A stretch of 54,623 bases of DNA from positions 1-54,623 of the forward strand of contig CAYHDV010000004.1 of the NCBI GenBank assembly GCA_964355515.1, in the 5' to 3' direction. This stretch comes from an uncultured Candidatus Saccharibacteria bacterium. Its GTDB lineage: Bacteria; Patescibacteriota; Minisyncoccia; Phycocordibacterales; CSBR16-119. Below, one piece after another: positions 1 through 54,623 of the stretch (position 1 is the stretch's first letter; every line of letters starts with the position of its first letter). The position numbers and the translations under genes are program-made. A model generated the notes under the pieces. It was not told where the DNA came from and ran no database searches. It was given only the letters and a program-made list of their open reading frames with translations.

Positions 1-241
1 TCGGAAATTCTTTTCCACAGTCTGTCATATACTTTCCACCAAACACACCAAGCGCCAGCATCTCCTTTGGGGTTAGGTCAGGTTTGAATTCAGGGTGGAA
101 ATTCCTACCCACTGGTTCAGTGAGAAAATAAATATATTTTTCTTGCATCTTATCACGCACGACAACCTTCTTTTTGCCTGCCCGTCCGTAGCTTTTAGCG
201 GAGGAGGGCATCTTGTCATTTACAATAACTTTTTTGTTCAT
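1..241 (-). CDS. conserved hypothetical protein; N-terminal part only, runs off the window start
   Basis: ATG at 241-239 (minus) opens MNKKVIVNDKMPSSAKSYGRAGKKKVVVRDKMQEKYIYFLTEPVGRNFHPEFKPDLTPKEMLALGVFGGKYMTD..., which reaches the window edge. Absent from the ORF track because it is truncated. No family recognised. Confidence 0.45.
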   Translation of the reverse strand, partial: MNKKVIVNDKMPSSAKSYGRAGKKKVVVRDKMQEKYIYFLTEPVGRNFHPEFKPDLTPKEMLALGVFGGKYMTDCGKEFP

Positions 242-257
242 GAAGTAAATTATAACA

Positions 258-290
258 GAAACAAAAGAGGCCCTCCGAAACGGAGGGCCC
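258..290 (-). terminator. rho-independent terminator after the DUF3298-like gene
   Basis: Stem GGCCCTCCG (269-277) / CGGAGGGCC (281-289) with loop AAA, followed on the minus strand by TCTTTTGTTT. Confidence 0.7.
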
Positions 291-369
291 TAACCACCAG
301 CCAAAGCCGGTGGGTGAACAGGAATTGGAACTGTTAATCCAGTATAGTCATAATAAATTTTGTGTCAAG

Positions 370-1395
370 CTACTGGCACACTCCACCCCCACCCACCTGG
401 GACAAATCACTCACCACAAATATCCCATCATATTCTTTTGCGAACTCACCATCACTCTCCATTATTTCTCGTGTATATCCCTTCAAAATAACTGGCACCT
501 TCTCGTACACATCTTCTGATTTCTTGGCATGTGTGTATTCATCTTCCAGACTTCCTGTTGTATCTTGATACCAATACTCAGCTTCCTCACCACACTTTGC
601 AAATGTTCGAACCTCGTTGCCAAACACAATTGTCCCTCTAAATTCTTTTTCAAAAGTTTCATAAACAGAAGGAATGTATGCTTTCTTAATATATCCAAAT
701 ACTTTCTCTAAAGGAATCTTGGCTTCAAGAGGCCCCAGAGAATATGGCCCCGCTTGATAGGGTGGGAAAAGGAAAAATAAACTACCTTCACTAAAATAAA
801 AATTGCTGAAATTCTCATACACGGGCTCTAGACCTTCTAGAAAGAGATTTTCTCTCCCTCCTTCTACAGAGCTAATCAACGAATCTTGAGCGAGAGATGC
901 TACTGCAGAAAGATTTTGAGGATCTTTTTTAAACAAATCTTTTATGTTTATCTTTTTACCAGAAGAATCGTAGTTAAAAGTCACTATTCCAAGGTTGCCA
1001 TGTGCTCCCCCTGTATATTCATAAGTATCGAATATATAAGAAACCATACCAAGGTCTTCCTTTTTTCGATAGGTTGACTCAAGAGTATATTTACCAGAAG
1101 CGCTACTCTTAAACACTTCAATATCTTCTGGGCTAAGATCCTCAAATAATTTTTTAAACTGAGAGACGCTAGAAAATACAAATATTTCTGCATCAGCTGA
1201 CACAATGGCATCTTTCGGATATGTCATGCGTATACTAAAATACTCTGACTCTTCTTCATACACAAAGTCTTCTCCTTTTTCTACTGGAATTATTTCTGTA
1301 GCGTCTTTTTCTTTTTTATGAAAGAATCCAAAGTAAGCAAACACGCCAAGACCAATAATTAAAATGAAGATACTTATTTTCCCAAATTTTGTCAT
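370..1395 (-). CDS. membrane-anchored DUF3298/DUF4163-like protein
   Basis: N-terminal TM helix (ISIFILIIGLGVFAYFGFF). The motif YEYTGGAHGNLGIVTFNYDSSGKKINIKDLF is typical of DUF3298. The C-terminal ~90 aa domain is unassigned. Confidence 0.75.
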   Translation of the reverse strand: MTKFGKISIFILIIGLGVFAYFGFFHKKEKDATEIIPVEKGEDFVYEEESEYFSIRMTYPKDAIVSADAEIFVFSSVSQFKKLFEDLSPEDIEVFKSSASGKYTLESTYRKKEDLGMVSYIFDTYEYTGGAHGNLGIVTFNYDSSGKKINIKDLFKKDPQNLSAVASLAQDSLISSVEGGRENLFLEGLEPVYENFSNFYFSEGSLFFLFPPYQAGPYSLGPLEAKIPLEKVFGYIKKAYIPSVYETFEKEFRGTIVFGNEVRTFAKCGEEAEYWYQDTTGSLEDEYTHAKKSEDVYEKVPVILKGYTREIMESDGEFAKEYDGIFVVSDLSQVGGGGVCQ

Positions 1396-1511
1396 ATGTA
1401 TAAGTATACTCTCTGTCTCCTACTTAATCCACAAGTATGTATAGTATATTTTTATTTACTCTAATATATAATATGTATGGTCGAAGTACTTTATAACTAA
1501 TACTGCAAACA

Positions 1512-1697
1512 ATGAAGACAATAAAATTTGTCGCTTGGCTTCTTGTTATAATCGGAGGACTCAACTGGGGACTTATTGGATTCTTCCAATTTGATCTGGT
1601 TGCAGAGATCTTCGGTGCTATGTCTACGGTAGCCCGTATTGTATACGCGCTTGTGGGACTTAGCGCCCTCCTTCTTTTATTCAAGAGAGCAAGCTAA
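1512..1697 (+). CDS. DUF378 family small membrane protein
   Basis: 61 aa. VAWLLVIIGGLNWGLIGFFQFDLVAEIFG matches the DUF378 consensus. Confidence 0.85.
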   Translation: MKTIKFVAWLLVIIGGLNWGLIGFFQFDLVAEIFGAMSTVARIVYALVGLSALLLLFKRAS

Positions 1698-1757
1698 CAA
1701 TATAGGTGACACTCGTCTAACTACCGAGGACATCTTTAACAACGTCTCGTCGACACA

Positions 1758-1787
1758 ACAAAAACCGCTCACGCGGTTTTTGTTTTT
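1758..1787. terminator. bidirectional terminator between convergent genes
   Basis: Stem AAAACCGC (1761-1768) / GCGGTTTT (1773-1780) with loop TCAC; T-runs follow on both strands. Confidence 0.7.
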
Positions 1788-2562
1788 AAGTATTTTTCTT
1801 CAACCACCCCTTAAGCGTCATTTTAAATGTATTTAAGTGTTCGGAAGTTCGATAAGAATGAGGTAGTCCTTCTAGGATTTTTATAGAGGCTTTCTTTTTA
1901 GGCATTTCTTGGAAGAGAATTTTTGTTTGGTCAAAACAACTATCATCCTCATCACCAACAATAAGCACTGTTGGCATGGTCAACCTTTCTACTTTCAAGA
2001 GTAAATCATGATTCAATCTTTCCTCCATTTGATACCAATGGTTTCTTTTTAGATTTCCTTCTGAATCAATTTTTTCAATAACTTCTTGGTTCTTCCATCT
2101 ATCAAGACTTCCCGGATCTCTTTTTTCATGAGTCTCAAATGAAAGTTTCCCAGAAACAATTGGTGCGACAGCCACAAGATATCCAACTTTTTCTGGATAT
2201 TCTTCAGCATATCTGGTTGCAGAATACCCACCTTTTGAATGTCCAGAAACAAGGAGTGGTAACTTAAACCAATCCTGTAATTGAACCCAATTTGTAACAT
2301 CTTCAAAATCTTCCCAGAATGTCCCCAGTGTTGATTTTTCATAGTCGCCATCACTTTCTCCAAAAGAATTTGTTGCATCAAAATTGAAAGTCTGGAATCC
2401 CTCCTCTGCAAACGTTTCTTCAAGAGCTTTTGGTACTCTTTTATTTTTGTGAGAACCCCAACCATGCTGAATAACGCAAGTGCCTTTCACCCCCCCCAGT
2501 GGGACCTTTAATACTCCTACAATTTTTTGACCTTTCCGGTTTTTTAATTCAAATTTTTTCAT
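1786..2562 (-). CDS. alpha/beta hydrolase (serine hydrolase)
   Basis: GHSKGG nucleophile elbow and a C-terminal acid/His region. Start set at ATG 2562 (MKKFELKN), because the longer ORF to 2622 overlaps the trmD 3' end. Confidence 0.8.
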   Translation of the reverse strand: MKKFELKNRKGQKIVGVLKVPLGGVKGTCVIQHGWGSHKNKRVPKALEETFAEEGFQTFNFDATNSFGESDGDYEKSTLGTFWEDFEDVTNWVQLQDWFKLPLLVSGHSKGGYSATRYAEEYPEKVGYLVAVAPIVSGKLSFETHEKRDPGSLDRWKNQEVIEKIDSEGNLKRNHWYQMEERLNHDLLLKVERLTMPTVLIVGDEDDSCFDQTKILFQEMPKKKASIKILEGLPHSYRTSEHLNTFKMTLKGWLKKNT

Positions 2563-2566
2563 AAAT

Positions 2567-3229
2567 TTATTTATTCTTCCTCTTAGAATTCCTCCACTCA
2601 TCAATCTTTTTATGATCACCACTCAAGAGCACCTTTGGTACTTTGTATTTTTTGTCTTTCCAAATTATCTCAGCTGGACGAGTGTAGATTTCTCCACTTG
2701 AAATTCTCTCTTCTTCAAGTGATTCAAACTTCCCCAGCACGCCCGGGATTTGCCTTGAGATAGAATCAATCAAGACCATCGATGGAAGCTCTCCACCTGT
2801 GAGCACATAGTCACCGATAGAGACCTCTTCTGCTTTAAACATCTTTCGAATCCGCGAGTCTATCCCTTCGTAGCGCCCCGAAACCAAAATAATATCAGTG
2901 TAGCCTTTTACTGTTTTCTTGGCATACGCAGTGTCAAACTTTTTCCCTTCGGGGGCAAAGAGAATTATTTTTATCTTAAAATTCTTTTTCTTTTCTATTC
3001 CCTTTTTTGCTTTCTCTATAGCTCGCGCTACAGGCTCTGCCATCATAGTCATCCCCGGACCTCCTCCATATGGCCGATCATCCACCGTGTTGTGTTTGTT
3101 GTTCGCAAAGTCCCGTGGGTTATAAAACTTCACAGAGATTTTCTTACCAGCAATAGCCCGCGCCAAAATAGAGTCTCCTAGGTAAGACTCAAACATCTCT
3201 GGGAAAATTGTAATAATATGAAAATTCAT
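2567..3229 (-). CDS. trmD: tRNA (guanine37-N1)-methyltransferase
   Basis: MNFHIITIFPEMFESYL..., RPYGGGPGMTMM, YEGIDSR and VLTGGELP are classic TrmD motifs. Confidence 0.95.
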   Translation of the reverse strand: MNFHIITIFPEMFESYLGDSILARAIAGKKISVKFYNPRDFANNKHNTVDDRPYGGGPGMTMMAEPVARAIEKAKKGIEKKKNFKIKIILFAPEGKKFDTAYAKKTVKGYTDIILVSGRYEGIDSRIRKMFKAEEVSIGDYVLTGGELPSMVLIDSISRQIPGVLGKFESLEEERISSGEIYTRPAEIIWKDKKYKVPKVLLSGDHKKIDEWRNSKRKNK

Positions 3230-3268
3230 AAATTTAGATTAGCAGAAAAAATATATTATAGCCATATT

Positions 3269-3293
3269 AAAAAAACAGACCCAAAGGGGTCTG
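3269..3293 (-). terminator. rho-independent terminator after the VanX-like gene
   Basis: Stem CAGACCC (3276-3282) / GGGTCTG (3287-3293). The plus-strand A-run 3269-3275 gives a U-run on the minus strand. Confidence 0.65.
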
Positions 3294-3300
3294 CTTCAAT

Positions 3301-4017
3301 CTATGCAACAAGCCCGACAACGCCATACATGCATTCTTCGAAACGAAGATACTTAGAGTGCCTCTTAGTGCCATACTCATAGTGCCACCATTCAGCAGGA
3401 TAATTTCGGAAACCAAAATATGTCATGATGGTTGCCAAGATATATCTGTGGACTTGAGCTTCAAGAGAAACCATGTTTGAAGCAGTGTAACTTGTTCGAT
3501 CAACACCATGACTTGGACTCCCCATATCGAGTGGTAATCTTGTATTTAAATCAATTAAACACAAATCAACCGCTGCTCCAGTTTGGTGAGGTCCGCCAGG
3601 TCTTGCAATGAACGTATTTACAATCTTCCAGATTTCATCCTCTGATAATTCTGGTTTTTGAACCGTAAGCAAGTCAAAGCGACATTCTCGTAGACTCAAC
3701 TGTCTTTCAGATGAACGGAAAACTTCTATCAAGCCGAAACCTAGTCCCTTTGGAAGGAAAAGTGAGGCCTCCTGGAGTTGCTCCCATGCCCGCTTTCGAA
3801 AAAGTGGTTCTTTTGAAGCAGGAGAATCGTTAAGAATTATAATTTTCTTCGTTGGGTGGATCATCACAAGACCTTCTCCGCACTCCCGAACATTCACTGA
3901 GTTTATTTCATCTCGAGAAAATGATTTCAGATGCGGGGTAAGATTTGCAAAGTCAAACTTTCCAAACCTATTTTGTACAAAGTCCAAGGCATTTCCAATT
4001 GTTTGTTCTTTTCTCAT
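3301..4017 (-). CDS. D-alanyl-D-alanine dipeptidase (peptidase M15D, VanX/DdpX-like)
   Basis: FRSSERQ, HQTGAAVD (HxxGxAxD zinc site) and EWWHYEY. Confidence 0.8.
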   Translation of the reverse strand: MRKEQTIGNALDFVQNRFGKFDFANLTPHLKSFSRDEINSVNVRECGEGLVMIHPTKKIIILNDSPASKEPLFRKRAWEQLQEASLFLPKGLGFGLIEVFRSSERQLSLRECRFDLLTVQKPELSEDEIWKIVNTFIARPGGPHQTGAAVDLCLIDLNTRLPLDMGSPSHGVDRTSYTASNMVSLEAQVHRYILATIMTYFGFRNYPAEWWHYEYGTKRHSKYLRFEECMYGVVGLVA

Positions 4018-4078
4018 AATATATAGATCTTTTCAAAGACTTTAACATCATAAATATTGAATTGCAAGCCCGGCCGTT

Positions 4079-4190
4079 TTCCAAATTGTCGTTAAGAAAC
4101 CACCTAACTTCTTGCGTATAATGCCGAACTCGTAGCGATAGCGCTTAGAGAGGCATAGCAAGAAGTCAGGTGGTTTTAGACAATTTGGAA
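4079..4190. repeat. 112-nt imperfect palindrome (rod-like hairpin) of unknown function
   Basis: Arm 4079-4115 (TTCCAAATTGTCGTTAAGAAACCACCTAACTTCTTGC) pairs with 4158-4190 (GCAAGAAGTCAGGTGGTTTTAGACAATTTGGAA). There is an inner ATGCC/GGCAT stem. Non-coding. Confidence 0.7.
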
Positions 4191-4304
4191 GAGGTCTAGC
4201 TTTTTTGTTTCTTTTTCAGCGATGGAAAAAGAAAAGTAGTAAGCTTTCTCATAAAAAAGTACTGGATAGTTTGATGGGAAAGAAAAAAGTAAATGATAAA
4301 ATAT

Positions 4305-4329
4305 GGATTGCTTCGTGCCTCGCAAAGAC
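4305..4329 (+). repeat. copy of the dispersed 25-nt repeat GGATTGCTTCGTRCCTCGCAAAGAC
   Basis: GGATTGCTTCGTGCCTCGCAAAGAC, identical to 40554-40578 and near-identical to the three copies in 25268-25415. Confidence 0.85.
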
Positions 4330-4340
4330 AAAAACTCTTT

Positions 4341-4379
4341 AAACGAAAAACCACCCGAGAGGGTGGTTTTTCGTTTTTT
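4341..4379 (-). terminator. terminator after the KH-domain gene (usable on both strands)
   Basis: 13-bp stem CGAAAAACCACCC (4344-4356) / GGGTGGTTTTTCG (4361-4373) with loop GAGA, flanked by A/T runs. Confidence 0.75.
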
Positions 4380-4423
4380 CTGTGTCGACAAACACAAATG
4401 TCTACAATGAATCACTAAAAAGT

Positions 4424-4744
4424 TTAGATACCTTTTAAATCTTCCATTGCTTGGTCAACTGAAGATGCAACAGGTGCTGACATCTCATGTTGTTGACCTC
4501 CAGCTGGCTCATTAATCTTTAGGTTAACTCGCGCATTGTTCTTCATACCGATTACTCGTAGGAGTGTACGGATTGCCTTTGCGGTATTTCCTTGTCGTCC
4601 GATGATCTTCCCCATATCTTCTGGAGAAACTGAAAGTGTCATAAGAACACCCATCTCGTCTACTCGCCGATCAACCGAAACTTCCTCTGGTTTATCTACA
4701 AGTGACTTTACAACGAACTCAAGAAATTCTTGATCTCTTTCCAT
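4424..4744 (-). CDS. KH-domain RNA-binding protein (YlqC/UPF0109-like)
   Basis: GKIIGRQGNTAKAIRTLL is a GxxG KH motif. The gene lies downstream of rpsP, as in many bacteria. ATG at 4744; the track start at 4750 is TTG. Confidence 0.85.
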   Translation of the reverse strand: MERDQEFLEFVVKSLVDKPEEVSVDRRVDEMGVLMTLSVSPEDMGKIIGRQGNTAKAIRTLLRVIGMKNNARVNLKINEPAGGQQHEMSAPVASSVDQAMEDLKGI

Positions 4745-4861
4745 GTTCAAAAATTCATAGAATTAATATCTGCGTTTCTTCTAACGAAACAGCTTTATTA
4801 ATTCATTGCTGGTAATGGCAGCATCGACAATTTGCTGCACATAAAAAAAGTATACGGGATG

Positions 4862-4910
4862 TAAAAAAACTGTCAATCAAAAACATCCACGGTTGTGGAT
4901 GTTTTTGATT
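4862..4910 (-). terminator. 16-bp hairpin between rpsP and the KH gene (terminator or attenuator)
   Basis: AATCAAAAACATCCAC (4875-4890) / GTGGATGTTTTTGATT (4895-4910) with loop GGTT. A minus-strand T-run follows 4 nt later. Confidence 0.65.
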
Positions 4911-4915
4911 ATTAT

Positions 4916-5215
4916 TTATTTAATATCTTTTCTCTTTTTTGTAGGAGTTTTCTTTGGAAGAACATTGATAGCCTTTCCTTCTATTATATTTTGTTTCAAA
5001 AGAAAGTTGTGAACTGTCCCTGAGGCTTGAGCTCCAAAACCGATCCAGTGCTTCACTCTATCAGCCTTAAAAGAAACCTCCCCAGCTTTTGGATCATATG
5101 AACCTAGGATTTCTTTGAATCTTCCACTCTTTGCTCCATTTCGAGAATCAGTCAAAACAACCCGAAAAAATGGCTGGTTTCTTCTTCCTGTTCTTTGTAG
5201 TCTTATCATTAACAT
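4916..5215 (-). CDS. rpsP: 30S ribosomal protein S16
   Basis: MLMIRLQRTGRRNQPFFRVVLTDSR...GSYDP. Start at ATG 5215; the track ORF extends spuriously to 5260. Confidence 0.93.
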   Translation of the reverse strand: MLMIRLQRTGRRNQPFFRVVLTDSRNGAKSGRFKEILGSYDPKAGEVSFKADRVKHWIGFGAQASGTVHNFLLKQNIIEGKAINVLPKKTPTKKRKDIK

Positions 5216-5352
5216 GCACGATATCTTAGCAAGAGACTCTAAAATAGTCAACTCCCACAAAGACCAATCTCTTACCCTCCTTAGTCCAAGATACTCTCAT
5301 GGTATTTCCCACCTTTTTCTGCTTATTTCAAATCAATATAATCGTGTATAAT

Positions 5353-7287
5353 ATGTCGATAATGACAAAAAATAATACCCAATATGTAGAAGGACGTCTT
5401 GCTCTCTCAGCCAGAGGTCTCGGATTTGTTCGAACGCCTGATTTTGAAGAAGCGGTAGTGATAGAGCCAAATTTCCTTGGTCTTGCACTAAATGGAGATA
5501 TTGTAAAAGTACTTCTCCACCCAAAGATTGTAAACAAAGATCAGTCTGGAGAAATAGTAGAAATAATCAAAAGAAAAAAGAAAGGATTTTCTGGAACCCT
5601 CATCGAGAGAGATAATTCGTTTTTCCTTGATCCTCAAGACTACAGAGACAACTTTGAAATCCTAATCCCCAAAGAAAAACTAAACAGTGCGAAAACTGGA
5701 GAAAAAGTTTTTGGAGTAATCACCAATTGGACAGACAGAAAGAAAATTCCGCTTGGAGAAATTATTGAAGTCCTAGGAAAAGAGGGTGACAACAATGCCG
5801 AGATGAAAGCAATAGCTATTGAACAAGGCTTCAACCAAGAATTTCCCAAAAAAGTTCTTGCTGAAGCTCAAGCTATTGCAATTCGTGGAATCAAAGAAGA
5901 AGATATCGTGGGAAGAAAAGATATGAGAGGAATCACTACCTTTACCATAGACCCAGTAGATGCAAAGGATTTTGATGATGCCCTTTCTATAGAAACACTG
6001 GGAGACAATAAATACAGAATCGGAATTCACATTGCGGATGTTTCTTTCTATGTTAAACCTGATACTGATTTAGATAGAGAGGCATACGAGCGAGCGACAT
6101 CCGTGTATCTAGTAGACAGGACAATTCCCATGCTCCCAGAAGAACTTTCAAACGACCTCTGCTCTCTAAAACCAAACACTGACAGACTTGCCTTTTCAGC
6201 GATATTTGAAATGGACAACAAAGGAATTGTTTCTCATGCGTGGTATGGGAGAACAGTTATTCATTCAGACAAAAGATTCACATACGAAAACGCACAAGAA
6301 ATTCTAAACAATGGCGAAGGGCTATATTATGATGAGCTAAAAATCATGGTAGACATTTCCAAAGAACTCACAAAAGAGCGATTTAGAAATGGTGCCGTTT
6401 CTCTAGAGTCAGATGAAGTCAAATTCAAACTAGATGAAAATGGAGTTCCTATTTCTGTGTACATAAAAGAGCGTGGAGATACAAACAAAATGATCGAGGA
6501 GTTTATGCTTCTTGCAAATAAATATGTTGCAACCTATCTTTCCTTTGATGAAGAAAAAAACGAACGATTGGGAGTATATAGAATACACGACACCCCAGCC
6601 CTAGATAGGACAGAAGACTTAGTGAAATTTCTGACTATCCTAGGATACAAAGTAGAAACAAAAGATGGAGTTATTCCTACAAAAGAAATAAACCGTATAG
6701 CAAAGGAGTCTGAAGCTGATGACATGTCGGCAACAGTGCAGACGGCAATTGTGAGATCCATGGCAAAAGCGATTTATTCTATAAAAAACATAGGACACTA
6801 TGGATTGGCTTTTGAGTATTATACTCACTTCACCTCACCCATCCGAAGATACCCTGATGTGGTGGTGCACAGGCTTCTCCAGACATATCTCGATGGTATT
6901 TCTATACCCAAACAATCATGGCCAACATACCAAAGCATGTGTGACCACAGTTCAGAAAGAGAAAAGGATGCCAGCAATGCAGAGCGAGACAGTATCAAAT
7001 ACAAACAAGTAGAATACATGTCTTCGCGAGTTGGAGAAACTTTCACAGGTGTTATAACGGGTATTTCTGAAATGGGGATCTTCGTAGCGGAACTAACCAC
7101 CCAATCAGAAGGGCTTATCCGACTGCGAGACATAGGTGATGATTATTTCCAATATGATGAAAAGAAAATGGCTATTATCGGAAGAAAAACAAAAGCAACA
7201 TATAGAATCGGAGACCATGTCCCTATAAAAGTAAAAAGGGCTGACCTTGAGAAAAAACTAATCGATTACGAGTTTATCAAAAAATAA
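5353..7287 (+). CDS. rnr: ribonuclease R / exoribonuclease II family (RNB domain plus C-terminal S1)
   Basis: FTIDPVDAKDFDDALS, IHIADVS, HYGLAFEYYTHFTSPIRRYPD and an S1-like C-terminus. Start at ATG 5353. Confidence 0.9.
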   Translation: MSIMTKNNTQYVEGRLALSARGLGFVRTPDFEEAVVIEPNFLGLALNGDIVKVLLHPKIVNKDQSGEIVEIIKRKKKGFSGTLIERDNSFFLDPQDYRDNFEILIPKEKLNSAKTGEKVFGVITNWTDRKKIPLGEIIEVLGKEGDNNAEMKAIAIEQGFNQEFPKKVLAEAQAIAIRGIKEEDIVGRKDMRGITTFTIDPVDAKDFDDALSIETLGDNKYRIGIHIADVSFYVKPDTDLDREAYERATSVYLVDRTIPMLPEELSNDLCSLKPNTDRLAFSAIFEMDNKGIVSHAWYGRTVIHSDKRFTYENAQEILNNGEGLYYDELKIMVDISKELTKERFRNGAVSLESDEVKFKLDENGVPISVYIKERGDTNKMIEEFMLLANKYVATYLSFDEEKNERLGVYRIHDTPALDRTEDLVKFLTILGYKVETKDGVIPTKEINRIAKESEADDMSATVQTAIVRSMAKAIYSIKNIGHYGLAFEYYTHFTSPIRRYPDVVVHRLLQTYLDGISIPKQSWPTYQSMCDHSSEREKDASNAERDSIKYKQVEYMSSRVGETFTGVITGISEMGIFVAELTTQSEGLIRLRDIGDDYFQYDEKKMAIIGRKTKATYRIGDHVPIKVKRADLEKKLIDYEFIKK

Positions 7288-7293
7288 TAATCT

Positions 7294-8163
7294 ATGAAGC
7301 AACCCTTCAGTTTGTTAATTTTTACAGGAATACTCATTGGAGGAGTTTTCGCTATTTTCACATTTGGAGATATTCTTATTTCTACATTTGCCTCTGATTC
7401 AGAGTATACAGATAACACCAAAGCGAATTCCATCTCAGTGGTCACAGACAATGAAGAAAATTTCTTTAACTCTCTAGAATCAGAGAGCTCGCAGGATATA
7501 GAAACTAACCTTGATTCAAGCACTACCACTGAAAATCCCATTGTAGATAAAAACAAAGAAATAATAACTAAAGACCAAACAACCTCTGACGCTTGCCCAG
7601 AATCAACAGCTCTCGTGGATTTAGATTTAGAAAAATTATCTAGAACACACTCCATACTTTCTTCGTATGTTCCATCTTCTCTTGTTTCCATAAAAGGTGA
7701 TTGGGGTACATATTGCATCAAAAATGAAACAGAGAAAGCCTTACAAAAAATGATCTCTGATGCAAAAAAAGAAGGGCTTGTTATCCAAATATATTCTGGG
7801 TACAGAAGCTATAGTCTCCAGTCCATACTCTTTTCTAGATGGCAAAAAAACAATCCAGGTGGTGCAGACTACCCCGCAGTCGCAGAGCCTGGGCACTCAG
7901 AACATCAGTTGGGGACTACTGTTGATTTAAAATCTGGGTCAATTCCTTATGGAAGTGACAATCCCTTTGGAGATTCCCCGGAATATCCATGGATGAAAGA
8001 AAACGCTCATAAATATGGATTTACTCAAAGCTACAAAAAGGGAGTAGAAGAAATAACAGGCTACATAGCAGAGCCGTGGCATTGGAGATATGTCGGAGTA
8101 GATATCGCAACAAAAATAAAAAAGAAAGAAACAACTTTTACAGAGTATGTAATGGAAGACTAG
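7294..8163 (+). CDS. membrane-anchored D-alanyl-D-alanine carboxypeptidase (peptidase M15B, VanY-like)
   Basis: N-terminal TM helix, then SGYRSYSLQ, SEHQLGTTVD and EPWHWRYVG. Confidence 0.85.
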   Translation: MKQPFSLLIFTGILIGGVFAIFTFGDILISTFASDSEYTDNTKANSISVVTDNEENFFNSLESESSQDIETNLDSSTTTENPIVDKNKEIITKDQTTSDACPESTALVDLDLEKLSRTHSILSSYVPSSLVSIKGDWGTYCIKNETEKALQKMISDAKKEGLVIQIYSGYRSYSLQSILFSRWQKNNPGGADYPAVAEPGHSEHQLGTTVDLKSGSIPYGSDNPFGDSPEYPWMKENAHKYGFTQSYKKGVEEITGYIAEPWHWRYVGVDIATKIKKKETTFTEYVMED

Positions 8164-8168
8164 AAACT

Positions 8169-8198
8169 AAAAAAGCCCCGCCAAAGGCGGGGCTTTTC
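8169..8198. terminator. bidirectional terminator between convergent genes
   Basis: AGCCCCGCC (8174-8182) / GGCGGGGCT (8186-8194), flanked by an A-run and a T-run. Confidence 0.8.
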
Positions 8199-8214
8199 CA
8201 ATTCTCCTACAATA

Positions 8215-8649
8215 TCAGAATTGAATTTTATGAATAAGAACTTCATACCGAAACATGACACCAAGGTCAATTGATAGAGTGCAGGAATGTCCAAACTTGC
8301 CCTGCATTCCTAAATTCACAAGGCAAGGAAAAGTTCTTAACAATTTCTCAAAGAGGTCTGGGTCAGAAAAATATATCTTCATCTCTGTGAGAGAGACCTC
8401 CATGATGACATCCTCAAACAGGTATTTCCCCTTCTCTGTATGAAGAGATATTTGATGGTAGGTCAATTCCTCGTTTAGGAATTCTTCAGCTAACCATTTA
8501 AGAAGACCTCCCTTCTTTTTAAACTCTTTTTTCCCTTTTTTGGTAAGGACAAAAGTATCCTGACCGCCCTCCACAGACTCAGAAGAGACCTTGATCTTTT
8601 TTTCAAATCGGCCCTTTCTCCCGTTCCCCTTTTCTATAGTTATATTCAT
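8215..8649 (-). CDS. hypothetical protein
   Basis: 144-aa ORF in the gap between two terminators, ending in TGA just before terminator 8169-8198. No family recognised. Confidence 0.55.
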   Translation of the reverse strand: MNITIEKGNGRKGRFEKKIKVSSESVEGGQDTFVLTKKGKKEFKKKGGLLKWLAEEFLNEELTYHQISLHTEKGKYLFEDVIMEVSLTEMKIYFSDPDLFEKLLRTFPCLVNLGMQGKFGHSCTLSIDLGVMFRYEVLIHKIQF

Positions 8650-8710
8650 CTTTTGTTTTTAAAAATTACAATTGATTCACATCTTATCATTTCAAAAACT
8701 AGAGTCAATA

Positions 8711-8742
8711 ACCACAAAATCTCCTTTCGGAGATTTTGTGGT
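8711..8742 (-). terminator. hairpin after the smc-like gene
   Basis: 14-bp stem ACCACAAAATCTCC / GGAGATTTTGTGGT with loop TTTC. The minus-strand U-tract is weak. Confidence 0.5.
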
Positions 8743-8746
8743 TTCT

Positions 8747-11026
8747 TTATTTAGCGTATTGCTCAGCATCATCGAGCTTAATTGAAAGTATTTTTGAAGA
8801 TTCATCAACCCCCAGAGTCACTCCGTACAAAACATTGGCTCGACTCATGGTTTCTCTGTTGTGTGTTACAACCACAAGCTGTGAGTACCGAGCCAGATTT
8901 TCTATCATGTCGCCATATCTCCTAGAATTTGCTTCGTCCAGTGCAGCATCTGTCTCATCAAGAACCATAAACGGAGGTGGCTTTACTTGTGACATTGCAA
9001 ATAGGAGCGCAATAGAAGTCAGCGATCTCTCCCCACCAGAGAGCATCTGCAAATCCTTAACTTTCTTTTTTGGTAGAGATACATTTATATCAACCCCATG
9101 CTCTACTCTATCTTCAGATTCTTCTTCTATATACTCCCCTTCTTCATTTTTCTTTTTTCGAGATTTTTGGACAATCAAAGAAAGAAATGCATTTCCCCCA
9201 CCAAACATAAGGCTGAAAAATTCTTTGAATTGCTTATTTATTTTGTCTATTCCATCTTTAAATTCAGAATCTAGACGAACCTTCAATTCATGGATAAGCT
9301 CAATCACTTGCGCCATACTTAGTTCTAAATCTTCAAGCTCTTTTAGCAGGAAAGCATCTCTTCCTGTCGTCTCTTCATATTCTTTCATTATTTCTGAAAT
9401 ACCACCTAGAATACCGGACTCTTCAAGTTTGATTTTAATTCGCTCTATATCTTTTCGAGACTTTTCTTGTCTTTCTCTGTCATAGGCATGGATTATATCT
9501 TCTTCCCCAAGCACATATGTTTTGAATTTTTTAATATCAACCCCTACAAGAACTTGACCTTCCCTGAGTTCATCTTCTATCCTATCTGCAAGCCTTGTCA
9601 GTTCTCCAAGAGAAAGTTCTACCATTTGTTTTTTATTCAAAAGATCACGCCTAGCCATCTCTAGATCAAATTTCTTTTTTTCATCAGAAGATCTCTCTTC
9701 TCGGTACTCTTTCATACTAGATTCAAAATGAGAAATTTTTTGTCTCAAAATACTCTCCTCCTTTTCAAAACGAGAAAGCTCATGTGTGACATATTCTTTC
9801 ATTTTGATAAGGTCTCTAAGCTCATCACCATCCACAATATCTTCTTTTTTTTCTTCAGTAGCTTTCTCCGATTCAAAACGAGAAACAAATATAGCCACAT
9901 GATTTTTCATGCGCTCAAGAAATGGAATTATTGTCTGGACCTCTTTTTTCCCAAGAGCTGTGTCAATAAAAATAAGCAACTCATTGGCAAACGAAGACAA
10001 ATCCTTTCGAGACATGGTGATAGACATCGGGCTAGCGACAGCCTCTCGTTTCCCTATCCGCTCCTGAAACTCAATCATCCCCTCTGTCCGACCAAGTTTG
10101 TGGGTCAATTCTTGCTTAGTTTTTTCTATGTCTCGAAGCTCTTGATCAAGTGCAGAAATTTGCTTTTTGTATCTTTCCAATTCTCCAGCATCTTCATGGC
10201 TCAATATGAGACTTTTTTCTCTCTCGAGGACAACTATTTGTTCATCCAAAGATTTCTTTTGTCCTTCTAGAATATTTCTCTCTGTTTCAATGTAATGCTC
10301 TTCTTGTTTAAGAAAAACTTCATACCGAGAAGATAGCTCATCTCGAAGTTCTTTTGCTTCTTCTATTTTTTCAACCTGTTTTTTCAAGAAACGCAGATGG
10401 GGTGCGATTTCTTTTCGAAGAGATTTCACTTCTTTTATATTTAATTCTGTTTTTTCTAATTTTTTTTCACTATCTCTTAGGCGGTACTGATACACCTTGA
10501 GACCCAGTGCATCTTCAATCATCTCCCTTCTTTCTCGTATATTAGAATTTAGAATCCTATCTGCTTGCCCCTGTGAAATAATATGATGCCCAGATGAACC
10601 GATATTCACCGAAGATAGTACCTCAATAATATCCCGAAGCCTGACTTCACTTCCATTTATTTTGTATTTATTTACACCATCAGAAAAAACTTCTCGAGAA
10701 ATACTTATTTCTTCAAAATCTAAGTTGATTGATTCTTTGTTGTCACCTGATAGATTGAAAATCTTTTTTGAATTATCAAAAGTTATTGTTACAGAAGCGC
10801 GTTGTTGTTTTTGGATATGTTTTGAACCCTTGAAAATTAGGTCTGAACCGGCTCTTCCTCGAAGAGATTTGATAGACTGCTCTCCCAGAACAAACCGAAA
10901 AGACTCTACAACGTTTGATTTCCCAGAACCATTTGGCCCTACAATAGACGTTACCGGATGGGTAAAGTCCAATGTGGTTTTTTTTGCAAAAGATTTGAAG
11001 CCAAAGAGCTCCAGGCGTTTTAACAT
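8747..11026 (-). CDS. smc: SMC-family ATPase, short form (759 aa) with no recognisable hinge
   Basis: Walker A GPNGSGKSN, ISQGQADRILN, signature LSGGERSLTSIALLFAM, Walker B FMVLDETDAALD and long heptad-rich arms. Confidence 0.85.
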   Translation of the reverse strand: MLKRLELFGFKSFAKKTTLDFTHPVTSIVGPNGSGKSNVVESFRFVLGEQSIKSLRGRAGSDLIFKGSKHIQKQQRASVTITFDNSKKIFNLSGDNKESINLDFEEISISREVFSDGVNKYKINGSEVRLRDIIEVLSSVNIGSSGHHIISQGQADRILNSNIRERREMIEDALGLKVYQYRLRDSEKKLEKTELNIKEVKSLRKEIAPHLRFLKKQVEKIEEAKELRDELSSRYEVFLKQEEHYIETERNILEGQKKSLDEQIVVLEREKSLILSHEDAGELERYKKQISALDQELRDIEKTKQELTHKLGRTEGMIEFQERIGKREAVASPMSITMSRKDLSSFANELLIFIDTALGKKEVQTIIPFLERMKNHVAIFVSRFESEKATEEKKEDIVDGDELRDLIKMKEYVTHELSRFEKEESILRQKISHFESSMKEYREERSSDEKKKFDLEMARRDLLNKKQMVELSLGELTRLADRIEDELREGQVLVGVDIKKFKTYVLGEEDIIHAYDRERQEKSRKDIERIKIKLEESGILGGISEIMKEYEETTGRDAFLLKELEDLELSMAQVIELIHELKVRLDSEFKDGIDKINKQFKEFFSLMFGGGNAFLSLIVQKSRKKKNEEGEYIEEESEDRVEHGVDINVSLPKKKVKDLQMLSGGERSLTSIALLFAMSQVKPPPFMVLDETDAALDEANSRRYGDMIENLARYSQLVVVTHNRETMSRANVLYGVTLGVDESSKILSIKLDDAEQYAK

Positions 11027-11128
11027 ACGAATATTATAGCAAATAAATATTTTAATCTTGTCTCACAATTCACTAGACAAATTATATATATATGTTATCA
11101 TGCAAATAAATAATATGTACTTCATCTC

Positions 11129-11467
11129 ATGGATAAAAAAATTATAGTAAGACAAGACCGTACAGACTACATTGTCCATATTGATAAAATCTCACACATC
11201 AAAGCGTGTAAAGATTATGTACGGATCTTCACTCCAGAGAGAAGCTACCTACACCAAACAACAATGGATGACATATTGAAGGAACTCTCTAACCATGGTT
11301 TTTCGAGGGTCCACAAGTCTTTTATTGTGAATAAAAACAAGGTGGTACAAATGAGAGGAAATACCGTAAAGGTGGCTTCGGGCGAAGAGATTCTTTCAAT
11401 CAATCTAGGCTTCTTTTACAGGCAAAAATTCAAGGAATCTCTCTTAATTGAAAATGGGATATTCTAA
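11129..11467 (+). CDS. standalone LytTR DNA-binding domain protein (paralog 1)
   Basis: 112 aa with KISHIKACKDYVRIFT and FSRVHKSFIVNKNKV (LytTR signature). No receiver or sensor domain. Confidence 0.8.
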   Translation: MDKKIIVRQDRTDYIVHIDKISHIKACKDYVRIFTPERSYLHQTTMDDILKELSNHGFSRVHKSFIVNKNKVVQMRGNTVKVASGEEILSINLGFFYRQKFKESLLIENGIF

Positions 11468-11499
11468 AAAAAGCCGGACAAGTTTTGTCCGGCTTTTTA
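11468..11499 (+). terminator. terminator after LytTR paralog 1 (identical copy at 11899-11930)
   Basis: AAAAAGCCGGACAAGTTTTGTCCGGCTTTTTA. Confidence 0.85.
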
Positions 11500-11548
11500 T
11501 GTATTTACAAAATAAACATATATGTTATTATGATACAAAAAAGTTATC

Positions 11549-11878
11549 ATGAACATAAGTATAAGCAAGGACAAGGAAACCCTTCATGTGGTCGGGGAAT
11601 CTAAGTTAGAGGTAGACAAGGTGATCTGCATTGAAAGTAACGGTGATTACTGCTATCTTTATACTAAGGATCAGAGAATCACGTTCTACGGAACGCTCAA
11701 AGATGCAGCAAAACAGCTCTCCGAAGTGGGATTCTCAAGGATCCACAGGTCGTTCATTGTGAATAAAAACAAGATACGCCTTGAGACTGCTACTTGTGTC
11801 TTCCTAAAGGAGACACCCTCAAGATTAGAAAAAAAGTATATCCCAATAGGAAGAAGCTATAAAAAGAATCTGGGGTAA
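11549..11878 (+). CDS. standalone LytTR DNA-binding domain protein (paralog 2)
   Basis: 109 aa with VICIESNGDYCYLYT and FSRIHRSFIVNKNKI. Confidence 0.8.
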   Translation: MNISISKDKETLHVVGESKLEVDKVICIESNGDYCYLYTKDQRITFYGTLKDAAKQLSEVGFSRIHRSFIVNKNKIRLETATCVFLKETPSRLEKKYIPIGRSYKKNLG

Positions 11879-11898
11879 CAAGATTCTCAATCGAAAAT

Positions 11899-11930
11899 AA
11901 AAAGCCGGACAAGTTTTGTCCGGCTTTTTA
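11899..11930. terminator. terminator after LytTR paralog 2, shared with convergent rnc
   Basis: The same 32-nt sequence as 11468-11499. Confidence 0.85.
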
Positions 11931-11939
11931 TTTTATATT

Positions 11940-12638
11940 CTATTCCCCACTCCATCCCCGGACCTTCAAAGCTTCTCGTGCCGCATCTTGCTCTGCGTCT
12001 TGCTTTGACTTCCCTTTTCCTTTTGCGATCAATTCTTCCTTGAAATAAATCCCTACACTAAAATTTTTGTCATGGTCGGGACCTGTTTCGTGCAAGACCG
12101 CATACGAAGGGGTCACACCTATCTCTTCTTGAGACTTCTCTTGAACCCAACTCTTTGCATCTCGCCAAAGTCCCTCTTTCACAATATTATCAATCTTTCC
12201 ATAAAGTGTCCCTGCAATAAATTTCTCTGCTTCATCATATCCTTGGTCAAGATATATGGCCCCAATAATTGCCTCAAAAGCATTTGCCAAAATATGTTGT
12301 CTTGCTCTCCCTGCGTCCTTTGCCTCTCCTTTTGAAAGAAGTAGCCAGTCATTTACTTCGAGCGCCTCGGAACTCTCAGCTAGAGAAATAGTATTCACAA
12401 GAGCACTTCTGTAGGCTGTGAGTTCTCCTTCTGGCTTCTTGGGATATTTATCAAACAAGTATCGAGTGATAATCAACTCAAGCACTGCATCGCCAAGAAA
12501 CTCCAACCGCTCATTGTGCCCGGTTAGTATATTGGGATTTTCATTTATGTATGACCTGTGAGTAAAGGCTGTAGTGATAAGCCCCTTGTCAGAAAAAGAT
12601 ACTCCTATCTTTTTCTCAAATAAAGATATTTCTTTCAT
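11940..12638 (-). CDS. rnc: ribonuclease III
   Basis: ERLEFLGDAVL signature and a C-terminal dsRBD (KNFSVGIYFKEELIAKGKGKSKQDAEQDAA). ATG at 12638. Confidence 0.92.
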   Translation of the reverse strand: MKEISLFEKKIGVSFSDKGLITTAFTHRSYINENPNILTGHNERLEFLGDAVLELIITRYLFDKYPKKPEGELTAYRSALVNTISLAESSEALEVNDWLLLSKGEAKDAGRARQHILANAFEAIIGAIYLDQGYDEAEKFIAGTLYGKIDNIVKEGLWRDAKSWVQEKSQEEIGVTPSYAVLHETGPDHDKNFSVGIYFKEELIAKGKGKSKQDAEQDAAREALKVRGWSGE

Positions 12639-12699
12639 TGTTACAAACACAAACACGATTAAGCCATCAAGCTAGTATTTCTTACTCGTGTATGAGTTT

Positions 12700-13590
12700 C
12701 TATTTATTAATAATTTTCTGAATAGATGTAGTAAGAAGCCCTGTCACATCCTCGTACATAGTCAAATCAGCAAGATCTTTTGCAAGAAACCATTTTGCCT
12801 CGTCTAGCCCACCTGTTCCAATTTCAAGCTTTAAGCTTTTATAAGAACTCTTTGCCAAATAAAAAGATACCTGCTTTCGAATCTTACCTTTTTCAGGATG
12901 ATTTGCAATGTATTCTGTTTCTCCTAGAAGCTCTTCAATTACTATATCAAGATTTATCTCTTCTTTGATTTCTCGGACAGCTGCCTCTTCTGGAGATTCA
13001 TTTTCTTCAACACTACCCTTAGATAGAGTCCAATATCCGAACACATCATGAACCAAAGCAAAGTACAAAGAATCTTCATGCCATGCATAGACCACAGCTC
13101 CTGCCTTTTTTTCTATTGGGAGCTTCGTGATGTCCACTTCTTCTTTCTTCTTACCGATATCATCTTTACCAGGTTCGCCAAGCTCCTTGTACACCGCACC
13201 AAGAACTCCATTTACGAATTTCCCGCTATTCTCCCCAGAAAATGTCTTGGCAAGTTCGATAGCTTCGTTGATAGCCACCTTTGGAGGAACTTGCTTTCTA
13301 TCAGAAAACAAAAGTTCCACCAGGCCAATCCGAAGCACATTTCTATCTATAGAATTGATTTTATCAAGTGGCCAATCAGGAGCCGCTTTGGCAATAATAT
13401 CATCAAGAACTTTTTGTTTCTTTAGTACCTGATCTAGGAGCTCATTTATAAAAGTATCGTCAGAAAGCCCCGGAGCAAACTCTTTTATGTTTCTCTCTAC
13501 AGCTTCTGTTGTGTCAATCTTCCCATCATTAAAATCCCACTCAAAGAGTGTTTGCAGAACAATTGATCGTGAAAGGTGCCTATTTGCCAT
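12700..13590 (-). CDS. nusB: NusB antitermination factor fused to a C-terminal Nudix hydrolase domain
   Basis: Residues ~1-140 are NusB-like (RSIVLQTLFEWDF..., INEAIELAKTF, FVNGVLGAV). Residues ~160-296 carry the Nudix box GSVEENESPEEAAVREIKEEINL. Confidence 0.85.
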   Translation of the reverse strand: MANRHLSRSIVLQTLFEWDFNDGKIDTTEAVERNIKEFAPGLSDDTFINELLDQVLKKQKVLDDIIAKAAPDWPLDKINSIDRNVLRIGLVELLFSDRKQVPPKVAINEAIELAKTFSGENSGKFVNGVLGAVYKELGEPGKDDIGKKKEEVDITKLPIEKKAGAVVYAWHEDSLYFALVHDVFGYWTLSKGSVEENESPEEAAVREIKEEINLDIVIEELLGETEYIANHPEKGKIRKQVSFYLAKSSYKSLKLEIGTGGLDEAKWFLAKDLADLTMYEDVTGLLTTSIQKIINK

Positions 13591-13879
13591 AATTTTTAGC
13601 GAAGAGCGGTTGGGAGAACCTTTCTCACATATCGTCTGAGTTAAGGTGAATCAACTCTTGTTGAGAGAGGACACCCTGGGGTGGACGAAATTATATGAGA
13701 TGAGATTCTTACCGAATGCTCTTATAATTTAATGAACGAAGTTAATATAAATTATGAGCATCCTGCGTAGCTTTAGCGAAGCAGGGGGCCATAAGATAAA
13801 GAACATTTTTTTATTATTTATTGATACACAAATATTGTATCAGAGTAAAAAGATAAAACAAAAAACAAGTAGAGGATAA

Positions 13880-14086
13880 CTACTTGTTTTTTGCAATCTT
13901 TTTTTCAGCTTTCTTAGCAACATCAAGAACCTGTCGTCCTCGATATAGACCAGTTTCCAAACTTGCTCTATGTCGCAAGTGAACACCACCTGTTTTTGAA
14001 TCAGTAGTAATAGCATTTGCAGCCACCTTGTGGTGAGAACGCCGGTTCTTGCTATGCGCTGATGTATGTCTCATTCGTATTACCAT
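13880..14086 (-). CDS. rpmF: 50S ribosomal protein L32
   Basis: RMRHTSAHSKNRRSHHKV...GVHLRHRASLETGLYRGRQV is L32-like. An alternative ATG lies at 14074. Confidence 0.85.
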   Translation of the reverse strand: MVIRMRHTSAHSKNRRSHHKVAANAITTDSKTGGVHLRHRASLETGLYRGRQVLDVAKKAEKKIAKNK

Positions 14087-14150
14087 AATTCGTATAAGTT
14101 ACCATATCTGATAAAAATCGGCAAGTGATCTTGGGAGTACCCCACCCACG

Positions 14151-14181
14151 AAAAAAGCCCCACACAAGTGTGGGGCTTTTT
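14151..14181 (-). terminator. rho-independent terminator after the 14204-14932 gene
   Basis: GCCCCACAC / GTGTGGGGC stem. The plus-strand A-run 14151-14156 gives a U-run on the minus strand. Confidence 0.8.
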
Positions 14182-14203
14182 ACCTACTCGAATCGAGCAA
14201 GTT

Positions 14204-14932
14204 TTACTTATTCAGAACAGAGAGTTCCTCTGCATGGGCTGGATGCATTTGTGCATATAGCCCACAGGCCGCTTGGAAAAAATTACGATGTTTACCCGCA
14301 ATAATCCTATCAATAGTACCAACATTCCTCATGCTTGCACTCTTAATGTCTTCCTCAGATGAAGACTCTACTGTTTCTGGACCCTTATAGCCAGTCAACA
14401 GACAAGCAATCTTCTTGTGTGGCCCAGAAGTATGGATCGCACAAATGTAAGCATCCTTGTAATCACCGCAGACCTCACTAGAGAGCTCTCTTCTCAGACA
14501 ATTGTCGTACGAAGCTCGGACAAGAATTTCAAACTCCTCAGACGTGGAATTGATTTCACTGAGGATTATTTCCGTGAATTTAGACCAGACTGTGGCTGAA
14601 TGACGATGATCCAAGCCCTCTATGAAGACCTTGTCCATTTCAAGGAAACCGGCCTCAATCTCCACCTTTTTTCGAAGGGCTGAATACTCTCCATTCATTT
14701 GCTGAATAGCAAGAACCACGTCCTCTGGCTTCATGCACCCACCCGGAAGTCGTTGTTCAACCTTTTGTTGTTCGGGCATATCATAGTCGACAATCATCGC
14801 TCTCAGCTGAGAGTCTTTTCGAACAATACCAATCCCCGCAAGGAAGGCGTTGAAAACTTGTTTTGGGTCTGCTTGAATCAGTCCCTGAAGAGTGCGAACA
14901 CTCCCATCTTGAAGCAATTTTAAAGAGCTCAT
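14204..14932 (-). CDS. hypothetical protein
   Basis: Start at ATG 14932 (MSSLKLLQDG). The longer track ORF adds a hydrophobic leader that runs into the thrS promoter. No family recognised. Confidence 0.6.
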   Translation of the reverse strand: MSSLKLLQDGSVRTLQGLIQADPKQVFNAFLAGIGIVRKDSQLRAMIVDYDMPEQQKVEQRLPGGCMKPEDVVLAIQQMNGEYSALRKKVEIEAGFLEMDKVFIEGLDHRHSATVWSKFTEIILSEINSTSEEFEILVRASYDNCLRRELSSEVCGDYKDAYICAIHTSGPHKKIACLLTGYKGPETVESSSEEDIKSASMRNVGTIDRIIAGKHRNFFQAACGLYAQMHPAHAEELSVLNK

Positions 14933-15003
14933 GGCTTTCTTTTTTAGTTGTTTGTGTACGATCCAGCTTATACTGGTTAAGGTAAAGAATAGCATATATA
15001 GGT

Positions 15004-15009
15004 ATAATT
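15004..15009 (+). promoter_or_regulatory. candidate -10 box (TATAAT) for thrS
   Basis: A perfect TATAAT sits 44 nt upstream of the thrS ATG. The -35 region is weak. Confidence 0.35.
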
Positions 15010-15052
15010 GTCAAGTAATACAAAAACCCAGAAAGATGTTACTATTTCTACT

Positions 15053-16831
15053 ATGAATACAGACAACAATGAGCACTTGGCACATATTCGCCATACTTTA
15101 GCCCACCTTCTGGCTTCGGCTGTTTTGGATAAATACAAAGATGCCAAACTAACCCTTGGGCCAGCAGTAGAAAATGGCTTTTATTATGATATTGATTTTG
15201 CTTTGTCCTCCGAAGCTTCTAACGAAGGAGGAGAGAAGGCAAAAATAAATGATTCAGATCTAAAAGACCTCCAAAAAACAATGAGAAAAAAGCTTGGTTC
15301 TTGGACTGAATTTTCTCACAGAGAAGTGTCCCCTGCCGAGGCGCTTGATATCTATACTGGGAACCCCTACAAAACAGAGCTTATAAAAGAAATTGAATCC
15401 AAGGGAGAAAAAATCACCCTTTACACCGTAGGAGATTTCACAGACCTTTGTCGTGGTGGACATGTTGAAAACCCGGCAAAAGAAATAGATCCAAATTCTT
15501 TTGAACTATCACACATTGCCGGAGCGTACTGGCGTGGAGATGAAAAGAATCCCATGCTTACTCGCATCTATGGACTTGCATTTGAAACCCCAGAAAAACT
15601 ATCTGAGTACAAAGTAATGATGGAAGAAGCAAAGAAAAGAGATCACAGGAAATTGGGGGCCGAATTAAAACTCTTTACCCTTTCCCCTCTTGTTGGGTCA
15701 GGACTACCACTGTTCCAACCCAAAGGAACAATAATCCGAAAAGAACTAGAGAACTATCTCTGGGATCTTCATAAACACCGAGGATACCACCGAGTGTGGA
15801 CACCTCACCTAGCAAAAGAAGATTTATACAATACTTCAGGTCACGGAAAACATTATCTAGATGACATGTTTAGTGTTCACGGTGGGACAAGTAAAGAGGA
15901 TTTCTACTTAAAACCAATGAACTGTCCTCACCATATGCAGATTTTTGCTGACAATCAGTTTTCATATCGAGATATGCCAGTCCGATACTTTGAACCAGCG
16001 ACAGTGTACCGAGACGAGAAGACAGGCCAGCTAGGAGGACTCACACGAGTGCGAGCAATCACCCAAGATGACGGTCATCTATTCTGTCGAGTGTCCCAAA
16101 TAGGAGAAGAGATCAAGACAATAGTTGAGATTATCAAAGAATTCTATACTCGCATGAATATGATCGAGGGCTACCGTGTGCGACTATCCCTTCGAGATGA
16201 CAACAAAGAAAACTATCTAGGAAGCGATGAGGTGTGGAGCGAAGCAGAAGGTGCACTGACAAAGGTCTGCCAGGAGCAAAACCTTCCATATTTTGAAGGA
16301 AAAGGAGAGGCTGCATTCTACGGACCAAAGCTGGACTTCATGTTCAAAGACGCTATTGGAAGAGAACACCAGCTAGCAACAGTGCAGTGCGACTTCAACC
16401 TGCCAGAGCGATTTGACCTTTCATTTGTAAATGAGAAGGGAGAGAAAGAGCGACCAGTGGTGATACATAGAGCAATCTCAGGAAGTCTTGAGAGGTTCAT
16501 GGGGGTTATGATAGAACACTTCGCTGGAGCATTTCCATTTTGGCTATCACCTGTTCAAGTGGTGGTACTCCCAGTCAATGACGATGCCCACGGAGAGTAC
16601 GCAAAAGAAGTCTTCCAAAAACTCCTCTCACTTGATATCCGAGCAGAATATGAAGACGCAGGAGAAAGCCTCGGTAAAAGAATCCGAAACGCAAAGAAGA
16701 GTAAGATTCCATACGCGCTTGTACTCGGTGACAAAGAAAAAGAGTCTAGAACCATCACAGCCGAAGGAAGAGAGGACGAGAAATTGGAAAATATTACGGT
16801 AGAAGAATTCATTACAAAAGCCCAAAAATAA
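15053..16831 (+). CDS. thrS: threonyl-tRNA synthetase lacking the N-terminal TGS domain
   Basis: HIRHTLAHLLA and GPAVENGFYYD (editing/SAD domain), class II core motifs (FYLKPMNCPHH, YRDE, TQDDGH, FYGPKLD) and an anticodon-binding domain. ATG at 15053. Confidence 0.95.
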   Translation: MNTDNNEHLAHIRHTLAHLLASAVLDKYKDAKLTLGPAVENGFYYDIDFALSSEASNEGGEKAKINDSDLKDLQKTMRKKLGSWTEFSHREVSPAEALDIYTGNPYKTELIKEIESKGEKITLYTVGDFTDLCRGGHVENPAKEIDPNSFELSHIAGAYWRGDEKNPMLTRIYGLAFETPEKLSEYKVMMEEAKKRDHRKLGAELKLFTLSPLVGSGLPLFQPKGTIIRKELENYLWDLHKHRGYHRVWTPHLAKEDLYNTSGHGKHYLDDMFSVHGGTSKEDFYLKPMNCPHHMQIFADNQFSYRDMPVRYFEPATVYRDEKTGQLGGLTRVRAITQDDGHLFCRVSQIGEEIKTIVEIIKEFYTRMNMIEGYRVRLSLRDDNKENYLGSDEVWSEAEGALTKVCQEQNLPYFEGKGEAAFYGPKLDFMFKDAIGREHQLATVQCDFNLPERFDLSFVNEKGEKERPVVIHRAISGSLERFMGVMIEHFAGAFPFWLSPVQVVVLPVNDDAHGEYAKEVFQKLLSLDIRAEYEDAGESLGKRIRNAKKSKIPYALVLGDKEKESRTITAEGREDEKLENITVEEFITKAQK

Positions 16832-16868
16832 CTTTTGTAGAATGGGAATACGGTATACTGAATACTGT

Positions 16869-17246
16869 ATGAATACAATAACAAAGTATACTGATCTTCA
16901 CGCTTGGCAATATGCGCACCATTTGGTTTTAGAAATATACAAAATAACTGAATCATTTCCCGACTCAGAAAAATTTGGAATGACGAACCAGATTAGACGA
17001 GCAAGCGTTTCAATAACCTCAAACATTGCAGAAGGTTTTGGTCGCAATTCAATGAATGAAAAACGTCAATTTTACTCAATAGCCAGAGGGTCATTATTCG
17101 AGGTTCATAACCAGTTGCTTATTGCAAAAGATCTTAAATTTATACCAGCGGAAGCGTTCATTGATTTCGATACCAAAATAGAAACCATTTCAAAACTTAT
17201 CTCTGGTATAATCAAAAAGGCACAAAGCCGACCAATTATAAATTAA
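16869..17246 (+). CDS. four-helix-bundle protein (23S rRNA intervening-sequence protein family)
   Basis: AWQYAHHLVLEIYKITESFPDSEKFGMTNQIRRASVSITSNIAEGFGR...RGSLFEVHNQLLIAKDL. ATG at 16869. Confidence 0.85.
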   Translation: MNTITKYTDLHAWQYAHHLVLEIYKITESFPDSEKFGMTNQIRRASVSITSNIAEGFGRNSMNEKRQFYSIARGSLFEVHNQLLIAKDLKFIPAEAFIDFDTKIETISKLISGIIKKAQSRPIIN

Positions 17247-17287
17247 CTCATACAGTATTCAATATTCATATTCTGTATACACTTTCT

Positions 17288-17476
17288 ATGACTCAAAACA
17301 ATCTACACAATTTAATGACCCAAATGACTCAAGAACAAAAGTCACTCTGGCGAATTGAGAAGCATTATATAAATGAAGCAGGCTCTGATGAAGAAAAAGC
17401 CTTGTGGGAAGCGATGCGAGAAGACAAAAAGAAACATATCGAAGATTTCAAAGCTCTCATAAAAGCAAACATCTAA
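17288..17476 (+). CDS. hypothetical small protein
   Basis: 62-aa charged helical ORF followed by a terminator-like hairpin. Confidence 0.45.
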   Translation: MTQNNLHNLMTQMTQEQKSLWRIEKHYINEAGSDEEKALWEAMREDKKKHIEDFKALIKANI

Positions 17477-17483
17477 GGAACCA

Positions 17484-17506
17484 AAAAGCCCCGAACGGGT
17501 CTTTTT
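17484..17506. terminator. weak bidirectional terminator
   Basis: AAAAAGCCCCGAACGGGTCTTTTTT: a short imperfect stem flanked by A and T runs, between convergent genes. Confidence 0.45.
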
Positions 17507-17516
17507 TGTAAGATTG

Positions 17517-17828
17517 CTACGCTTCTAAAAGCTCCTTAGTCTCTCTTTTGTAGATAGCCAACACTCTCTCGAATTCAGCTCGACCTTCTTTTTCTAAAAG
17601 CTCTTCTGTCAGGCCTGTTCTGTTTTTAATGTTATCTCTGATGTAAGTCTTTACAAAATAGTTAATTTTATCTTTTGTTATTGCATTGAATTTTTCTTCG
17701 GGGAAATTCCCTCTCAAAGTAACAGCGTATAATGTACTTATTGAAACCCATGGATCGCTTAGAAATGGACTGGATATCTCTTTGATATAGGATTCTATAT
17801 CCTCCTCTGCATGGTCGACCCCCTTCAT
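17517..17828 (-). CDS. hypothetical protein
   Basis: 103-aa ORF, last gene of a three-ORF minus-strand unit. Confidence 0.55.
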   Translation of the reverse strand: MKGVDHAEEDIESYIKEISSPFLSDPWVSISTLYAVTLRGNFPEEKFNAITKDKINYFVKTYIRDNIKNRTGLTEELLEKEGRAEFERVLAIYKRETKELLEA

Positions 17829-17852
17829 AAAATTCTCTTTGAAAATCCCAGA

Positions 17853-18938
17853 TCAAACCTCTCGAGTATCTTGGAGGGCCATTTCCTTATCAAAAGATTC
17901 AGGCATTTCGTTTGCAATTTTTTCAGCTTTGACTACTTCTCCTATAGATAAAAATTTGCCAACTAACTCTCTTTGCATGTTCATCATTTCACTTGAATAC
18001 ATTGCGTCTCTGTCCCCAGGTTCGTTTGATTCTTGTCCTTTTTGAGTACTTTTCATAACATCAATAAGGGTCTTCATTTGGTTAAGAAGTTCTTTTGAGT
18101 TTTCTTTTCCTCTTTCGATATCAGCATCTGTGTTACTTCCACGTTTAAAAACTTCCTGCGATTGAGTAAACAAGTAAGACCATTCTTCAAAACGATCCTT
18201 TGCCTCATTAAATTTATAGGCTTCTGCACTTACATACTTTTCTTGAAAATCTTCTTGTTTCGGATTCTCAACATGAGACAGGATCTTAGGGAAACTATAA
18301 TCTGTGGCATTTTTCACCGCAGAGGCCATTCTTCCCTTTCCTGTTTCCTCTAACAAATTAGACAGGAGATAGGCTGCTTTTCCGTATTCGTCTTTGTTTA
18401 TCAATTCTCTCGCCATATTATCTATTTGAAAGTTATTTGCCTCACTAGAATTTTCAAGTAATAGAGAATACGCTTTTTCAATGTCTCCTTCCCTTAGGTA
18501 GGAATCAAATTTCTGAGTAAAAGGAATATTTTCTAATTTATCCTCTACCAAAAATCTCCTCTTCCCTCCTATTTTTACTTCGTGATTTGAGTCAACAAGA
18601 AACTTTCCCTCCTCTGGTTCAACAAGAAATTTTATCTTTCTTTTACCCTCATCCACTATCTGATCAGCTTCTGCGATGATCTCTGCCAAACGTTCTTCTA
18701 TTGCTTCCAAAGATCCTCCCTGATTTTCAATTTCTTTTCTCTGATATTCTGGGACTTCTGTTGCGCTAGCCTTTGTAGATTCAATATTTGCAATGATTTG
18801 GTCTACTCTATCTTTTATCTCCTTGAAACCATGAGATTCCGCATCATCACCAATAACCCTCAGACTCTCAACGTCCTTTACCTTTTCAAATTCTTCGATA
18901 TATTTGTCATATTCATTTTTTTGGTTCTCAGGAATCAT
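17853..18938 (-). CDS. hypothetical acidic protein
   Basis: 361-aa ORF with no TM helix or signal peptide and no family recognised. Confidence 0.65.
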   Translation of the reverse strand: MIPENQKNEYDKYIEEFEKVKDVESLRVIGDDAESHGFKEIKDRVDQIIANIESTKASATEVPEYQRKEIENQGGSLEAIEERLAEIIAEADQIVDEGKRKIKFLVEPEEGKFLVDSNHEVKIGGKRRFLVEDKLENIPFTQKFDSYLREGDIEKAYSLLLENSSEANNFQIDNMARELINKDEYGKAAYLLSNLLEETGKGRMASAVKNATDYSFPKILSHVENPKQEDFQEKYVSAEAYKFNEAKDRFEEWSYLFTQSQEVFKRGSNTDADIERGKENSKELLNQMKTLIDVMKSTQKGQESNEPGDRDAMYSSEMMNMQRELVGKFLSIGEVVKAEKIANEMPESFDKEMALQDTREV

Positions 18939-19095
18939 GTCGGATTTCTTCTCTTAGGTTTTTAATTTTTTCTTCTCTTAGGCTCGCAATATAATTTGAA
19001 ATTATTGCGTCCTTTTTGGCGCGAAGACGCGAGAGCCTCGTTAAGATATTTTCTTCCATCTGTTGAAGTTGTTTGAACTCTTCTTCGTAATCCAT
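18928..19095 (-). CDS. candidate small ORF (55 aa, coiled-coil-like) overlapping the next gene's start
   Basis: ATG 19095...TGA 18930-18928 encodes MDYEEEFKQLQQMEENILTRLSRLRAKKDAIISNYIASLREEKIKNLREEIRHDS. Its last 11 nt overlap the start of the 361-aa gene (ATG at 18938). Below the 60-aa cutoff of the ORF track. Confidence 0.35.
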   Translation of the reverse strand: MDYEEEFKQLQQMEENILTRLSRLRAKKDAIISNYIASLREEKIKNLREEIRHDS

Positions 19096-19146
19096 ATATC
19101 TACTATATCACTATATTTCTTAGTATTTTTGCTTTTTCAACACTAC

Positions 19147-19175
19147 TTGACAAATATATCCATATCTGTTATTAT
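19147..19175 (+). promoter_or_regulatory. sigma70-like promoter for the 19206 gene
   Basis: TTGACA (19147-19152), 17-nt spacer, TATTAT (19170-19175). Confidence 0.5.
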
Positions 19176-19205
19176 TGTATTAAATATTCACTAAAACGAA
19201 CAAAG

Positions 19206-19715
19206 ATGATCTTTGGAATCAAAACACTAAGAGAAAGAAAAGAGGCTAAACTAAAAGAAAGTCTCCGAGGAAAGCTCCAACAAATGATTTGGGATTTGGA
19301 TTGGATTAATCATAATCCCCCACTTGAAAAAATTGTTGATTTCTTTAACTACATGGAAAAATCTCTTGGAGAAATCACTGAGAAAGAATTCTCAGTTGCC
19401 CCAGAAAGACTCGGTGTAGTAAAAAGAAATGTTGGAAGAAATAAGCATGGGTGGTTCCGCGCGGAAGTTGGAACACCTGCTACGAATGAAGATACCTTCA
19501 TTCAACCAACGGGACACTTCGATGAGAATTTTTACACTCATTCAGTCAGGCAACTGCTCGAAATGACTGATTCTCCGAGTGGGCAGGGTGGATTCTTGAA
19601 AGAAGGTTTCGCAATGACCAATAAGCAATTCTACAACGAAGCTTTCGTTAAGCCATTCATGGAAGACAAGCTGAAGGCTTTAATTCTAATTGTAGACAAA
19701 GAGCTTGTAAATTAA
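19206..19715 (+). CDS. hypothetical protein
   Basis: 169-aa ORF bracketed by a promoter and a terminator. No family recognised. Confidence 0.6.
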   Translation: MIFGIKTLRERKEAKLKESLRGKLQQMIWDLDWINHNPPLEKIVDFFNYMEKSLGEITEKEFSVAPERLGVVKRNVGRNKHGWFRAEVGTPATNEDTFIQPTGHFDENFYTHSVRQLLEMTDSPSGQGGFLKEGFAMTNKQFYNEAFVKPFMEDKLKALILIVDKELVN

Positions 19716-19726
19716 AGATCTGATTG

Positions 19727-19760
19727 AAAAGGCCGTGCAGTAGCACGGCCTTTTTTATTT
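19727..19760. terminator. bidirectional terminator (19206 gene / gyrB)
   Basis: AAAAGGCCGTGC / GCACGGCCTTTT with loop AGTA. Confidence 0.8.
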
Positions 19761-19793
19761 GATATAATCTAACACCTCCAACTTAAAAACTCA

Positions 19794-21875
19794 CTATGCA
19801 TCTACTTCAGCAAGCTTGGCATTTGAAGTAATAAACAATTTTCTTGGTGGAACCTCAGATCCCATAAGAGTATCAAATGTCCGATCTGCATCTTGAGCGT
19901 CATCAATGTTTATTTGCTTCAAAACACGATTCTTTGGATCCATGGTTGTCTCCCAGAGCTCTTCTGGGTTCATCTCCCCGAGACCCTTATATCGTTGGAT
20001 TTTGAACTTTACCTTTTTTGCCTTCGCACTATTCTTGGACTGGTTCTCTGACACCTCCTCATCAAGAACTATTCCCCCTTCGTCACCCTCTTCTCCTTCT
20101 TCCACTTCAGAATCTCCCACAATTGCGAATTTTTCATCATCGGTATATGCGTACTGGATCAATTTTCCCTGAGTGATTTTGTACAATGGTGGCTGAGCGA
20201 TATACAAATATCCAGCTTCAATAACTGGTTTGAAGTACCGATAAAACAAAGTCAGAAGTAGAGTTGAGATGTGTGCTCCATCGACATCGGCATCGGTTGC
20301 GATAATTATCTTTTTGTATCGAATAGCAGACAAGTCAAAAGTCTCACCTATAGCTGTCCCCATGGCAATAACAAGCGCTTTTACTTCTTTTGAAGCAAGC
20401 ATCTTGTCGAGCCGAGCACGCTCCACATTCAAGATTTTTCCTCGAAGTGGCAGAATGGCTTGAGTGGCTCTATCTCTTCCCTGCTTCGCAGATCCTCCCG
20501 CAGAGTCTCCCTCTACGATAAATATCTCAGAGTCATCGGCGTTTTTTGATTGACAGTCAGCAAGCTTTCCAGGGAGTGTCATCCCTTCTAGAGCCCCTTT
20601 TCGGAGTACAGAGTCTTTGGCAGCTTTGGCAGCCTTTCTAGCTCGGAGTGCGAGCACTGCTTTGTTTATGATTTGTCTTCCCTCATCTGGATTCTCTTCG
20701 AGGAAATCCCCAAAAGCTTCTGCAAAAACAGTTTCTGTGGCACCTCGCGCCTCTGTAGATCCGAGCTTACTCTTTGTCTGTCCTTCGAATTGGATTTCCT
20801 CAAGCTTCACAGAGACGACAACTGTCAATCCTTCAAGCAAATCTTCACCAGAGAATACTCCGTCTTTTTCTGAGACAAGATTATTTTTCTTTGCATAGTT
20901 ATTGATTGTTCGAGTGAGAGCAGTTTTGAATCCAGTCGTGTGCATTCCTCCTTCAGAGTTGTAAATATTGTTAGCAAAGGGAACAATTCGAGAAGAGATA
21001 TCATCGATATACTGCAGAGCAATTTCCACTCCCACACCATCTACTTCTTTTTCTGCATAAAAAATAGTTTTGTGAACTACCTTTTGTCCTTGGTTGTAAA
21101 AAGCCACAAGAGACCGGAGCCCTCCCTCGAAGTAATATGTTTGTGATGGAGCCTCTAGCCCAAGCTCAGTAAACCAGTACACACTATCTCCACTTTTTTG
21201 GACAGGAAGAGGTACTTTGGCTTTGATATCTCTTGCATCTATAACTCGTACTCGAAGCTTTCGCACTAAGTATGCTTGCTGACGAAGTCTACTGATAATA
21301 GTTTTGAAATTGTAAATAAGTGTCTCAGTAAATATTTCTCCATCTGGTTTAAAGGTGATGATGGTTCCATTGTTTTTTGTCTTGCCAACCTTTTTTACAT
21401 CACCCTTTTTCTTACCACATTCATATTCCTGTACGAAAACCTCACCGTCTCGATGGACTTCTGCTTTTGTATAAGTAGAAAGAGCGTTTACAACAGATGC
21501 TCCCACTCCATGGAGCCCTCCAGAAACCTTGTACCCAGAACCACCAAATTTCCCTCCAGCATGGAGTGTGGTCATAATAGTGTCGAGTGCAGATACTTTT
21601 GTCTTTGGATGTTTATCAACTGGGATACCTCGTCCGTTGTCAACGACACGAATCATATTGTCCGGCAGGATAACCACCTCGATTTCATCACAGTGACCAG
21701 CCATGGCTTCGTCTCTGGAGTTGTCAAATATCTCCCACACCAAGTGATGAAGACCTGTTGTACCAGTAGAACCGATGTACATTCCTGGCCTCTTTCGTAC
21801 AGGCTCGAGCCCTTCGAGAACAGAAATATCTGCAGCGCTATATCCTTTTGTATCTGGTTTCTTTTTTTCTGCCAT
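19794..21875 (-). CDS. gyrB: DNA gyrase subunit B
   Basis: GLHHLVWEIFDNSRDEAMAG, GGLHGVGASVVNALS, EGDSAGGSAKQGRDR, PLRGKILNVE and YKGLGEMNPEELWETTM. Confidence 0.97.
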   Translation of the reverse strand: MAEKKKPDTKGYSAADISVLEGLEPVRKRPGMYIGSTGTTGLHHLVWEIFDNSRDEAMAGHCDEIEVVILPDNMIRVVDNGRGIPVDKHPKTKVSALDTIMTTLHAGGKFGGSGYKVSGGLHGVGASVVNALSTYTKAEVHRDGEVFVQEYECGKKKGDVKKVGKTKNNGTIITFKPDGEIFTETLIYNFKTIISRLRQQAYLVRKLRVRVIDARDIKAKVPLPVQKSGDSVYWFTELGLEAPSQTYYFEGGLRSLVAFYNQGQKVVHKTIFYAEKEVDGVGVEIALQYIDDISSRIVPFANNIYNSEGGMHTTGFKTALTRTINNYAKKNNLVSEKDGVFSGEDLLEGLTVVVSVKLEEIQFEGQTKSKLGSTEARGATETVFAEAFGDFLEENPDEGRQIINKAVLALRARKAAKAAKDSVLRKGALEGMTLPGKLADCQSKNADDSEIFIVEGDSAGGSAKQGRDRATQAILPLRGKILNVERARLDKMLASKEVKALVIAMGTAIGETFDLSAIRYKKIIIATDADVDGAHISTLLLTLFYRYFKPVIEAGYLYIAQPPLYKITQGKLIQYAYTDDEKFAIVGDSEVEEGEEGDEGGIVLDEEVSENQSKNSAKAKKVKFKIQRYKGLGEMNPEELWETTMDPKNRVLKQINIDDAQDADRTFDTLMGSEVPPRKLFITSNAKLAEVDA

Positions 21876-21953
21876 AAGTGAGTTTTCTTAAGTATTTACT
21901 ATTAAAATATATCAAAAGTATACCACAAAACTAGCTCAAAAGCACACCCTGTT

Positions 21954-21994
21954 CCCACCAAAAAAGCCCTATATTATAGGGCTTTTTTGGTGGG
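21954..21994 (-). terminator. 19-bp perfect hairpin terminator after pheT
   Basis: CCCACCAAAAAAGCCCTAT (21954-21972) pairs with ATAGGGCTTTTTTGGTGGG (21976-21994). Confidence 0.8.
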
Positions 21995-21996
21995 AA

Positions 21997-23796
21997 TTAT
22001 CTCACTTCCCAATCCTTGTTTTCAGCGATTTTGGCGTAAATACCATCCATGATTTTCCCCACTTCTTCATCGGTTAGAGTTCGGTCGTAGACTTGGAATA
22101 CCAGTCTGTATGCGTATGAGGTTCTCCCATCCTTAGAAAATTCGTCTACCAATCGAGGTTCACTGATAAGCAGGTCTGCCCCCGTTAGAATTGCGTACAA
22201 TTTTTCTTTGTCTTCCCCGTCATTGGTCCACACAGCGACATCACGCGTCATAAATGGGTACACTGACCATGGTACAAATTTTTGTGACTCTTCAGTATTA
22301 TCACCCAATAATCCATCATATGAATCCCCTACTACAATATTATTCTTCACGCAGAATTCATCGAGCGTCATTTCTAGAATCTGTTTCTTTTCATTATAGG
22401 CAACGTGCATCTGTTCGCCATTTTTATCAAACACGGTTCCTATTTCAAAAATCTTTACAGTATCCATACCGAGAAATGGTGCATTCAATGTATTTGCTTT
22501 CAGAGACTCTTCCATTCCATCTTTCAAATTTGTTCGCAAGAATTTTTTATCAGAAGCAGTTTTGAGTAACTCTATATCTCCCTTGTTTCGGAATGTATAG
22601 GTCATCACTTCGCTATATCCCAAATCAATAAAATGTTTCTTCACCGCAAGATTTTTGTAGAATACTTCATTTATCTTTGGTTCAAAAATTTTCCCTGGAA
22701 GTACAGCCTGTACGCGGTCATACCCCAATATTCTCCCGACTTCTTCCACAAAGTCATGCTTCGCATTTAAATCCAACCGCAAAGCTGGCGGAGTTATCGT
22801 GAATGTATTTCCGTTTCTGGTGTATTCAAATTTCAGCCGTTTCCATGCATTCTCTATTTCATCTACTGAAAAATCTGTTCCCAATTTTTTGTTGATATAT
22901 TCTGCATCTACTGTCACAGTCCATGGTTGTTGTGGGTTTGGATAGATATCAATTATTTCTTCAAAGATTGCCTCTGGAAACATTTCAAATATCAATGCAG
23001 ACAATTCTCTCATTGCATACGGCGCCAATTCTGGGGATAAATCATTTTCAAATCGTTTTGTTGAATCTGTTTGAATATTGAGAGCTTTTGCAGTCTTACG
23101 AACTGATACCGGATCGAAGTTTGCAACCTCGAGAAAGATGTCTGTTGTAGCAGTATCTACTTCGGCAAATTTTCCACCTTTAACCCCAGCGACAGCTAGA
23201 GCATTTCCTACACTATCAGAAATAACTGCCATAGAATCATTCATTTCTTTTTCTTCTCCTGTTAGCAAGGTTATTTTTTCACCGGCGTTCGCATGTCGTA
23301 CCACAATACCACCCTGCATTTTCCCAAGGTCGAGTGCATGCACCGGTTGCCCACAATTAAACATGGTTAGGTTTGTCGCATCAACAATATTATTGATTGA
23401 TCGCTGACCAATTGATTCCAAATGCTTTACCACCCATTCTGGAGATGGACCAACTTTGATACCACGAACAACCCGTCCCATATATCTGCGACATGCTGGG
23501 GTTTCAATCTTTATATCAAAAGGGACTTGCCCTGAGCTTGTCGAAGGGGTTTTGTATTGGGGTGTTGGGTCATTGTACGGAATATCCAAAATAGCAGAAA
23601 TTTCTTTTGCGATTCCCATGTGCGACAAACAATCATGATTTCGGTCTGGAAGTGTTTTGATTTCCAATACAAAATCATCCCCATGTGGGTCAACACTTTC
23701 TACCTCAAACGCATGAAAAACAATCGCGTCCGCGACTTTTTGCACTTCCGGAGAATCCGGCACATACCATTTAAGCCAATTGTAGCTAACTTTCAT
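21997..23796 (-). CDS. pheT: phenylalanyl-tRNA synthetase beta subunit, short form without the OB-fold tRNA-binding domain
   Basis: MKVSYNWLKWYV N-terminus, B3/B4 domain, B5, catalytic-like domain and C-terminal FDX-ACB (RTSYAYRLVFQVYDRTLTDEEV). 599 aa. Confidence 0.92.
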   Translation of the reverse strand: MKVSYNWLKWYVPDSPEVQKVADAIVFHAFEVESVDPHGDDFVLEIKTLPDRNHDCLSHMGIAKEISAILDIPYNDPTPQYKTPSTSSGQVPFDIKIETPACRRYMGRVVRGIKVGPSPEWVVKHLESIGQRSINNIVDATNLTMFNCGQPVHALDLGKMQGGIVVRHANAGEKITLLTGEEKEMNDSMAVISDSVGNALAVAGVKGGKFAEVDTATTDIFLEVANFDPVSVRKTAKALNIQTDSTKRFENDLSPELAPYAMRELSALIFEMFPEAIFEEIIDIYPNPQQPWTVTVDAEYINKKLGTDFSVDEIENAWKRLKFEYTRNGNTFTITPPALRLDLNAKHDFVEEVGRILGYDRVQAVLPGKIFEPKINEVFYKNLAVKKHFIDLGYSEVMTYTFRNKGDIELLKTASDKKFLRTNLKDGMEESLKANTLNAPFLGMDTVKIFEIGTVFDKNGEQMHVAYNEKKQILEMTLDEFCVKNNIVVGDSYDGLLGDNTEESQKFVPWSVYPFMTRDVAVWTNDGEDKEKLYAILTGADLLISEPRLVDEFSKDGRTSYAYRLVFQVYDRTLTDEEVGKIMDGIYAKIAENKDWEVR

Positions 23797-23882
23797 AAAG
23801 GTCAGTATATCAGAATTATATTAAAAAATCTTTTTCATTTTATCTTATACATCCTAGTTTATTTTCAAACTTTTACCATTAT

Positions 23883-24455
23883 CTAATCCATTGTAATCTG
23901 TAAATCAGGAAAAGCTTTCTGTAGCACGGGTATAACCTCAGCACCCGAGAATGATAATTTAAGGGTCCGTGAACCACCCCATAGGCTAATCTCATCTCCT
24001 ATCTTTGATAAAAAGCCTGCGCCTTTTACCACAAGCTTCTTCCCTCTTTGATTAAAAACATCAGTGGCTTTTGTAATAATATCTGTGTGGTTTTTACATA
24101 TATCCATGGGATAACTTGCGATATATGTTTTCCCTTCTTCATCTTCGAATTGGACAAATTTTTGTGCTCCGCCAAATTCTGTAAATTCAATATCTACAAA
24201 AGATTTTGGATCTTCAATTTTATTTTCTGCATGCAAACCTTTTTCTTTTAGAATATTTTCAATCTCTCTTTTTGAAATATTATTAAAACGGCTTTCTACG
24301 CCCAGATAAACATGTGCACTGTCAGCAAGATCTTGAAGAGTTATAATCCCTGCATTCTTAAGTAATTGAAATGTTCTTATACTAATTTCTAGTGTTTCAA
24401 TCAACACATCTTTTGGTTCTATTTCTGGTTTTTTAAAAAATTGTTCTCTTCCCAT
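23883..24455 (-). CDS. hypothetical protein with an N-terminal RNA polymerase alpha-CTD-like helix-hairpin-helix
   Basis: LETLEISIRTFQLLKNAGIITLQDLAD resembles the alpha-CTD motif. The C-terminal ~110 aa are unassigned. The ATG lies 4 nt after the pheS stop. Confidence 0.6.
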   Translation of the reverse strand: MGREQFFKKPEIEPKDVLIETLEISIRTFQLLKNAGIITLQDLADSAHVYLGVESRFNNISKREIENILKEKGLHAENKIEDPKSFVDIEFTEFGGAQKFVQFEDEEGKTYIASYPMDICKNHTDIITKATDVFNQRGKKLVVKGAGFLSKIGDEISLWGGSRTLKLSFSGAEVIPVLQKAFPDLQITMD

Positions 24456-24459
24456 ATAT

Positions 24460-25185
24460 TTAAAACTGATTAAATCTTAGATCCCCTTGATATGTTAGCC
24501 TGACATCATGCAATCCATATTTCATAAACAAAAACCGATCGGCGCCCATACCAAAAGCAAAGCCTTGGTATTTGTCAGGATCAATACCACAATTCTTGAG
24601 TACGTTTGGATGTACCATTCCAGCGCCCAACACTTCGATCCATTTGCCTTGCCCTGAGGGATTCGAAGGGTCGGCTACTTTTACATCCACCTCTACCCCT
24701 GGTTCTACGAACGGAAAGAAACTTGGTCGCAAGCGTATTTCTGCATCGGGTCCCAAGAATTGTTTAAAAAATTCCAAGAGAACACCCTTGAGATGTGCCA
24801 AGGTAATATTTTCTCCAATCATTAATCCTTCGATTTGGTGAAATTGCATTTCGTGGGTTGCATCAGTTGCTTCATTTCGGAACACTTTTCCTGGAACAAT
24901 AATTGCAAACGGTGGATTCTTGCCTGCTTTTGACAGAGCTTCCATATAGCGAATTTGAGAGTTTGAGGTATGTGTGCGAAGGAGCTTGTCAGCATCACTT
25001 TTAATGTAAAACGTATCCTGCATATCGCGCGCTGGATGATCTGGCGGAACATTGAGTGCGTCAAAGTTGTACCAAGTACTCTCCATCTCAGGGCCTGTAG
25101 CCACTTCAAACCCCAGTTCGGTGAAAATCCGAACTGCGTCGTCTATGATAAGCGTGAGTGGATTGTATTTCCCTTTTTCGTTCAT
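24460..25185 (-). CDS. pheS: phenylalanyl-tRNA synthetase alpha subunit, short form without the N-terminal coiled coil
   Basis: HPARDMQDTFY, RTHTSNSQIRYM, FRNEATDATH, EGLMIG, GAGMVHPNVL and AFGMGADR. Confidence 0.95.
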   Translation of the reverse strand: MNEKGKYNPLTLIIDDAVRIFTELGFEVATGPEMESTWYNFDALNVPPDHPARDMQDTFYIKSDADKLLRTHTSNSQIRYMEALSKAGKNPPFAIIVPGKVFRNEATDATHEMQFHQIEGLMIGENITLAHLKGVLLEFFKQFLGPDAEIRLRPSFFPFVEPGVEVDVKVADPSNPSGQGKWIEVLGAGMVHPNVLKNCGIDPDKYQGFAFGMGADRFLFMKYGLHDVRLTYQGDLRFNQF

Positions 25186-25267
25186 GAGTTTTAGTTTAGC
25201 TTAAAATGAGAGTTTTTGGAAGTAGTGAGACACCCTGTACCAAGGGCGCAAGGAGTCCAACTTAAAT

Positions 25268-25417
25268 GGATTACTTCGTACCTCGCAAAGACAGAACTTT
25301 TTGTATTCTGGATTGCTTCGTACCTCGCAAAGACGGATTTTTCTTGAGAAAAATCCGTAGACAACACTCCGAAGGAGTTTTGTCAGTTTTGTCTTTGCGA
25401 GGTACGAAGCAATCCAG
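25268..25417. repeat. cluster of three copies of the 25-nt repeat (two direct, one inverted) plus two small hairpins
   Basis: GGATTACTTCGTACCTCGCAAAGAC at 25268-25292; GGATTGCTTCGTACCTCGCAAAGAC at 25310-25334; inverted GTCTTTGCGAGGTACGAAGCAATCC at 25391-25415. Hairpins at 25335-25356 and 25366-25378. Confidence 0.85.
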
Positions 25418-25482
25418 GATCTAATACTATTAAGTACTTACTACCTGAAGTATGCGAAATAAGAAAATTTAAAAAGGGGTCT

Positions 25483-25839
25483 CTAATAGACCCCTTTGAA
25501 TACAATTTCATTGCTTCCATCTTTTCTGATGCAAATCTCATACCCCTCTTCCATAAAGAAAATTGGGCAAGGGGTTTCGTGATTCAAGATCCCACCAGAG
25601 ACAACTTTTCCGTCAGAGATCACAGATACCCGATAATCCCCATACTCGCAAGCATTTATAATCAGCTCTGTTCCAAGCCTTTCAAAAACAAAGCAAGTAG
25701 TGTCTTGGCTTTGGGCTAAGGCTTTGGAGTGGATAATAGCTAGAGCAAGACCAACTGCGGTAGCTATAAGTATTACTTTTCCGCAAAGGTCCCCAAGCTT
25801 CTGCTTTAGTGTTTTTTCTTCGGTTCTTTCCGCTCTCAT
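25483..25839 (-). CDS. hypothetical membrane-anchored protein
   Basis: 118-aa ORF with one TM helix (VILIATAVGLALAII). Confidence 0.55.
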   Translation of the reverse strand: MRAERTEEKTLKQKLGDLCGKVILIATAVGLALAIIHSKALAQSQDTTCFVFERLGTELIINACEYGDYRVSVISDGKVVSGGILNHETPCPIFFMEEGYEICIRKDGSNEIVFKGVY

Positions 25840-25956
25840 TGGTCATTAAATTTTTAGATTTAGAAGAGATACTATCATGCAGAAAGAAAAGCGCAAGGAG
25901 AAAATTGACTTCTTGCCAAAAATTAATTTTTCAAGTAGAGTAAAAATAAAAAGCAA

Positions 25957-26274
25957 ATGAAAAACAAGCAGCAAATGGTGGATGAGGAAAAAGTTAAGAA
26001 GCTCCACGAAGCATTCCAAAACAGGGCTGAACGCTATTTCTCAGATGAAGAATCGATCATTCTTGCGAAGAGTTACATGAGGATGAAACTTTTCAGTGAC
26101 ACTCCAACAAAAATGGAGGCTCTAACAAAGACACCAGGTTTGGCCGAAAAACTTTCAAACGTATCAGATGAATTCTGTAGAATATTAGATCCTGAGGTTA
26201 GGGATTTGCGAAAAATGTTTTTAAGGAGCATGGAGTACTTCATGTCTGGAGCAGGATATACTTTCAGATATTAA
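25957..26274 (+). CDS. hypothetical protein
   Basis: 105-aa ORF followed by a terminator. Confidence 0.55.
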   Translation: MKNKQQMVDEEKVKKLHEAFQNRAERYFSDEESIILAKSYMRMKLFSDTPTKMEALTKTPGLAEKLSNVSDEFCRILDPEVRDLRKMFLRSMEYFMSGAGYTFRY

Positions 26275-26276
26275 AG

Positions 26277-26301
26277 AAAAGCCAGCGATGCTGGCTTTTT
26301 T
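26277..26301. terminator. bidirectional terminator
   Basis: GCCAGC / GCTGGC stem flanked by AAAA and TTTTTT. Confidence 0.7.
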
Positions 26302-26303
26302 AT

Positions 26304-29300
26304 TTACCCAAACAACTCTCCTTGCTCTGGTTCTCCTTTGATTAGCTCTAGTAGCTCAATATATTCTCCTGTTTTTTCGTCTTTTTTGTATTCTTGGCGA
26401 ATAAGATCACCAGAGAAAATACTGTCTGCCAGCTCTTGAATCAGGCTTCTCACATCATCCAAGTCGTTTTCTGTGATTTCAAACTCTATCCGCTCAAACT
26501 CCCCTTTGCTGTTTGGTTCGACAAAATCAAATATAGCTTTCTGGAAATTATATCTTCCTTGGTAGGCGTTTCGAAGGAGTAGTTTGTAAAAACTCGCCTG
26601 CCTTTTGATCTTCTCCTTTCGAGATTTATCCATGTCACTATACGCCTTTCCTGTTTTGTAATCCCAGACAATAATCTCTCCATCTGTGTTTCGAGTGATT
26701 TTATCCATGACTCCAGTTAGGTTTAATAATTGACCACCCTTGAGCTCAAAAGGTAGTGCTGGAATTCTAAACTCATTTTCAAGAGGGATTTCAAAAGTTT
26801 TCTTTCTTTCTTCAAAATAGCTTTCTAGTATCTCCCATCCTCTGTCTTCAAATTCTAGATAAGAAGGGTTGCTTGTTATTGTTTTTTGGAAGCTATCTTC
26901 GAGAATATTCTTTACCAAAATTTTGTTTTCTTTTTTACATTCTTCAAAATATCTCTCAAGTGCGCCATGAACTAAGTTACCAAAGTCTAAGTGAGCAGAC
27001 TTGGCTTCTGGTAAGTGAATCAGATTTCTAAAGAAATATAAAACAGGTGACTCCACAAAGTTGCCCAAGGCTGAAACAGAGAGTTTGCTCTTCAAGAATT
27101 GCTCTTCAATGTATTCTTGGTTTGTAATAGAAAGTAGATGTGGCTTCCCTTCGGCAAAAAACGAAGCGAATTCTGTCCCTAGACTTTTTTCAAAGTCATC
27201 TGTATTTACAGAAGTGAGACCTTTTATTTCATCGATGAAAGGATTTTTGCTTTTTTCTTTTCCTTCTTCATTCAACACATACGAACTTATCAAAATATTT
27301 TTCTTTGCCCGAGTCAGTGCTACATAGAAAAGCCTCCTTTCATCATCCAAACCTCCATCTGAAAAATCAGGGAAAGGTAGGTCTATTTCTTTTGGAGTTG
27401 CCCTCTTTGAGACAGCCCTGACAATATATACCGTGTCAAATTCAAGACCCTTGGCACCGTGGTATGTCATAAGAGATACCCCAGAGGCTACCCCCTGTGA
27501 TATATTTATTCTCAAATTGTGTTTTTTAAGAGAGTCTAGATAATACAAAAAGTCTTTTATGGAGAAAGCCCCACGACGAGATGTTTCATTTTTTATTTCA
27601 TCAAAAATCTTTTCTAATTTTGAAAGCGCTAGGACAGCGTTTTTCCTTGTGAGGATATAATTCAAGTAACCACTCTCTCTGACAAACCAAGAAAAATATG
27701 TGGTGAATGCTTCATTTTCACTCTGCTTTTTTGCTTCGCCGAGAAAACCTATGAGCTTTTTAGCTTTTTCTATATCTTCTTTTGTCCCACCAATTTCTGC
27801 TAGAGATTTCACATCTTTTAGAATTGAATAGATATTTTTGTTTGGACCTCTTTTTGTATGCTTAAGCCTTGCCAAAACTTTTTGTACAAAAAATACATCA
27901 AATCCCAGAAAATCAATATACAAAACTCTCGCCAAATATTCATCTGTCAAGAAGTTGTCAGCTGTCCGAAGAAGCCAAAAGAGTTTCAAAACATCTCTAT
28001 CCTCCAAAAGATTTATCTTGGAATAATCCTTGTATGGAATCCCAAAACTATCGAAGAGTTGTTTGAGATCTGCACCATCTTTGTTGTTTCGATACAATAC
28101 GGCAATTTCATCCTGGTCTTCGCCGCTATCCAATCTGGCTTTGATATCCTTGGCTATAAACAAAAGTTCTGATTTATAAGTCGAAAATTCTCTGTATTCA
28201 ATATCCCCTCCTCGATCTTTGAAAAATGATTCTAGCTCCACGGAATCTCTGTGAGAACTCCCGAGAGTAATCAAGGCGTGCGCAGAGTCCAAAACATGTT
28301 GCCCAGACCTGTAGTTGTGAACCAAGTCAATCACTAGCATGTCACTAACCATGTTTTTCAATGCCAAGAAACTCTCCTTTGAAGCTCCGGCAAAGCGAAA
28401 AATAGCTTGCTTGTCATCTCCCACCACAAACAAATTTGGCTTTCCTTCATGTACGGGGTTGTCTATCAAAAGATGGACAATTGTATTCTGTGCATCGTTT
28501 GTGTCTTGATGCTCATCCACCAATATGTACTGAAACTGCTCTTGCATCTCTGCCAAGAATTCTGCATCACCCCGGAGTCCTTCTATAAAAAATAAAATCA
28601 GATCAGAAAAATCATAGAGACTCTCTTTCTCCATTTTCTCTTGGAAGGCAACATAGATATTTCCAAGCTCTAAGTTTTTGTCTCTCCTCCTTTCCCTCTT
28701 GGATTTTTCAGCTGGTTTGATACCTCCTTTTTTGTTTTCACCACGAGAGACCTTATAAAAAATCTCTTCATCTCTCATTGAGGTCTCAAATTGCTCCAAA
28801 GTTTTCATTTCAAATTCTTCTGGAGTAAGTCCTTCTTTTTTTATTTTATCTATGGCTGACAAGAGAGTCGTCATTGTGCCATCACGCCTTTTGAAAACAG
28901 AAAAATGTTTTGTCCTCACTTCTGATAAAACATTTTCTAAGATTTCTATTCTCTCTATATCTGAAACCATCCTTGCACCAAAAAACCTCGGGAAAAAATC
29001 CATGTGCGAACGAATCATTTCTTCTGCAAAAGAGTGGAAAGTGCTGATCTGTACCCTGTGTGCAAGTTCAGAACCCACAAGCCCCGACAACCTATCTCTC
29101 ATGTTGAAGCTCGCGGTATTGGTAAAGGTAAGCGCGAGAATATTCTCTGGTCCTATTCCAGGTGACTCTTTGAGAATGTTAGCAATTCGCAAAGTAAGTA
29201 TCTGAGTCTTCCCAGTCCCTGGACCCGCCATTACAAATACTGGCCCATCTATGGTGTCTACCGCCTTTTTCTGCTCTTCGTTCAAGAGTTTGTATTCTTC

Positions 29301-29321
29301 TTGGAATTTCTTCTCTGACAT
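26304..29321 (-). CDS. UvrD/PcrA-type superfamily 1 helicase fused to a C-terminal PD-(D/E)XK (RecB/AddB-like) nuclease
   Basis: AGPGTGKTQILTLRIANIL (Walker A), YILVDEHQDTN, VGDDKQAIFRFAGA, TYHGAKGLEFD and LFYVALTRAKK. The C-terminal region has DFGNLVHGALE ... VMDKI ... VWDYKTGK. Confidence 0.88.
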   Translation of the reverse strand: MSEKKFQEEYKLLNEEQKKAVDTIDGPVFVMAGPGTGKTQILTLRIANILKESPGIGPENILALTFTNTASFNMRDRLSGLVGSELAHRVQISTFHSFAEEMIRSHMDFFPRFFGARMVSDIERIEILENVLSEVRTKHFSVFKRRDGTMTTLLSAIDKIKKEGLTPEEFEMKTLEQFETSMRDEEIFYKVSRGENKKGGIKPAEKSKRERRRDKNLELGNIYVAFQEKMEKESLYDFSDLILFFIEGLRGDAEFLAEMQEQFQYILVDEHQDTNDAQNTIVHLLIDNPVHEGKPNLFVVGDDKQAIFRFAGASKESFLALKNMVSDMLVIDLVHNYRSGQHVLDSAHALITLGSSHRDSVELESFFKDRGGDIEYREFSTYKSELLFIAKDIKARLDSGEDQDEIAVLYRNNKDGADLKQLFDSFGIPYKDYSKINLLEDRDVLKLFWLLRTADNFLTDEYLARVLYIDFLGFDVFFVQKVLARLKHTKRGPNKNIYSILKDVKSLAEIGGTKEDIEKAKKLIGFLGEAKKQSENEAFTTYFSWFVRESGYLNYILTRKNAVLALSKLEKIFDEIKNETSRRGAFSIKDFLYYLDSLKKHNLRINISQGVASGVSLMTYHGAKGLEFDTVYIVRAVSKRATPKEIDLPFPDFSDGGLDDERRLFYVALTRAKKNILISSYVLNEEGKEKSKNPFIDEIKGLTSVNTDDFEKSLGTEFASFFAEGKPHLLSITNQEYIEEQFLKSKLSVSALGNFVESPVLYFFRNLIHLPEAKSAHLDFGNLVHGALERYFEECKKENKILVKNILEDSFQKTITSNPSYLEFEDRGWEILESYFEERKKTFEIPLENEFRIPALPFELKGGQLLNLTGVMDKITRNTDGEIIVWDYKTGKAYSDMDKSRKEKIKRQASFYKLLLRNAYQGRYNFQKAIFDFVEPNSKGEFERIEFEITENDLDDVRSLIQELADSIFSGDLIRQEYKKDEKTGEYIELLELIKGEPEQGELFG

Positions 29322-29367
29322 GGGTCAATTTTAGCATATTTAAATGTACTTGATTTTTTATTGAAAA

Positions 29368-29655
29368 ATGGTAAAAATAAAGGAAAAGAAAGAACTGATG
29401 ACAACTTATAAAGAAAGACAGCTTTTGTCTGGGCTAAACGGCCCATACAACAAAATCGCAAACCTCGTTGAAAAACGAGAAGAAGGAATTCCCATATACT
29501 CAGTGACAAATCAAGATCATGAAAATCTTAGAGATTTCATAAGTTTGAGTAAGTCAAAAAAAATGGATCGTGTACGGCACTGCAATTCAAAACACTTGAG
29601 TAAAAATGTCTTGAAAATTGTCGAGCAATTACTGAAAACCCCAATCATTGGCTGA
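29368..29655 (+). CDS. hypothetical protein
   Basis: 95-aa ORF (alternative ATG at 29398); its stop lies inside terminator hairpin 29636-29675. Confidence 0.4.
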   Translation: MVKIKEKKELMTTYKERQLLSGLNGPYNKIANLVEKREEGIPIYSVTNQDHENLRDFISLSKSKKMDRVRHCNSKHLSKNVLKIVEQLLKTPIIG

Positions 29656-29675
29656 TTGGGGTTTCCCTTTTTTAT
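29636..29675 (+). terminator. rho-independent terminator
   Basis: AAACCCCAATCA / TGATTGGGGTTT stem followed by TCCCTTTTTT. Confidence 0.7.
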
Positions 29676-29713
29676 ATAACCTACAGGAAAAAATTGAACA
29701 TCGTACAAAAAGC

Positions 29714-31681
29714 CTACCCTCCAAGTTCTTCTAGGAAAGCTTTGTTACTTGGCTTTCTACCCAAGAATATTTCCATCTGCTTAACCTCATCCATTGACCC
29801 TCCTTTTGAAAGAATCATATTTCGGAAATCCCTACCTGTTTTTTCGTTTTTTATACCTTCTTTTTTAAACCGAGAAAACAAATCATAAGCATACACAAGA
29901 GACCAGACATAAGTGTAATAACTTGATGAATACCCGACCATATGGCCCCAACCAGCAGGGTGAAGTGACTCTTTATTTCCTTTGATCATCCCATATTTTT
30001 TGTTTATCATCTCTGCTGTTTTTCGGAGGTCTTTGTTGTAGTGAGTCGTGTGCATAAGCAAGTCATGAAGCCCACCGACAAATGTGCCATAATGTTCCCC
30101 TGCTTTCATAAAACTTTTCATATCTTTAATTTTTTGTTGAATATCAGCTGGAAGCTTTTCTCCTGTTTTATAGTGACAAGACATTCCCGTCAATAAATCT
30201 ACATCCGCCACCCAATTCTCAAACATCTGAGATGGTGTCTCCACAAAATCAAAATCTGTCTCCGTGCCAGCAAAAGAACTAAGGGATGCTCGTGTTAGCA
30301 TGTCATGACTCATATGCCCAAATTCATGGAAAAGTGTCTCTATCTCACCAATAGAGAGCAGGGATGGATTCTTTTTGGTCCCTTTGGGGAAGTTCCCCAC
30401 TATCACAGATACTGGAGCTTTGTATTCCGCGCCCCGAAATCCTTTATTTTCTCCTGGCATAAAATTCCAACAAGCCATATGACTAAATTTCCCAGACCGA
30501 GGGAAAAGGTCAAAAATAAGATGCGCAATCGGCTTGCCTCCTTCTGTAACATCAAAAGAAATTACATCTTTGTGCCAAAGTTTTAAATTATTTTTTTGAA
30601 AAGAAACACCAAACAAACCTCCAAACAGGCTAAACATATATTCCATGACCCTATCCAATGGGAAATACTCTTTAACCAGATTTGGGTCATAATCAAAAAG
30701 TTTTTTCCTCATTTTGTTTGCCAAGTAGGAAGAATTATAAAAAGTGACCTCTTGTACTCCCCATTCCTTTTTTGCAAATTTCTGAAGTTCTAGATTTTCT
30801 TTTTTGACCCGAGGCTTTAGCTCTGCAATGGTAGATTCCAAAAAATCTTTTATTATTTCCGGTTTTTTAGAGACCCTGTGCTTAACAACCATTTCAGAAT
30901 ATGAAGCATAGCCCAATATTTCTGCTTTCTTTTTTCTAAGTAATAGAAGCTCTTGGAGTAACACCAGATTCTTCTTGCCACCCTTTTTGCTATTTTTCAC
31001 TATGAGTTCTTTTCTCTTTTTGTCACTCTCTGCAAAAACCACAAATGGGCGTAGTTCTGGATAATCCAGACTCACTATATACTTTTTTGTCTTTCTGTCC
31101 TTTTTTAAATTTGCTATGTAGTTTTCAGGAAGACCTTTTAGCTCTTCTTTTGTACAAAGGATATGATCTTCATAATCATCTATATTTTTTGAAAATTCAC
31201 TCCCCAATTTTAAAATCTTTTTAGAAATTTTGACCAACTCACCTCTTTTTTCTTCAGACAAGTGAAATCCTTTTTCTTCAAAATCTATTTTTATATGTTT
31301 GTATAACTTTTTTTCCTCATCACTGAGTTTTTCTTTTTTTGGATTGTACTCTTTAAAAGCTTTATACAAATCTATGTCGTTGCTTATCTCTGCCATCTCT
31401 TGAGATACAAAAACACTAGAGTCGTGAGAAGCCTCTCTTATTTTTTTATTTTCACTGACATACTTCAAAAAATCAATTCCTTTATTCTCATATCCAACAT
31501 CTCCTACCTGCTCTAGTGCATAGACTGTGTTTTCAAATGTCCTATCTTTCTTTGGAATTGACTTTATTTTTTCGTAATCCTCTTTGACTTTAGTTATTAG
31601 CTTTTTGGCCTCTTTTTCTATATCTTTTGGCCCCCAAGTGATCCACTGGAAGTCTTTTTGTGTTTTCGGGATTATTTTCAT
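29714..31681 (-). CDS. M3 family metallopeptidase (thimet oligopeptidase / Dcp-like)
   Basis: HEFGHMSH zinc motif, downstream ETPSQMFENW, 655 aa. Confidence 0.9.
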   Translation of the reverse strand: MKIIPKTQKDFQWITWGPKDIEKEAKKLITKVKEDYEKIKSIPKKDRTFENTVYALEQVGDVGYENKGIDFLKYVSENKKIREASHDSSVFVSQEMAEISNDIDLYKAFKEYNPKKEKLSDEEKKLYKHIKIDFEEKGFHLSEEKRGELVKISKKILKLGSEFSKNIDDYEDHILCTKEELKGLPENYIANLKKDRKTKKYIVSLDYPELRPFVVFAESDKKRKELIVKNSKKGGKKNLVLLQELLLLRKKKAEILGYASYSEMVVKHRVSKKPEIIKDFLESTIAELKPRVKKENLELQKFAKKEWGVQEVTFYNSSYLANKMRKKLFDYDPNLVKEYFPLDRVMEYMFSLFGGLFGVSFQKNNLKLWHKDVISFDVTEGGKPIAHLIFDLFPRSGKFSHMACWNFMPGENKGFRGAEYKAPVSVIVGNFPKGTKKNPSLLSIGEIETLFHEFGHMSHDMLTRASLSSFAGTETDFDFVETPSQMFENWVADVDLLTGMSCHYKTGEKLPADIQQKIKDMKSFMKAGEHYGTFVGGLHDLLMHTTHYNKDLRKTAEMINKKYGMIKGNKESLHPAGWGHMVGYSSSYYTYVWSLVYAYDLFSRFKKEGIKNEKTGRDFRNMILSKGGSMDEVKQMEIFLGRKPSNKAFLEELGG

Positions 31682-31724
31682 GAAGTCAGTATAACACCCC
31701 TCTCACATAAATAAAAAAGCCTTT

Positions 31725-32114
31725 TTATAGGCCTTTTTTGAAATTAAGAGATGTTGAATTAATACAAAAACGCTCCCCAGTTGTGTTCTTGGGCCCATCT
31801 GGGAATACATGGCCCAAATGTCCCCCGCAAGTACTACAAGTTACTTCGGTGCGTCTCACGCCCAGAGAATCATCTTCGTGAAATTCCACTGACCCCTGGA
31901 TCGCAGAATCAAAACTTGGCCAGCCACAGCCGGCGTCATATTTATTTCCACTTTCAAAAAGCTTTGTACCGCAGGCTCCACATAAATATACTCCTTCTTC
32001 AAAATGTTTATCGTATTCTCCAGTGAAGGCTCTTTCTGTCCCCTTTTCTACCAAAACAGCATATTGTTCCGGCGTTAAGAGATTTTTCCATTCTTCTGGT
32101 TTATGGATTTTCAT
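31725..32114 (-). CDS. msrB: peptide-methionine (R)-S-oxide reductase
   Basis: CGACGTKLF, GCGWPSF and RTEVTCSTCGGHLGHVFPDGP. Confidence 0.93.
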   Translation of the reverse strand: MKIHKPEEWKNLLTPEQYAVLVEKGTERAFTGEYDKHFEEGVYLCGACGTKLFESGNKYDAGCGWPSFDSAIQGSVEFHEDDSLGVRRTEVTCSTCGGHLGHVFPDGPKNTTGERFCINSTSLNFKKGL

Positions 32115-32131
32115 GGTTTAGAAAACCTTAC

Positions 32132-32848
32132 TTAATCTATCTTTTTTATATCATAGATAGTCACTTCAGTATCATAAGAATATGAAAAAGTTGCACCACC
32201 CATAATATGTCCGTCTTCGTAGGACATTTTTCCTGTTTTTGTTTTCTCATCAAGATGAAGTGAGGTAACATACCATGAGCCACCTAGCACAGGCTCTTCT
32301 GGGGCAAGCTCTATGATATTGTCGCGAATATATTTTTCAACCAAAAGTCTCTCATCCAGATTCTCACAAGAAACTCTATCTATTGATTGCCAGTATGGGA
32401 TATCATTGGAATCTTTGTAAACATATGTTCCATCACCTCGGTCAACCATCTCAGAAAAACCTATTTTAGCATTATCATCAGAAAGCATGATTTTTAATTC
32501 TTCGGTCACGCGCATACCTTCGGCAAATGAATCCCACCATGCATCAATAGTCTGGCTCTCTTTTGAATCTTCTTCCGACTGAATGGTTCCTGTAAAAGTT
32601 CCAACCTTACTATCTTTTTCAGCTGGCAAGTTTCGCAATTCACCTGTTACTGATTCGCCATCAATCTGCATGGTAGCCCACGCAATATCATACAGATCAC
32701 CAGAGGCGTGAGTCTCACTATAAAAACAAATTTTTTCTGATAATTGAGGATTTTCTCCTACTGGGTTTGGCTCTTTTTTAGATACACCAAGATATACCGC
32801 AATTCCAAGTCCTATTATAATTAGCCCTATGATTATTTTATTCACCAC
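32132..32848 (-). CDS. hypothetical membrane-anchored protein
   Basis: GTG start, N-terminal TM helix (IIIGLIIIGLGIAVYLG), 238 aa. Confidence 0.6.
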   Translation of the reverse strand: MVNKIIIGLIIIGLGIAVYLGVSKKEPNPVGENPQLSEKICFYSETHASGDLYDIAWATMQIDGESVTGELRNLPAEKDSKVGTFTGTIQSEEDSKESQTIDAWWDSFAEGMRVTEELKIMLSDDNAKIGFSEMVDRGDGTYVYKDSNDIPYWQSIDRVSCENLDERLLVEKYIRDNIIELAPEEPVLGGSWYVTSLHLDEKTKTGKMSYEDGHIMGGATFSYSYDTEVTIYDIKKID

Positions 32849-32862
32849 TCTATTATACCATT

Positions 32863-33468
32863 TTATGCAAGGAATTTTTTAGAGATAGCCACCCAGTCAA
32901 CAATAGACCAAAAGCCTTCTACATATTCTAGTCTTCGGTTCTGGTACTGAAGATAGTATGCATGTTCCCACACATCAAGCCCAAGGAGTGGGGTACCTCT
33001 TTCAGCTTCTGGAACAACATCCATCAGAGGATTGTCTTGGTTTGGAGTAGAGGTGATTGCAAGCGATCCATCTTCTTTTTGAATAAGCCATGCCCACCCT
33101 GATCCAAATCGCCCCATGGCAGCAAGAGAGAACTTCTCTTTAAACAAATCAAATGAGCCAAATGTCTCTCGTATTTTCTCCAAAAGAGCTCCAGATGGAG
33201 AGCCTCCACCATCTCCGCTCAAAATAGACCAAAAGAGTGTATGGTTGTAGTGACCTCCTGCGTTGTTCCGCACAGCGACACTCTTTGTACCTACTTTTCC
33301 AAGCAGTGATTCCAATGATTCGTTTTCTTCTGGGGTCCCGGCAATTGCATCATTGAGCTTTTGGACATAAGTCGCATGATGTTTTGTGTGGTGGATTTCC
33401 ATCGTCTTAGCATCGATATATGGCACAAGTGCATCGTACTCGTAGCCTAGTTTTGGTAATTCAAACAT
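32863..33468 (-). CDS. Fe/Mn superoxide dismutase
   Basis: [30 protein letters not shown] and [15 protein letters not shown]. Confidence 0.95.
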
Positions 33469-33473
33469 ATTGA

Positions 33474-33890
33474 TTATTTTTTTAGAGCATCTCTTATTTC
33501 TGTTAATAGTTCAACTTCGGTTGGGCCCTTGGCTTCTTTCTTGTCTTCTTTTTCTTTCTCCTTTTTCTTTAATTTGTTAATAGCCTTTACGAGTAAAAAA
33601 ATAGCGAAAGCAACAATTGTAAAATCTATAATAGTATTTATAAACATTCCATAATTTAAAGTTATTGCAGGGACAATTTCACCACGGAAAGAAAGGGTTT
33701 CTGGTTTTATAACAAAAGCAAGACTAGAGAAATTTATCCCACCGAGAATCATCCCTATAGGAGGCATGATTACATCATTTACCAAAGAAGTAACAATTTT
33801 CCCAAATGATGCACCAATAATAATACCGACTGCTAAGTCGACCACATTTCCCTTTACTGCAAATTCTTTGAATTCTTTGAATATACTCAT
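33474..33890 (-). CDS. mscL: large-conductance mechanosensitive channel
   Basis: [49 protein letters not shown] at 33890; the track ORF over-extends to 33950. Confidence 0.92.
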
Positions 33891-34034
33891 GTGAATCTTA
33901 TATTTCTTAGTAAGTATATAGAGTATAGCAAATTTAGTGGCTATTGACAAAATATTATAATATGATAGTATGGTTCTTGATAAAGAAAGTGGGTAAATTC
34001 AGTACCCTTGTACATTAACCAAAAAAGTCACACA

Positions 34035-34433
34035 ATGACAGAAAACCAAGTAAAGGAAATGAAAAGTTCCTGGACACCTGAACAGATCAAAATATTCTTT
34101 GATTCTACCCTGGGTATTTTTAAACCACTCATGTCTACGCCCAATGCGCTAGACCCATTGCATGGACAAGTACTCTATTACTGCTCACTACTCTTTGTGG
34201 GAGGATTGATATATTCCCTATCCAAAGAGGCACAGAGAAAGATTTTTCGAAAAGTAAGCGATCTTCTTTACTCATGTAAATTTGAGAAAGGGATGTATGC
34301 GTCCACAGCAATAAAGGTGCATCTTTCCATACTTAAATATGAAGAGAAGAAACTCAATGAGGATAACAAGGCTAGCTTAGCGCCCAAAATTAGAGAAAGG
34401 GAGGCAGAAGTAGCTAGACTAAAATCCCTTTAG
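34035..34433 (+). CDS. hypothetical protein
   Basis: ATG at 34035 (MTENQVKE). One hydrophobic segment. A terminator follows. Confidence 0.55.
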   Translation: MTENQVKEMKSSWTPEQIKIFFDSTLGIFKPLMSTPNALDPLHGQVLYYCSLLFVGGLIYSLSKEAQRKIFRKVSDLLYSCKFEKGMYASTAIKVHLSILKYEEKKLNEDNKASLAPKIREREAEVARLKSL

Positions 34434-34440
34434 CCACAAA

Positions 34441-34470
34441 GAAGTGCCGACCATGGTCGGCACTTTTGTT
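34441..34470 (+). terminator. rho-independent terminator
   Basis: AGTGCCGAC / GTCGGCACT with loop CATG, followed by TTTTGTT. Confidence 0.8.
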
Positions 34471-34620
34471 ATATCCACTTTTGTATTCAATCAAAAAATA
34501 CATCTCTTGGAGGTGATACTTTACATACTCCAAACGTGGTATAATTAATATGGAATATAAATAGTATATTTTGAAAAGTCGATCATTTTATTGTTTATCA
34601 ATCTAAATGATCGCACATAT

Positions 34621-34770
34621 ATGCTCACTATCGCAGTCATATTACTAATCCTTTGGGCGCTTGGCTTCCTTGGATTTAATGTTCTTGGAGGATTCATCCA
34701 TATCCTACTTGTTGTTGCAATTATTCTCTTTTTGATTCGAATCATAAAAGGAGAAAACCCCCTTACATAA
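34621..34770 (+). CDS. Lmo0937-family small membrane protein (49 aa)
   Basis: MLTIAVILLILWALGFLGFNVLGGFIHILLVVAIILFLIRIIKGENPLT. Below the ORF-track cutoff; read directly from the sequence. Confidence 0.75.
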   Translation: MLTIAVILLILWALGFLGFNVLGGFIHILLVVAIILFLIRIIKGENPLT

Positions 34771-34809
34771 TAGAAAGTACTTATTATAAAAATAATCTAA
34801 TTCAAATAT

Positions 34810-35010
34810 ATGGTACATCAATCAAATAGCGGAGAAAGCTCTGGAGCAAATACTGTACTTCTTGTACTTGTCATAATCCTTCTTGTTGGTTTCGGAGTCT
34901 GGTGGTTTCTAGATCAAAAAGCTGGAGACAAAGAGCCTGCAAATGAAGCTGGAATAAATGCAGACGTGACTTTGCCAGAAGGTTCTAACAACGAAAATAC
35001 AGCTGAATAG
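34810..35010 (+). CDS. hypothetical small membrane protein
   Basis: 66 aa with one TM helix (VLLVLVIILLVGFGVWWFL). A terminator follows. Confidence 0.5.
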   Translation: MVHQSNSGESSGANTVLLVLVIILLVGFGVWWFLDQKAGDKEPANEAGINADVTLPEGSNNENTAE

Positions 35011-35023
35011 ATATTCTATTCGA

Positions 35024-35058
35024 AAATCAAAAACACCCTCTTGGGGTGTTTTTGATTT
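35024..35058. terminator. bidirectional 15-bp hairpin terminator
   Basis: AAATCAAAAACACCC / GGGTGTTTTTGATTT. Confidence 0.8.
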
Positions 35059-35090
35059 AGTCATACCAAGCTCTTTTTTTAAAAATACTT

Positions 35091-36335
35091 TTAAACATTC
35101 ATCCCCGCGACATACCCTGTTGTCCAGCAAAGCTGAAGAGAATACCCACCAGATGGTCTGTTAATATTCAAAATATCTCCTGTAAGATACAGATTTTTAT
35201 ATAAAGTTGATCTCATTGTCTTCATGTCTACCTCCTCGAGAACTACCCCACCATCTGAAACAACTGCTCTGTTGTATCCCATCAGCCCTGTAATTTTTAT
35301 TGGCATCGCCTTTAGGAAGTGGACAATCTTTTTTCTTTCCTCTTTTGTTACTGAGTGAGATTTTTTGTTTACATCAAACCCAAGCATTGGAAGTGTCCCC
35401 TCCGCAAATCCCTCTGGGGCAATATCTCTGTAGACATTTTTAAAATCTTTATTTTTGTTTTCATCAAGAATCTTTAAAATTCTTTTTTCAAGATCAGGAA
35501 ATTCTGTATCAGGATATGCATCTATTTCAGCAGTGACGCTCCCCCACTCAAGAAGACTCGCAACTTCTGATGATGAATTCAAAATAAGCGGACCAGAAAG
35601 ACCAAAATGGGTGAAAAGTATTTTTCCTACTTTTGAAAACTGTCTTTTACCATCAGAAAGAAATGAGATTTTCATAAAAGATAGAGTGGCCCCCGACAAC
35701 TTCTTTACCCAAGTATCTTCTACCTCCAATGGAACAATATTTGGGGTTGGATTCTTTGTTGTATGACCTAGTATGTTTAGCCACTTAAAACCATCCCCCG
35801 TAGAACCAGTTTCTGGATGAGATGTTCCTCCTGTTGCGATAACAAAAGAGTCCGCAGTAAACTCCGTGTCTTTTGTCACAACAGATACAATAGCCCCTTC
35901 TTTTGTTTTTAATTTGATAACCACATGCTCTTTCAAAACAGAAACATGGTTACTCTTTATGTATTTTTCTAATACCTTGTACACATCATAGGCCCGCTGA
36001 GTACTAGGAAATGCACGCTTCTTAGCCTCCACAACAAGTGGCAATCCCTTTTTCTCAAAAAAGGTAAATGTGTCTTCTGCGCTAAATTGAGAAAATGGTG
36101 AATAGAGAAATTTTTCTGCTTTTTTATAATGAGCAAGAAATTTTCTTACATCAAATTCTGCGTTTGTAATGTTGCACCTTCCCCCTCCCGTAATTTTCAA
36201 CTTTGCCCCTAGCTCTTTGTTTTTTTCAAGTATTAAAACTCTTTTACCACGAGACGCAGCAATACCGGCTGTCATAAGTCCAGACGCCCCACCACCTATC
36301 ACTATTACATCGTAATGTGTAGAGTATTTTTGCAT
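35091..36335 (-). CDS. NAD(P)/FAD-dependent oxidoreductase, HI0933/BaiN family flavoprotein
   Basis: YDVIVIGGGASGLMTAG, ITGGGRCNITN and a C-terminal GDILNINRPSGGYSLQ. Confidence 0.9.
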   Translation of the reverse strand: MQKYSTHYDVIVIGGGASGLMTAGIAASRGKRVLILEKNKELGAKLKITGGGRCNITNAEFDVRKFLAHYKKAEKFLYSPFSQFSAEDTFTFFEKKGLPLVVEAKKRAFPSTQRAYDVYKVLEKYIKSNHVSVLKEHVVIKLKTKEGAIVSVVTKDTEFTADSFVIATGGTSHPETGSTGDGFKWLNILGHTTKNPTPNIVPLEVEDTWVKKLSGATLSFMKISFLSDGKRQFSKVGKILFTHFGLSGPLILNSSSEVASLLEWGSVTAEIDAYPDTEFPDLEKRILKILDENKNKDFKNVYRDIAPEGFAEGTLPMLGFDVNKKSHSVTKEERKKIVHFLKAMPIKITGLMGYNRAVVSDGGVVLEEVDMKTMRSTLYKNLYLTGDILNINRPSGGYSLQLCWTTGYVAGMNV

Positions 36336-36353
36336 AATACCAATCTACCATAA

Positions 36354-37403
36354 TCATAAACTAATACCAGTCTTTGCCCGTATATGTTTCTTTAATTTAT
36401 ATCCATTCCCATGACGGAGCATTCCCAGATACGACTGCACGGTTTCATCTTTTTCAGCCAGCTTCACTTTTTTCATCATTCTCCTCTTTGTACTGGTCCG
36501 TAATACGCGGTGGGACGAAAAATGTACCCAACCTAGAAAATCCACGCCCGAAGAATATGTTTTAATAAAAACTTTGCCTGGATGTAATTCAATTCACAAT
36601 TTTTCTAAAAGAAAAATTGCGATTGTGTTTTTTACTTGTTCCAATTCTTCTCTTCTATGTGAAAGAAATACAAAGTCATCCGCATAGCGAATATAGTATT
36701 TCTGTTTTAGTTTGTGTTTTACAAACTGATCAAATTCATTCATATAAATATTAACCAATAATTGTGATGTAAGATTGCCAAGGGGTAGACCTCTCTTTGT
36801 CATTCCGGACTCGATCCGGAATCTTGTGTTAGATCCTGAAACAAGTTCAGGATGACACCCTGCTGACTGGAAACTATCAATAACTTGCCTCAATAGCCAC
36901 AAGACATCATCATCAAAAATATGTTTTGTAAGAATATCTTTCAAAATTGCATGATCAATACTTGCAAAGAACTTCCTAATATCACATTTTAATACCCAGC
37001 ATTGATTTGTATTGTTTTTTGAAACCTTTCGAAAAAAATCCCTAAATCTATCTATTGCCTTGTGGGTACCTTTACCTACTCTGCATGAATATGAATCATA
37101 AATGAACTTTTTGTCAAAATATGGATACAGTACGCGATAGATAGCATGGTGGAGTAATCTATCTCGCACACTGGCTTTATGAATATCGCGTGGCTTTGGG
37201 TCATTTACCTTGAAAGCTTCATATCCACCATGGATGTAGGTTTTGGTTGAAAGGTCGTAATGGAGGGAGAAAATATTGGACATAAGATTTCTTTCAAATT
37301 CTTGAGTGTCTTTTCGTTTTTTCTTGTCACGGATAAATTCTCTCCACGCTTCGAGCAAGTTTTCAACAGAAATGATAGAATGATAACTATGAATAAGCTT
37401 CAT
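36354..37403 (-). CDS. DGR reverse transcriptase; one frame interrupted by an in-frame TGA at 36594-36596 and carrying a 60-nt repeat insertion
   Basis: NDPKPRDIHKASVRDRLLHHA, KCDIRKFFASIDH, LPLGNLTSQLLVNIY (DGR-type [LIV]GxxxSQ) and YIRYADDFV (YxDD), then after the TGA IELHPGKVFIKTYSSGVDFLGW. The two track ORFs 36594..37430 and 36354..36545 share one frame. Confidence 0.85.
36798..36857. repeat. double-hairpin palindromic element inserted in-frame in the RT gene
   Basis: Hairpins ATTCCGGA-CTCGA-TCCGGAAT (36802-36822) and ATCCTGAA-ACAAG-TTCAGGAT (36833-36853), flanked by TGTCAT/ATGACA. The second hairpin recurs at 40613-40633. Confidence 0.75.
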
Positions 37404-37416
37404 ACCAATAAGTCTA

Positions 37417-37426
37417 CCCCCCCCCC
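37417..37426. repeat. C10 homopolymer tract in the divergent RT/avd 5' region
   Basis: Ten consecutive C on the plus strand at 37417-37426. Confidence 0.95.
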
Positions 37427-37470
37427 GCACACTTTTACCAGTTTTACAAAAAGTAAAAGCGTCATATCTC

Positions 37471-37788
37471 TTGTGGTATCAGTATTTTCAAATACTACCC
37501 AAAACGCATCGTCACTCGATCGGTATTAAAATTGACACACTTTTTACAGAACTTATCGAAGCAATTTCTGTTGCAACTTTTTTGGATAAGACAGAAAAAC
37601 AACCTTGGGTTCGTCTTGCAATACGAAAAAATGACACGATAAAAGTCTTTCTTATGATTCTTTGGGAAACGAAATCTCTTGATGATAAAAAATATATTGG
37701 ACTTTCTGAAAAACTTGAAGAAGTTGGAAAAATGCTTGGTGGTTGGAATGGGCAAATTACAAAATCTCTAGAAAAGAAATCTCCATAA
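37471..37788 (+). CDS. avd: DGR accessory protein Avd-like (four-helix bundle), opposite strand to TR, RT and target
   Basis: YQYFQILPKTHRHSIGIKIDTLFTELIEAISVA ... KSLDDKKYIGLSEKLEEVGKMLGGW. The track start is TTG. Conserved-looking N-terminal residues (LPVLQKVKASYL) continue upstream in the same frame with no start codon. Confidence 0.75.
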   Translation: MWYQYFQILPKTHRHSIGIKIDTLFTELIEAISVATFLDKTEKQPWVRLAIRKNDTIKVFLMILWETKSLDDKKYIGLSEKLEEVGKMLGGWNGQITKSLEKKSP

Positions 37789-37794
37789 ACAAAA

Positions 37795-37819
37795 CTCCCT
37801 CGACTATATGTCGAGGGAG
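37795..37819 (-). terminator. 10-bp hairpin just 3' of the TR (minus strand), followed by TTTTGTTT
   Basis: CTCCCTCGAC (37795-37804) / GTCGAGGGAG (37810-37819). On the minus strand the hairpin is followed by TTTTGTTTATGG. Confidence 0.5.
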
Positions 37820-37834
37820 AAATGAAGAGAGTTT

Positions 37835-37962
37835 CGGAGAGAGAAAACGAACCGATTGTTGGCATTCCACTTGTTGTCGGGATTACCCCAGTTGTCGTTC
37901 AGTTCCAGCTCGTCACCATTGGCATTCAGGTTGAACAACCTCGGCTTGCCAGCGGTAGAAAT
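37835..37962 (-). repeat. DGR template repeat (TR)
   Basis: 128 nt colinear with 38329-38456. All 22 mismatches are A in this copy (minus strand). It contains 33 A and 10 AAY codons in the VR frame. Confidence 0.92.
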
Positions 37963-38303
37963 GTGCAAGGTACCATCTGTGCCTCCACCCTTTCATCACA
38001 ATGTAAAGAAATGGGTTGTATAGTATACGATATAATAATATCCCAGCACCTTGCACCAAGTATCTTCATTTTTTGTGAAGTGTCTACATACACAACGCTC
38101 TATGAAACCCTACCTGCGGTAGGCAGGCGTGATCGCATATATTCTGAATGTATGGATACTGGATTCAGGAGCATACAACCTTGATCGTACACATATTCCC
38201 CTACTACCGATTATAGTATACAAAACTATACACAGTTGTAAAACAAACCAAGGTCAAAGTTCAAAGTGACAAAAGAGAATAAAGTGTCTCATTTCAAAGC
38301 ACT

Positions 38304-38325
38304 ACCTGCCTACCGTTAGGCAGGT
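38304..38325 (-). promoter_or_regulatory. hairpin/cruciform just 3' of the VR (candidate DGR target-recognition element)
   Basis: 9-bp stem ACCTGCCTA / TAGGCAGGT with a 4-nt loop. It starts 3 nt past the VR end and contains the target gene's TAA stop. Confidence 0.6.
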
Positions 38326-40460
38326 TTGCGGAGAGAGAAAACGAACCGAATGTAGGCATCCCACTCGTAGGCGGGACCACCCCAGTCGCCGAACAGTCCC
38401 AGCCCGCCACCACCGGCACTCAGGCCGAACAACCTCGGCTCGCCAGCGGCAGAAATTGGTTTCATATGCATGACTCTCCATGAAGTATCGGTATCAGATA
38501 TTCGTTTTGTTGGGGCAAAATCATGAGGCACCACATCGAGATTGTATTCTTGTGCCTTGTCCATAATTTGTTGGTATGTCGCACCATTTGGGAAACCAAG
38601 GTCTGCAACCGATATGGTAACATTGTTGATTTCTGTCCCTACAGGAGAAGTTCCAAATTCATGAGAGTTGAGCATTTCCTTTGTATTTCCGTATAAATTT
38701 ATGCCACTCTCAATGAGAAGTTTCTCAAGTTCGGGACCTGTTTTACCACCGACGATTGTTTTTTCTTTGTGTATAAGACCCTCAGGAAAACTTGTTGCAA
38801 CATGTTCCAATTGAGATAGTTTGAAAACATCTTTGAAAAGTGGTCCCACATAGACTTTGGTATTTTCATTTACCTGATCTGGAGTACGCGCAAGTTGATC
38901 GGGTCTACAATCAAATACCACATACATATCATACTCTGTATTTCGCTTTTCTCTGACTTCTTTGACGCGAGGATCTGGATCATAGCCAAAGCTTTCAATT
39001 TTGCGATCGATTTCATATAAAAATATCAATTCATCTTTACTCAGTTGTGGATCAAGGTAAATTTTTTCTTTTGTTTCTTTGTCTATACGAAATGACTTTG
39101 TATATATTTCGGTCATGAGTCGCATGTCATGGTCAGCTCGTTCATATTTTTCAGCACCGGGGAGGTCTTGATATTTTTCTTTTGCAATATCAACTAATTC
39201 TGGTTCCAATGCTTGTCTAGTGTTAACTCCGCGGATTTCTCCAATTTTGACATCTTCCATACGAATAGCAACACGCGGTTCAGTATTGATACCATCTTTG
39301 TTTTTTGTGTAATACACATAAAAATCACCTTTTTCAATTTGTCCTTTTGCAGATCCTTCAGCAGTACACCAACCTGTTCCTTTTCCCTGAAGGGATTTCT
39401 CAAGCACCGTATAATCGCTTCCCTGTTCGTATTTTACCCATTCTCCTTCGATAGATTCACGGTTCAATGCACCTGCGGTTTCTACCTGCGCAAATGCATA
39501 GAGTTTAGCAAAATCTGTTGTATGAAGTCTATGCTCAAATTCTTTTCCTAAATCCCCTTTTCGAGATTCTTCCAATGGATATTCGTTGATGAAATCCTGT
39601 GTCAATTCATTTTTATGTGTTTGCAGATATTCACTTCGTCTTTTATTACGAAGATTTTTTAATGCACCTTGGCGAGCAAGTTCAAAGAACTCTGGTTTTG
39701 CTTTTTCTTTGATTTTTTGTTCGGTTTCTGAGTCAAGAATAGTGTTTTGGACAATTTCATTTTCCACATCTTCTGGAATAGTTATAGCATCAATGTCCAT
39801 TTGCAATTCCAAAGATTTTCGTACGAATCCGAGTGATTCTGAATTAAGTTCCGGAAATGGAGCAATAGTGTCTGTAGTTCGTGCAGAATATGAAGGACCT
39901 TTGATGATAATAGGATTACCTTCTTTGTCTTTTCCATTTGCTTCAACATCGTGTCGATTAAATTGCCCCATTTCTTTGAGTCCACGTATGGTGTAATATT
40001 TAAACCACATAGGATAGTCATTTGACGTACGCAAATAGTGTAGCCATGATGATAGAGTTTGTTTTTGAATTTCGTATTTTTCTTTGATTGCATTTTCGTA
40101 TTTTACAAGAATTTCCGTATGAGAAAGTTTTATATTTTCGACTTCGGCTCCATGACCACGCTGGATTGCAATTCTTTTTTCTGATTCATACAGATCTTTG
40201 GCAAGTTTCATGACTAATTCCTTGTCATGCATATCAAGTACAAAATCTTTGACAATCATGCGTTCTAGCAAGTCTGCGCCGGTTCCCAAAACACGCCCAT
40301 CTTTGTCTTTTCGTTCTGTATTCATAACACGCTCGATACGGTCAAGATATGCCTGAACAGGCGAAATATCCTCTTTCTTTTCAAGAGTTTTTGCGCGAGA
40401 GACCTGCTTACTGTCTTCGAGGGTTTGATATTTATTATGGAGAAATTCTGGACCGTTCAT
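38316..40460 (-). CDS. DGR target protein (714 aa) with a C-terminal variable region; N-terminal ~670 aa unassigned
   Basis: Long intact ORF whose last 43 codons are the VR (ISAAGEPRLFGLSAGGGGLGLFGDWGGPAYEWDAYIRFVFSLR). No signal peptide or TM helix seen. Confidence 0.85.
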   Translation of the reverse strand: MNGPEFLHNKYQTLEDSKQVSRAKTLEKKEDISPVQAYLDRIERVMNTERKDKDGRVLGTGADLLERMIVKDFVLDMHDKELVMKLAKDLYESEKRIAIQRGHGAEVENIKLSHTEILVKYENAIKEKYEIQKQTLSSWLHYLRTSNDYPMWFKYYTIRGLKEMGQFNRHDVEANGKDKEGNPIIIKGPSYSARTTDTIAPFPELNSESLGFVRKSLELQMDIDAITIPEDVENEIVQNTILDSETEQKIKEKAKPEFFELARQGALKNLRNKRRSEYLQTHKNELTQDFINEYPLEESRKGDLGKEFEHRLHTTDFAKLYAFAQVETAGALNRESIEGEWVKYEQGSDYTVLEKSLQGKGTGWCTAEGSAKGQIEKGDFYVYYTKNKDGINTEPRVAIRMEDVKIGEIRGVNTRQALEPELVDIAKEKYQDLPGAEKYERADHDMRLMTEIYTKSFRIDKETKEKIYLDPQLSKDELIFLYEIDRKIESFGYDPDPRVKEVREKRNTEYDMYVVFDCRPDQLARTPDQVNENTKVYVGPLFKDVFKLSQLEHVATSFPEGLIHKEKTIVGGKTGPELEKLLIESGINLYGNTKEMLNSHEFGTSPVGTEINNVTISVADLGFPNGATYQQIMDKAQEYNLDVVPHDFAPTKRISDTDTSWRVMHMKPISAAGEPRLFGLSAGGGGLGLFGDWGGPAYEWDAYIRFVFSLRKPA
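38329..38456 (-). repeat. DGR variable repeat (VR)
   Basis: See the TR entry. Substitutions relative to TR adenines: 16 to G, 5 to T, 1 to C. Confidence 0.92.
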
Positions 40461-40553
40461 ATTTATGTACTTATACTATACCACATCCTTTATAAAAAAT
40501 CTTATTTTACAGATAGGATATACAGAGGAATTTCCTCCGTTTTTTCTTGGTCT

Positions 40554-40638
40554 GGATTGCTTCGTGCCTCGCAAAGACGAAGTTTAAGTGGAGTGATTGT
40601 ATGACATCAGAGATCCTGAATTAAATTCAGGATGACAA
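40554..40638. repeat. 25-nt dispersed repeat copy plus ATCCTGAA/TTCAGGAT hairpin, upstream of the DGR target gene
   Basis: GGATTGCTTCGTGCCTCGCAAAGAC at 40554-40578; hairpin at 40613-40633 followed by GACA. Confidence 0.8.
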
Positions 40639-40661
40639 ATTCTAGAGTTTTGTAATAACTC

Positions 40662-40689
40662 AAAAGTGGCGCCGTAAGGCGCCACTTTC
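40662..40689 (-). terminator. terminator after typA
   Basis: AAAGTGGCGCC / GGCGCCACTTT with loop GTAA. Confidence 0.7.
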
Positions 40690-40712
40690 TCTATTTTTAT
40701 TCTAATTCCCCT

Positions 40713-42503
40713 CTACCTTGTCTTTTCAGCCTTTTTTCTATCAGCTTCATTCAGATATTGCTTTCGAAGTCGTACAGCGTCAGGGGTCACTTCCAAATAT
40801 TCATCTTCTCTCATCATACCAATTGCTCTCTCAAGAGAAAGATCAAATGGTGGAATAATTTTGATTTGCTCGTCTGTACCAGAAGCTCGCATGTTTGTAA
40901 GTTGCTTTCCTTTTGTAGGATTCACGTACATGTCTTCTCCTTTTACAGTATATCCAATCACCATTCCTTCATACACTTCTGTGTTTTGAGAAATATATAG
41001 AACTCCTCTATCTTGCAAGTTTGCGATAGAGAACCCGAGGGCCTTTCCTGCCGCCATGGAAACCATAGAACCGTATTCTGTTTTTCGAATCTCTCCAGAA
41101 TACGCACCGAAGCCAGAAAAGATTGTTGTAAGAATTCCCTCTCCTTTTGTATCAATCACGAATTCATTTCGATAACCCAAAAGTCCTCGAGTAGGAATCT
41201 TGAACACAAGTCGTGTCTGCCCGTCTTTTGTTTCCATAAACTCCATCACCCCTTTTCTCATTCCGAGTTTTTCTATTACGATTCCAGAAGATACCTCTGG
41301 CACAAGCACAGTCACTTCTTCGAAGGGTTCACTCTTCACACCATCTATTTCTTTGATAATTACCTTTGGAGATGATACTGCAAGCTCAAATCCTTCTCGA
41401 CGCATGTTCTCGATAAGTACAGCCAAGTGAAGTTCTCCACGGCCAAATACTTGGAATTTTGCCTGATCACCAAAATCAATTCGAAGTCCAACGTTTATTT
41501 CAAGCTCTTTTTCAAGACGCTCTCTGATTTGTCTTGAGGTAAGTAGTTTCCCCACTTTTCCTGCAAAAGGTGAGTCATTGATAAACATATAAAAAGAGAT
41601 TGTAGGCTCATCAATTGCGATAGCTGGCATAGCCACACCATCTTGAGTAGTAAGAAGTGTTTGTCCAATAAAGATCTCAGGAATTCCCGCAATCATGACA
41701 ATGTCTCCTGCTGATGCTTCGGAGACCTCCACCCTTTTCATGCCTTCAAAAGAAAACAGTTTTGAAATTTTACCAGTGAAAACTTCTCCTTCAGCATTTT
41801 TAATATGCACCACTTGTCCGTTCTTCAAAACACCTTCGTATATTCGGCACACGCCCATTCTCCCTAGGAAGTTATCATAGGCGAGGTTAAATACTTGAGC
41901 TTTTAAAGCTTTTGCAATGTTTTCTGGAGTTGAAACAGGCTGAACTTCTTTTAGTACGAGGTCTAGAATAGGGTCTAGGTTCACCATCTTTTCGTCAGGA
42001 GTTAGTCCTGCAACACCCTCTCTACCAATAGCGTATACAGTCTTGAAATCAAGTTGTTCTTCTGTAGCTCCAAGCTCAAAGAAAAGTTCAAAAACAGCAT
42101 CATGGGCCCACTTTACATCGGCGGCTGGTTTGTCGATTTTGTTCAACACAAGGATTGGTTTCAACCCAAGCTCTAGGGACTTTTTCAAAACGAATTTTGT
42201 TTGAGGCATTGGACCTTCGGCAGCGTCCACAATAAGGAGCACAGAGTCAACAGACCGGAGTACTCGCTCTACTTCAGACCCAAAGTCTGCATGGCCTGGA
42301 GTATCTAGAATATTGATTTTTGTTCCTTTGTAATTTACGGAAGTATTTTTAGCGTAAATTGTAATTCCTCGCTCTTTTTCCAAGTCGTTTGAGTCCATAG
42401 ACACTCCCTTTTCTACCATTCCTGTTTGCGTCAAAAAAGCATCGGTAAGAGTGGTCTTTCCGTGGTCAACGTGAGCAATAATTGCAATATTTCTGATTTC
42501 CAT
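40713..42503 (-). CDS. typA: translational GTPase TypA/BipA
   Basis: [39 protein letters not shown]. 596 aa with an EF-G-like domain order. Confidence 0.96.
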
Positions 42504-42653
42504 AAATTAACTTAAAGATTCATTGATAAACTGATATAAAAATGCCCGCCGAGGGCATCTAATTCATTGATATGAGAATACCATAACTCCTTAAAAAAGA
42601 CTAGGGGGCGGTTGCTTTTAGAGAAAAATAAAAATTGTCAAATAAAATAGAAT

Positions 42654-42887
42654 ATGGTATTGTACGATAAAAGAAAGATCAACATGCTCACAATAAAAAG
42701 AGACGGGAAACGGATCACCCCAGTACGGCAAATCCTCGAAAAAATAAAAGCCGAGGGACGCCTCCTAAAAGACGATGGTTTCCTAGGTGAAAGTATCGAG
42801 AGAGCAAGAAAAAATCTCCATAAATTTCAAATGGAGAACCGTTTTCGAATGATAGGCAGAGGCCCATTGGTCCGTGCAAACAGATAA
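42654..42887 (+). CDS. hypothetical small basic protein
   Basis: 77-aa ORF (alternative ATG giving MLTIKRDGKR). A terminator follows. Confidence 0.45.
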   Translation: MVLYDKRKINMLTIKRDGKRITPVRQILEKIKAEGRLLKDDGFLGESIERARKNLHKFQMENRFRMIGRGPLVRANR

Positions 42888-42921
42888 TAAAAAAGCTTGG
42901 AATCTTCCAAGCTTTTTTTTA
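42888..42921. terminator. bidirectional terminator
   Basis: AAAAAGCTTGGA / TCCAAGCTTTTT with loop ATCT. Confidence 0.8.
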
Positions 42922-42923
42922 TT

Positions 42924-43121
42924 TTACAACCCTTCTATCTCTTCCAAATTCCCATCAGGAATATACAAAAGTATAAGTCCGATAATTACCCCGCCAATTG
43001 CCGTCCACAGATGACTTCCTCCCCAAAAAAGTATATCCAACTGGTCAAGAATATACCAAACACCTCTCCATACAAGTACGATCCCCACAGCTGTAATTAT
43101 TGTTTTTATAAATTTTTTCAT
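42924..43121 (-). CDS. hypothetical two-TM small membrane protein
   Basis: 65 aa with IITAVGIVLVWRGVWYIL and WTAIGGVIIGLILLYI. Confidence 0.6.
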   Translation of the reverse strand: MKKFIKTIITAVGIVLVWRGVWYILDQLDILFWGGSHLWTAIGGVIIGLILLYIPDGNLEEIEGL

Positions 43122-43161
43122 AATTTCTAATGAGAACTAATGCTTACCGAGAGTTCTTATA

Positions 43162-44034
43162 TTATATTTGATTTCTAAGTCTTTTAATCCGCTCTTCTAC
43201 CGGAGGATGCGTTGAAAACATTTGTTTTGCTTTTCCAAAAGGATTTGCAATAAACAAGTGTGCAGTGGCGTTGCTAGCCTTTTTCATTTTCCCGCTATGG
43301 GCAGAGATTTTCTCGAGGGCACTGGCAAGCCCTTCGGGGTATCTGGTCAAGAGAGATCCACTGGCATCCGCCAAGTATTCTCTCTTTCTAGAAACCGCCA
43401 TTTGAATCAGCGCTCCAATAATTGGCGAGAGAACCAAGAGGACAATTCCAATTACCATCAATGCTCCCCCGCCCTTGTTGTCACGATCTCGTCCACCACC
43501 AAACATCATACTTCGCAAAAACATATCAGACACCAATGCCAAAAATCCAACGAGAACAACAACAACCGTCATCACTAAAATATCCCTGTTACCAATATGC
43601 GACATCTCGTGAGCTATTACTCCTTCGAGTTCATTCTTTTCCAGAATAGCGAGCAGTCCTGTTGTCACGGCAATAGCTGAGTGCTTGGGATCACGCCCTG
43701 TTGCAAAGGCATTTGGCACAGAGTCCTGTATCACATACACGCGAGGTTTGGGCAGACCAGCGGTGATAGCCAAGTTTTCTACCGAGTTATATAAATCAAA
43801 GTATTCTTCTCTTGTCGCTTCTTTGGCACCTGTTGCCGAAAGCGCTATTTTATCTGAATACCAATAGCTGACCACCGCTTGCACCGTGGCGATAGTAACC
43901 GCAATGTAGAGAATCTCTGGCGCACCATAGTAATACGACAATACGTATCCAATCCCCACAACCACCACCAAAAACACGGTCATAAGAAGCCATGTTTTGC
44001 GAATATTAGAAGCTTGGTGAGTGTAGAGGGTCAT
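43162..44034 (-). CDS. htpX: zinc metalloprotease HtpX (peptidase M48)
   Basis: HEMSHIGNRD zinc motif, 4 TM segments and a C-terminal STHPPVEERI. Confidence 0.93.
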   Translation of the reverse strand: MTLYTHQASNIRKTWLLMTVFLVVVVGIGYVLSYYYGAPEILYIAVTIATVQAVVSYWYSDKIALSATGAKEATREEYFDLYNSVENLAITAGLPKPRVYVIQDSVPNAFATGRDPKHSAIAVTTGLLAILEKNELEGVIAHEMSHIGNRDILVMTVVVVLVGFLALVSDMFLRSMMFGGGRDRDNKGGGALMVIGIVLLVLSPIIGALIQMAVSRKREYLADASGSLLTRYPEGLASALEKISAHSGKMKKASNATAHLFIANPFGKAKQMFSTHPPVEERIKRLRNQI

Positions 44035-44036
44035 AA

Positions 44037-44906
44037 CTATTTAATCTTTTCAAATTCTACAAGACTTTCTTTCGCAATTTCTAGTAATTTCAGGTAGTGA
44101 GCTTTTATCGCCTGTTCTTCTTCTGTTAGAGATTTATGTTCCAAGTCTCCTATAGCAACACCAAGAGAGTCTCTCACCGTTTTAATTACATTCTCTCGAT
44201 ACACTTGCGCCCGATTATTTTCTTTCAAACTATCGATCACTGTGAGGATACTGACCCACTTATCCTTATATCTTTCTGGTGTCATGTCTCTATGCCAAGC
44301 AGATGGTCCAAAGCTTTCCTGGAATAATCCTATTTTCAATAATTTAATATGCTCTTTCGTGAACCACCCCTGCATCGGCTGAATGAAGCTTTCTGCTAAG
44401 ATAAATTCCCGAGAGTTCTCTTCTGAAAGTTCAGATTTTTCTTTTATAAGAGAAATAATCTGAGGAAAAAATCTATGCAAATCCAGCATAGTGTCAGTGT
44501 CTGTTTCAAATTGATATCTATAGACTATTGCTTCAGCAGTGTCCCCTAAAAATCCTTCTAAGGAATTCTTATCTTCTTTAGAAAGAGGGCCGAGTCCTCT
44601 AAGATATGTCAAAAACTTTTCTCCATTACTTATAGAGACGATACCTGTTGGGGCTTCGTATTGATCATCTTTTCTCCTTTCCAGAACAAGACCGATTTCA
44701 CTCAATTGAGTTTCTAATAAATCTAATGCGTTCCTCGCATCTGATTCTTTTTTTTCTGAAGATTCTAGATTATCAGCATCGCTCGCAACAAACTGCTGAT
44801 TCAAATAGTTAGTCATTAATGAAGAACGGTATGAACTAAGTTTATGGTAAAGATCTCCGAAATTTAATCTATGTTGAGGTGATTCAATTGAGTTATACCG
44901 ATCCAT
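44037..44906 (-). CDS. hypothetical soluble protein between lemA and htpX
   Basis: 289-aa ORF, 7 nt after lemA and 2 nt before htpX. No family recognised. Confidence 0.65.
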   Translation of the reverse strand: MDRYNSIESPQHRLNFGDLYHKLSSYRSSLMTNYLNQQFVASDADNLESSEKKESDARNALDLLETQLSEIGLVLERRKDDQYEAPTGIVSISNGEKFLTYLRGLGPLSKEDKNSLEGFLGDTAEAIVYRYQFETDTDTMLDLHRFFPQIISLIKEKSELSEENSREFILAESFIQPMQGWFTKEHIKLLKIGLFQESFGPSAWHRDMTPERYKDKWVSILTVIDSLKENNRAQVYRENVIKTVRDSLGVAIGDLEHKSLTEEEQAIKAHYLKLLEIAKESLVEFEKIK

Positions 44907-44913
44907 AAAGAAA

Positions 44914-45480
44914 TTAAAAACTCACCTTCACATTTTCCCTCTCTTCTGGGGCACCTTCAAGGTCGAAGAATTCTTTTTTAACAAAGCCAAACATACCTGC
45001 AATAATATTTGATGGGAATGTTTCTGTTTTGATATTAAGGTCTCGCACATTCGCATTGTAGAATCGGCGTGCTGCTTGAATTTTGTTTTCAGTATCAGAT
45101 AGTTCTCGTTGAAGTTCAAGGAAGTTTGTATTTGCCTTCAAATCTGGATAATTTTCAGAAACCGCAAAAAGTGATTTCAAAGTCCCCGACAACATGTTTT
45201 CAGCTTGGGCTGATTTTGCTGGATCACCTGCTGCTTCGGCATTCATAGCTGCTGTTCGCGCTTTGGTTACTGCTTCGAATACTCCGCTTTCATGTGTAGC
45301 GTAGCCTTTGACAGTTTCGATCAAGTTTGGAATCAAATCATAACGTCGTTTTAGTTGTACATCGATATCTGCCCACGCTTCTTCGGCTCGTGTACGCAAA
45401 GTAATAAATCCGTTGTAAGTTGCAGCAAGCCACAGGAGGGCGATAACAACAACGGCGATAAGAATATAAATAAGTGTCAT
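44914..45480 (-). CDS. lemA: LemA family protein
   Basis: N-terminal TM helix, then NGFITLRTRAEEAWADIDVQLKRRYDLIPNL and YNANVRDLN. Confidence 0.92.
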   Translation of the reverse strand: MTLIYILIAVVVIALLWLAATYNGFITLRTRAEEAWADIDVQLKRRYDLIPNLIETVKGYATHESGVFEAVTKARTAAMNAEAAGDPAKSAQAENMLSGTLKSLFAVSENYPDLKANTNFLELQRELSDTENKIQAARRFYNANVRDLNIKTETFPSNIIAGMFGFVKKEFFDLEGAPEERENVKVSF

Positions 45481-45550
45481 ATTTTATGTAATTAATTAAC
45501 TAGTAGCTATACCTCTATTATATTGCTATAGTGAACAAAAAACAATGCAC

Positions 45551-45949
45551 ATGAAAAATGTCCTTTTAATACTGCTTATATCTACTCCTTTTTTCTCTTT
45601 TTCTCAGGTAGCCCCAATGCCCGTTTCGAGAATCTCTGAATTTTTTGTACTTACCAAAATCGCAGGAATTCCTTGTGACTCGTGGGGTACGGATTGCTTT
45701 TTTGAAGCAAAACCCATTTTTGATAAGAAAAAAGACTACCCAGAATGGCTGACCGTAAAGACCGCCTATGCCATAAAAATTGATAAGGGCACAAAAATAT
45801 CTCGGGCTTATTCTGACGCAAATTCAATTTTCAAGAATACTGGGGTATCACTCAAAAACCCGATAATCGAGTTTAAAGAAGAAACGGAGGGCCAGGAATA
45901 CATCCTGATAGTCTATACAAAAGCAGTTTTCCCAAAAAAGAAGAAGTGA
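45551..45949 (+). CDS. hypothetical secreted protein
   Basis: Signal-peptide-like MKNVLLILLISTPFFSFSQ. A terminator follows. An alternative ATG lies at 45545. Confidence 0.55.
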   Translation: MKNVLLILLISTPFFSFSQVAPMPVSRISEFFVLTKIAGIPCDSWGTDCFFEAKPIFDKKKDYPEWLTVKTAYAIKIDKGTKISRAYSDANSIFKNTGVSLKNPIIEFKEETEGQEYILIVYTKAVFPKKKK

Positions 45950-45960
45950 AATTCTCTTTT

Positions 45961-45990
45961 GACCACCCAGTTATTTGGGTGGTTTTTTCT
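45961..45990 (+). terminator. rho-independent terminator
   Basis: ACCACCCA / TGGGTGGT stem followed by TTTTTT. Confidence 0.7.
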
Positions 45991-46044
45991 TTACTTGACT
46001 TTTATCCATTATGTATGTCATAATTGTGGAAACAATTAAAACCC

Positions 46045-46380
46045 ATGAAAAAGCTCTTTATAATATTTTTAATGTTCATATCTGCCCAGGCTTTTTCTCA
46101 AAAAGAGGTGTGGATAATGGAGCTGCTCTATGCAGACCAGTATGTGCACACAAGGCCCGATGGTACTGAAAAAGTGACCATGGATGTGACCTTTCGTGTG
46201 TTGCCGGAATCCTTATACAAACCAGGACACACTCCAGAAGGTGCCAGATTGTTCGTCCAGACAATGGATGAGAAAACATACGAGAAAATGATAGAAGATG
46301 GCCACCCCATCTTCAAAGAAGATGATCCCTCAAGAATCAAAAGATTCAAGGAATCCCCTCTTGAAAGTGAATCCAAATAA
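46045..46380 (+). CDS. hypothetical secreted protein
   Basis: Signal-peptide-like MKKLFIIFLMFISAQAFSQ. ATG at 46045. Confidence 0.55.
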   Translation: MKKLFIIFLMFISAQAFSQKEVWIMELLYADQYVHTRPDGTEKVTMDVTFRVLPESLYKPGHTPEGARLFVQTMDEKTYEKMIEDGHPIFKEDDPSRIKRFKESPLESESK

Positions 46381-46398
46381 GTGGTCTGTCCCTTATTT

Positions 46399-46430
46399 AA
46401 AAAGCCCAGTTTTTGTAACTGGGCTTTTTA
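46399..46430. terminator. bidirectional terminator
   Basis: GCCCAGTT / AACTGGGC stem flanked by AAAA and TTTTT. Confidence 0.75.
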
Positions 46431-46440
46431 GTTTTTCTAT

Positions 46441-47337
46441 TTAATTAGAAATTTCTTCTTTGGGTTTCATCAATACCAAAAGTGGGCTCGCAAGGAAGAT
46501 TGATGAATATGTTCCGATAATCATCCCAATTGCAAGAGTGATGGCAAACATCCTTGTGGTGTCAGGTCCAAATATTACCAAGGCAACAAGTACAATAACT
46601 GTTGAAAGTGAGGTGTTGATAGATCTCGCGAAAGTCTGAGTGATACTATCCCCCACAATATTATCAAAAGTTTCTTTTCCGTAATTTTTTAAGTTTTCTC
46701 GGATACGGTCGAACACCACGATAGTGTCATTGATAGATAGTCCAAGCACGGTTAGAAGTGCCACCACAAATAGGCTGTCTGCTGACCCTCCAGTGAAGTG
46801 CGAAATGATTGCAAATATTCCTGCAGTCACAACAACATCATGAAGTAAACTCACAATAACCACCATTCCATATCTCCAAGAAGATACTGGTTTTGAAACA
46901 TGTCGGAAAGCATATGCCACAAAGAGAGCAATAACAACCATTACAAGAAGAAGCGCCCAAAGTGTCTTTGTGGCCAGCTCTTTACCAAGGGAAGGCCCAA
47001 TAGAAGTGAATGATTCTTCTTTGATAGGAGCTTCCCCACCCAACGTCATTACACCAAATATCGAAGACCTCTCTTCTTCTGTAAGGTCTCTACTTTTTAG
47101 AAAAACTCCATTGTCTCCTGTTGGAAGCACTGTCACGTAATCATATGAAGCATTGTTAAGTGACATTTGTAGTGTTTCTATTTCTGGTCGCCCTTCTGGG
47201 TATGATATTTCAGCCAAAGAACCTCCTGTAAACTCAATCCCTGGGTTTATCCCAAACGCAACAAGTGAGGCTATTCCCAGAGCCACAAGAGTAGCTGATA
47301 GAGAGATGAAAAATATTTTGTATCGTATTATAAACAT
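46441..47337 (-). CDS. secF: protein translocase subunit SecF
   Basis: GIEFTGGS, 6 TM segments, SINDTIVVFDRIRENL. Confidence 0.93.
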   Translation of the reverse strand: MFIIRYKIFFISLSATLVALGIASLVAFGINPGIEFTGGSLAEISYPEGRPEIETLQMSLNNASYDYVTVLPTGDNGVFLKSRDLTEEERSSIFGVMTLGGEAPIKEESFTSIGPSLGKELATKTLWALLLVMVVIALFVAYAFRHVSKPVSSWRYGMVVIVSLLHDVVVTAGIFAIISHFTGGSADSLFVVALLTVLGLSINDTIVVFDRIRENLKNYGKETFDNIVGDSITQTFARSINTSLSTVIVLVALVIFGPDTTRMFAITLAIGMIIGTYSSIFLASPLLVLMKPKEEISN

Positions 47338-47342
47338 AAGTA

Positions 47343-48671
47343 TTATTTAGTTAAACCAGTTCCAAACAAGAATTGGCGGATTTTACCATCCTTTGTGTGA
47401 GTAAAAGCGAACAGCAGTAATCGAGTGATGGTAACAGCAGAAACCATACTTACAATAACTCCAAGTACAAAAGTCAGTGCAAATCCTTGGATAAGGGCTG
47501 ACCCAAACCAAAATAGGATTACTCCAGTAATAAGGCTTGAGATATTGGAATCTCGAATAGATAGCCATGCTCGAGAAAATCCTTCTCGAAGAGCATCGTA
47601 TGTTGTTCGTCCAGCTCGAAGCTCTTCTTTCATTCGCTCAAAGATAAGGACATTACCATCAACTGCAATACCTAGGGATATGATAAACCCAGCAATACCA
47701 GCAGATGTAAGTGTCACAGGAATAATCTTGAATAGAGCAAACATGATAGCTGTATAGAAAAGAAGTGCCACAATAGCAATCAGTCCTGGTAGCCGATACC
47801 AGAATATAAAGAATATCGTCAAAAGAAGAAGTCCTATAATTCCTGAAAATATCCCGGCCTCAACTGCGCTATCTCCAAGAGTAGCCCCAACTGTTTGAGT
47901 AGAGATGAGCTCTATCGGAACAGGAAGTGCTCCTGAGTTTAATCTTCCTACAAGTTGCTTGGCTTCTTCAGCATCAAAGTTTCCGGTGATTGTCGCCTCT
48001 CCTCCAGCGATTGCACTTTGGATAACAGGTGTTGAGATAGGTGCACCATCCAAAAATACAGCAAGGATTTCTCCTGTGTGTTCTGTTGTTATTTTCTCAA
48101 ACAAATCTGCTCCTTCTTTGTTGAATTGGATTGCCACAACTGGCTGGCTAGAAAATCCGCCAGATTGCCCTGCTTGAGTGAAGACCAAACTTGATTGTTC
48201 AAGAAACTTCCCTGTAAGTCCAGTTGAGATAAACATCTCTTCTAGAGGTGCGCCCTCTCCTGCATTTGGATTTTGGAGTTTGAATTCTAGGAGTGGGGTC
48301 TGCCCTATCATCTCAACTGCTTGATTGATGTCTGTCACACCAGGCAAGTCAATTACAAGACGATTCTCGTCGATATCTGCGATGCTGATCTCCTGTGTCT
48401 GAACATTTGTTTCTGCTACACCAAAGAGGTTGATTCTTCTTTCGATTACATCCCGAAGAGACTCCATAGATTCCTCTACTCGAGCTGGGTCTAATTCTGA
48501 GACATCTGCCTTGTACACAAGATGTGTACCTCCAGAGAGGTCAAGTCCAAGCTTAAATGCTAAATTCCCTTTTGCGTTGCTATTTAATCCTGGCTCACTG
48601 CTGTATACAAAAAAAGCTATGGCTAAACCAACAAGCAGGATAAATACTGCGATTAATCTTTGTTTTATCAT
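47343..48671 (-). CDS. secD: protein translocase subunit SecD
   Basis: LGLDLSGGTHLVY, GIAVDGNVLIFERMKEE. ATG at 48671; the track start at 48698 is TTG. Confidence 0.92.
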   Translation of the reverse strand: MIKQRLIAVFILLVGLAIAFFVYSSEPGLNSNAKGNLAFKLGLDLSGGTHLVYKADVSELDPARVEESMESLRDVIERRINLFGVAETNVQTQEISIADIDENRLVIDLPGVTDINQAVEMIGQTPLLEFKLQNPNAGEGAPLEEMFISTGLTGKFLEQSSLVFTQAGQSGGFSSQPVVAIQFNKEGADLFEKITTEHTGEILAVFLDGAPISTPVIQSAIAGGEATITGNFDAEEAKQLVGRLNSGALPVPIELISTQTVGATLGDSAVEAGIFSGIIGLLLLTIFFIFWYRLPGLIAIVALLFYTAIMFALFKIIPVTLTSAGIAGFIISLGIAVDGNVLIFERMKEELRAGRTTYDALREGFSRAWLSIRDSNISSLITGVILFWFGSALIQGFALTFVLGVIVSMVSAVTITRLLLFAFTHTKDGKIRQFLFGTGLTK

Positions 48672-48770
48672 GGGCTTATAATACTCTCTTTTTGACAAAA
48701 ATGAAAGATATTGACAAAGATAAAAAACCTTTGAAATATAAGGTTATTTGTGGTGGTTTACTTAAATCTC

Positions 48771-48799
48771 TTGACAAATACTATGCTACATGCTATGAT
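48771..48799 (+). promoter_or_regulatory. sigma70-like promoter for the lipoprotein gene
   Basis: TTGACA (48771-48776), 17-nt spacer, TATGAT (48794-48799). Confidence 0.5.
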
Positions 48800-48843
48800 A
48801 TACTTAATAAATACAGTTCTAACCAAATCAATATCAATCAAAA

Positions 48844-49410
48844 ATGAAAAAAGTAAGCACAGTGCTCATGATTGCCGTTTCCTTTGCAATGTTCTTCACC
48901 TCTTGCTCTGACCCGCTTGATTATCAAGCTGTACAGAAAGAAAAAGCAAAAGTTGAAAGTGGCTTTGTGGAAACGCCTGATGGCTACAGCCGAGCTGTTG
49001 TTGCCGGGCTTCCAGAAGAGCTCTCTGTAAAAGAGAGACTCGAATCTCCTCTTGCCCCTGTTCGTATTGCGACAATTCTTCCAAACGGAGATACTACTTA
49101 CGCGGCAATATCTTCCGAGATTGTTGCAAGTTTTCTCGGAATGGGAGATTCAGTATTTGTGAATAACAATAACAAGCTTCTCAAAACCATGGGAGAGATC
49201 GTACCTGATACTGCATATGGAAGAATTGTCTCTGTACATAAGCTATTAGGAAGGACCCACCATGTTTGCGTGCTTATAGGAAATTGTTTTTCACCAATAC
49301 GTGTATCGATCGGAAACTCTGGAATCCCAGAGGACTTCCTTGTCCTAGACCATCCAATCATGATAGAGACTGGTAATGAAATATTTGGACCTCGGGGAAT
49401 CATGCCCTGA
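48844..49410 (+). CDS. hypothetical lipoprotein
   Basis: Signal peptide with a lipobox-like FFTSC. 188 aa. Confidence 0.65.
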   Translation: MKKVSTVLMIAVSFAMFFTSCSDPLDYQAVQKEKAKVESGFVETPDGYSRAVVAGLPEELSVKERLESPLAPVRIATILPNGDTTYAAISSEIVASFLGMGDSVFVNNNNKLLKTMGEIVPDTAYGRIVSVHKLLGRTHHVCVLIGNCFSPIRVSIGNSGIPEDFLVLDHPIMIETGNEIFGPRGIMP

Positions 49411-49433
49411 AATTGAATAGACCTACTTGATTG

Positions 49434-49466
49434 AAAAGCCCCGCCAATTCGGCGGGGCTTTTTTGT
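49434..49466 (+). terminator. rho-independent terminator
   Basis: GCCCCGCC / GGCGGGGC with loop AATTC, followed by TTTTTTGTTT. Confidence 0.8.
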
Positions 49467-49495
49467 TTGGGGTTTAAATGAATCGAGCGAAGGCT

Positions 49496-49534
49496 CCCCC
49501 TCTCCTTGCTAAGGAGAGGGCTGGGGTGAGGTAG
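49496..49534. repeat. left 39-nt inverted repeat flanking the DUF559 gene
   Basis: CCCCCTCTCCTTGCTAAGGAGAGGGCTGGGGTGAGGTAG matches the reverse complement of 49907-49945 at 35 of 39 positions. Internal palindrome CTCTCCTTGCTAAGGAGAG. Confidence 0.8.
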
Positions 49535-49874
49535 ACTGAATCTTTAGTAGTACTCCTTCGATATTCGTATTGATTTCATTATTCCAAAAACGAAGGATAG
49601 CGTATCCAAGAGAGACGAGATATTGATCTCGTTCTGTATCATATGCTTTGTTTTCTATATGTTGTGAACCATCTATCTCTACAATGAGCCGCCTTTCACT
49701 ACAATAGAAATCAACAATGTATTTACCGATACTTATTTGTCTTTTCCACTTGAATCCTGTTTGACTGTTTCTGAGTTTTGACCAGAGGATGGTTTCTTGT
49801 GGTGTTTGAGTTTTTCTGAGATTTCTTCGCTGGTCTTTCTTTTTTATTTGATTTATCGTTTGATGTTTTCGCAT
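49509..49874 (-). CDS. DUF559 endonuclease-domain protein (Vsr-like fold family)
   Basis: ETILWSKLRN...FKWKRQISIGKYIVDFYCSERRLIVEIDGSQH...DTERDQYLVSLGYAILRFWNNEI. Confidence 0.85.
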   Translation of the reverse strand: MRKHQTINQIKKKDQRRNLRKTQTPQETILWSKLRNSQTGFKWKRQISIGKYIVDFYCSERRLIVEIDGSQHIENKAYDTERDQYLVSLGYAILRFWNNEINTNIEGVLLKIQSTSPQPSP

Positions 49875-49906
49875 GGTGATAACATTGATGTTTTGTGAGC
49901 ACTTAT

Positions 49907-49945
49907 CTACCTCACCTCAATCCTCTCCTTAGCAAGGAGAGGAGG
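49907..49945. repeat. right 39-nt inverted repeat flanking the DUF559 gene
   Basis: CTACCTCACCTCAATCCTCTCCTTAGCAAGGAGAGGAGG. Confidence 0.8.
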
Positions 49946-49995
49946 ACAAGATCGAACATCTTGTGATTTTATTTTTTACTTCTAAAATCTACAGT

Positions 49996-50514
49996 CTAAC
50001 GTCTAATAACCAACCGATACATCAAATACGCCACAAGCCATCCACCAAGAATATCTATTGGGTAGTGGACTCCGGTGATTATCCGCGCGACTGCAAGAAG
50101 CGTGGAAAGAAAAATAAAAAACATTCCTGCTTTTTTGTGATATTGATATACCGCTAAAGCAAGTGCCATATAAAAAGTGGCATGCCCAGAAGGAAACGAG
50201 TCAAAGGATCCGGGCATAGATAGTGGGTTTATAATTAATGCTTCGTATGGTCTCGGGTGTGCAAATATAAGTTTCAAAAACCCAGCTACAGCCCACGATC
50301 CAAGAGGGATAAACAACAAAGACCTCCATTCTTTTAAATGCTGAGTAAATTCTCTAAAAATTGATTTGAACCCATGCTTATGAAGTCCGGTAAATAGCGC
50401 CATACCAACAGCAATAAACAAACCAAACCACCCCGCCAAAAACAGCCAGACTTCTGGATGGTATGCAGAAAAACCATGTAAATATAAAAATAATTCTGTG
50501 TTTAAATCTTGCAT
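49996..50514 (-). CDS. PAP2 family phosphatase (undecaprenyl-diphosphatase-like)
   Basis: KLIFAHPRP, FPSGHA and ARIITGVHYPIDILGG match the KX6RP / PSGH / SRX5HX3D pattern. Confidence 0.88.
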   Translation of the reverse strand: MQDLNTELFLYLHGFSAYHPEVWLFLAGWFGLFIAVGMALFTGLHKHGFKSIFREFTQHLKEWRSLLFIPLGSWAVAGFLKLIFAHPRPYEALIINPLSMPGSFDSFPSGHATFYMALALAVYQYHKKAGMFFIFLSTLLAVARIITGVHYPIDILGGWLVAYLMYRLVIRR

Positions 50515-51284
50515 GCTTTAAGTAAATTTTTAAATAATATAGCTATAGTAACAGGTCCAATCCCCCCAGGAACAGGGGTTAGTAAGCTCGCGATCTCTTG
50601 GCACTTCGGGTCAGCATCACCATCTAGTTTACCAGCTTTTTCACTTGTGCCAGCGTCCAGCATCACTACTCCCTCTTTAATCATATCTGTTTTTATAAAA
50701 TGTGGATCCCCTGCTCCAGTGATTATGATATCGGCATTTTTAAGAAGTGCTTCCCTTTGTGACTTTGGAGTATCAAGTGTAATAACATCTGGCACCAGTC
50801 CCATCTCCTCTAGTTTGATTTTTGTTGGTAGCCCCACAAGCTTCCCTTCACCTACCACCACAATACTTTTGTCTTTTAAATCAATATCATATCTATAGAG
50901 TATCTCAAATATAGCCCCGGTGACAGGAGCTACAAAGTCTCCCCCATTTAAAGCATCTATATCTTTTTCTTTTGGAATTTTCGATATTATAGACCTCTCG
51001 TCTAAATGCCTTGGCAGTGGAAGCTGGACAACAATCCCATCAGTGGTGAGGCTAGCAACAGCCAACTCCACTTGTTCTTGTGTGGCCGTCTCTGGAAGAA
51101 TTTTTAGCCAAACCTCAACACCAATATCCTCACCAAATTTCTTTTTCAAAGAGACAAATTTCTCTGAAGCTTTGTCATCTCCCACTAAAACAATCCCAAG
51201 AGATGGAACAATTGGAATGGTTTTTATAAAAGACTTTAATTTTTCTTTTATTTCTTGTTGGATTTTTTTTCCATCGACTATCAT
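50502..51284 (-). CDS. folD: bifunctional methylenetetrahydrofolate dehydrogenase/cyclohydrolase
   Basis: MIVDGKKIQQEIKE, VQLPLP, VVGEGKLVGLP, TPVPGGIGPVTIA. ATG at 51284. Its 3' end overlaps the PAP2 gene by 13 nt. Confidence 0.93.
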   Translation of the reverse strand: MIVDGKKIQQEIKEKLKSFIKTIPIVPSLGIVLVGDDKASEKFVSLKKKFGEDIGVEVWLKILPETATQEQVELAVASLTTDGIVVQLPLPRHLDERSIISKIPKEKDIDALNGGDFVAPVTGAIFEILYRYDIDLKDKSIVVVGEGKLVGLPTKIKLEEMGLVPDVITLDTPKSQREALLKNADIIITGAGDPHFIKTDMIKEGVVMLDAGTSEKAGKLDGDADPKCQEIASLLTPVPGGIGPVTIAILFKNLLKACKI

Positions 51285-51288
51285 ACGT

Positions 51289-52413
51289 CTAGTATCCGGT
51301 AAACTCATATCTCATGTCATCCCTATGAATCGCTCGACTATCTCTTCTCATACTCATGAGAATACCAAGAGCCACGAACTCAGCGAGAAGGTGTGAACCA
51401 CCGTTACTCATAAACGGTAAGGTGATCCCTGTAACCGGCATGAGCCCAATGTTCATACCTATGTTAATAGCAATGTGAGAAAACAACATAATGGCAACCC
51501 CTACCCCAAAGAGAGTTTCAAAATTACTTGACCCTTTTCTTGCATTATCAAGAACCCGCCAAATAACAACAAGATAAGAAAGTATCACAAGCATGGCACC
51601 AACAAACCCCCATTCCTCTGAAAAAGCTGCGAAGATAAAATCTGTTTCGTATTCTGGGAGGAATTGAAGGCGAGACTGGGTCCCATATCCAACACCCTTA
51701 CCCAAAAGCTGTCCAGAACCCACAGCGATGGTAGATTGATACGCATTGTATCCTGTACCCTGTATGTCTGTTAATGGATTCAGGAAACTTGTGATTCTAG
51801 CTTTTTGATATGGAACAAAAACAAAAAACCAAAGCATGGCAAAGATCAGTGCCCCAGAACCAAGAACAATAAGCAGGTGTTTTTTGTTTATTCCTGACAC
51901 CAGAATCATCCCAAACCAAATAAGGAGAATAATCATCGCTGTTCCAAAGTCCGGCTGAAGAAAGACCAAAAAAAATGGAATAAAAGCATACAAGCCAGAA
52001 ATAATAATGTGTTTAACATTTCCAATTTCAACGTGTCGTCTTGAAAAATATTTGGCAAGAATCAAAATAAGAACAACTTTTACAAGGTCTGCTGGCTGGA
52101 AAGAAAAGAATCCAAAATTAAACCAGCTTTGAGCGCCATTGACGGTCGACCCCACAAAAAATAGTGCCACGAGTACCAAAACAAAAAATATATATAAAGA
52201 AACAAGGGCCTTTGTTTTCTTGAAAAAGAAAACATCAAAAAATGAAATACTGAAAAAAACTCCGAAAGAAATAATAATCCAGATTAACTGACGCCAAAAA
52301 AGTCCCGCCTCAGGTCCAAAAGAAGTCATGGTGATAAGCCCTGCCCCAAGAATTGGTAGTGTAAACAAAACAAGAACCCAGTCAATATGTTTAAGTGAGA
52401 GAAGTTTATTCAT
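51289..52413 (-). CDS. SEDS-family peptidoglycan glycosyltransferase (RodA/FtsW)
   Basis: About 10 TM segments, with QPADLVKV, PDFGTA, TDFIFAAFSEEWGF and TGITLPFMSNGGS. Confidence 0.9.
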   Translation of the reverse strand: MNKLLSLKHIDWVLVLFTLPILGAGLITMTSFGPEAGLFWRQLIWIIISFGVFFSISFFDVFFFKKTKALVSLYIFFVLVLVALFFVGSTVNGAQSWFNFGFFSFQPADLVKVVLILILAKYFSRRHVEIGNVKHIIISGLYAFIPFFLVFLQPDFGTAMIILLIWFGMILVSGINKKHLLIVLGSGALIFAMLWFFVFVPYQKARITSFLNPLTDIQGTGYNAYQSTIAVGSGQLLGKGVGYGTQSRLQFLPEYETDFIFAAFSEEWGFVGAMLVILSYLVVIWRVLDNARKGSSNFETLFGVGVAIMLFSHIAINIGMNIGLMPVTGITLPFMSNGGSHLLAEFVALGILMSMRRDSRAIHRDDMRYEFTGY

Positions 52414-52415
52414 TG

Positions 52416-53189
52416 CTAGTCAAACAAATCAAGCCGAGGGATAATCTCAATAGAAACAACCTCTGTATCAAAAGGCTCCGGCCATGTAAAAAATACCTTT
52501 TTTGAAGTAGACCCAGAAAGACTATCTACGAATGTCCCGCTCGAATTAATCATATTTCCGTCTTTGTCATAAAGAATAGCCACCACATCAAAACTCTTTA
52601 TAGAAAGAAGAGTTCCGTTTAATAATGTAGCTTCTAGAAGAGGACTTGTATCTTCGTTTTTGAGAATTTTGTCTTTGACAACTACAGAAACATTTGAAAG
52701 CTCCCGAGATCCAATTTTTTCCCATTTGGGTTTGTCACCGGTAAAAGCAAAAGTAGTTCGAACAGGTATTCTATTCCCAACATCTATCGCACCTTCAAAA
52801 ATTGCAGTGTTTGCGTTTGCATCAATAAATGTTGAGCCCTTTCTTTTTTTGATAAGAAGATTGTCTTTGTCGTATAAATTGAACTCATAGGAAATAGATT
52901 CTACTCCTGCATAAGGGTTTTGATTCTGGATATATGCGAGAGCATTGTATCTCCCTGGCACGATCTCCTTTGCGTTTGACCAAAGAACAATCAAATCTTT
53001 TGCTTGTTCTTCACAAATAAGAGCACAATCACCACCACAATCAATACCAAACTCCGAACCATTCAATTTGCCATCAAAACAAGTTGGTTCTTGTTTTAAA
53101 TAAGGAATCAACAAATATGCAACAACCAAAATAATAGAGATGAATATCCCCCCAAATATTTTTAATTGATGTTTCTGTGCCCAATTCAT
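52416..53189 (-). CDS. hypothetical membrane-anchored protein
   Basis: ATG at 53189 (MNWAQKHQLKIFGGIFISIILVVAYLL). The track ORF to 53261 runs through the rRNA terminator, so it was trimmed. Confidence 0.6.
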   Translation of the reverse strand: MNWAQKHQLKIFGGIFISIILVVAYLLIPYLKQEPTCFDGKLNGSEFGIDCGGDCALICEEQAKDLIVLWSNAKEIVPGRYNALAYIQNQNPYAGVESISYEFNLYDKDNLLIKKRKGSTFIDANANTAIFEGAIDVGNRIPVRTTFAFTGDKPKWEKIGSRELSNVSVVVKDKILKNEDTSPLLEATLLNGTLLSIKSFDVVAILYDKDGNMINSSGTFVDSLSGSTSKKVFFTWPEPFDTEVVSIEIIPRLDLFD

Positions 53190-53211
53190 AAGACTAGTAT
53201 ATCCTAGAACT

Positions 53212-53249
53212 CCCAAAACAAAAACAGCACACGAATGTGTGCTGTTTTT
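53212..53249 (-). terminator. rRNA operon terminator after the 5S rRNA
   Basis: CAGCACAC / GTGTGCTG stem. The plus-strand A-run 53212-53224 gives a U-run on the minus strand. Confidence 0.8.
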
Positions 53250-53262
53250 GTTTAAATTCATT

Positions 53263-53375
53263 GTCCTGGCGACAACTTACTTTCCCCATTAAAAGAGTAT
53301 CATCAGCTCAAGAGGGCTTAACTTCCGTATTCGGAATGAGAACGGGTGTGACCCCTCCGATAAATCACCAGGACA
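53263..53375 (-). rRNA. rrf: 5S ribosomal RNA
   Basis: The minus strand reads GTCCTGGTGATTTATCGGAGGGGTCACACCCGTTCTCATTCCGAATACGGAAGTTAAGCCCTCTTGAGCTGATGATACT...GTCGCCAGGAC, with closing-helix complementarity. Confidence 0.93.
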
Positions 53376-53696
53376 ATAAATTTAAAAAACAATGTCTAAG
53401 GGAAGACATCGTTTGCTTGAAAAGATAATGACGAGTGGATCCCCCCACACTCACACTTTTTGTTCTTCGTAAACGAAGACGATATGAAGCTAGATATCCG
53501 CCTAAGCTAGACTCCATCCTGTATAGAATGGCTCCTCTACAAGACTTGCTTCACTCTTCCAAAGAAGCTCGGTTTCCGATCTCCCACAAACAAACGTGCC
53601 TTCCCAGACAACCCAAACGGGCTATCTCAAAATCTTAACTCAGTAGTATATATAAGCATTTTTACCGTCTAAAAGTATTACTCATAACCTTTCGCT

Positions 53697-54623
53697 TTCC
53701 TAATAGGAATTCGAATAATTAGTACTCCTCTGCTAAATGCATTACTGCATGTACACATAGAGCCTATCAACGTGATCATCTCTCACGATTCTCAAATGAT
53801 TCCTTATCTTAAAGTTGGCTTCCCTCTTAGATGCTTTCAGAGGTTATCCATTCCCAACATAGCTACCCAGCAATGCTCCTGGCGGAACAACTGGTACACC
53901 AGAGGTCAGTCCACTTCGGTCCTCTCGTACTAGAAGCAGATCTTTTCAAGAATCAACGCCCGCAGTAGATAGGAGACCAACCTGTCTCACGCATTTTGTT
54001 TTATTTCCCATGCTAAGAGGAACCTTTATTACTAAAGGGATCGGACTGTATCCTCATCTTTTTAAAGATGGTCAACGTGCAGTCTCTACGGGTGGTTTAT
54101 AAACTTTACAAAAGTGAGGTAAAAATTACCTCAAGAAAGCAAGAAGGGTTGGTAGCGATCGTTAATTATCCGAGTTTCGCGATCTATCCAGTTTTGACGT
54201 CCGTGTGCACACGTATATCATCTTAGTCAGACCGGTCGAATGAAGTCACTACCTTCCCAAATCTTGCAATAAAGAACCTTTGTAAAGTTTATAAACCTTC
54301 CCTCGGTATTACCCATACAGTATTCAGTATTCTCATACAAAATTCCATATTAGGGTTCCACCGATATCAGTCGACTTCACACACAATATTTCTAAAGTGT
54401 GCCGCCGTGATTGGTTGGTTTCTATCTTTTATTATTATTTCTTAGACGAAAAGACTCGATTTTACTTGTATCATTATTTTATTTTTTCACAAATGTGATG
54501 TCTGTTATGTATGCTGTGATTCAGATTTGTCTGTGAGTTAAAAAATAAATTTTCACTCCCAGACGGTCTGAACCCAGCTCGCGTACCTTTTTAATTGGCG
54601 AACAGCCAAACCCTTGGGACCTT
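53697..54623 (-). rRNA. rrl: 23S ribosomal RNA, 3' part (continues past the window end), interrupted by an intron at 53992-54562
   Basis: The minus strand reads ...GGTACGCGAGCTGGGTTCAGACCGT[intron]CGTGAGACAGGTTGGTCTCCTATCT...TAGTACGAGAGGACCGAAGTGGAC...GGATAACCTCTGAAAGCATCTAAG...GAGTACTAAT, matching domains V-VI of bacterial 23S. The 3' end is approximate. Confidence 0.92.
53992..54562 (-). other. 571-nt ORF-less intron in the 23S rRNA (group I-like splice-site rules)
   Basis: It interrupts the universally conserved ACGUC/GUGAGACAG segment. The upstream exon ends in U and the insert ends in G. No ORF of 60 aa or more on either strand. Extensive internal pairing, for example 54094-54113 with 54279-54298. 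Confidence 0.7.

Follow-up and report, generated by a model that had tools for sequence, protein, structure and literature searches.

Between positions 36,354 and 40,460 of the window (the whole 54,623-nt stretch of DNA that was analysed) lies a diversity-generating retroelement (DGR) with a target gene, two copies of a 128-nt sequence, a gene for an Avd-like accessory protein and a reverse transcriptase (RT) reading frame (Table 1). One copy, the VR, sits at the 3' end of the target gene; the other, the TR, stands between the target gene and avd. The order of target gene with its VR, about 340 nt, TR, antisense avd and RT is common to more than 150 related loci. The comparison set consisted of 160 related loci, half of them (80) taken from Patescibacteria genomes and the other 80 from metagenomes.

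Table 1. Features of the DGR locus, in the order in which they are read on the minus strand
Feature	Coordinates	Strand	Remarks
Target gene, 714 aa	38316..40460	-	ORF; uncharacterised Patescibacteria family with a C-terminal variable domain
VR	38329..38456	-	Target-gene codons 669-711; from TR alignment and comparison with contig L003
Post-VR hairpin	38304..38325	-	9-bp stem, ACGG loop; directly 3' of the VR/TR homology
Three tandem 8-nt words (CACTTTGA ACTTTGA CCTTGG)	38248..38268	-	Downstream of VR
Candidate TR-RNA promoter, sigma-70-like	38215..38242	-	TTTACA-16 nt-TATACT; consensus scan, 10/12 matches
Long-range helix P0, 5' strand (AAAUGAAGA)	38063..38071	-	Pairs with 37828-37820
Structured RNA domain, three-way junction	37963..38057	-	Abuts TR 5' end; RNAalifold covariation
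TR	37835..37962	-	128 nt, 33 adenines; identical in sister-strain contig L003
Long-range helix P0, 3' strand (UCUUCAUUU)	37820..37828	-	Pairs with 38063..38071; brackets TR
10-bp stem-loop (CUCCCUCGAC / GUCGAGGGAG) then UUUUGUUU	37787..37819	-	Terminator-like, 3' of TR
avd-like accessory gene, 105 aa	37471..37788	+	Antisense to target, TR and RT
Hairpin in divergent avd/RT intergenic region	37432..37459	-	Just 5' of the G-run
G10 homopolymer	37417..37426	-	13 nt upstream of RT ATG
DGR RT reading frame	36354..37403	-	349 codons if TGA is read through; RVT_1 E 6e-27
60-nt double-hairpin segment	36798..36857	-	Inside RT CDS; encodes insertion between RT motifs 3 and 4
In-frame TGA nonsense codon	36594..36596	-	In RT, upstream of thumb region

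TR and VR were aligned with MAFFT over 128 columns without a gap. A scripted count found 22 differences, all at TR adenines (A>G 16, A>T 5, A>C 1), and no mismatch at a TR position with another base. The chance that all 22 would fall on A is 6.5e-17 (hypergeometric test). In the reading frame of the VR, 10 of the TR codons are AAC or AAT. The sequence-only reading had described the gap-free pair, the 22 substitutions with the same spectrum, the number of adenines and the AAC/AAT codons, all of which were reproduced. It had also taken the VR for the last 43 codons of the target ORF; the VR is indeed at the 3' end, and three codons (K-P-A) and the TAA stop codon come after it. The homology between TR and VR has an abrupt boundary at either end. 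Its 3'-terminal 21 nt (TCGGTTCGTTTTCTCTCTCCG) are identical and free of A, which makes them a candidate IMH-like end; beyond them the sequences differ, the VR side having an additional C. No further VR was found in the 54.6-kb window by a search demanding matches at the non-A positions of the TR. Adenine-biased TR/VR pairs are present at 112 related loci, where 1950 of 2076 mismatches are at TR adenines.

A second allele of the VR was available from a sister strain in another sample (contig L003). Both alleles, the only two found, were taken from assemblies, and L003 ends short of the RT. The two sequences have 26 differences over 2905 nt, of which 24 are inside the VR, which indicates that diversification was recent. 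In L003 itself, 13 of the 15 differences between VR and TR are substitutions of A. The L003 VR also carries an inserted nucleotide and a single C>T substitution, which shorten the protein and may be artefacts of assembly.

The target protein has at least 1789 homologues, all unnamed. It matched no Pfam or NCBIfam family and has no transmembrane or recognisable domain. The AlphaFold model of the protein has a pLDDT of 91.9, and the model of its C-terminal domain a pLDDT of 89. The top Foldseek matches of this domain in the PDB are all C-type-lectin-like (rhodocetin, NKG2D and BDCA2) and weak (E 0.16-1, TM 0.35-0.46); a viral structure library gave no match. The variable domain may be C-type-lectin-like. 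The stem of the post-VR hairpin includes the stop codon of the target gene, and conservation of this hairpin was not found in the clade, a comparable one occurring at just a few loci. Words of the form CTT(T/A)G(A/G), like those downstream of the VR, occur across the clade at 2.5 per 110 nt (0.41 in shuffles), with a spacing peak of 8 nt.

The TR is surrounded by RNA structure. Upstream, the sigma-70-like site is a candidate promoter of the TR RNA, as suggested by its match to the consensus. In the structured domain at the 5' end of the TR, a 12-bp helix P1 (38057-38045 with 37974-37963) closes a junction with the hairpins P2 (38042-38029) and P3 (38015-37988). RNAalifold found compensatory changes in 20 of the 21 pairs over 104 loci, and the share of paired cells was 94.9%, against 71.6% in shuffled and 30-50% in slid controls. 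No Rfam family matched this domain or its region. Compensatory changes across loci were also seen in P0, for which the duplex energy of cognate partners averages -6.6 kcal/mol, compared with -4.9 kcal/mol for non-cognate ones (Mann-Whitney p 6e-10, n=103). Stems co-vary in the hairpin that, together with a T-run (U-run), follows the TR at 107 of 112 related loci. The predicted pairings around the TR are thus borne out by covariation. The RNA of the Bordetella DGR is described as having an upstream:downstream duplex and a post-TR stem-loop, and the same is predicted for 207 further DGRs; P0 and the post-TR stem-loop found here match these elements (bioRxiv 10.1101/2023.10.23.563531). The ends of the TR RNA are putative. 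Roles for its elements can be proposed by analogy with the Bordetella phage system, and the post-TR stem-loop is a candidate Avd-binding stem-loop.

An Avd-like ORF between TR and RT had been recognised in the sequence-only reading, and it matches Pfam bAvd with a marginal score of 40.3 bits (cut-off 40) and stays below the cut-off in NCBIfam (DivGenRetAVD, 46.6 bits against 80). Its strand had been missed: the gene is on the plus strand. At 136 of 139 related loci a homologous ORF stands in the same place in antisense, and at no locus is it in sense.

The RT carries the motifs GLPLGNLTSQ and YADD, as had been noted from the sequence. Its best match among solved structures is 8ub7_A (E 1.3e-39), compared with 4e-18 for group II intron RTs. 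The RT chain of 8ub7-8ube, which we take to be the Bordetella phage bRT, has 328 aa and carries IGSLTSQ and YMDD. With 8ub7_A as the best match and 112 relatives adjoining A-biased TR/VR pairs, the enzyme groups with DGR RTs. Neither of the observations named in the sequence-only reading as refuting a DGR, a mismatch at a non-adenine TR position or an RT outside the DGR clade, was made. A group II intron was considered for the region and rejected (no Rfam match; TIGR04416 scores the RT at 136 bits, under its cut-off of 300). The insertion between motifs 3 and 4 is without counterpart in 8ub7_A, and the region is hypervariable among homologues and missing from two of them (P0003 and P0004). One hairpin of the 60-nt segment that encodes it reappears in an intergenic position at 40611-40637.

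Ahead of the RT, the G10 run is one of just two G/C runs of at least 8 nt in the window. A simple repeat occupies this site in 139 of 146 related loci, as G7-14, (GA)n, (GT)n or (CTGG)n. Length alleles with identical or near-identical flanks were found in two lineages (G8 and G9 in one; G9, G10 and G11 in the other), taken from assemblies at about 4x coverage. In the adjoining intergenic hairpin, the stem sequences vary between loci and complementarity is kept, as judged by eye. The repeat resembles phase-variable contingency loci of Neisseria, Haemophilus and Campylobacter (poly-G/C, short repeats) in being a homopolymer or 2-/4-nt repeat at a fixed site shortly upstream of the start of a gene, with a lineage-dependent unit and length alleles in identical or near-identical flanks. 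In those loci, repeats are located in promoters or 5' coding regions. Here, a frame test was negative: run lengths are distributed evenly modulo 3, and in-frame start codons at the run's 5' edge are no more frequent than chance predicts. The geometry of a sigma-70 spacer could not be fitted to the repeat. Phase-variable switching is a candidate role. The length-polymorphic repeat is the sole potentially new lead at this locus.

RT relatives are 58-84% identical to the RT of the window and nearly all labelled Patescibacteria; the nearest ones found in genomes come almost without exception from Patescibacteria MAGs. In viral contigs, just four RT matches exceed 50% identity. The genomic setting is chromosomal, with housekeeping neighbours and no phage character. 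Both the absence of phage genes nearby and the interpretation as a DGR with the signature of adenine-specific mutagenic retrohoming had been proposed from the sequence; the neighbouring genes agree with the first, and TR/VR, RT and clade evidence supports the second. The element is of a type that is common among the ultra-small Patescibacteria. The first report of cellular DGRs restricted to Patescibacteria/CPR is said to be that of Paul et al. 2017 in Nat Microbiol. DGRs are well documented in CPR bacteria, where the cellular "DGR clade 2" is restricted to Patescibacteria and has targets without a transmembrane or recognisable domain (Roux et al., 2021, PMC8144416). The present element is like clade 2 (Roux et al., 2021) in its Patescibacteria RT relatives, its chromosomal non-viral setting, its target without recognisable domain and its single VR at the 3' end of the target. 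It differs in the nonsense codon of its RT, which none of about 160 relatives shares. The literature consulted, Paul et al. 2017 not included, makes no mention of the antisense avd, the 5' RNA domain or the pre-RT repeat.

The prototype DGR of Bordetella phage BPP-1 (mtd-avd-TR-brt) shares with this element adenine-specific transfer from TR to VR, an Avd accessory protein, an RT with (I/L)GxxxSQ and YxDD, a VR at the 3' end of the target and a TR RNA bracketed by upstream/downstream pairing that is followed by a stem-loop. The BPP-1 element is phage-borne, whereas this one is cellular. Its avd is sense and upstream of the TR, in contrast to the antisense gene between TR and RT found here. About 95 nt of structured RNA (P1-P3) separate the upstream strand from the TR in the window, and just about 45 nt lie between TR and U-run; in BPP-1 the structured RNA (Sp) is mostly 3' of the TR. 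Motifs 3 and 4 of the RT here are separated by a 29-aa insertion that the BPP-1 enzyme lacks. A further point of difference is the post-VR hairpin, which is no feature of the Patescibacteria clade.

The TGA at 36596-36594, absent from the sequence-only reading, splits the RT as written into 269 codons and a 63-codon downstream ORF. The codon precedes the thumb domain and looks like a nonsense mutation of CGA to TGA. Since the RT is interrupted, present-day activity is doubtful, and since 156 relatives have an intact RT and this one alone is interrupted, the element has probably become frozen or retains just leaky activity. Lack of an intact RT gene lowers the claim of current activity and leaves the identity as a DGR standing. 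Could the element nevertheless be active? Weak read-through of UGA, or cooperation between the 269-aa and 63-aa pieces, might provide a deliberately weak supply of RT. A near-identical strain has a different VR, indicating very recent turnover; TGA is the sole allele of this RT in a collection of 5.8 billion proteins, on 4 contigs; and past the TGA the frame remains open throughout and is conserved. Against this, such a stop is found in none of about 160 relatives, the closest of which reads CGA (Arg), which points to a nonsense mutation by plain C>T change. TGA is an ordinary stop in the clade, the window has no sign of recoding, and the open downstream frame may just reflect a young mutation. 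Continued activity is thus rather unlikely. The element has most likely been inactivated recently, with its VR frozen, and probably works at best through rare UGA read-through.

Two further explanations would leave the RT uninterrupted. Metagenome assemblies do contain single-base errors, and the TGA could be one of them. This is improbable, as the TGA recurs in an independent assembly from Logan (run ERR3856788) that matches at 100% identity along 7978 nt, and the truncated product is recorded as 278 aa on 4 contigs. Even less probable is a recoded UGA, translated into an amino acid under code 25 or code 4, as Gracilibacteria and Absconditabacteria do. Such recoding is known from some CPR lineages and would suit the rarity of TGA stops in the long ORFs of the window. 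The code in use in the window is the standard one, with long housekeeping ORFs of up to 1005 codons free of in-frame TGA; the homologous residue is R, K, Q or S, never G or W; and 55 of 156 related RT genes end in TGA. The idea of an ordinary duplication beside an unrelated retron or group II intron RT, suggested by a group II intron RT model being the best (sub-threshold) NCBIfam match, is effectively refuted by the adenine statistics (about 6e-17 by chance), the same bias at 112 related loci and an RT much nearer 8ub7_A than group II or retron RTs, and Rfam matches neither a group II intron nor any further RNA family in this part of the window.

The following mechanism is proposed. An RNA carrying the TR would be transcribed from the minus strand, with the TR held as a loop between the three-way-junction domain at its 5' end, the closing helix P0 and the stem-loop and U-run that follow. 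The RT, assisted by the antisense-encoded Avd, would copy the TR to cDNA, misincorporating opposite adenines, and the cDNA would replace the VR of the target gene. Such replacement may randomise up to 33 positions, including the 10 AAY codons, in a small domain whose fold is putatively C-type-lectin-like. To conclude, the locus is best explained (with a probability of about 0.9) as a chromosomal DGR of the Patescibacteria (CPR) clade with a nonsense-mutated RT, most likely inactivated recently and left with a frozen VR. It is a DGR that has rewritten the tip of one protein.

The cassette at 36354-40460 is a Patescibacteria diversity-generating retroelement (DGR) of a well-known kind and no new kind of system. 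Patescibacteria are already known as rich in DGRs, and the locus, taken as a DGR, is ordinary. The sequence-only reading had correctly interpreted it as such from a template repeat (TR) and a variable repeat (VR) said to pair over 128 nt, and alignment gave 128 columns without a gap. A script count returned the 22 reported mismatches, each an A in the TR copy and replaced in the VR by G (16), T (5) or C (1); none lay at a non-adenine TR position. The 33 adenines of the TR and its 10 AAC or AAT codons in the VR frame were likewise recovered. The chance of 22 random mismatches all falling at the 33 TR adenines is 6.5e-17, and the similarity of the two repeats ends abruptly at both sides. No other site in the 54.6-kb window matches the non-adenine TR positions as a second VR would. 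The VR had been placed as the last 43 codons of the target gene; it does occupy 43 codons there, and three further codons, then TAA, come after it.

The proteins of the cassette agree with this assignment. The reverse transcriptase (RT) frame matched RVT_1 (E 6e-27) and contains GLPLGNLTSQ and YADD, in line with the RT motifs noticed earlier in the neighbouring ORF. Its best relative of solved structure is the 328-aa RT of 8ub7-8ube (E 1.3e-39), which has IGSLTSQ and YMDD and which we take to be the Bordetella phage bRT; the RTs of group II introns and retrons among solved structures scored far lower (4e-18 and weaker). The Avd-like ORF (avd, 105 aa) lies between TR and RT as claimed and scored 40.3 for Pfam bAvd, at the cut-off of 40, while its match to NCBIfam DivGenRetAVD fell under that model's cut-off and a sequence search of the PDB with it found nothing. 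It is encoded on the plus strand, antisense to target, TR and RT. Far from the DGR, a free-standing 134-aa protein adjoining thrS (16842-17246, plus strand) belongs to the 23S rRNA-intervening-sequence family (PF05635, E 1e-38) and has weak bAvd similarity.

Features of the DGR cassette, in window coordinates
Feature	Position	Strand	Description
Target ORF	38316-40460	-	714 codons; VR at codons 669-711
VR	38456-38329	-	Variable repeat
P0, 5' strand	38071-38063	-	AAAUGAAGA, A-rich, just 5' of P1
Three-way junction (P1-P3)	38057-37963	-	~95 nt, immediately 5' of TR
TR	37962-37835	-	Template repeat
P0, 3' strand	37828-37820	-	UCUUCAUUU, just 3' of TR, complementary to the 5' strand
Post-TR stem-loop	37819-37787	-	Directly after TR; 10-bp stem, then UUUUGUUU
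avd	37471-37788	+	Accessory ORF
G10 run	37426-37417	-	13 nt upstream of the RT ATG
RT frame	37403-36354	-	DGR reverse transcriptase
In-frame TGA	36596-36594	-	In the RT frame

Related loci were collected from species-representative genomes (80) and from metagenomes (80), with RTs 58-68% identical, and nearly all of the genome-derived ones are labelled Patescibacteria. An A-biased repeat pair lies upstream of the RT in 112 of these loci; by script, TR adenines account for 1950 of their 2076 mismatches. The medians are 125 nt for TR length, 339 nt for the gap from VR to TR and 408 nt from TR end to RT start. Of 139 loci, 136 have avd in antisense orientation, and no locus has it in sense. The window therefore has the standard architecture of its clade. 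This clade has been described as Patescibacteria-restricted and cellular, with target proteins that lack recognisable domains (Roux et al., 2021; PMC8144416), and viral contigs yielded only a handful of relatives above 50% identity. In the closest metagenome-assembled genome (MAG), GCA_017992365.1, the target is 85% and the RT 84% identical to those of the window. On one flank the cassette there has HhH-GPD and ATP synthase genes and on the other flank Mur ligases; in the window its neighbours are typA and an HI0933-like oxidoreductase. The difference suggests either mobility of the cassette or extensive genome rearrangement. The assembly of that MAG breaks inside the cassette, at avd.

The clade-level non-coding features, above all a simple repeat just before the RT gene, are leads worth following. 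In the window this repeat is a G10 run, one of only two G/C runs of at least 8 nt. A simple repeat occupies the same avd/RT site in 139 of 146 related loci, as G7-14 (122), (GA)n or (AG)n (12), (GT)n (3) or (CTGG)n (2). In related loci totalling 836 kb, G/C runs of at least 8 nt are almost confined to this site, and the repeat is missing before the RT in 71 distant DGR loci of phage type. Length alleles were also found: G9 and G8 occur with 100% identical flanks (600 nt upstream, 900 nt downstream), and G9, G10 and G11 with near-identical flanks in another lineage, all on contigs of ~4x coverage, so that homopolymer error is a real caveat. The most interesting reading, as yet unproven, would be contingency-type control of RT expression, in which slipped-strand changes in repeat length would raise or lower the level of the mutagenic RT, and perhaps that of avd. 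With the run as a promoter spacer, no consistent -35/-10 spacing of sigma-70 geometry was seen by eye. Translation starting at the 5' edge of the run, with N-terminal glycines setting the frame, is unsupported: 16 of 58 edge starts are in frame, in-frame edge start codons are no commoner than chance, and run length modulo 3 is uniform. The run is thus not generally coding. In one G-run lineage and in the (GA)n loci, no ATG follows the repeat, which may therefore be coding there.

The RNA around the TR is also structured. A hairpin and T-run follow the TR in 107 of 112 related loci, with stems that differ in sequence yet remain complementary. On the other side, the 12-bp helix P1 closes two hairpins, and its 3' strand stops one base before the TR. 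Run on 104 loci in a plain MAFFT alignment, RNAalifold predicted 21 pairs, 20 of them with compensatory changes. Within this 5' RNA domain 94.9% of cells are paired, against 71.6% in column shuffles and 30-50% with slid partners; its covariation score is 0.77, against 0.30 and 0.11-0.19, respectively. The long-range helix P0 brackets the TR, and across 103 loci its cognate strands pair at -6.6 kcal/mol against -4.9 for non-cognate ones (p 6e-10), with compensatory changes visible. No Rfam family fits the 5' RNA domain or the stem-loops, either with gathering thresholds or with E relaxed to 10. In the Bordetella DGR RNA, an upstream:downstream duplex and a post-TR stem-loop have been described, and 207 other DGRs are predicted to have both (bioRxiv 10.1101/2023.10.23.563531). 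The P0 helix and the stem-loop after the TR conform to this plan, whereas no described counterpart was found for the P1-P3 junction between the upstream strand of P0 and the TR. We infer the roles of all three elements in this DGR.

Several further observations concern the same region. The 5' strand of P0 can also form a local hairpin with the sequence just upstream (CUUCA-CAAAAAA-UGAAG; 38064-38080, minus strand), visible in many related loci, and a conformational switch in the TR RNA is possible. Downstream of the VR (38246-38300, minus strand), nearly all clade members (L007-L166) have tandem ~8-nt words CTT(T/A)G(A/G), at a density of 2.5 per 110 nt (shuffled sequences, 0.41) and with a spacing peak at 8 nt. 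A hairpin after the VR was rejected as a clade feature, few loci having one. A 120-aa ORF annotated by public gene callers (37822-38184, plus strand) runs antisense to the TR and the 5' RNA domain, and three related loci (L004-L006) have a 148-aa ORF at the same position; the 120-aa ORF is most likely spurious.

Taken jointly, the pre-RT repeat would be a contingency switch or tuner and P1-P3 a clade-specific device that stops and positions reverse transcription at the 5' edge of the TR, a tentative proposal to which we give about one chance in three. Both elements are absent from Rfam, and no description of either was found in the literature consulted; either reading would be new if true.

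The RT gene of this genome carries an in-frame TGA. It splits the frame into 269 codons that end soon after YADD and 63 codons with conserved thumb-side sequence. Twenty aligned RT homologues have R, K, Q or S in this column, and the closest relative (a Ca. Pacebacteria MAG, RT 84% identical) has CGA, so a single C>T change accounts for the stop. Among about 160 related RT genes examined, only this one has an internal stop. The simplest reading of these sequences is a young inactivating mutation, and the DGR of this genome is probably disabled by it; the less likely rival is low-level read-through of the TGA. Recoding of UGA (code 25 or 4) is ruled out by the long housekeeping ORFs of the window (up to 1005 codons, with no in-frame TGA), by the R, K, Q or S at the site and by relatives that stop at TGA, the normal stop codon in 55 of 156 related RT genes. 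Nor does the stop come from a single faulty assembly: over 7978 nt, TGA included, a Logan assembly of ERR3856788 is 100% identical, and the truncated RT product is on record from four contigs. A metagenome scan for the same species gave a best RT match of only 67% identity and therefore no extra alleles of the TGA site or VR. As a stop among long ORFs of the window TGA is rare (5 of 43, two of which overlap longer opposite-strand ORFs and are probably spurious).

Elsewhere in the RT coding sequence, a 60-nt double hairpin (36798-36857, minus strand) encodes the insertion CHPELVSGSNTRFRIESGMT, which lies between motifs 3 and 4, where homologues are hypervariable in length and some lack the region altogether. 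Of the two hairpins, one (TGTCATCCTGAA..TTCAGGATCT) is found again at 40611-40637, in the intergenic sequence upstream of the target gene, and no Rfam family matches the insert, whether at gathering thresholds or with E allowed up to 10. The double hairpin resembles an in-frame insertion of a small palindromic repeat element.

A sister-strain contig suggests that the element worked recently. This 2905-nt contig, from a different run (ERR12084957), matches window positions 40580-37677 and ends before the RT. It differs from the window at 26 positions, 24 of them in the VR, and its TR is identical. When this second VR is compared with the TR, adenines are substituted at 13 positions, and a 1-nt insertion and a C>T change come on top; the latter two truncate the target protein and may be due to chimeric assembly of VR variants.

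The 714-aa target has no sequence relative in Pfam, NCBIfam or the PDB (profile search of the PDB included), and an exact look-up of its sequence returned no record. Its family comprises at least 1789 unnamed proteins, and those with a named source are from Patescibacteria-group bacteria. No signal or membrane segment was recognised in the target. AlphaFold gave a confident model (pLDDT 91.9); a whole-protein Foldseek search found nothing significant, and comparison with a library of viral structures was uninformative. When the C-terminal 119 residues were modelled by themselves (pLDDT 89), the top of the Foldseek list consisted mainly of C-type-lectin-like domains (rhodocetin, NKG2D, BDCA2; E 0.16-1, TM 0.35-0.46). 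Because these scores are weak, a C-type-lectin-like fold of the modelled domain is plausible and not established.

Elsewhere in the window, the 3' end of a 23S rRNA gene (53698-54623, minus strand) covers Rfam model positions 2559-2925, and these 367 positions spread over 926 nt imply an insertion of ~560 nt, an intervening sequence or intron; such rRNA insertions are known for CPR bacteria. ARAGORN found no tRNA gene in the 54.6-kb window.

Several questions about the biology of these elements follow. How long do diversified proteins persist once the mutator is gone? A DGR probably caught just after loss of its RT to a nonsense codon, with a sister strain carrying a different VR, is a natural case that bears on this. 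What do CPR cells diversify, and why? The large uncharacterised target family bears on both. Testable handles on how these abundant elements of uncultivated bacteria are built and regulated come from the antisense avd, the structured RNA domain 5' of the TR, the helix that brackets the TR and the length-polymorphic repeat. If the pre-RT repeat does act as a switch, targeted hypermutation in Patescibacteria would itself be phase-variable.

Follow-up and report, generated by a model that had tools for sequence, protein, structure and literature searches.

Results

A DGR with divergent avd and RT genes

The window, a stretch of 54,623 nt from an uncultured Candidatus Saccharibacteria bacterium (contig CAYHDV010000004.1), carries a DGR whose accessory gene avd faces the reverse transcriptase (RT) gene head-to-head, with the template repeat (TR), the variable repeat (VR) and the target gene beyond the 3′ end of avd. 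The features considered here are the following:

36354 to 37403, minus strand: DGR reverse transcriptase (Pfam RVT_1, 5e-26), head-to-head with avd
37373 to 37381, plus strand: extended −10-like box, TGATAGAAT, ending 7 nt upstream of the avd ATG
37389 to 37416, plus strand: avd start codon with the N-terminal leader (MNKLHTNKST plus the PP(P) encoded by the tract), frame 0
37417 to 37426, plus strand: C10 simple-sequence repeat (read as G10 from the RT side), 13 nt ahead of the RT start codon
37426 to 37788, plus strand: Avd body (RTLLPVLQK... to TAA), frame +1; the annotated 105-aa ORF begins within it, at TTG 37471
37795 to 37819, minus strand: ten-pair G+C-rich hairpin followed by TTTTGTTTAT, between the 3′ ends of TR and avd
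37831 to 37962, minus strand: TR, the 132-nt block aligned to VR
38325 to 38456, minus strand: VR, at the 3′ end of the target gene
38316 to 40460, minus strand: DGR target gene (714 aa), of which VR forms the last ~45 codons

The locus is a DGR by the adenine-confined differences between TR and VR, the RT gene beside TR and the position of VR at the 3′ end of the target gene. TR and VR agree at every non-A position over 132 nt, and all 23 internal mismatches fall at TR adenines (16 A>G, 5 A>T and 2 A>C), which indicates that the DGR was recently active. The target protein had no match in Pfam. The RT is 59–90% identical to the avd-linked RTs of about 150 related loci, and all its matches to NCBIfam models were under the respective cut-offs.

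The position of avd between TR and RT, on the opposite strand, had been regarded in an earlier note on this DNA as an unusual layout, a view that did not hold. The arrangement is that of architecture B3, TR-(avd)-RT, defined in the legend of Figure 5 of PMC5758913 and assigned there to 90% of CPR DGRs (Wu et al. 2017), and the RT was divergent from avd in every one of the ~150 relatives in which an RT was found. Next to the CPR B3 DGRs of PMC5758913 and of PMC8144416 (clade 2 of Roux et al. 2021), which share this layout, the window DGR is an ordinary member.

The RT gene is interrupted by an in-frame TGA at 36594–36596, which is codon 270 of 349 and precedes the conserved LHPxK...GxDFLGW region. 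It corresponds to a CGA-to-TGA change, the codon being CGA in the closely related locus L001, and homologues carry K (96) or R (19) at this position. Reading the TGA as Gly (code 25), or taking the position as tolerant, was rejected, given that the homologous residues are K or R and not G, that TGA ends 3 of 34 long ORFs and that the other genes are intact under code 11. A palindromic element, at approximately 36795–36866, is also inserted in the RT gene. Both lesions would fit a DGR copy turning into a pseudogene, in which the frameshift in avd described below would be one lesion among several and carry no regulatory meaning. Yet the palindromic element amounts to a 24-aa in-frame insert in a loop of variable length, the RT frame beyond the TGA remains open and 74% identical to L001, and the undisturbed identity of TR and VR outside adenines likewise speaks against decay.

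The hairpin at 37795–37819 is the only terminator-like site within 37200–38000. Upstream of avd, the box TGATAGAAT is also the antisense of RT codons 8–10 (His-Ser-Ile, in HSIIS). Of 102 junctions, 72 have a TAnnnT box whose end lies exactly 7 nt ahead of the ATG, and TG is found upstream in 56 of the 90 junctions whose TAnnnT box lies 4–10 nt before the ATG. This positional conservation, confounded as it is by the RT coding sequence opposite, suggests that TGATAGAAT might be a promoter of a leaderless avd mRNA. A sigma-70 scan returned no convincing full promoter for avd or RT and did not list TGATAGAAT, which has no −35 element.

The C10 tract separates the avd start codon from the Avd body

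The window sequence, read directly, has a run of exactly ten C at 37417–37426 (plus strand), beginning 28 nt past the avd ATG. Frame 0 from ATG 37389 reads MNKLHTNKSTPP, more fully MNKLHTNKSTPPP..., and with C10 runs for 46 codons before it stops at 37529. The frame of the Avd body (..RTLLPVLQKVKASYLLWYQ.. to the TAA at 37786–37788) is +1; it is open from 37393 and has TTG 37471 as its first ATG, GTG or TTG. Removal of one C (C9) or addition of two (C12) joins leader and body into a fusion of 132 or 133 aa. The RT start (ATG 37403, minus strand) and the avd start region overlap by 15 nt, ATGAATAAGCTTCAT being the reverse complement of the ATGAAGCTTATTCAT of RT. The earlier note had described a C10 tract splitting the ATG frame from the Avd frame, a TTG 37471 start whose frame continues upstream without a start codon, a 132-aa Avd upon loss of one C and a 15-nt head-to-head overlap, and all of these sequence statements were confirmed, with C12 to be added as a second fusing length. 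It had also named ATG 37389 as the sole upstream ATG and placed it in another frame; the frame was correct, but a second ATG, at 37380, is in frame with it.

At the 38.8% G+C of the window, 0.01 runs of at least ten C or G are expected per window, and the only other C or G run of eight or more is a C8 at 2490–2497. CCC accounts for 11.8% of proline codons, so that ACC-CCC-CCC-CC would be expected in about 0.3% of T-P-P-P stretches. Because such runs are so rarely expected, only one other run reaches eight and CCC is rare, the C10 is not a chance feature, and the scarcity of CCC among proline codons points to selection acting on the nucleotides of the tract. We propose that the C10 is a hypermutable switch whose assembled length leaves avd out of frame (OFF).

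N-terminus and predicted fold of Avd

The protein matched Pfam bAvd (PF22296) at 4e-10 with 40.3–40.5 bits, barely above the gathering cut-off of 40, and the repaired protein matched positions 1–102 of NCBIfam Avd (NF033474) with 52.4 bits, under the cut-off of 80. Repair moved the start of the latter match from profile position 15 to position 1 and raised the score from 46.6 to 52.4 bits. Homologues of 118–140 aa share the N-terminus MNKLNxxHTxNSTPP[PR]xLLPVLQK, so that the resemblance of LPVLQK..Y..W to Avd N-termini, pointed out in the earlier note, was borne out both by the profile and by the alignment of homologues that had been suggested with it, in which the peptide starting at the ATG is the conserved N-terminus of the family. 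The Leu codons of LLPV vary synonymously among related loci (TTA, TTG, CTA, CTG, CTT and CTC), which shows that this segment is translated.

An AF2 model of Avd (pLDDT 87.6) is a four-helix bundle with helix 1 at residues 16–33 and leader residues 1–10 predicted to be disordered (pLDDT <50). TTG 37471 corresponds to residue 28, and helix 1, which has 18 residues, would lose 12 of them with a start there. Searching the PDB with a sequence profile gave no match for Avd, and a fold search was used in its place; Foldseek aligned the model to bAvd 4dwl with TMt 0.84–0.89 and to the Avd chains of the DGR RNP 8ub7 with 0.80–0.86. The homologous N-termini, the reach of the profile match to position 1 and the extent of helix 1 together support ATG 37389 as the true avd start. 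Four 'partial' Avd proteins at NCBI (P0122–P0125, one 90% cluster) were considered as truncated alleles and discarded, being merely cut by contig ends.

Repeats at the avd junction of related loci

We compared 157 related loci, 734 kb in total, and defined the junction zone as 80 nt. Long repeats numbered 102 in the junction zone and one in the rest of the 734 kb. Most loci have C7–C12, and the other units are (CCAA)2–12, (GCCA)9 to at least 17, (CAAT)7–10, (CAGT/GTCA)5–13, (CGAA)9 and (GA)6; with lengths of 1, 2 or 4 nt, all of these units shift the frame. Tetranucleotide repeats occupy 15 junctions, 8 of them out of frame; among the loci of tetranucleotide lineages are L057, L127, L128, L157, L104, L116, L132, L137 and L156. 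The search of other DGRs for tracts at this junction, proposed in the earlier note, thus yielded ~150 relatives with a length-variable repeat.

Six pairs of relatives, 98.3–100% identical over 1.2–5.3 kb, have their lone indel in the tract. L136 and L148, which come from replicates of a single well in the Hainich groundwater series (ERZ12926xx), match without a mismatch along 2284 bp and show a single gap (C10 vs C9), and L044 and L099 align over 5348 bp, again with no mismatch, and have C9 and C10. The pairs L152/L162, L058/L145 and L086/L087 likewise differ in tract length, and L149 and L156 carry (CAGT)5 and (CAGT)7, respectively.

Homopolymers are the commonest site of indel errors, the C10 of the window is known from its assembly alone and the related locus L023 has an N gap exactly at the tract, all compatible with a sequencing or assembly error that hides a true C9 or C12, an intact avd and a locus lacking any switch. 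A DNA pattern drawn across the window tract had no match in genome contigs, exact-match queries with P0001, with a neighbouring flavoprotein of 414 aa and with an SOD of 201 aa brought up no second assembly of the locus, and a single metagenome scan retrieved only relatives of 65–75% identity. The 105-aa product is nevertheless on record from two contigs, and the product of a C9- or C12-repaired gene is absent from a collection of 15 billion proteins; the shorter call implies an out-of-frame length, because gene callers would normally start a C9 or C12 allele at an upstream ATG. In addition, four assemblies of the nearest relatives agree on an out-of-frame C9, and errors do not explain why 102 of the 103 long repeats share a single junction. 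The earlier note had held an assembly indel to be equally possible. For the family it is no equal alternative, given the length polymorphism and given that the tetranucleotide repeats, out of frame at 8 of 15 junctions, cannot be homopolymer miscalls; for the window tract itself an error is still conceivable, although we consider it quite unlikely.

The leader and the body of avd were in frame in 40 of 117 repeat-bearing junctions (34%), the proportion expected at random, and both wrong frames were common (48 and 29). Repeat-free junctions were in frame in 15 of 22 cases (68%; p=0.001 vs 1/3; Fisher p=0.004 vs repeat-bearing junctions), although several repeat-free loci are kin to each other and these p-values overstate their independence; the 7 repeat-free junctions that are out of frame were counted against the switch. 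The closest relatives of the window (L001–L004, four assemblies) have C9 where C10 would be needed, a shift opposite to that of the window.

The ORF of the Avd body is intact, with 111–134 codons, in all 84 out-of-frame loci, and median dN/dS of the body was 0.157 for pairs of out-of-frame loci, 0.073 for pairs of in-frame loci and 0.080 for mixed pairs. Out-of-frame bodies are thus under purifying selection and not decaying. Since, family-wide, the out-of-frame state goes with the repeat and not with random lesions, and out-of-frame avd genes stay intact and constrained, the view that this DGR copy is simply in decay seems very improbable, the damage to its RT notwithstanding.

Another reading leaves the leader outside Avd: translation would begin at TTG 37471 or some non-canonical codon, and the repeat would act for RT, whether as a G-rich RBS or 5′-UTR element or by spacing a promoter. 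The interval between the tract and the RT ATG is constant (mode 13 nt, 35 of 66), a GGGGG stretch is able to base-pair with the anti-Shine-Dalgarno CCUCC, the overlapping RT start constrains the first five leader codons, and the chance-level share of in-frame repeat-bearing loci is what an irrelevant leader would give. The arguments against an irrelevant leader are confined to the repeat-free junctions, mostly in frame, to the missing alternative start (many out-of-frame loci, including the window, have no ATG, GTG or TTG upstream of conserved helix 1) and to the structural argument from that helix. As to a role for RT, (TTGG)n, (TGGC)n and (ATTG)n on the RT strand do not resemble Shine-Dalgarno sequences, and the upstream in-frame extension of RT does not follow the avd frame. 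We find this explanation hardly credible, and keep the leader as part of Avd. Two related candidates were also set aside. A substitute start, TTG as the codon of the second Leu in LLPV, is not enriched among out-of-frame loci (36 of 84 vs 19 of 55, p=0.38), and in the window this codon is TTA. A start of RT at GTG 37430, upstream of the tract (MRGGGRLIG-MKLIH), by which the tract would toggle RT as well, was rejected as a general feature, in-frame upstream starts being present in 38 of 98 junctions independently of the avd frame.

Programmed recoding would have RNA polymerase stutter, or the ribosome shift, on CCC-CCC-CCC-C, helped by a poly-proline stall and perfect re-pairing, and so deliver a low level of Avd. 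Ribosomes make +1 shifts at CCC-C, and transcriptional slippage at homopolymers rescues frameshifted genes in endosymbionts. C9–C10 runs encoding PPP are plausible slippage sites, the intact and constrained bodies of out-of-frame loci would be accounted for, and out-of-frame consensus sequences, two-thirds of the total, would be tolerable if recoding yielded some Avd. Neither a conserved motif nor a conserved direction, as a programmed frameshift or slippage site would be expected to have, was apparent, since the window needs +1, L001–L004 need −1 and both wrong frames are common. Moreover, several lineages have, in place of the homopolymer, a tetranucleotide repeat (5 to at least 17 units), which is not a known recoding site, and tract length varies in the DNA itself. 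Recoding as the main explanation therefore seems unlikely, although in poly-C alleles it could operate on top of a DNA switch, and RNA-level slippage on C9–C10 could blur OFF states.

Discussion

A frame-shifting tract in the 5′ coding region, length variation among near-identical relatives and intact OFF genes are the hallmarks of simple-sequence repeat (SSR) contingency loci, and the sequence comparisons show all three for avd. We consider it probable that the hypermutable repeat after the avd start is a slipped-strand phase-variation switch on Avd, set to OFF in the window as assembled. Slipped-strand mispairing in replication would gain or lose repeat units in the avd tract, and each change would move the leader MNKLHTNKSTPP into or out of frame with the four-helix Avd body. 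With C9 or C12, full-length Avd would be made and the DGR would be capable of adenine-mutagenic retrohoming from TR to VR; with C10, no intact Avd would be made, diversification would halt and the present VR variant would be retained. The switch would be a lineage-wide trait of the divergent avd/RT (B3) DGRs of Patescibacteria. Going further, we lean, with somewhat less assurance, towards most Patescibacteria (CPR) DGRs being gated by an avd contingency locus, built from poly-C or from at least four independently arisen tetranucleotides, that acts as a random heritable switch with about two-thirds of natural alleles OFF.

The earlier note had suggested that a length-variable tract could turn Avd ON and OFF and, through Avd, mutagenic homing. 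Comparison strongly supports the first part through the repeats at the junction, the differences in repeat number that are the sole indels between sequences otherwise alike, the presence of both wrong frames and the intact, constrained body, and switching itself is what we infer from them. The second part may not extend to the window copy: its RT has a premature TGA, and toggling avd may therefore be without effect unless an RT acts in trans. Likewise deduced from the alleles compared are the rate and reversibility of switching in populations, the absence of Avd protein from OFF alleles and the consequences for homing. The tract might also affect RT, given its position 13 nt upstream of the RT start.

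Contingency loci are well known in Haemophilus influenzae, namely lic1A with (CAAT)n, hgp with (CCAA)n and mod with (AGTC)n or (AGCC)n, and as poly-G/C tracts in Neisseria and Campylobacter. The avd loci share with them a repeat near the 5′ end of the ORF, of a unit that is not a multiple of three, in an otherwise intact gene; repeat numbers that vary among near-identical genomes, with ON and OFF frames both found in nature; and the very units CAAT, CCAA, GTCA/CAGT and GCCA, which recur at avd junctions. They differ in what is controlled, which in the known loci is a surface structure, an iron receptor or a restriction-modification system and here would be a retroelement accessory protein that serves to mutate another gene. 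The known loci are from mucosal pathogens, whereas the avd repeats are in environmental Patescibacteria, and the avd repeat, unlike the others, lies within the 15-nt head-to-head overlap region of two genes. In phasevarions, phase-variable DNA methyltransferases bring about epigenetic changes of gene expression. There too a tract in one regulatory or enzymatic gene toggles downstream phenotypic diversity across the population, but the output is epigenetic, while the avd switch would determine whether or not the binding site of one protein undergoes targeted DNA hypermutation. PMC3315296, PMC5084427 and PMC6321876 offer general background on contingency loci.

The DGR of Bordetella phage BPP-1 (mtd-avd-TR-brt; 4DWL, 8UB7) resembles that of the window in its RT, in the four-helix bundle of Avd (TM ~0.85), in the adenine-specific changes between TR and VR and in the VR at the C-terminus of the target, and differs in an avd that is co-directional, upstream of TR and devoid of a repeat tract. 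The reduced genomes of some bacteria, in which transcriptional slippage at homopolymers rescues frameshifted genes, offer a further parallel in their small size and in homopolymer-interrupted yet conserved ORFs; there, however, the tracts are poly(A) and spread over many genes, whereas those of avd are poly(C) or tetranucleotides, sit at one junction and vary at the DNA level. We know of no genetic switch on the avd of BPP-1.

The portions searched of two surveys of CPR DGRs (PMC5758913 and PMC8144416) make no mention of a repeat tract, of frameshifted avd starts or of phase variation. Outside Paul et al. 2017 (Nat Microbiol 2:17045), the principal account of CPR DGRs, the literature search found no link of DGRs or Avd to repeat tracts or to phase variation of the element. 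What we describe appears to be a hypermutation system with a heritable on/off control that has gone unreported.

For annotation, the tract means that gene callers shorten avd (to 105 aa here) or pick spurious starts, and DGR surveys that demand an intact Avd may misjudge active systems. If true, the switch would be the first contingency locus described in the CPR radiation, and would carry contingency loci, until now described chiefly in pathogens and bacteria adapted to hosts, over to ultra-small bacteria with a free-living or episymbiotic life. It would also serve evolvability at second order, since a mutator would itself be switched at random. A heritable and reversible OFF state of Avd would explain how a cell avoids the endless re-mutation of a working binding site; in the largest environmental clade of DGRs, lineages would diversify while ON and keep a useful variant while OFF.

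Architecture and activity of the DGR

The target gene, TR and RT of this DGR lie on the minus strand and avd on the plus strand:

40460-38316, minus strand: target gene (714 aa), carrying the VR
38456-38325, minus strand: VR, within the target gene
37962-37831, minus strand: TR
37819-37795, minus strand: terminator-like, G+C-rich hairpin of ten pairs followed by TTTTGTTTAT, directly after the TR and before avd antisense
Between TR and RT, plus strand: avd
37403-36354, minus strand: RT, last in the minus-strand order target, TR, hairpin, RT

Between the TR and VR there are 23 internal mismatches, 23/23 at TR adenines, indicating that the DGR was recently active. The placement of avd on the opposite strand, considered unusual in the earlier note, is in fact architecture B3, 'TR-(avd)-RT', found in 90% of CPR DGRs (PMC5758913), and the same layout recurs in about 150 related loci, whose RT, wherever found, runs divergently from avd with an overlap at the avd start. 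Should the hairpin at 37795-37819 act as a terminator, TR and RT would be transcribed as two distinct RNAs in the B3 architecture; alternatively, it could be a structured priming element.

Identity and start site of Avd

The avd ORF encodes an Avd. Pfam bAvd recognises the product at 4e-10, just above its gathering cut-off, and the NCBIfam Avd profile does so at 52.4 bits, below its cut-off of 80. The AlphaFold model (pLDDT 87.6) forms a four-helix bundle, and superposition gives a TM of ~0.85 both with Bordetella bAvd and with the Avd chains in the DGR ribonucleoprotein. The 5' region of the gene contains:

37373-37381: extended -10-like box TGATAGAAT, ending 7 nt before the avd ATG
37389, plus strand, frame 0: avd ATG, opening MNKLHTNKSTPPP; in-frame ATG also at 37380, stop at 37529
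37393 to TAA 37786-37788, plus strand, frame +1: open Avd-like frame (ISFIPISLPPPRTLLPVLQKVKASYLLWYQ...), first candidate start TTG 37471
37403, minus strand: RT start, overlapping the avd start head-to-head over 15 nt
37417-37426, plus strand: C10 tract, as assembled

After MNKLHTNKSTPPP, frame 0 runs into unrelated sequence up to the stop at 37529, and no ATG, GTG or TTG occurs in the Avd-like frame between 37393 and 37471. A C9 or C12 allele would join both frames into a 132- or 133-aa protein. The earlier description of this region (a C10 tract, ATG 37389 out of frame, fusion upon removal of one C and a 15-nt overlap with the RT) matches the sequence throughout.

Homologues (1569 matches, mostly of 118-140 aa, Patescibacteria only) share the N-terminus MNKLNxxHTxNSTPP[PR]xLLPVLQKVK. 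The peptide opened by the out-of-frame ATG is therefore the family N-terminus, with the tract encoding the TPP(P) motif. The proposed resemblance of the LPVLQK part to the family N-terminus was borne out by these homologues and by the Avd profile, whose alignment starts at position 1 for the repaired protein versus 15 for the unrepaired one. The model shows disorder over residues 1-10 and places helix 1 at residues 16-33; translation from the annotated TTG 37471, at residue 28, would strip helix 1 of 12 of its 18 residues. Across the family the LLPV segment uses synonymous Leu codons of both codon families, so that it must be translated and under protein-level selection. The real avd start is ATG 37389.

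At 37389-37403 the starts of avd (ATG AAT AAG CTT CAT, MNKLH) and RT (ATG AAG CTT ATT CAT, MKLIH) are exact reverse complements, each start codon being complementary to codon 5 (His) of the opposite gene, a reciprocal arrangement conserved across the family with variable spacing. The position of the TGATAGAAT box, with the same spacing in 72/102 related junctions, suggests a leaderless avd mRNA, its conservation being ambiguous because the box is also constrained as antisense of the RT's conserved N-terminus.

At 38.8% G+C, 0.01 C/G runs of at least 10 nt are expected in the window; the C10 tract is the only one present and is far from a chance feature. CCC is rare, representing 11.8% of proline codons. 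The sole other long C/G run, a C8 at 2490-2497, encodes in-frame Gly-Gly inside a 278-aa hydrolase-like ORF (1786-2622, minus strand); it could itself be mutable and is a useful internal control for read-level error rates. The C10 length derives from the assembled sequence of a single assembly and might, although this is unlikely, be an error confined to this tract, against which stand the failure to find a repaired product among 15 billion proteins and the record of the 105-aa form from two contigs.

Repeat tracts at the avd junction of related loci

Junctions between avd leader and body (in the window, the part from RTLLPVLQK to TAA) were each dissected in 80 loci from species-representative genomes and 80 from metagenomes. 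The order is conserved: ATG and leader, including a His codon complementary to the RT ATG, then repeat tract, 4-7 nt, and (C)TTTTRCCNGT, which encodes LLPV. Homopolymers occupy the same junction, C7-C12 in most loci, and other repeats, mainly tetranucleotides, replace them in several lineages:

(CCAA)n, 2-12 copies: L142, L118, L069, L080, L116, L104
(GCCA)n, 9 to at least 17 copies: L127, L057, L128, L157
(CAAT)n, 7-10 copies: L114, L132
(CAGT)n / (GTCA)n, 5-13 copies: L149, L156, L137
(CGAA)n, 9 copies: L032
(GA)n, 6 copies: L068

Across 157 loci (734 kb), 102 long repeats were found in the 80-nt junction zone and 1 elsewhere. In a published MAG scaffold (L023, MHWA01000006.1; junction ~60 nt upstream of position 3001), a stretch of Ns coincides with the poly-C tract (ACCCCCC-N19-CCCCCC). 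Assembly failed to resolve it, as expected if reads disagreed on tract length.

Six contig pairs, each drawn from different samples and matching perfectly or almost perfectly over kilobases, have an indel in the tract and nowhere else.

Tract length in near-identical contig pairs (loci; aligned length; mismatches; tracts)
L136 / L148; 2284 bp; 0; C10 vs C9 (replicate samples, one groundwater well)
L044 / L099; 5348 bp; 0; C9 vs C10
L152 / L162; 1836 bp; 1; C8 vs C9
L058 / L145; 5337 bp; 17; C10 vs C9
L086 / L087; 3922 bp; 6; C10 vs C11
L149 / L156; 1217 bp; 4; (CAGT)5 vs (CAGT)7

A homopolymer miscall is impossible for the tetranucleotide difference of L149/L156. The closest relatives of the window (L001-L004, four assemblies), with an Avd body 99% identical, carry C9 with the body in frame +2, C10 or C7 being needed. 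They are out of frame in the direction opposite to the window, ruling out both a simple 'one extra C' artefact and a fixed-direction recoding signal. In poly-C alleles some leakiness may come from RNA polymerase stuttering or a ribosomal +1 shift on CCC-CCC-CCC-C, but such recoding fails to explain the two shift directions, the tetranucleotide repeats or the DNA-level tract polymorphism.

Reading frames and constraint on avd

Among 139 distinct junctions, the 117 with a repeat were in frame in 40 cases (34%), the random expectation (frame +1, n=48; frame +2, n=29), whereas 15 of the 22 without one were in frame (68%; p=0.001 vs 1/3; Fisher p=0.004 between groups). Seven repeat-free junctions (C5-C6 or none; L077, L088, L095, L107, L139, L160, L161) are out of frame with the upstream ATG peptide and may be decayed copies, use another start or have an ATG mis-assigned by the script. 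The tract may act on RT expression, as its fixed 13-nt distance to the RT ATG suggests, but the non-G-rich repeats of other lineages and the frame statistics indicate that this is not the whole story.

The out-of-frame loci showed no sign of a replacement start, many having no canonical start before helix 1. Nor were they enriched for TTG at the second Leu when compared with in-frame loci (p=0.38). Their Avd body ORF was complete in 84/84, at 111-134 codons, and median body dN/dS was 0.157 for out-out, 0.073 for in-in and 0.080 for in-out pairs; these loci are not decaying. The approximately twofold higher out-out value could reflect somewhat relaxed constraint in lineages longer OFF, or different divergence ranges.

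Condition of this DGR copy

Decay of this copy alone is a real concern, given the TGA at RT codon 270 (36594-36596, minus strand; ..FLLEKL*IELHPGKV..), a genuine stop in this genome. Homologues carry K (96) or R (19) at this position and the closest relative a CGA codon, so that it is a single C>T nonsense change. Against decay, the frame after the TGA remains open for 79 conserved codons, and the TR/VR are pristine at non-A positions. The copy may be non-autonomous, or the TGA a population variant. Contigs of close relatives (L165-L168; GCA_021734445.1, GCA_017992365.1) break inside avd, and in one genome this happens at least twice, next to different targets (201 aa, 709 aa). Close relatives thus carry several near-identical cassettes, making supply of RT or Avd in trans plausible.

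Inside the RT, a palindromic double-hairpin element (GTCATCCTGAACTTGTTTCAGGATC ... ATTCCGGATCGAGTCCGGAAT; ~36795-36866) adds 24 residues in frame (SAGCHPELVSGSNTRFRIESGMTK), in a loop that varies in length from homologue to homologue. Upstream of the target gene, between it and typA (40612-40636), there is another, diverged copy. The element folds as DNA (z = -3.6) and looks like a small REP/MITE-like mobile repeat.

A putative phase-variation switch

The avd junctions share the features of simple-sequence contingency loci: a repeat that shifts the frame, placed at the ORF's 5' end, copy number polymorphic between near-identical genomes, natural ON and OFF alleles, an otherwise intact and constrained gene, and different repeat units acquired independently at one site. 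On these grounds the C10 tract is probably a slipped-strand phase-variation switch on Avd translation, here at an OFF length. The core of the earlier proposal of such a switch is supported by the family-wide repeats, their length polymorphism and the frames; that OFF alleles lack the protein and that homing is affected, as proposed, is inferred rather than observed, as is the rate of switching. Slipped-strand changes in repeat number would bring the leader in or out of frame with the body, turning Avd translation ON or OFF. Avd is needed for retrohoming in the systems studied (PMC10053308), so OFF alleles should retain the current VR and ON alleles should restart its diversification.

No publication in the literature searched connects a DGR or Avd with homopolymers or other repeat tracts, or describes phase variation of the element itself, a prior mention in Paul et al. 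2017, the main CPR DGR paper, being possible. SSR phase variation and the B3 DGR are each already known; their combination, a contingency switch that would gate targeted hypermutation across a whole clade, appears to be new.
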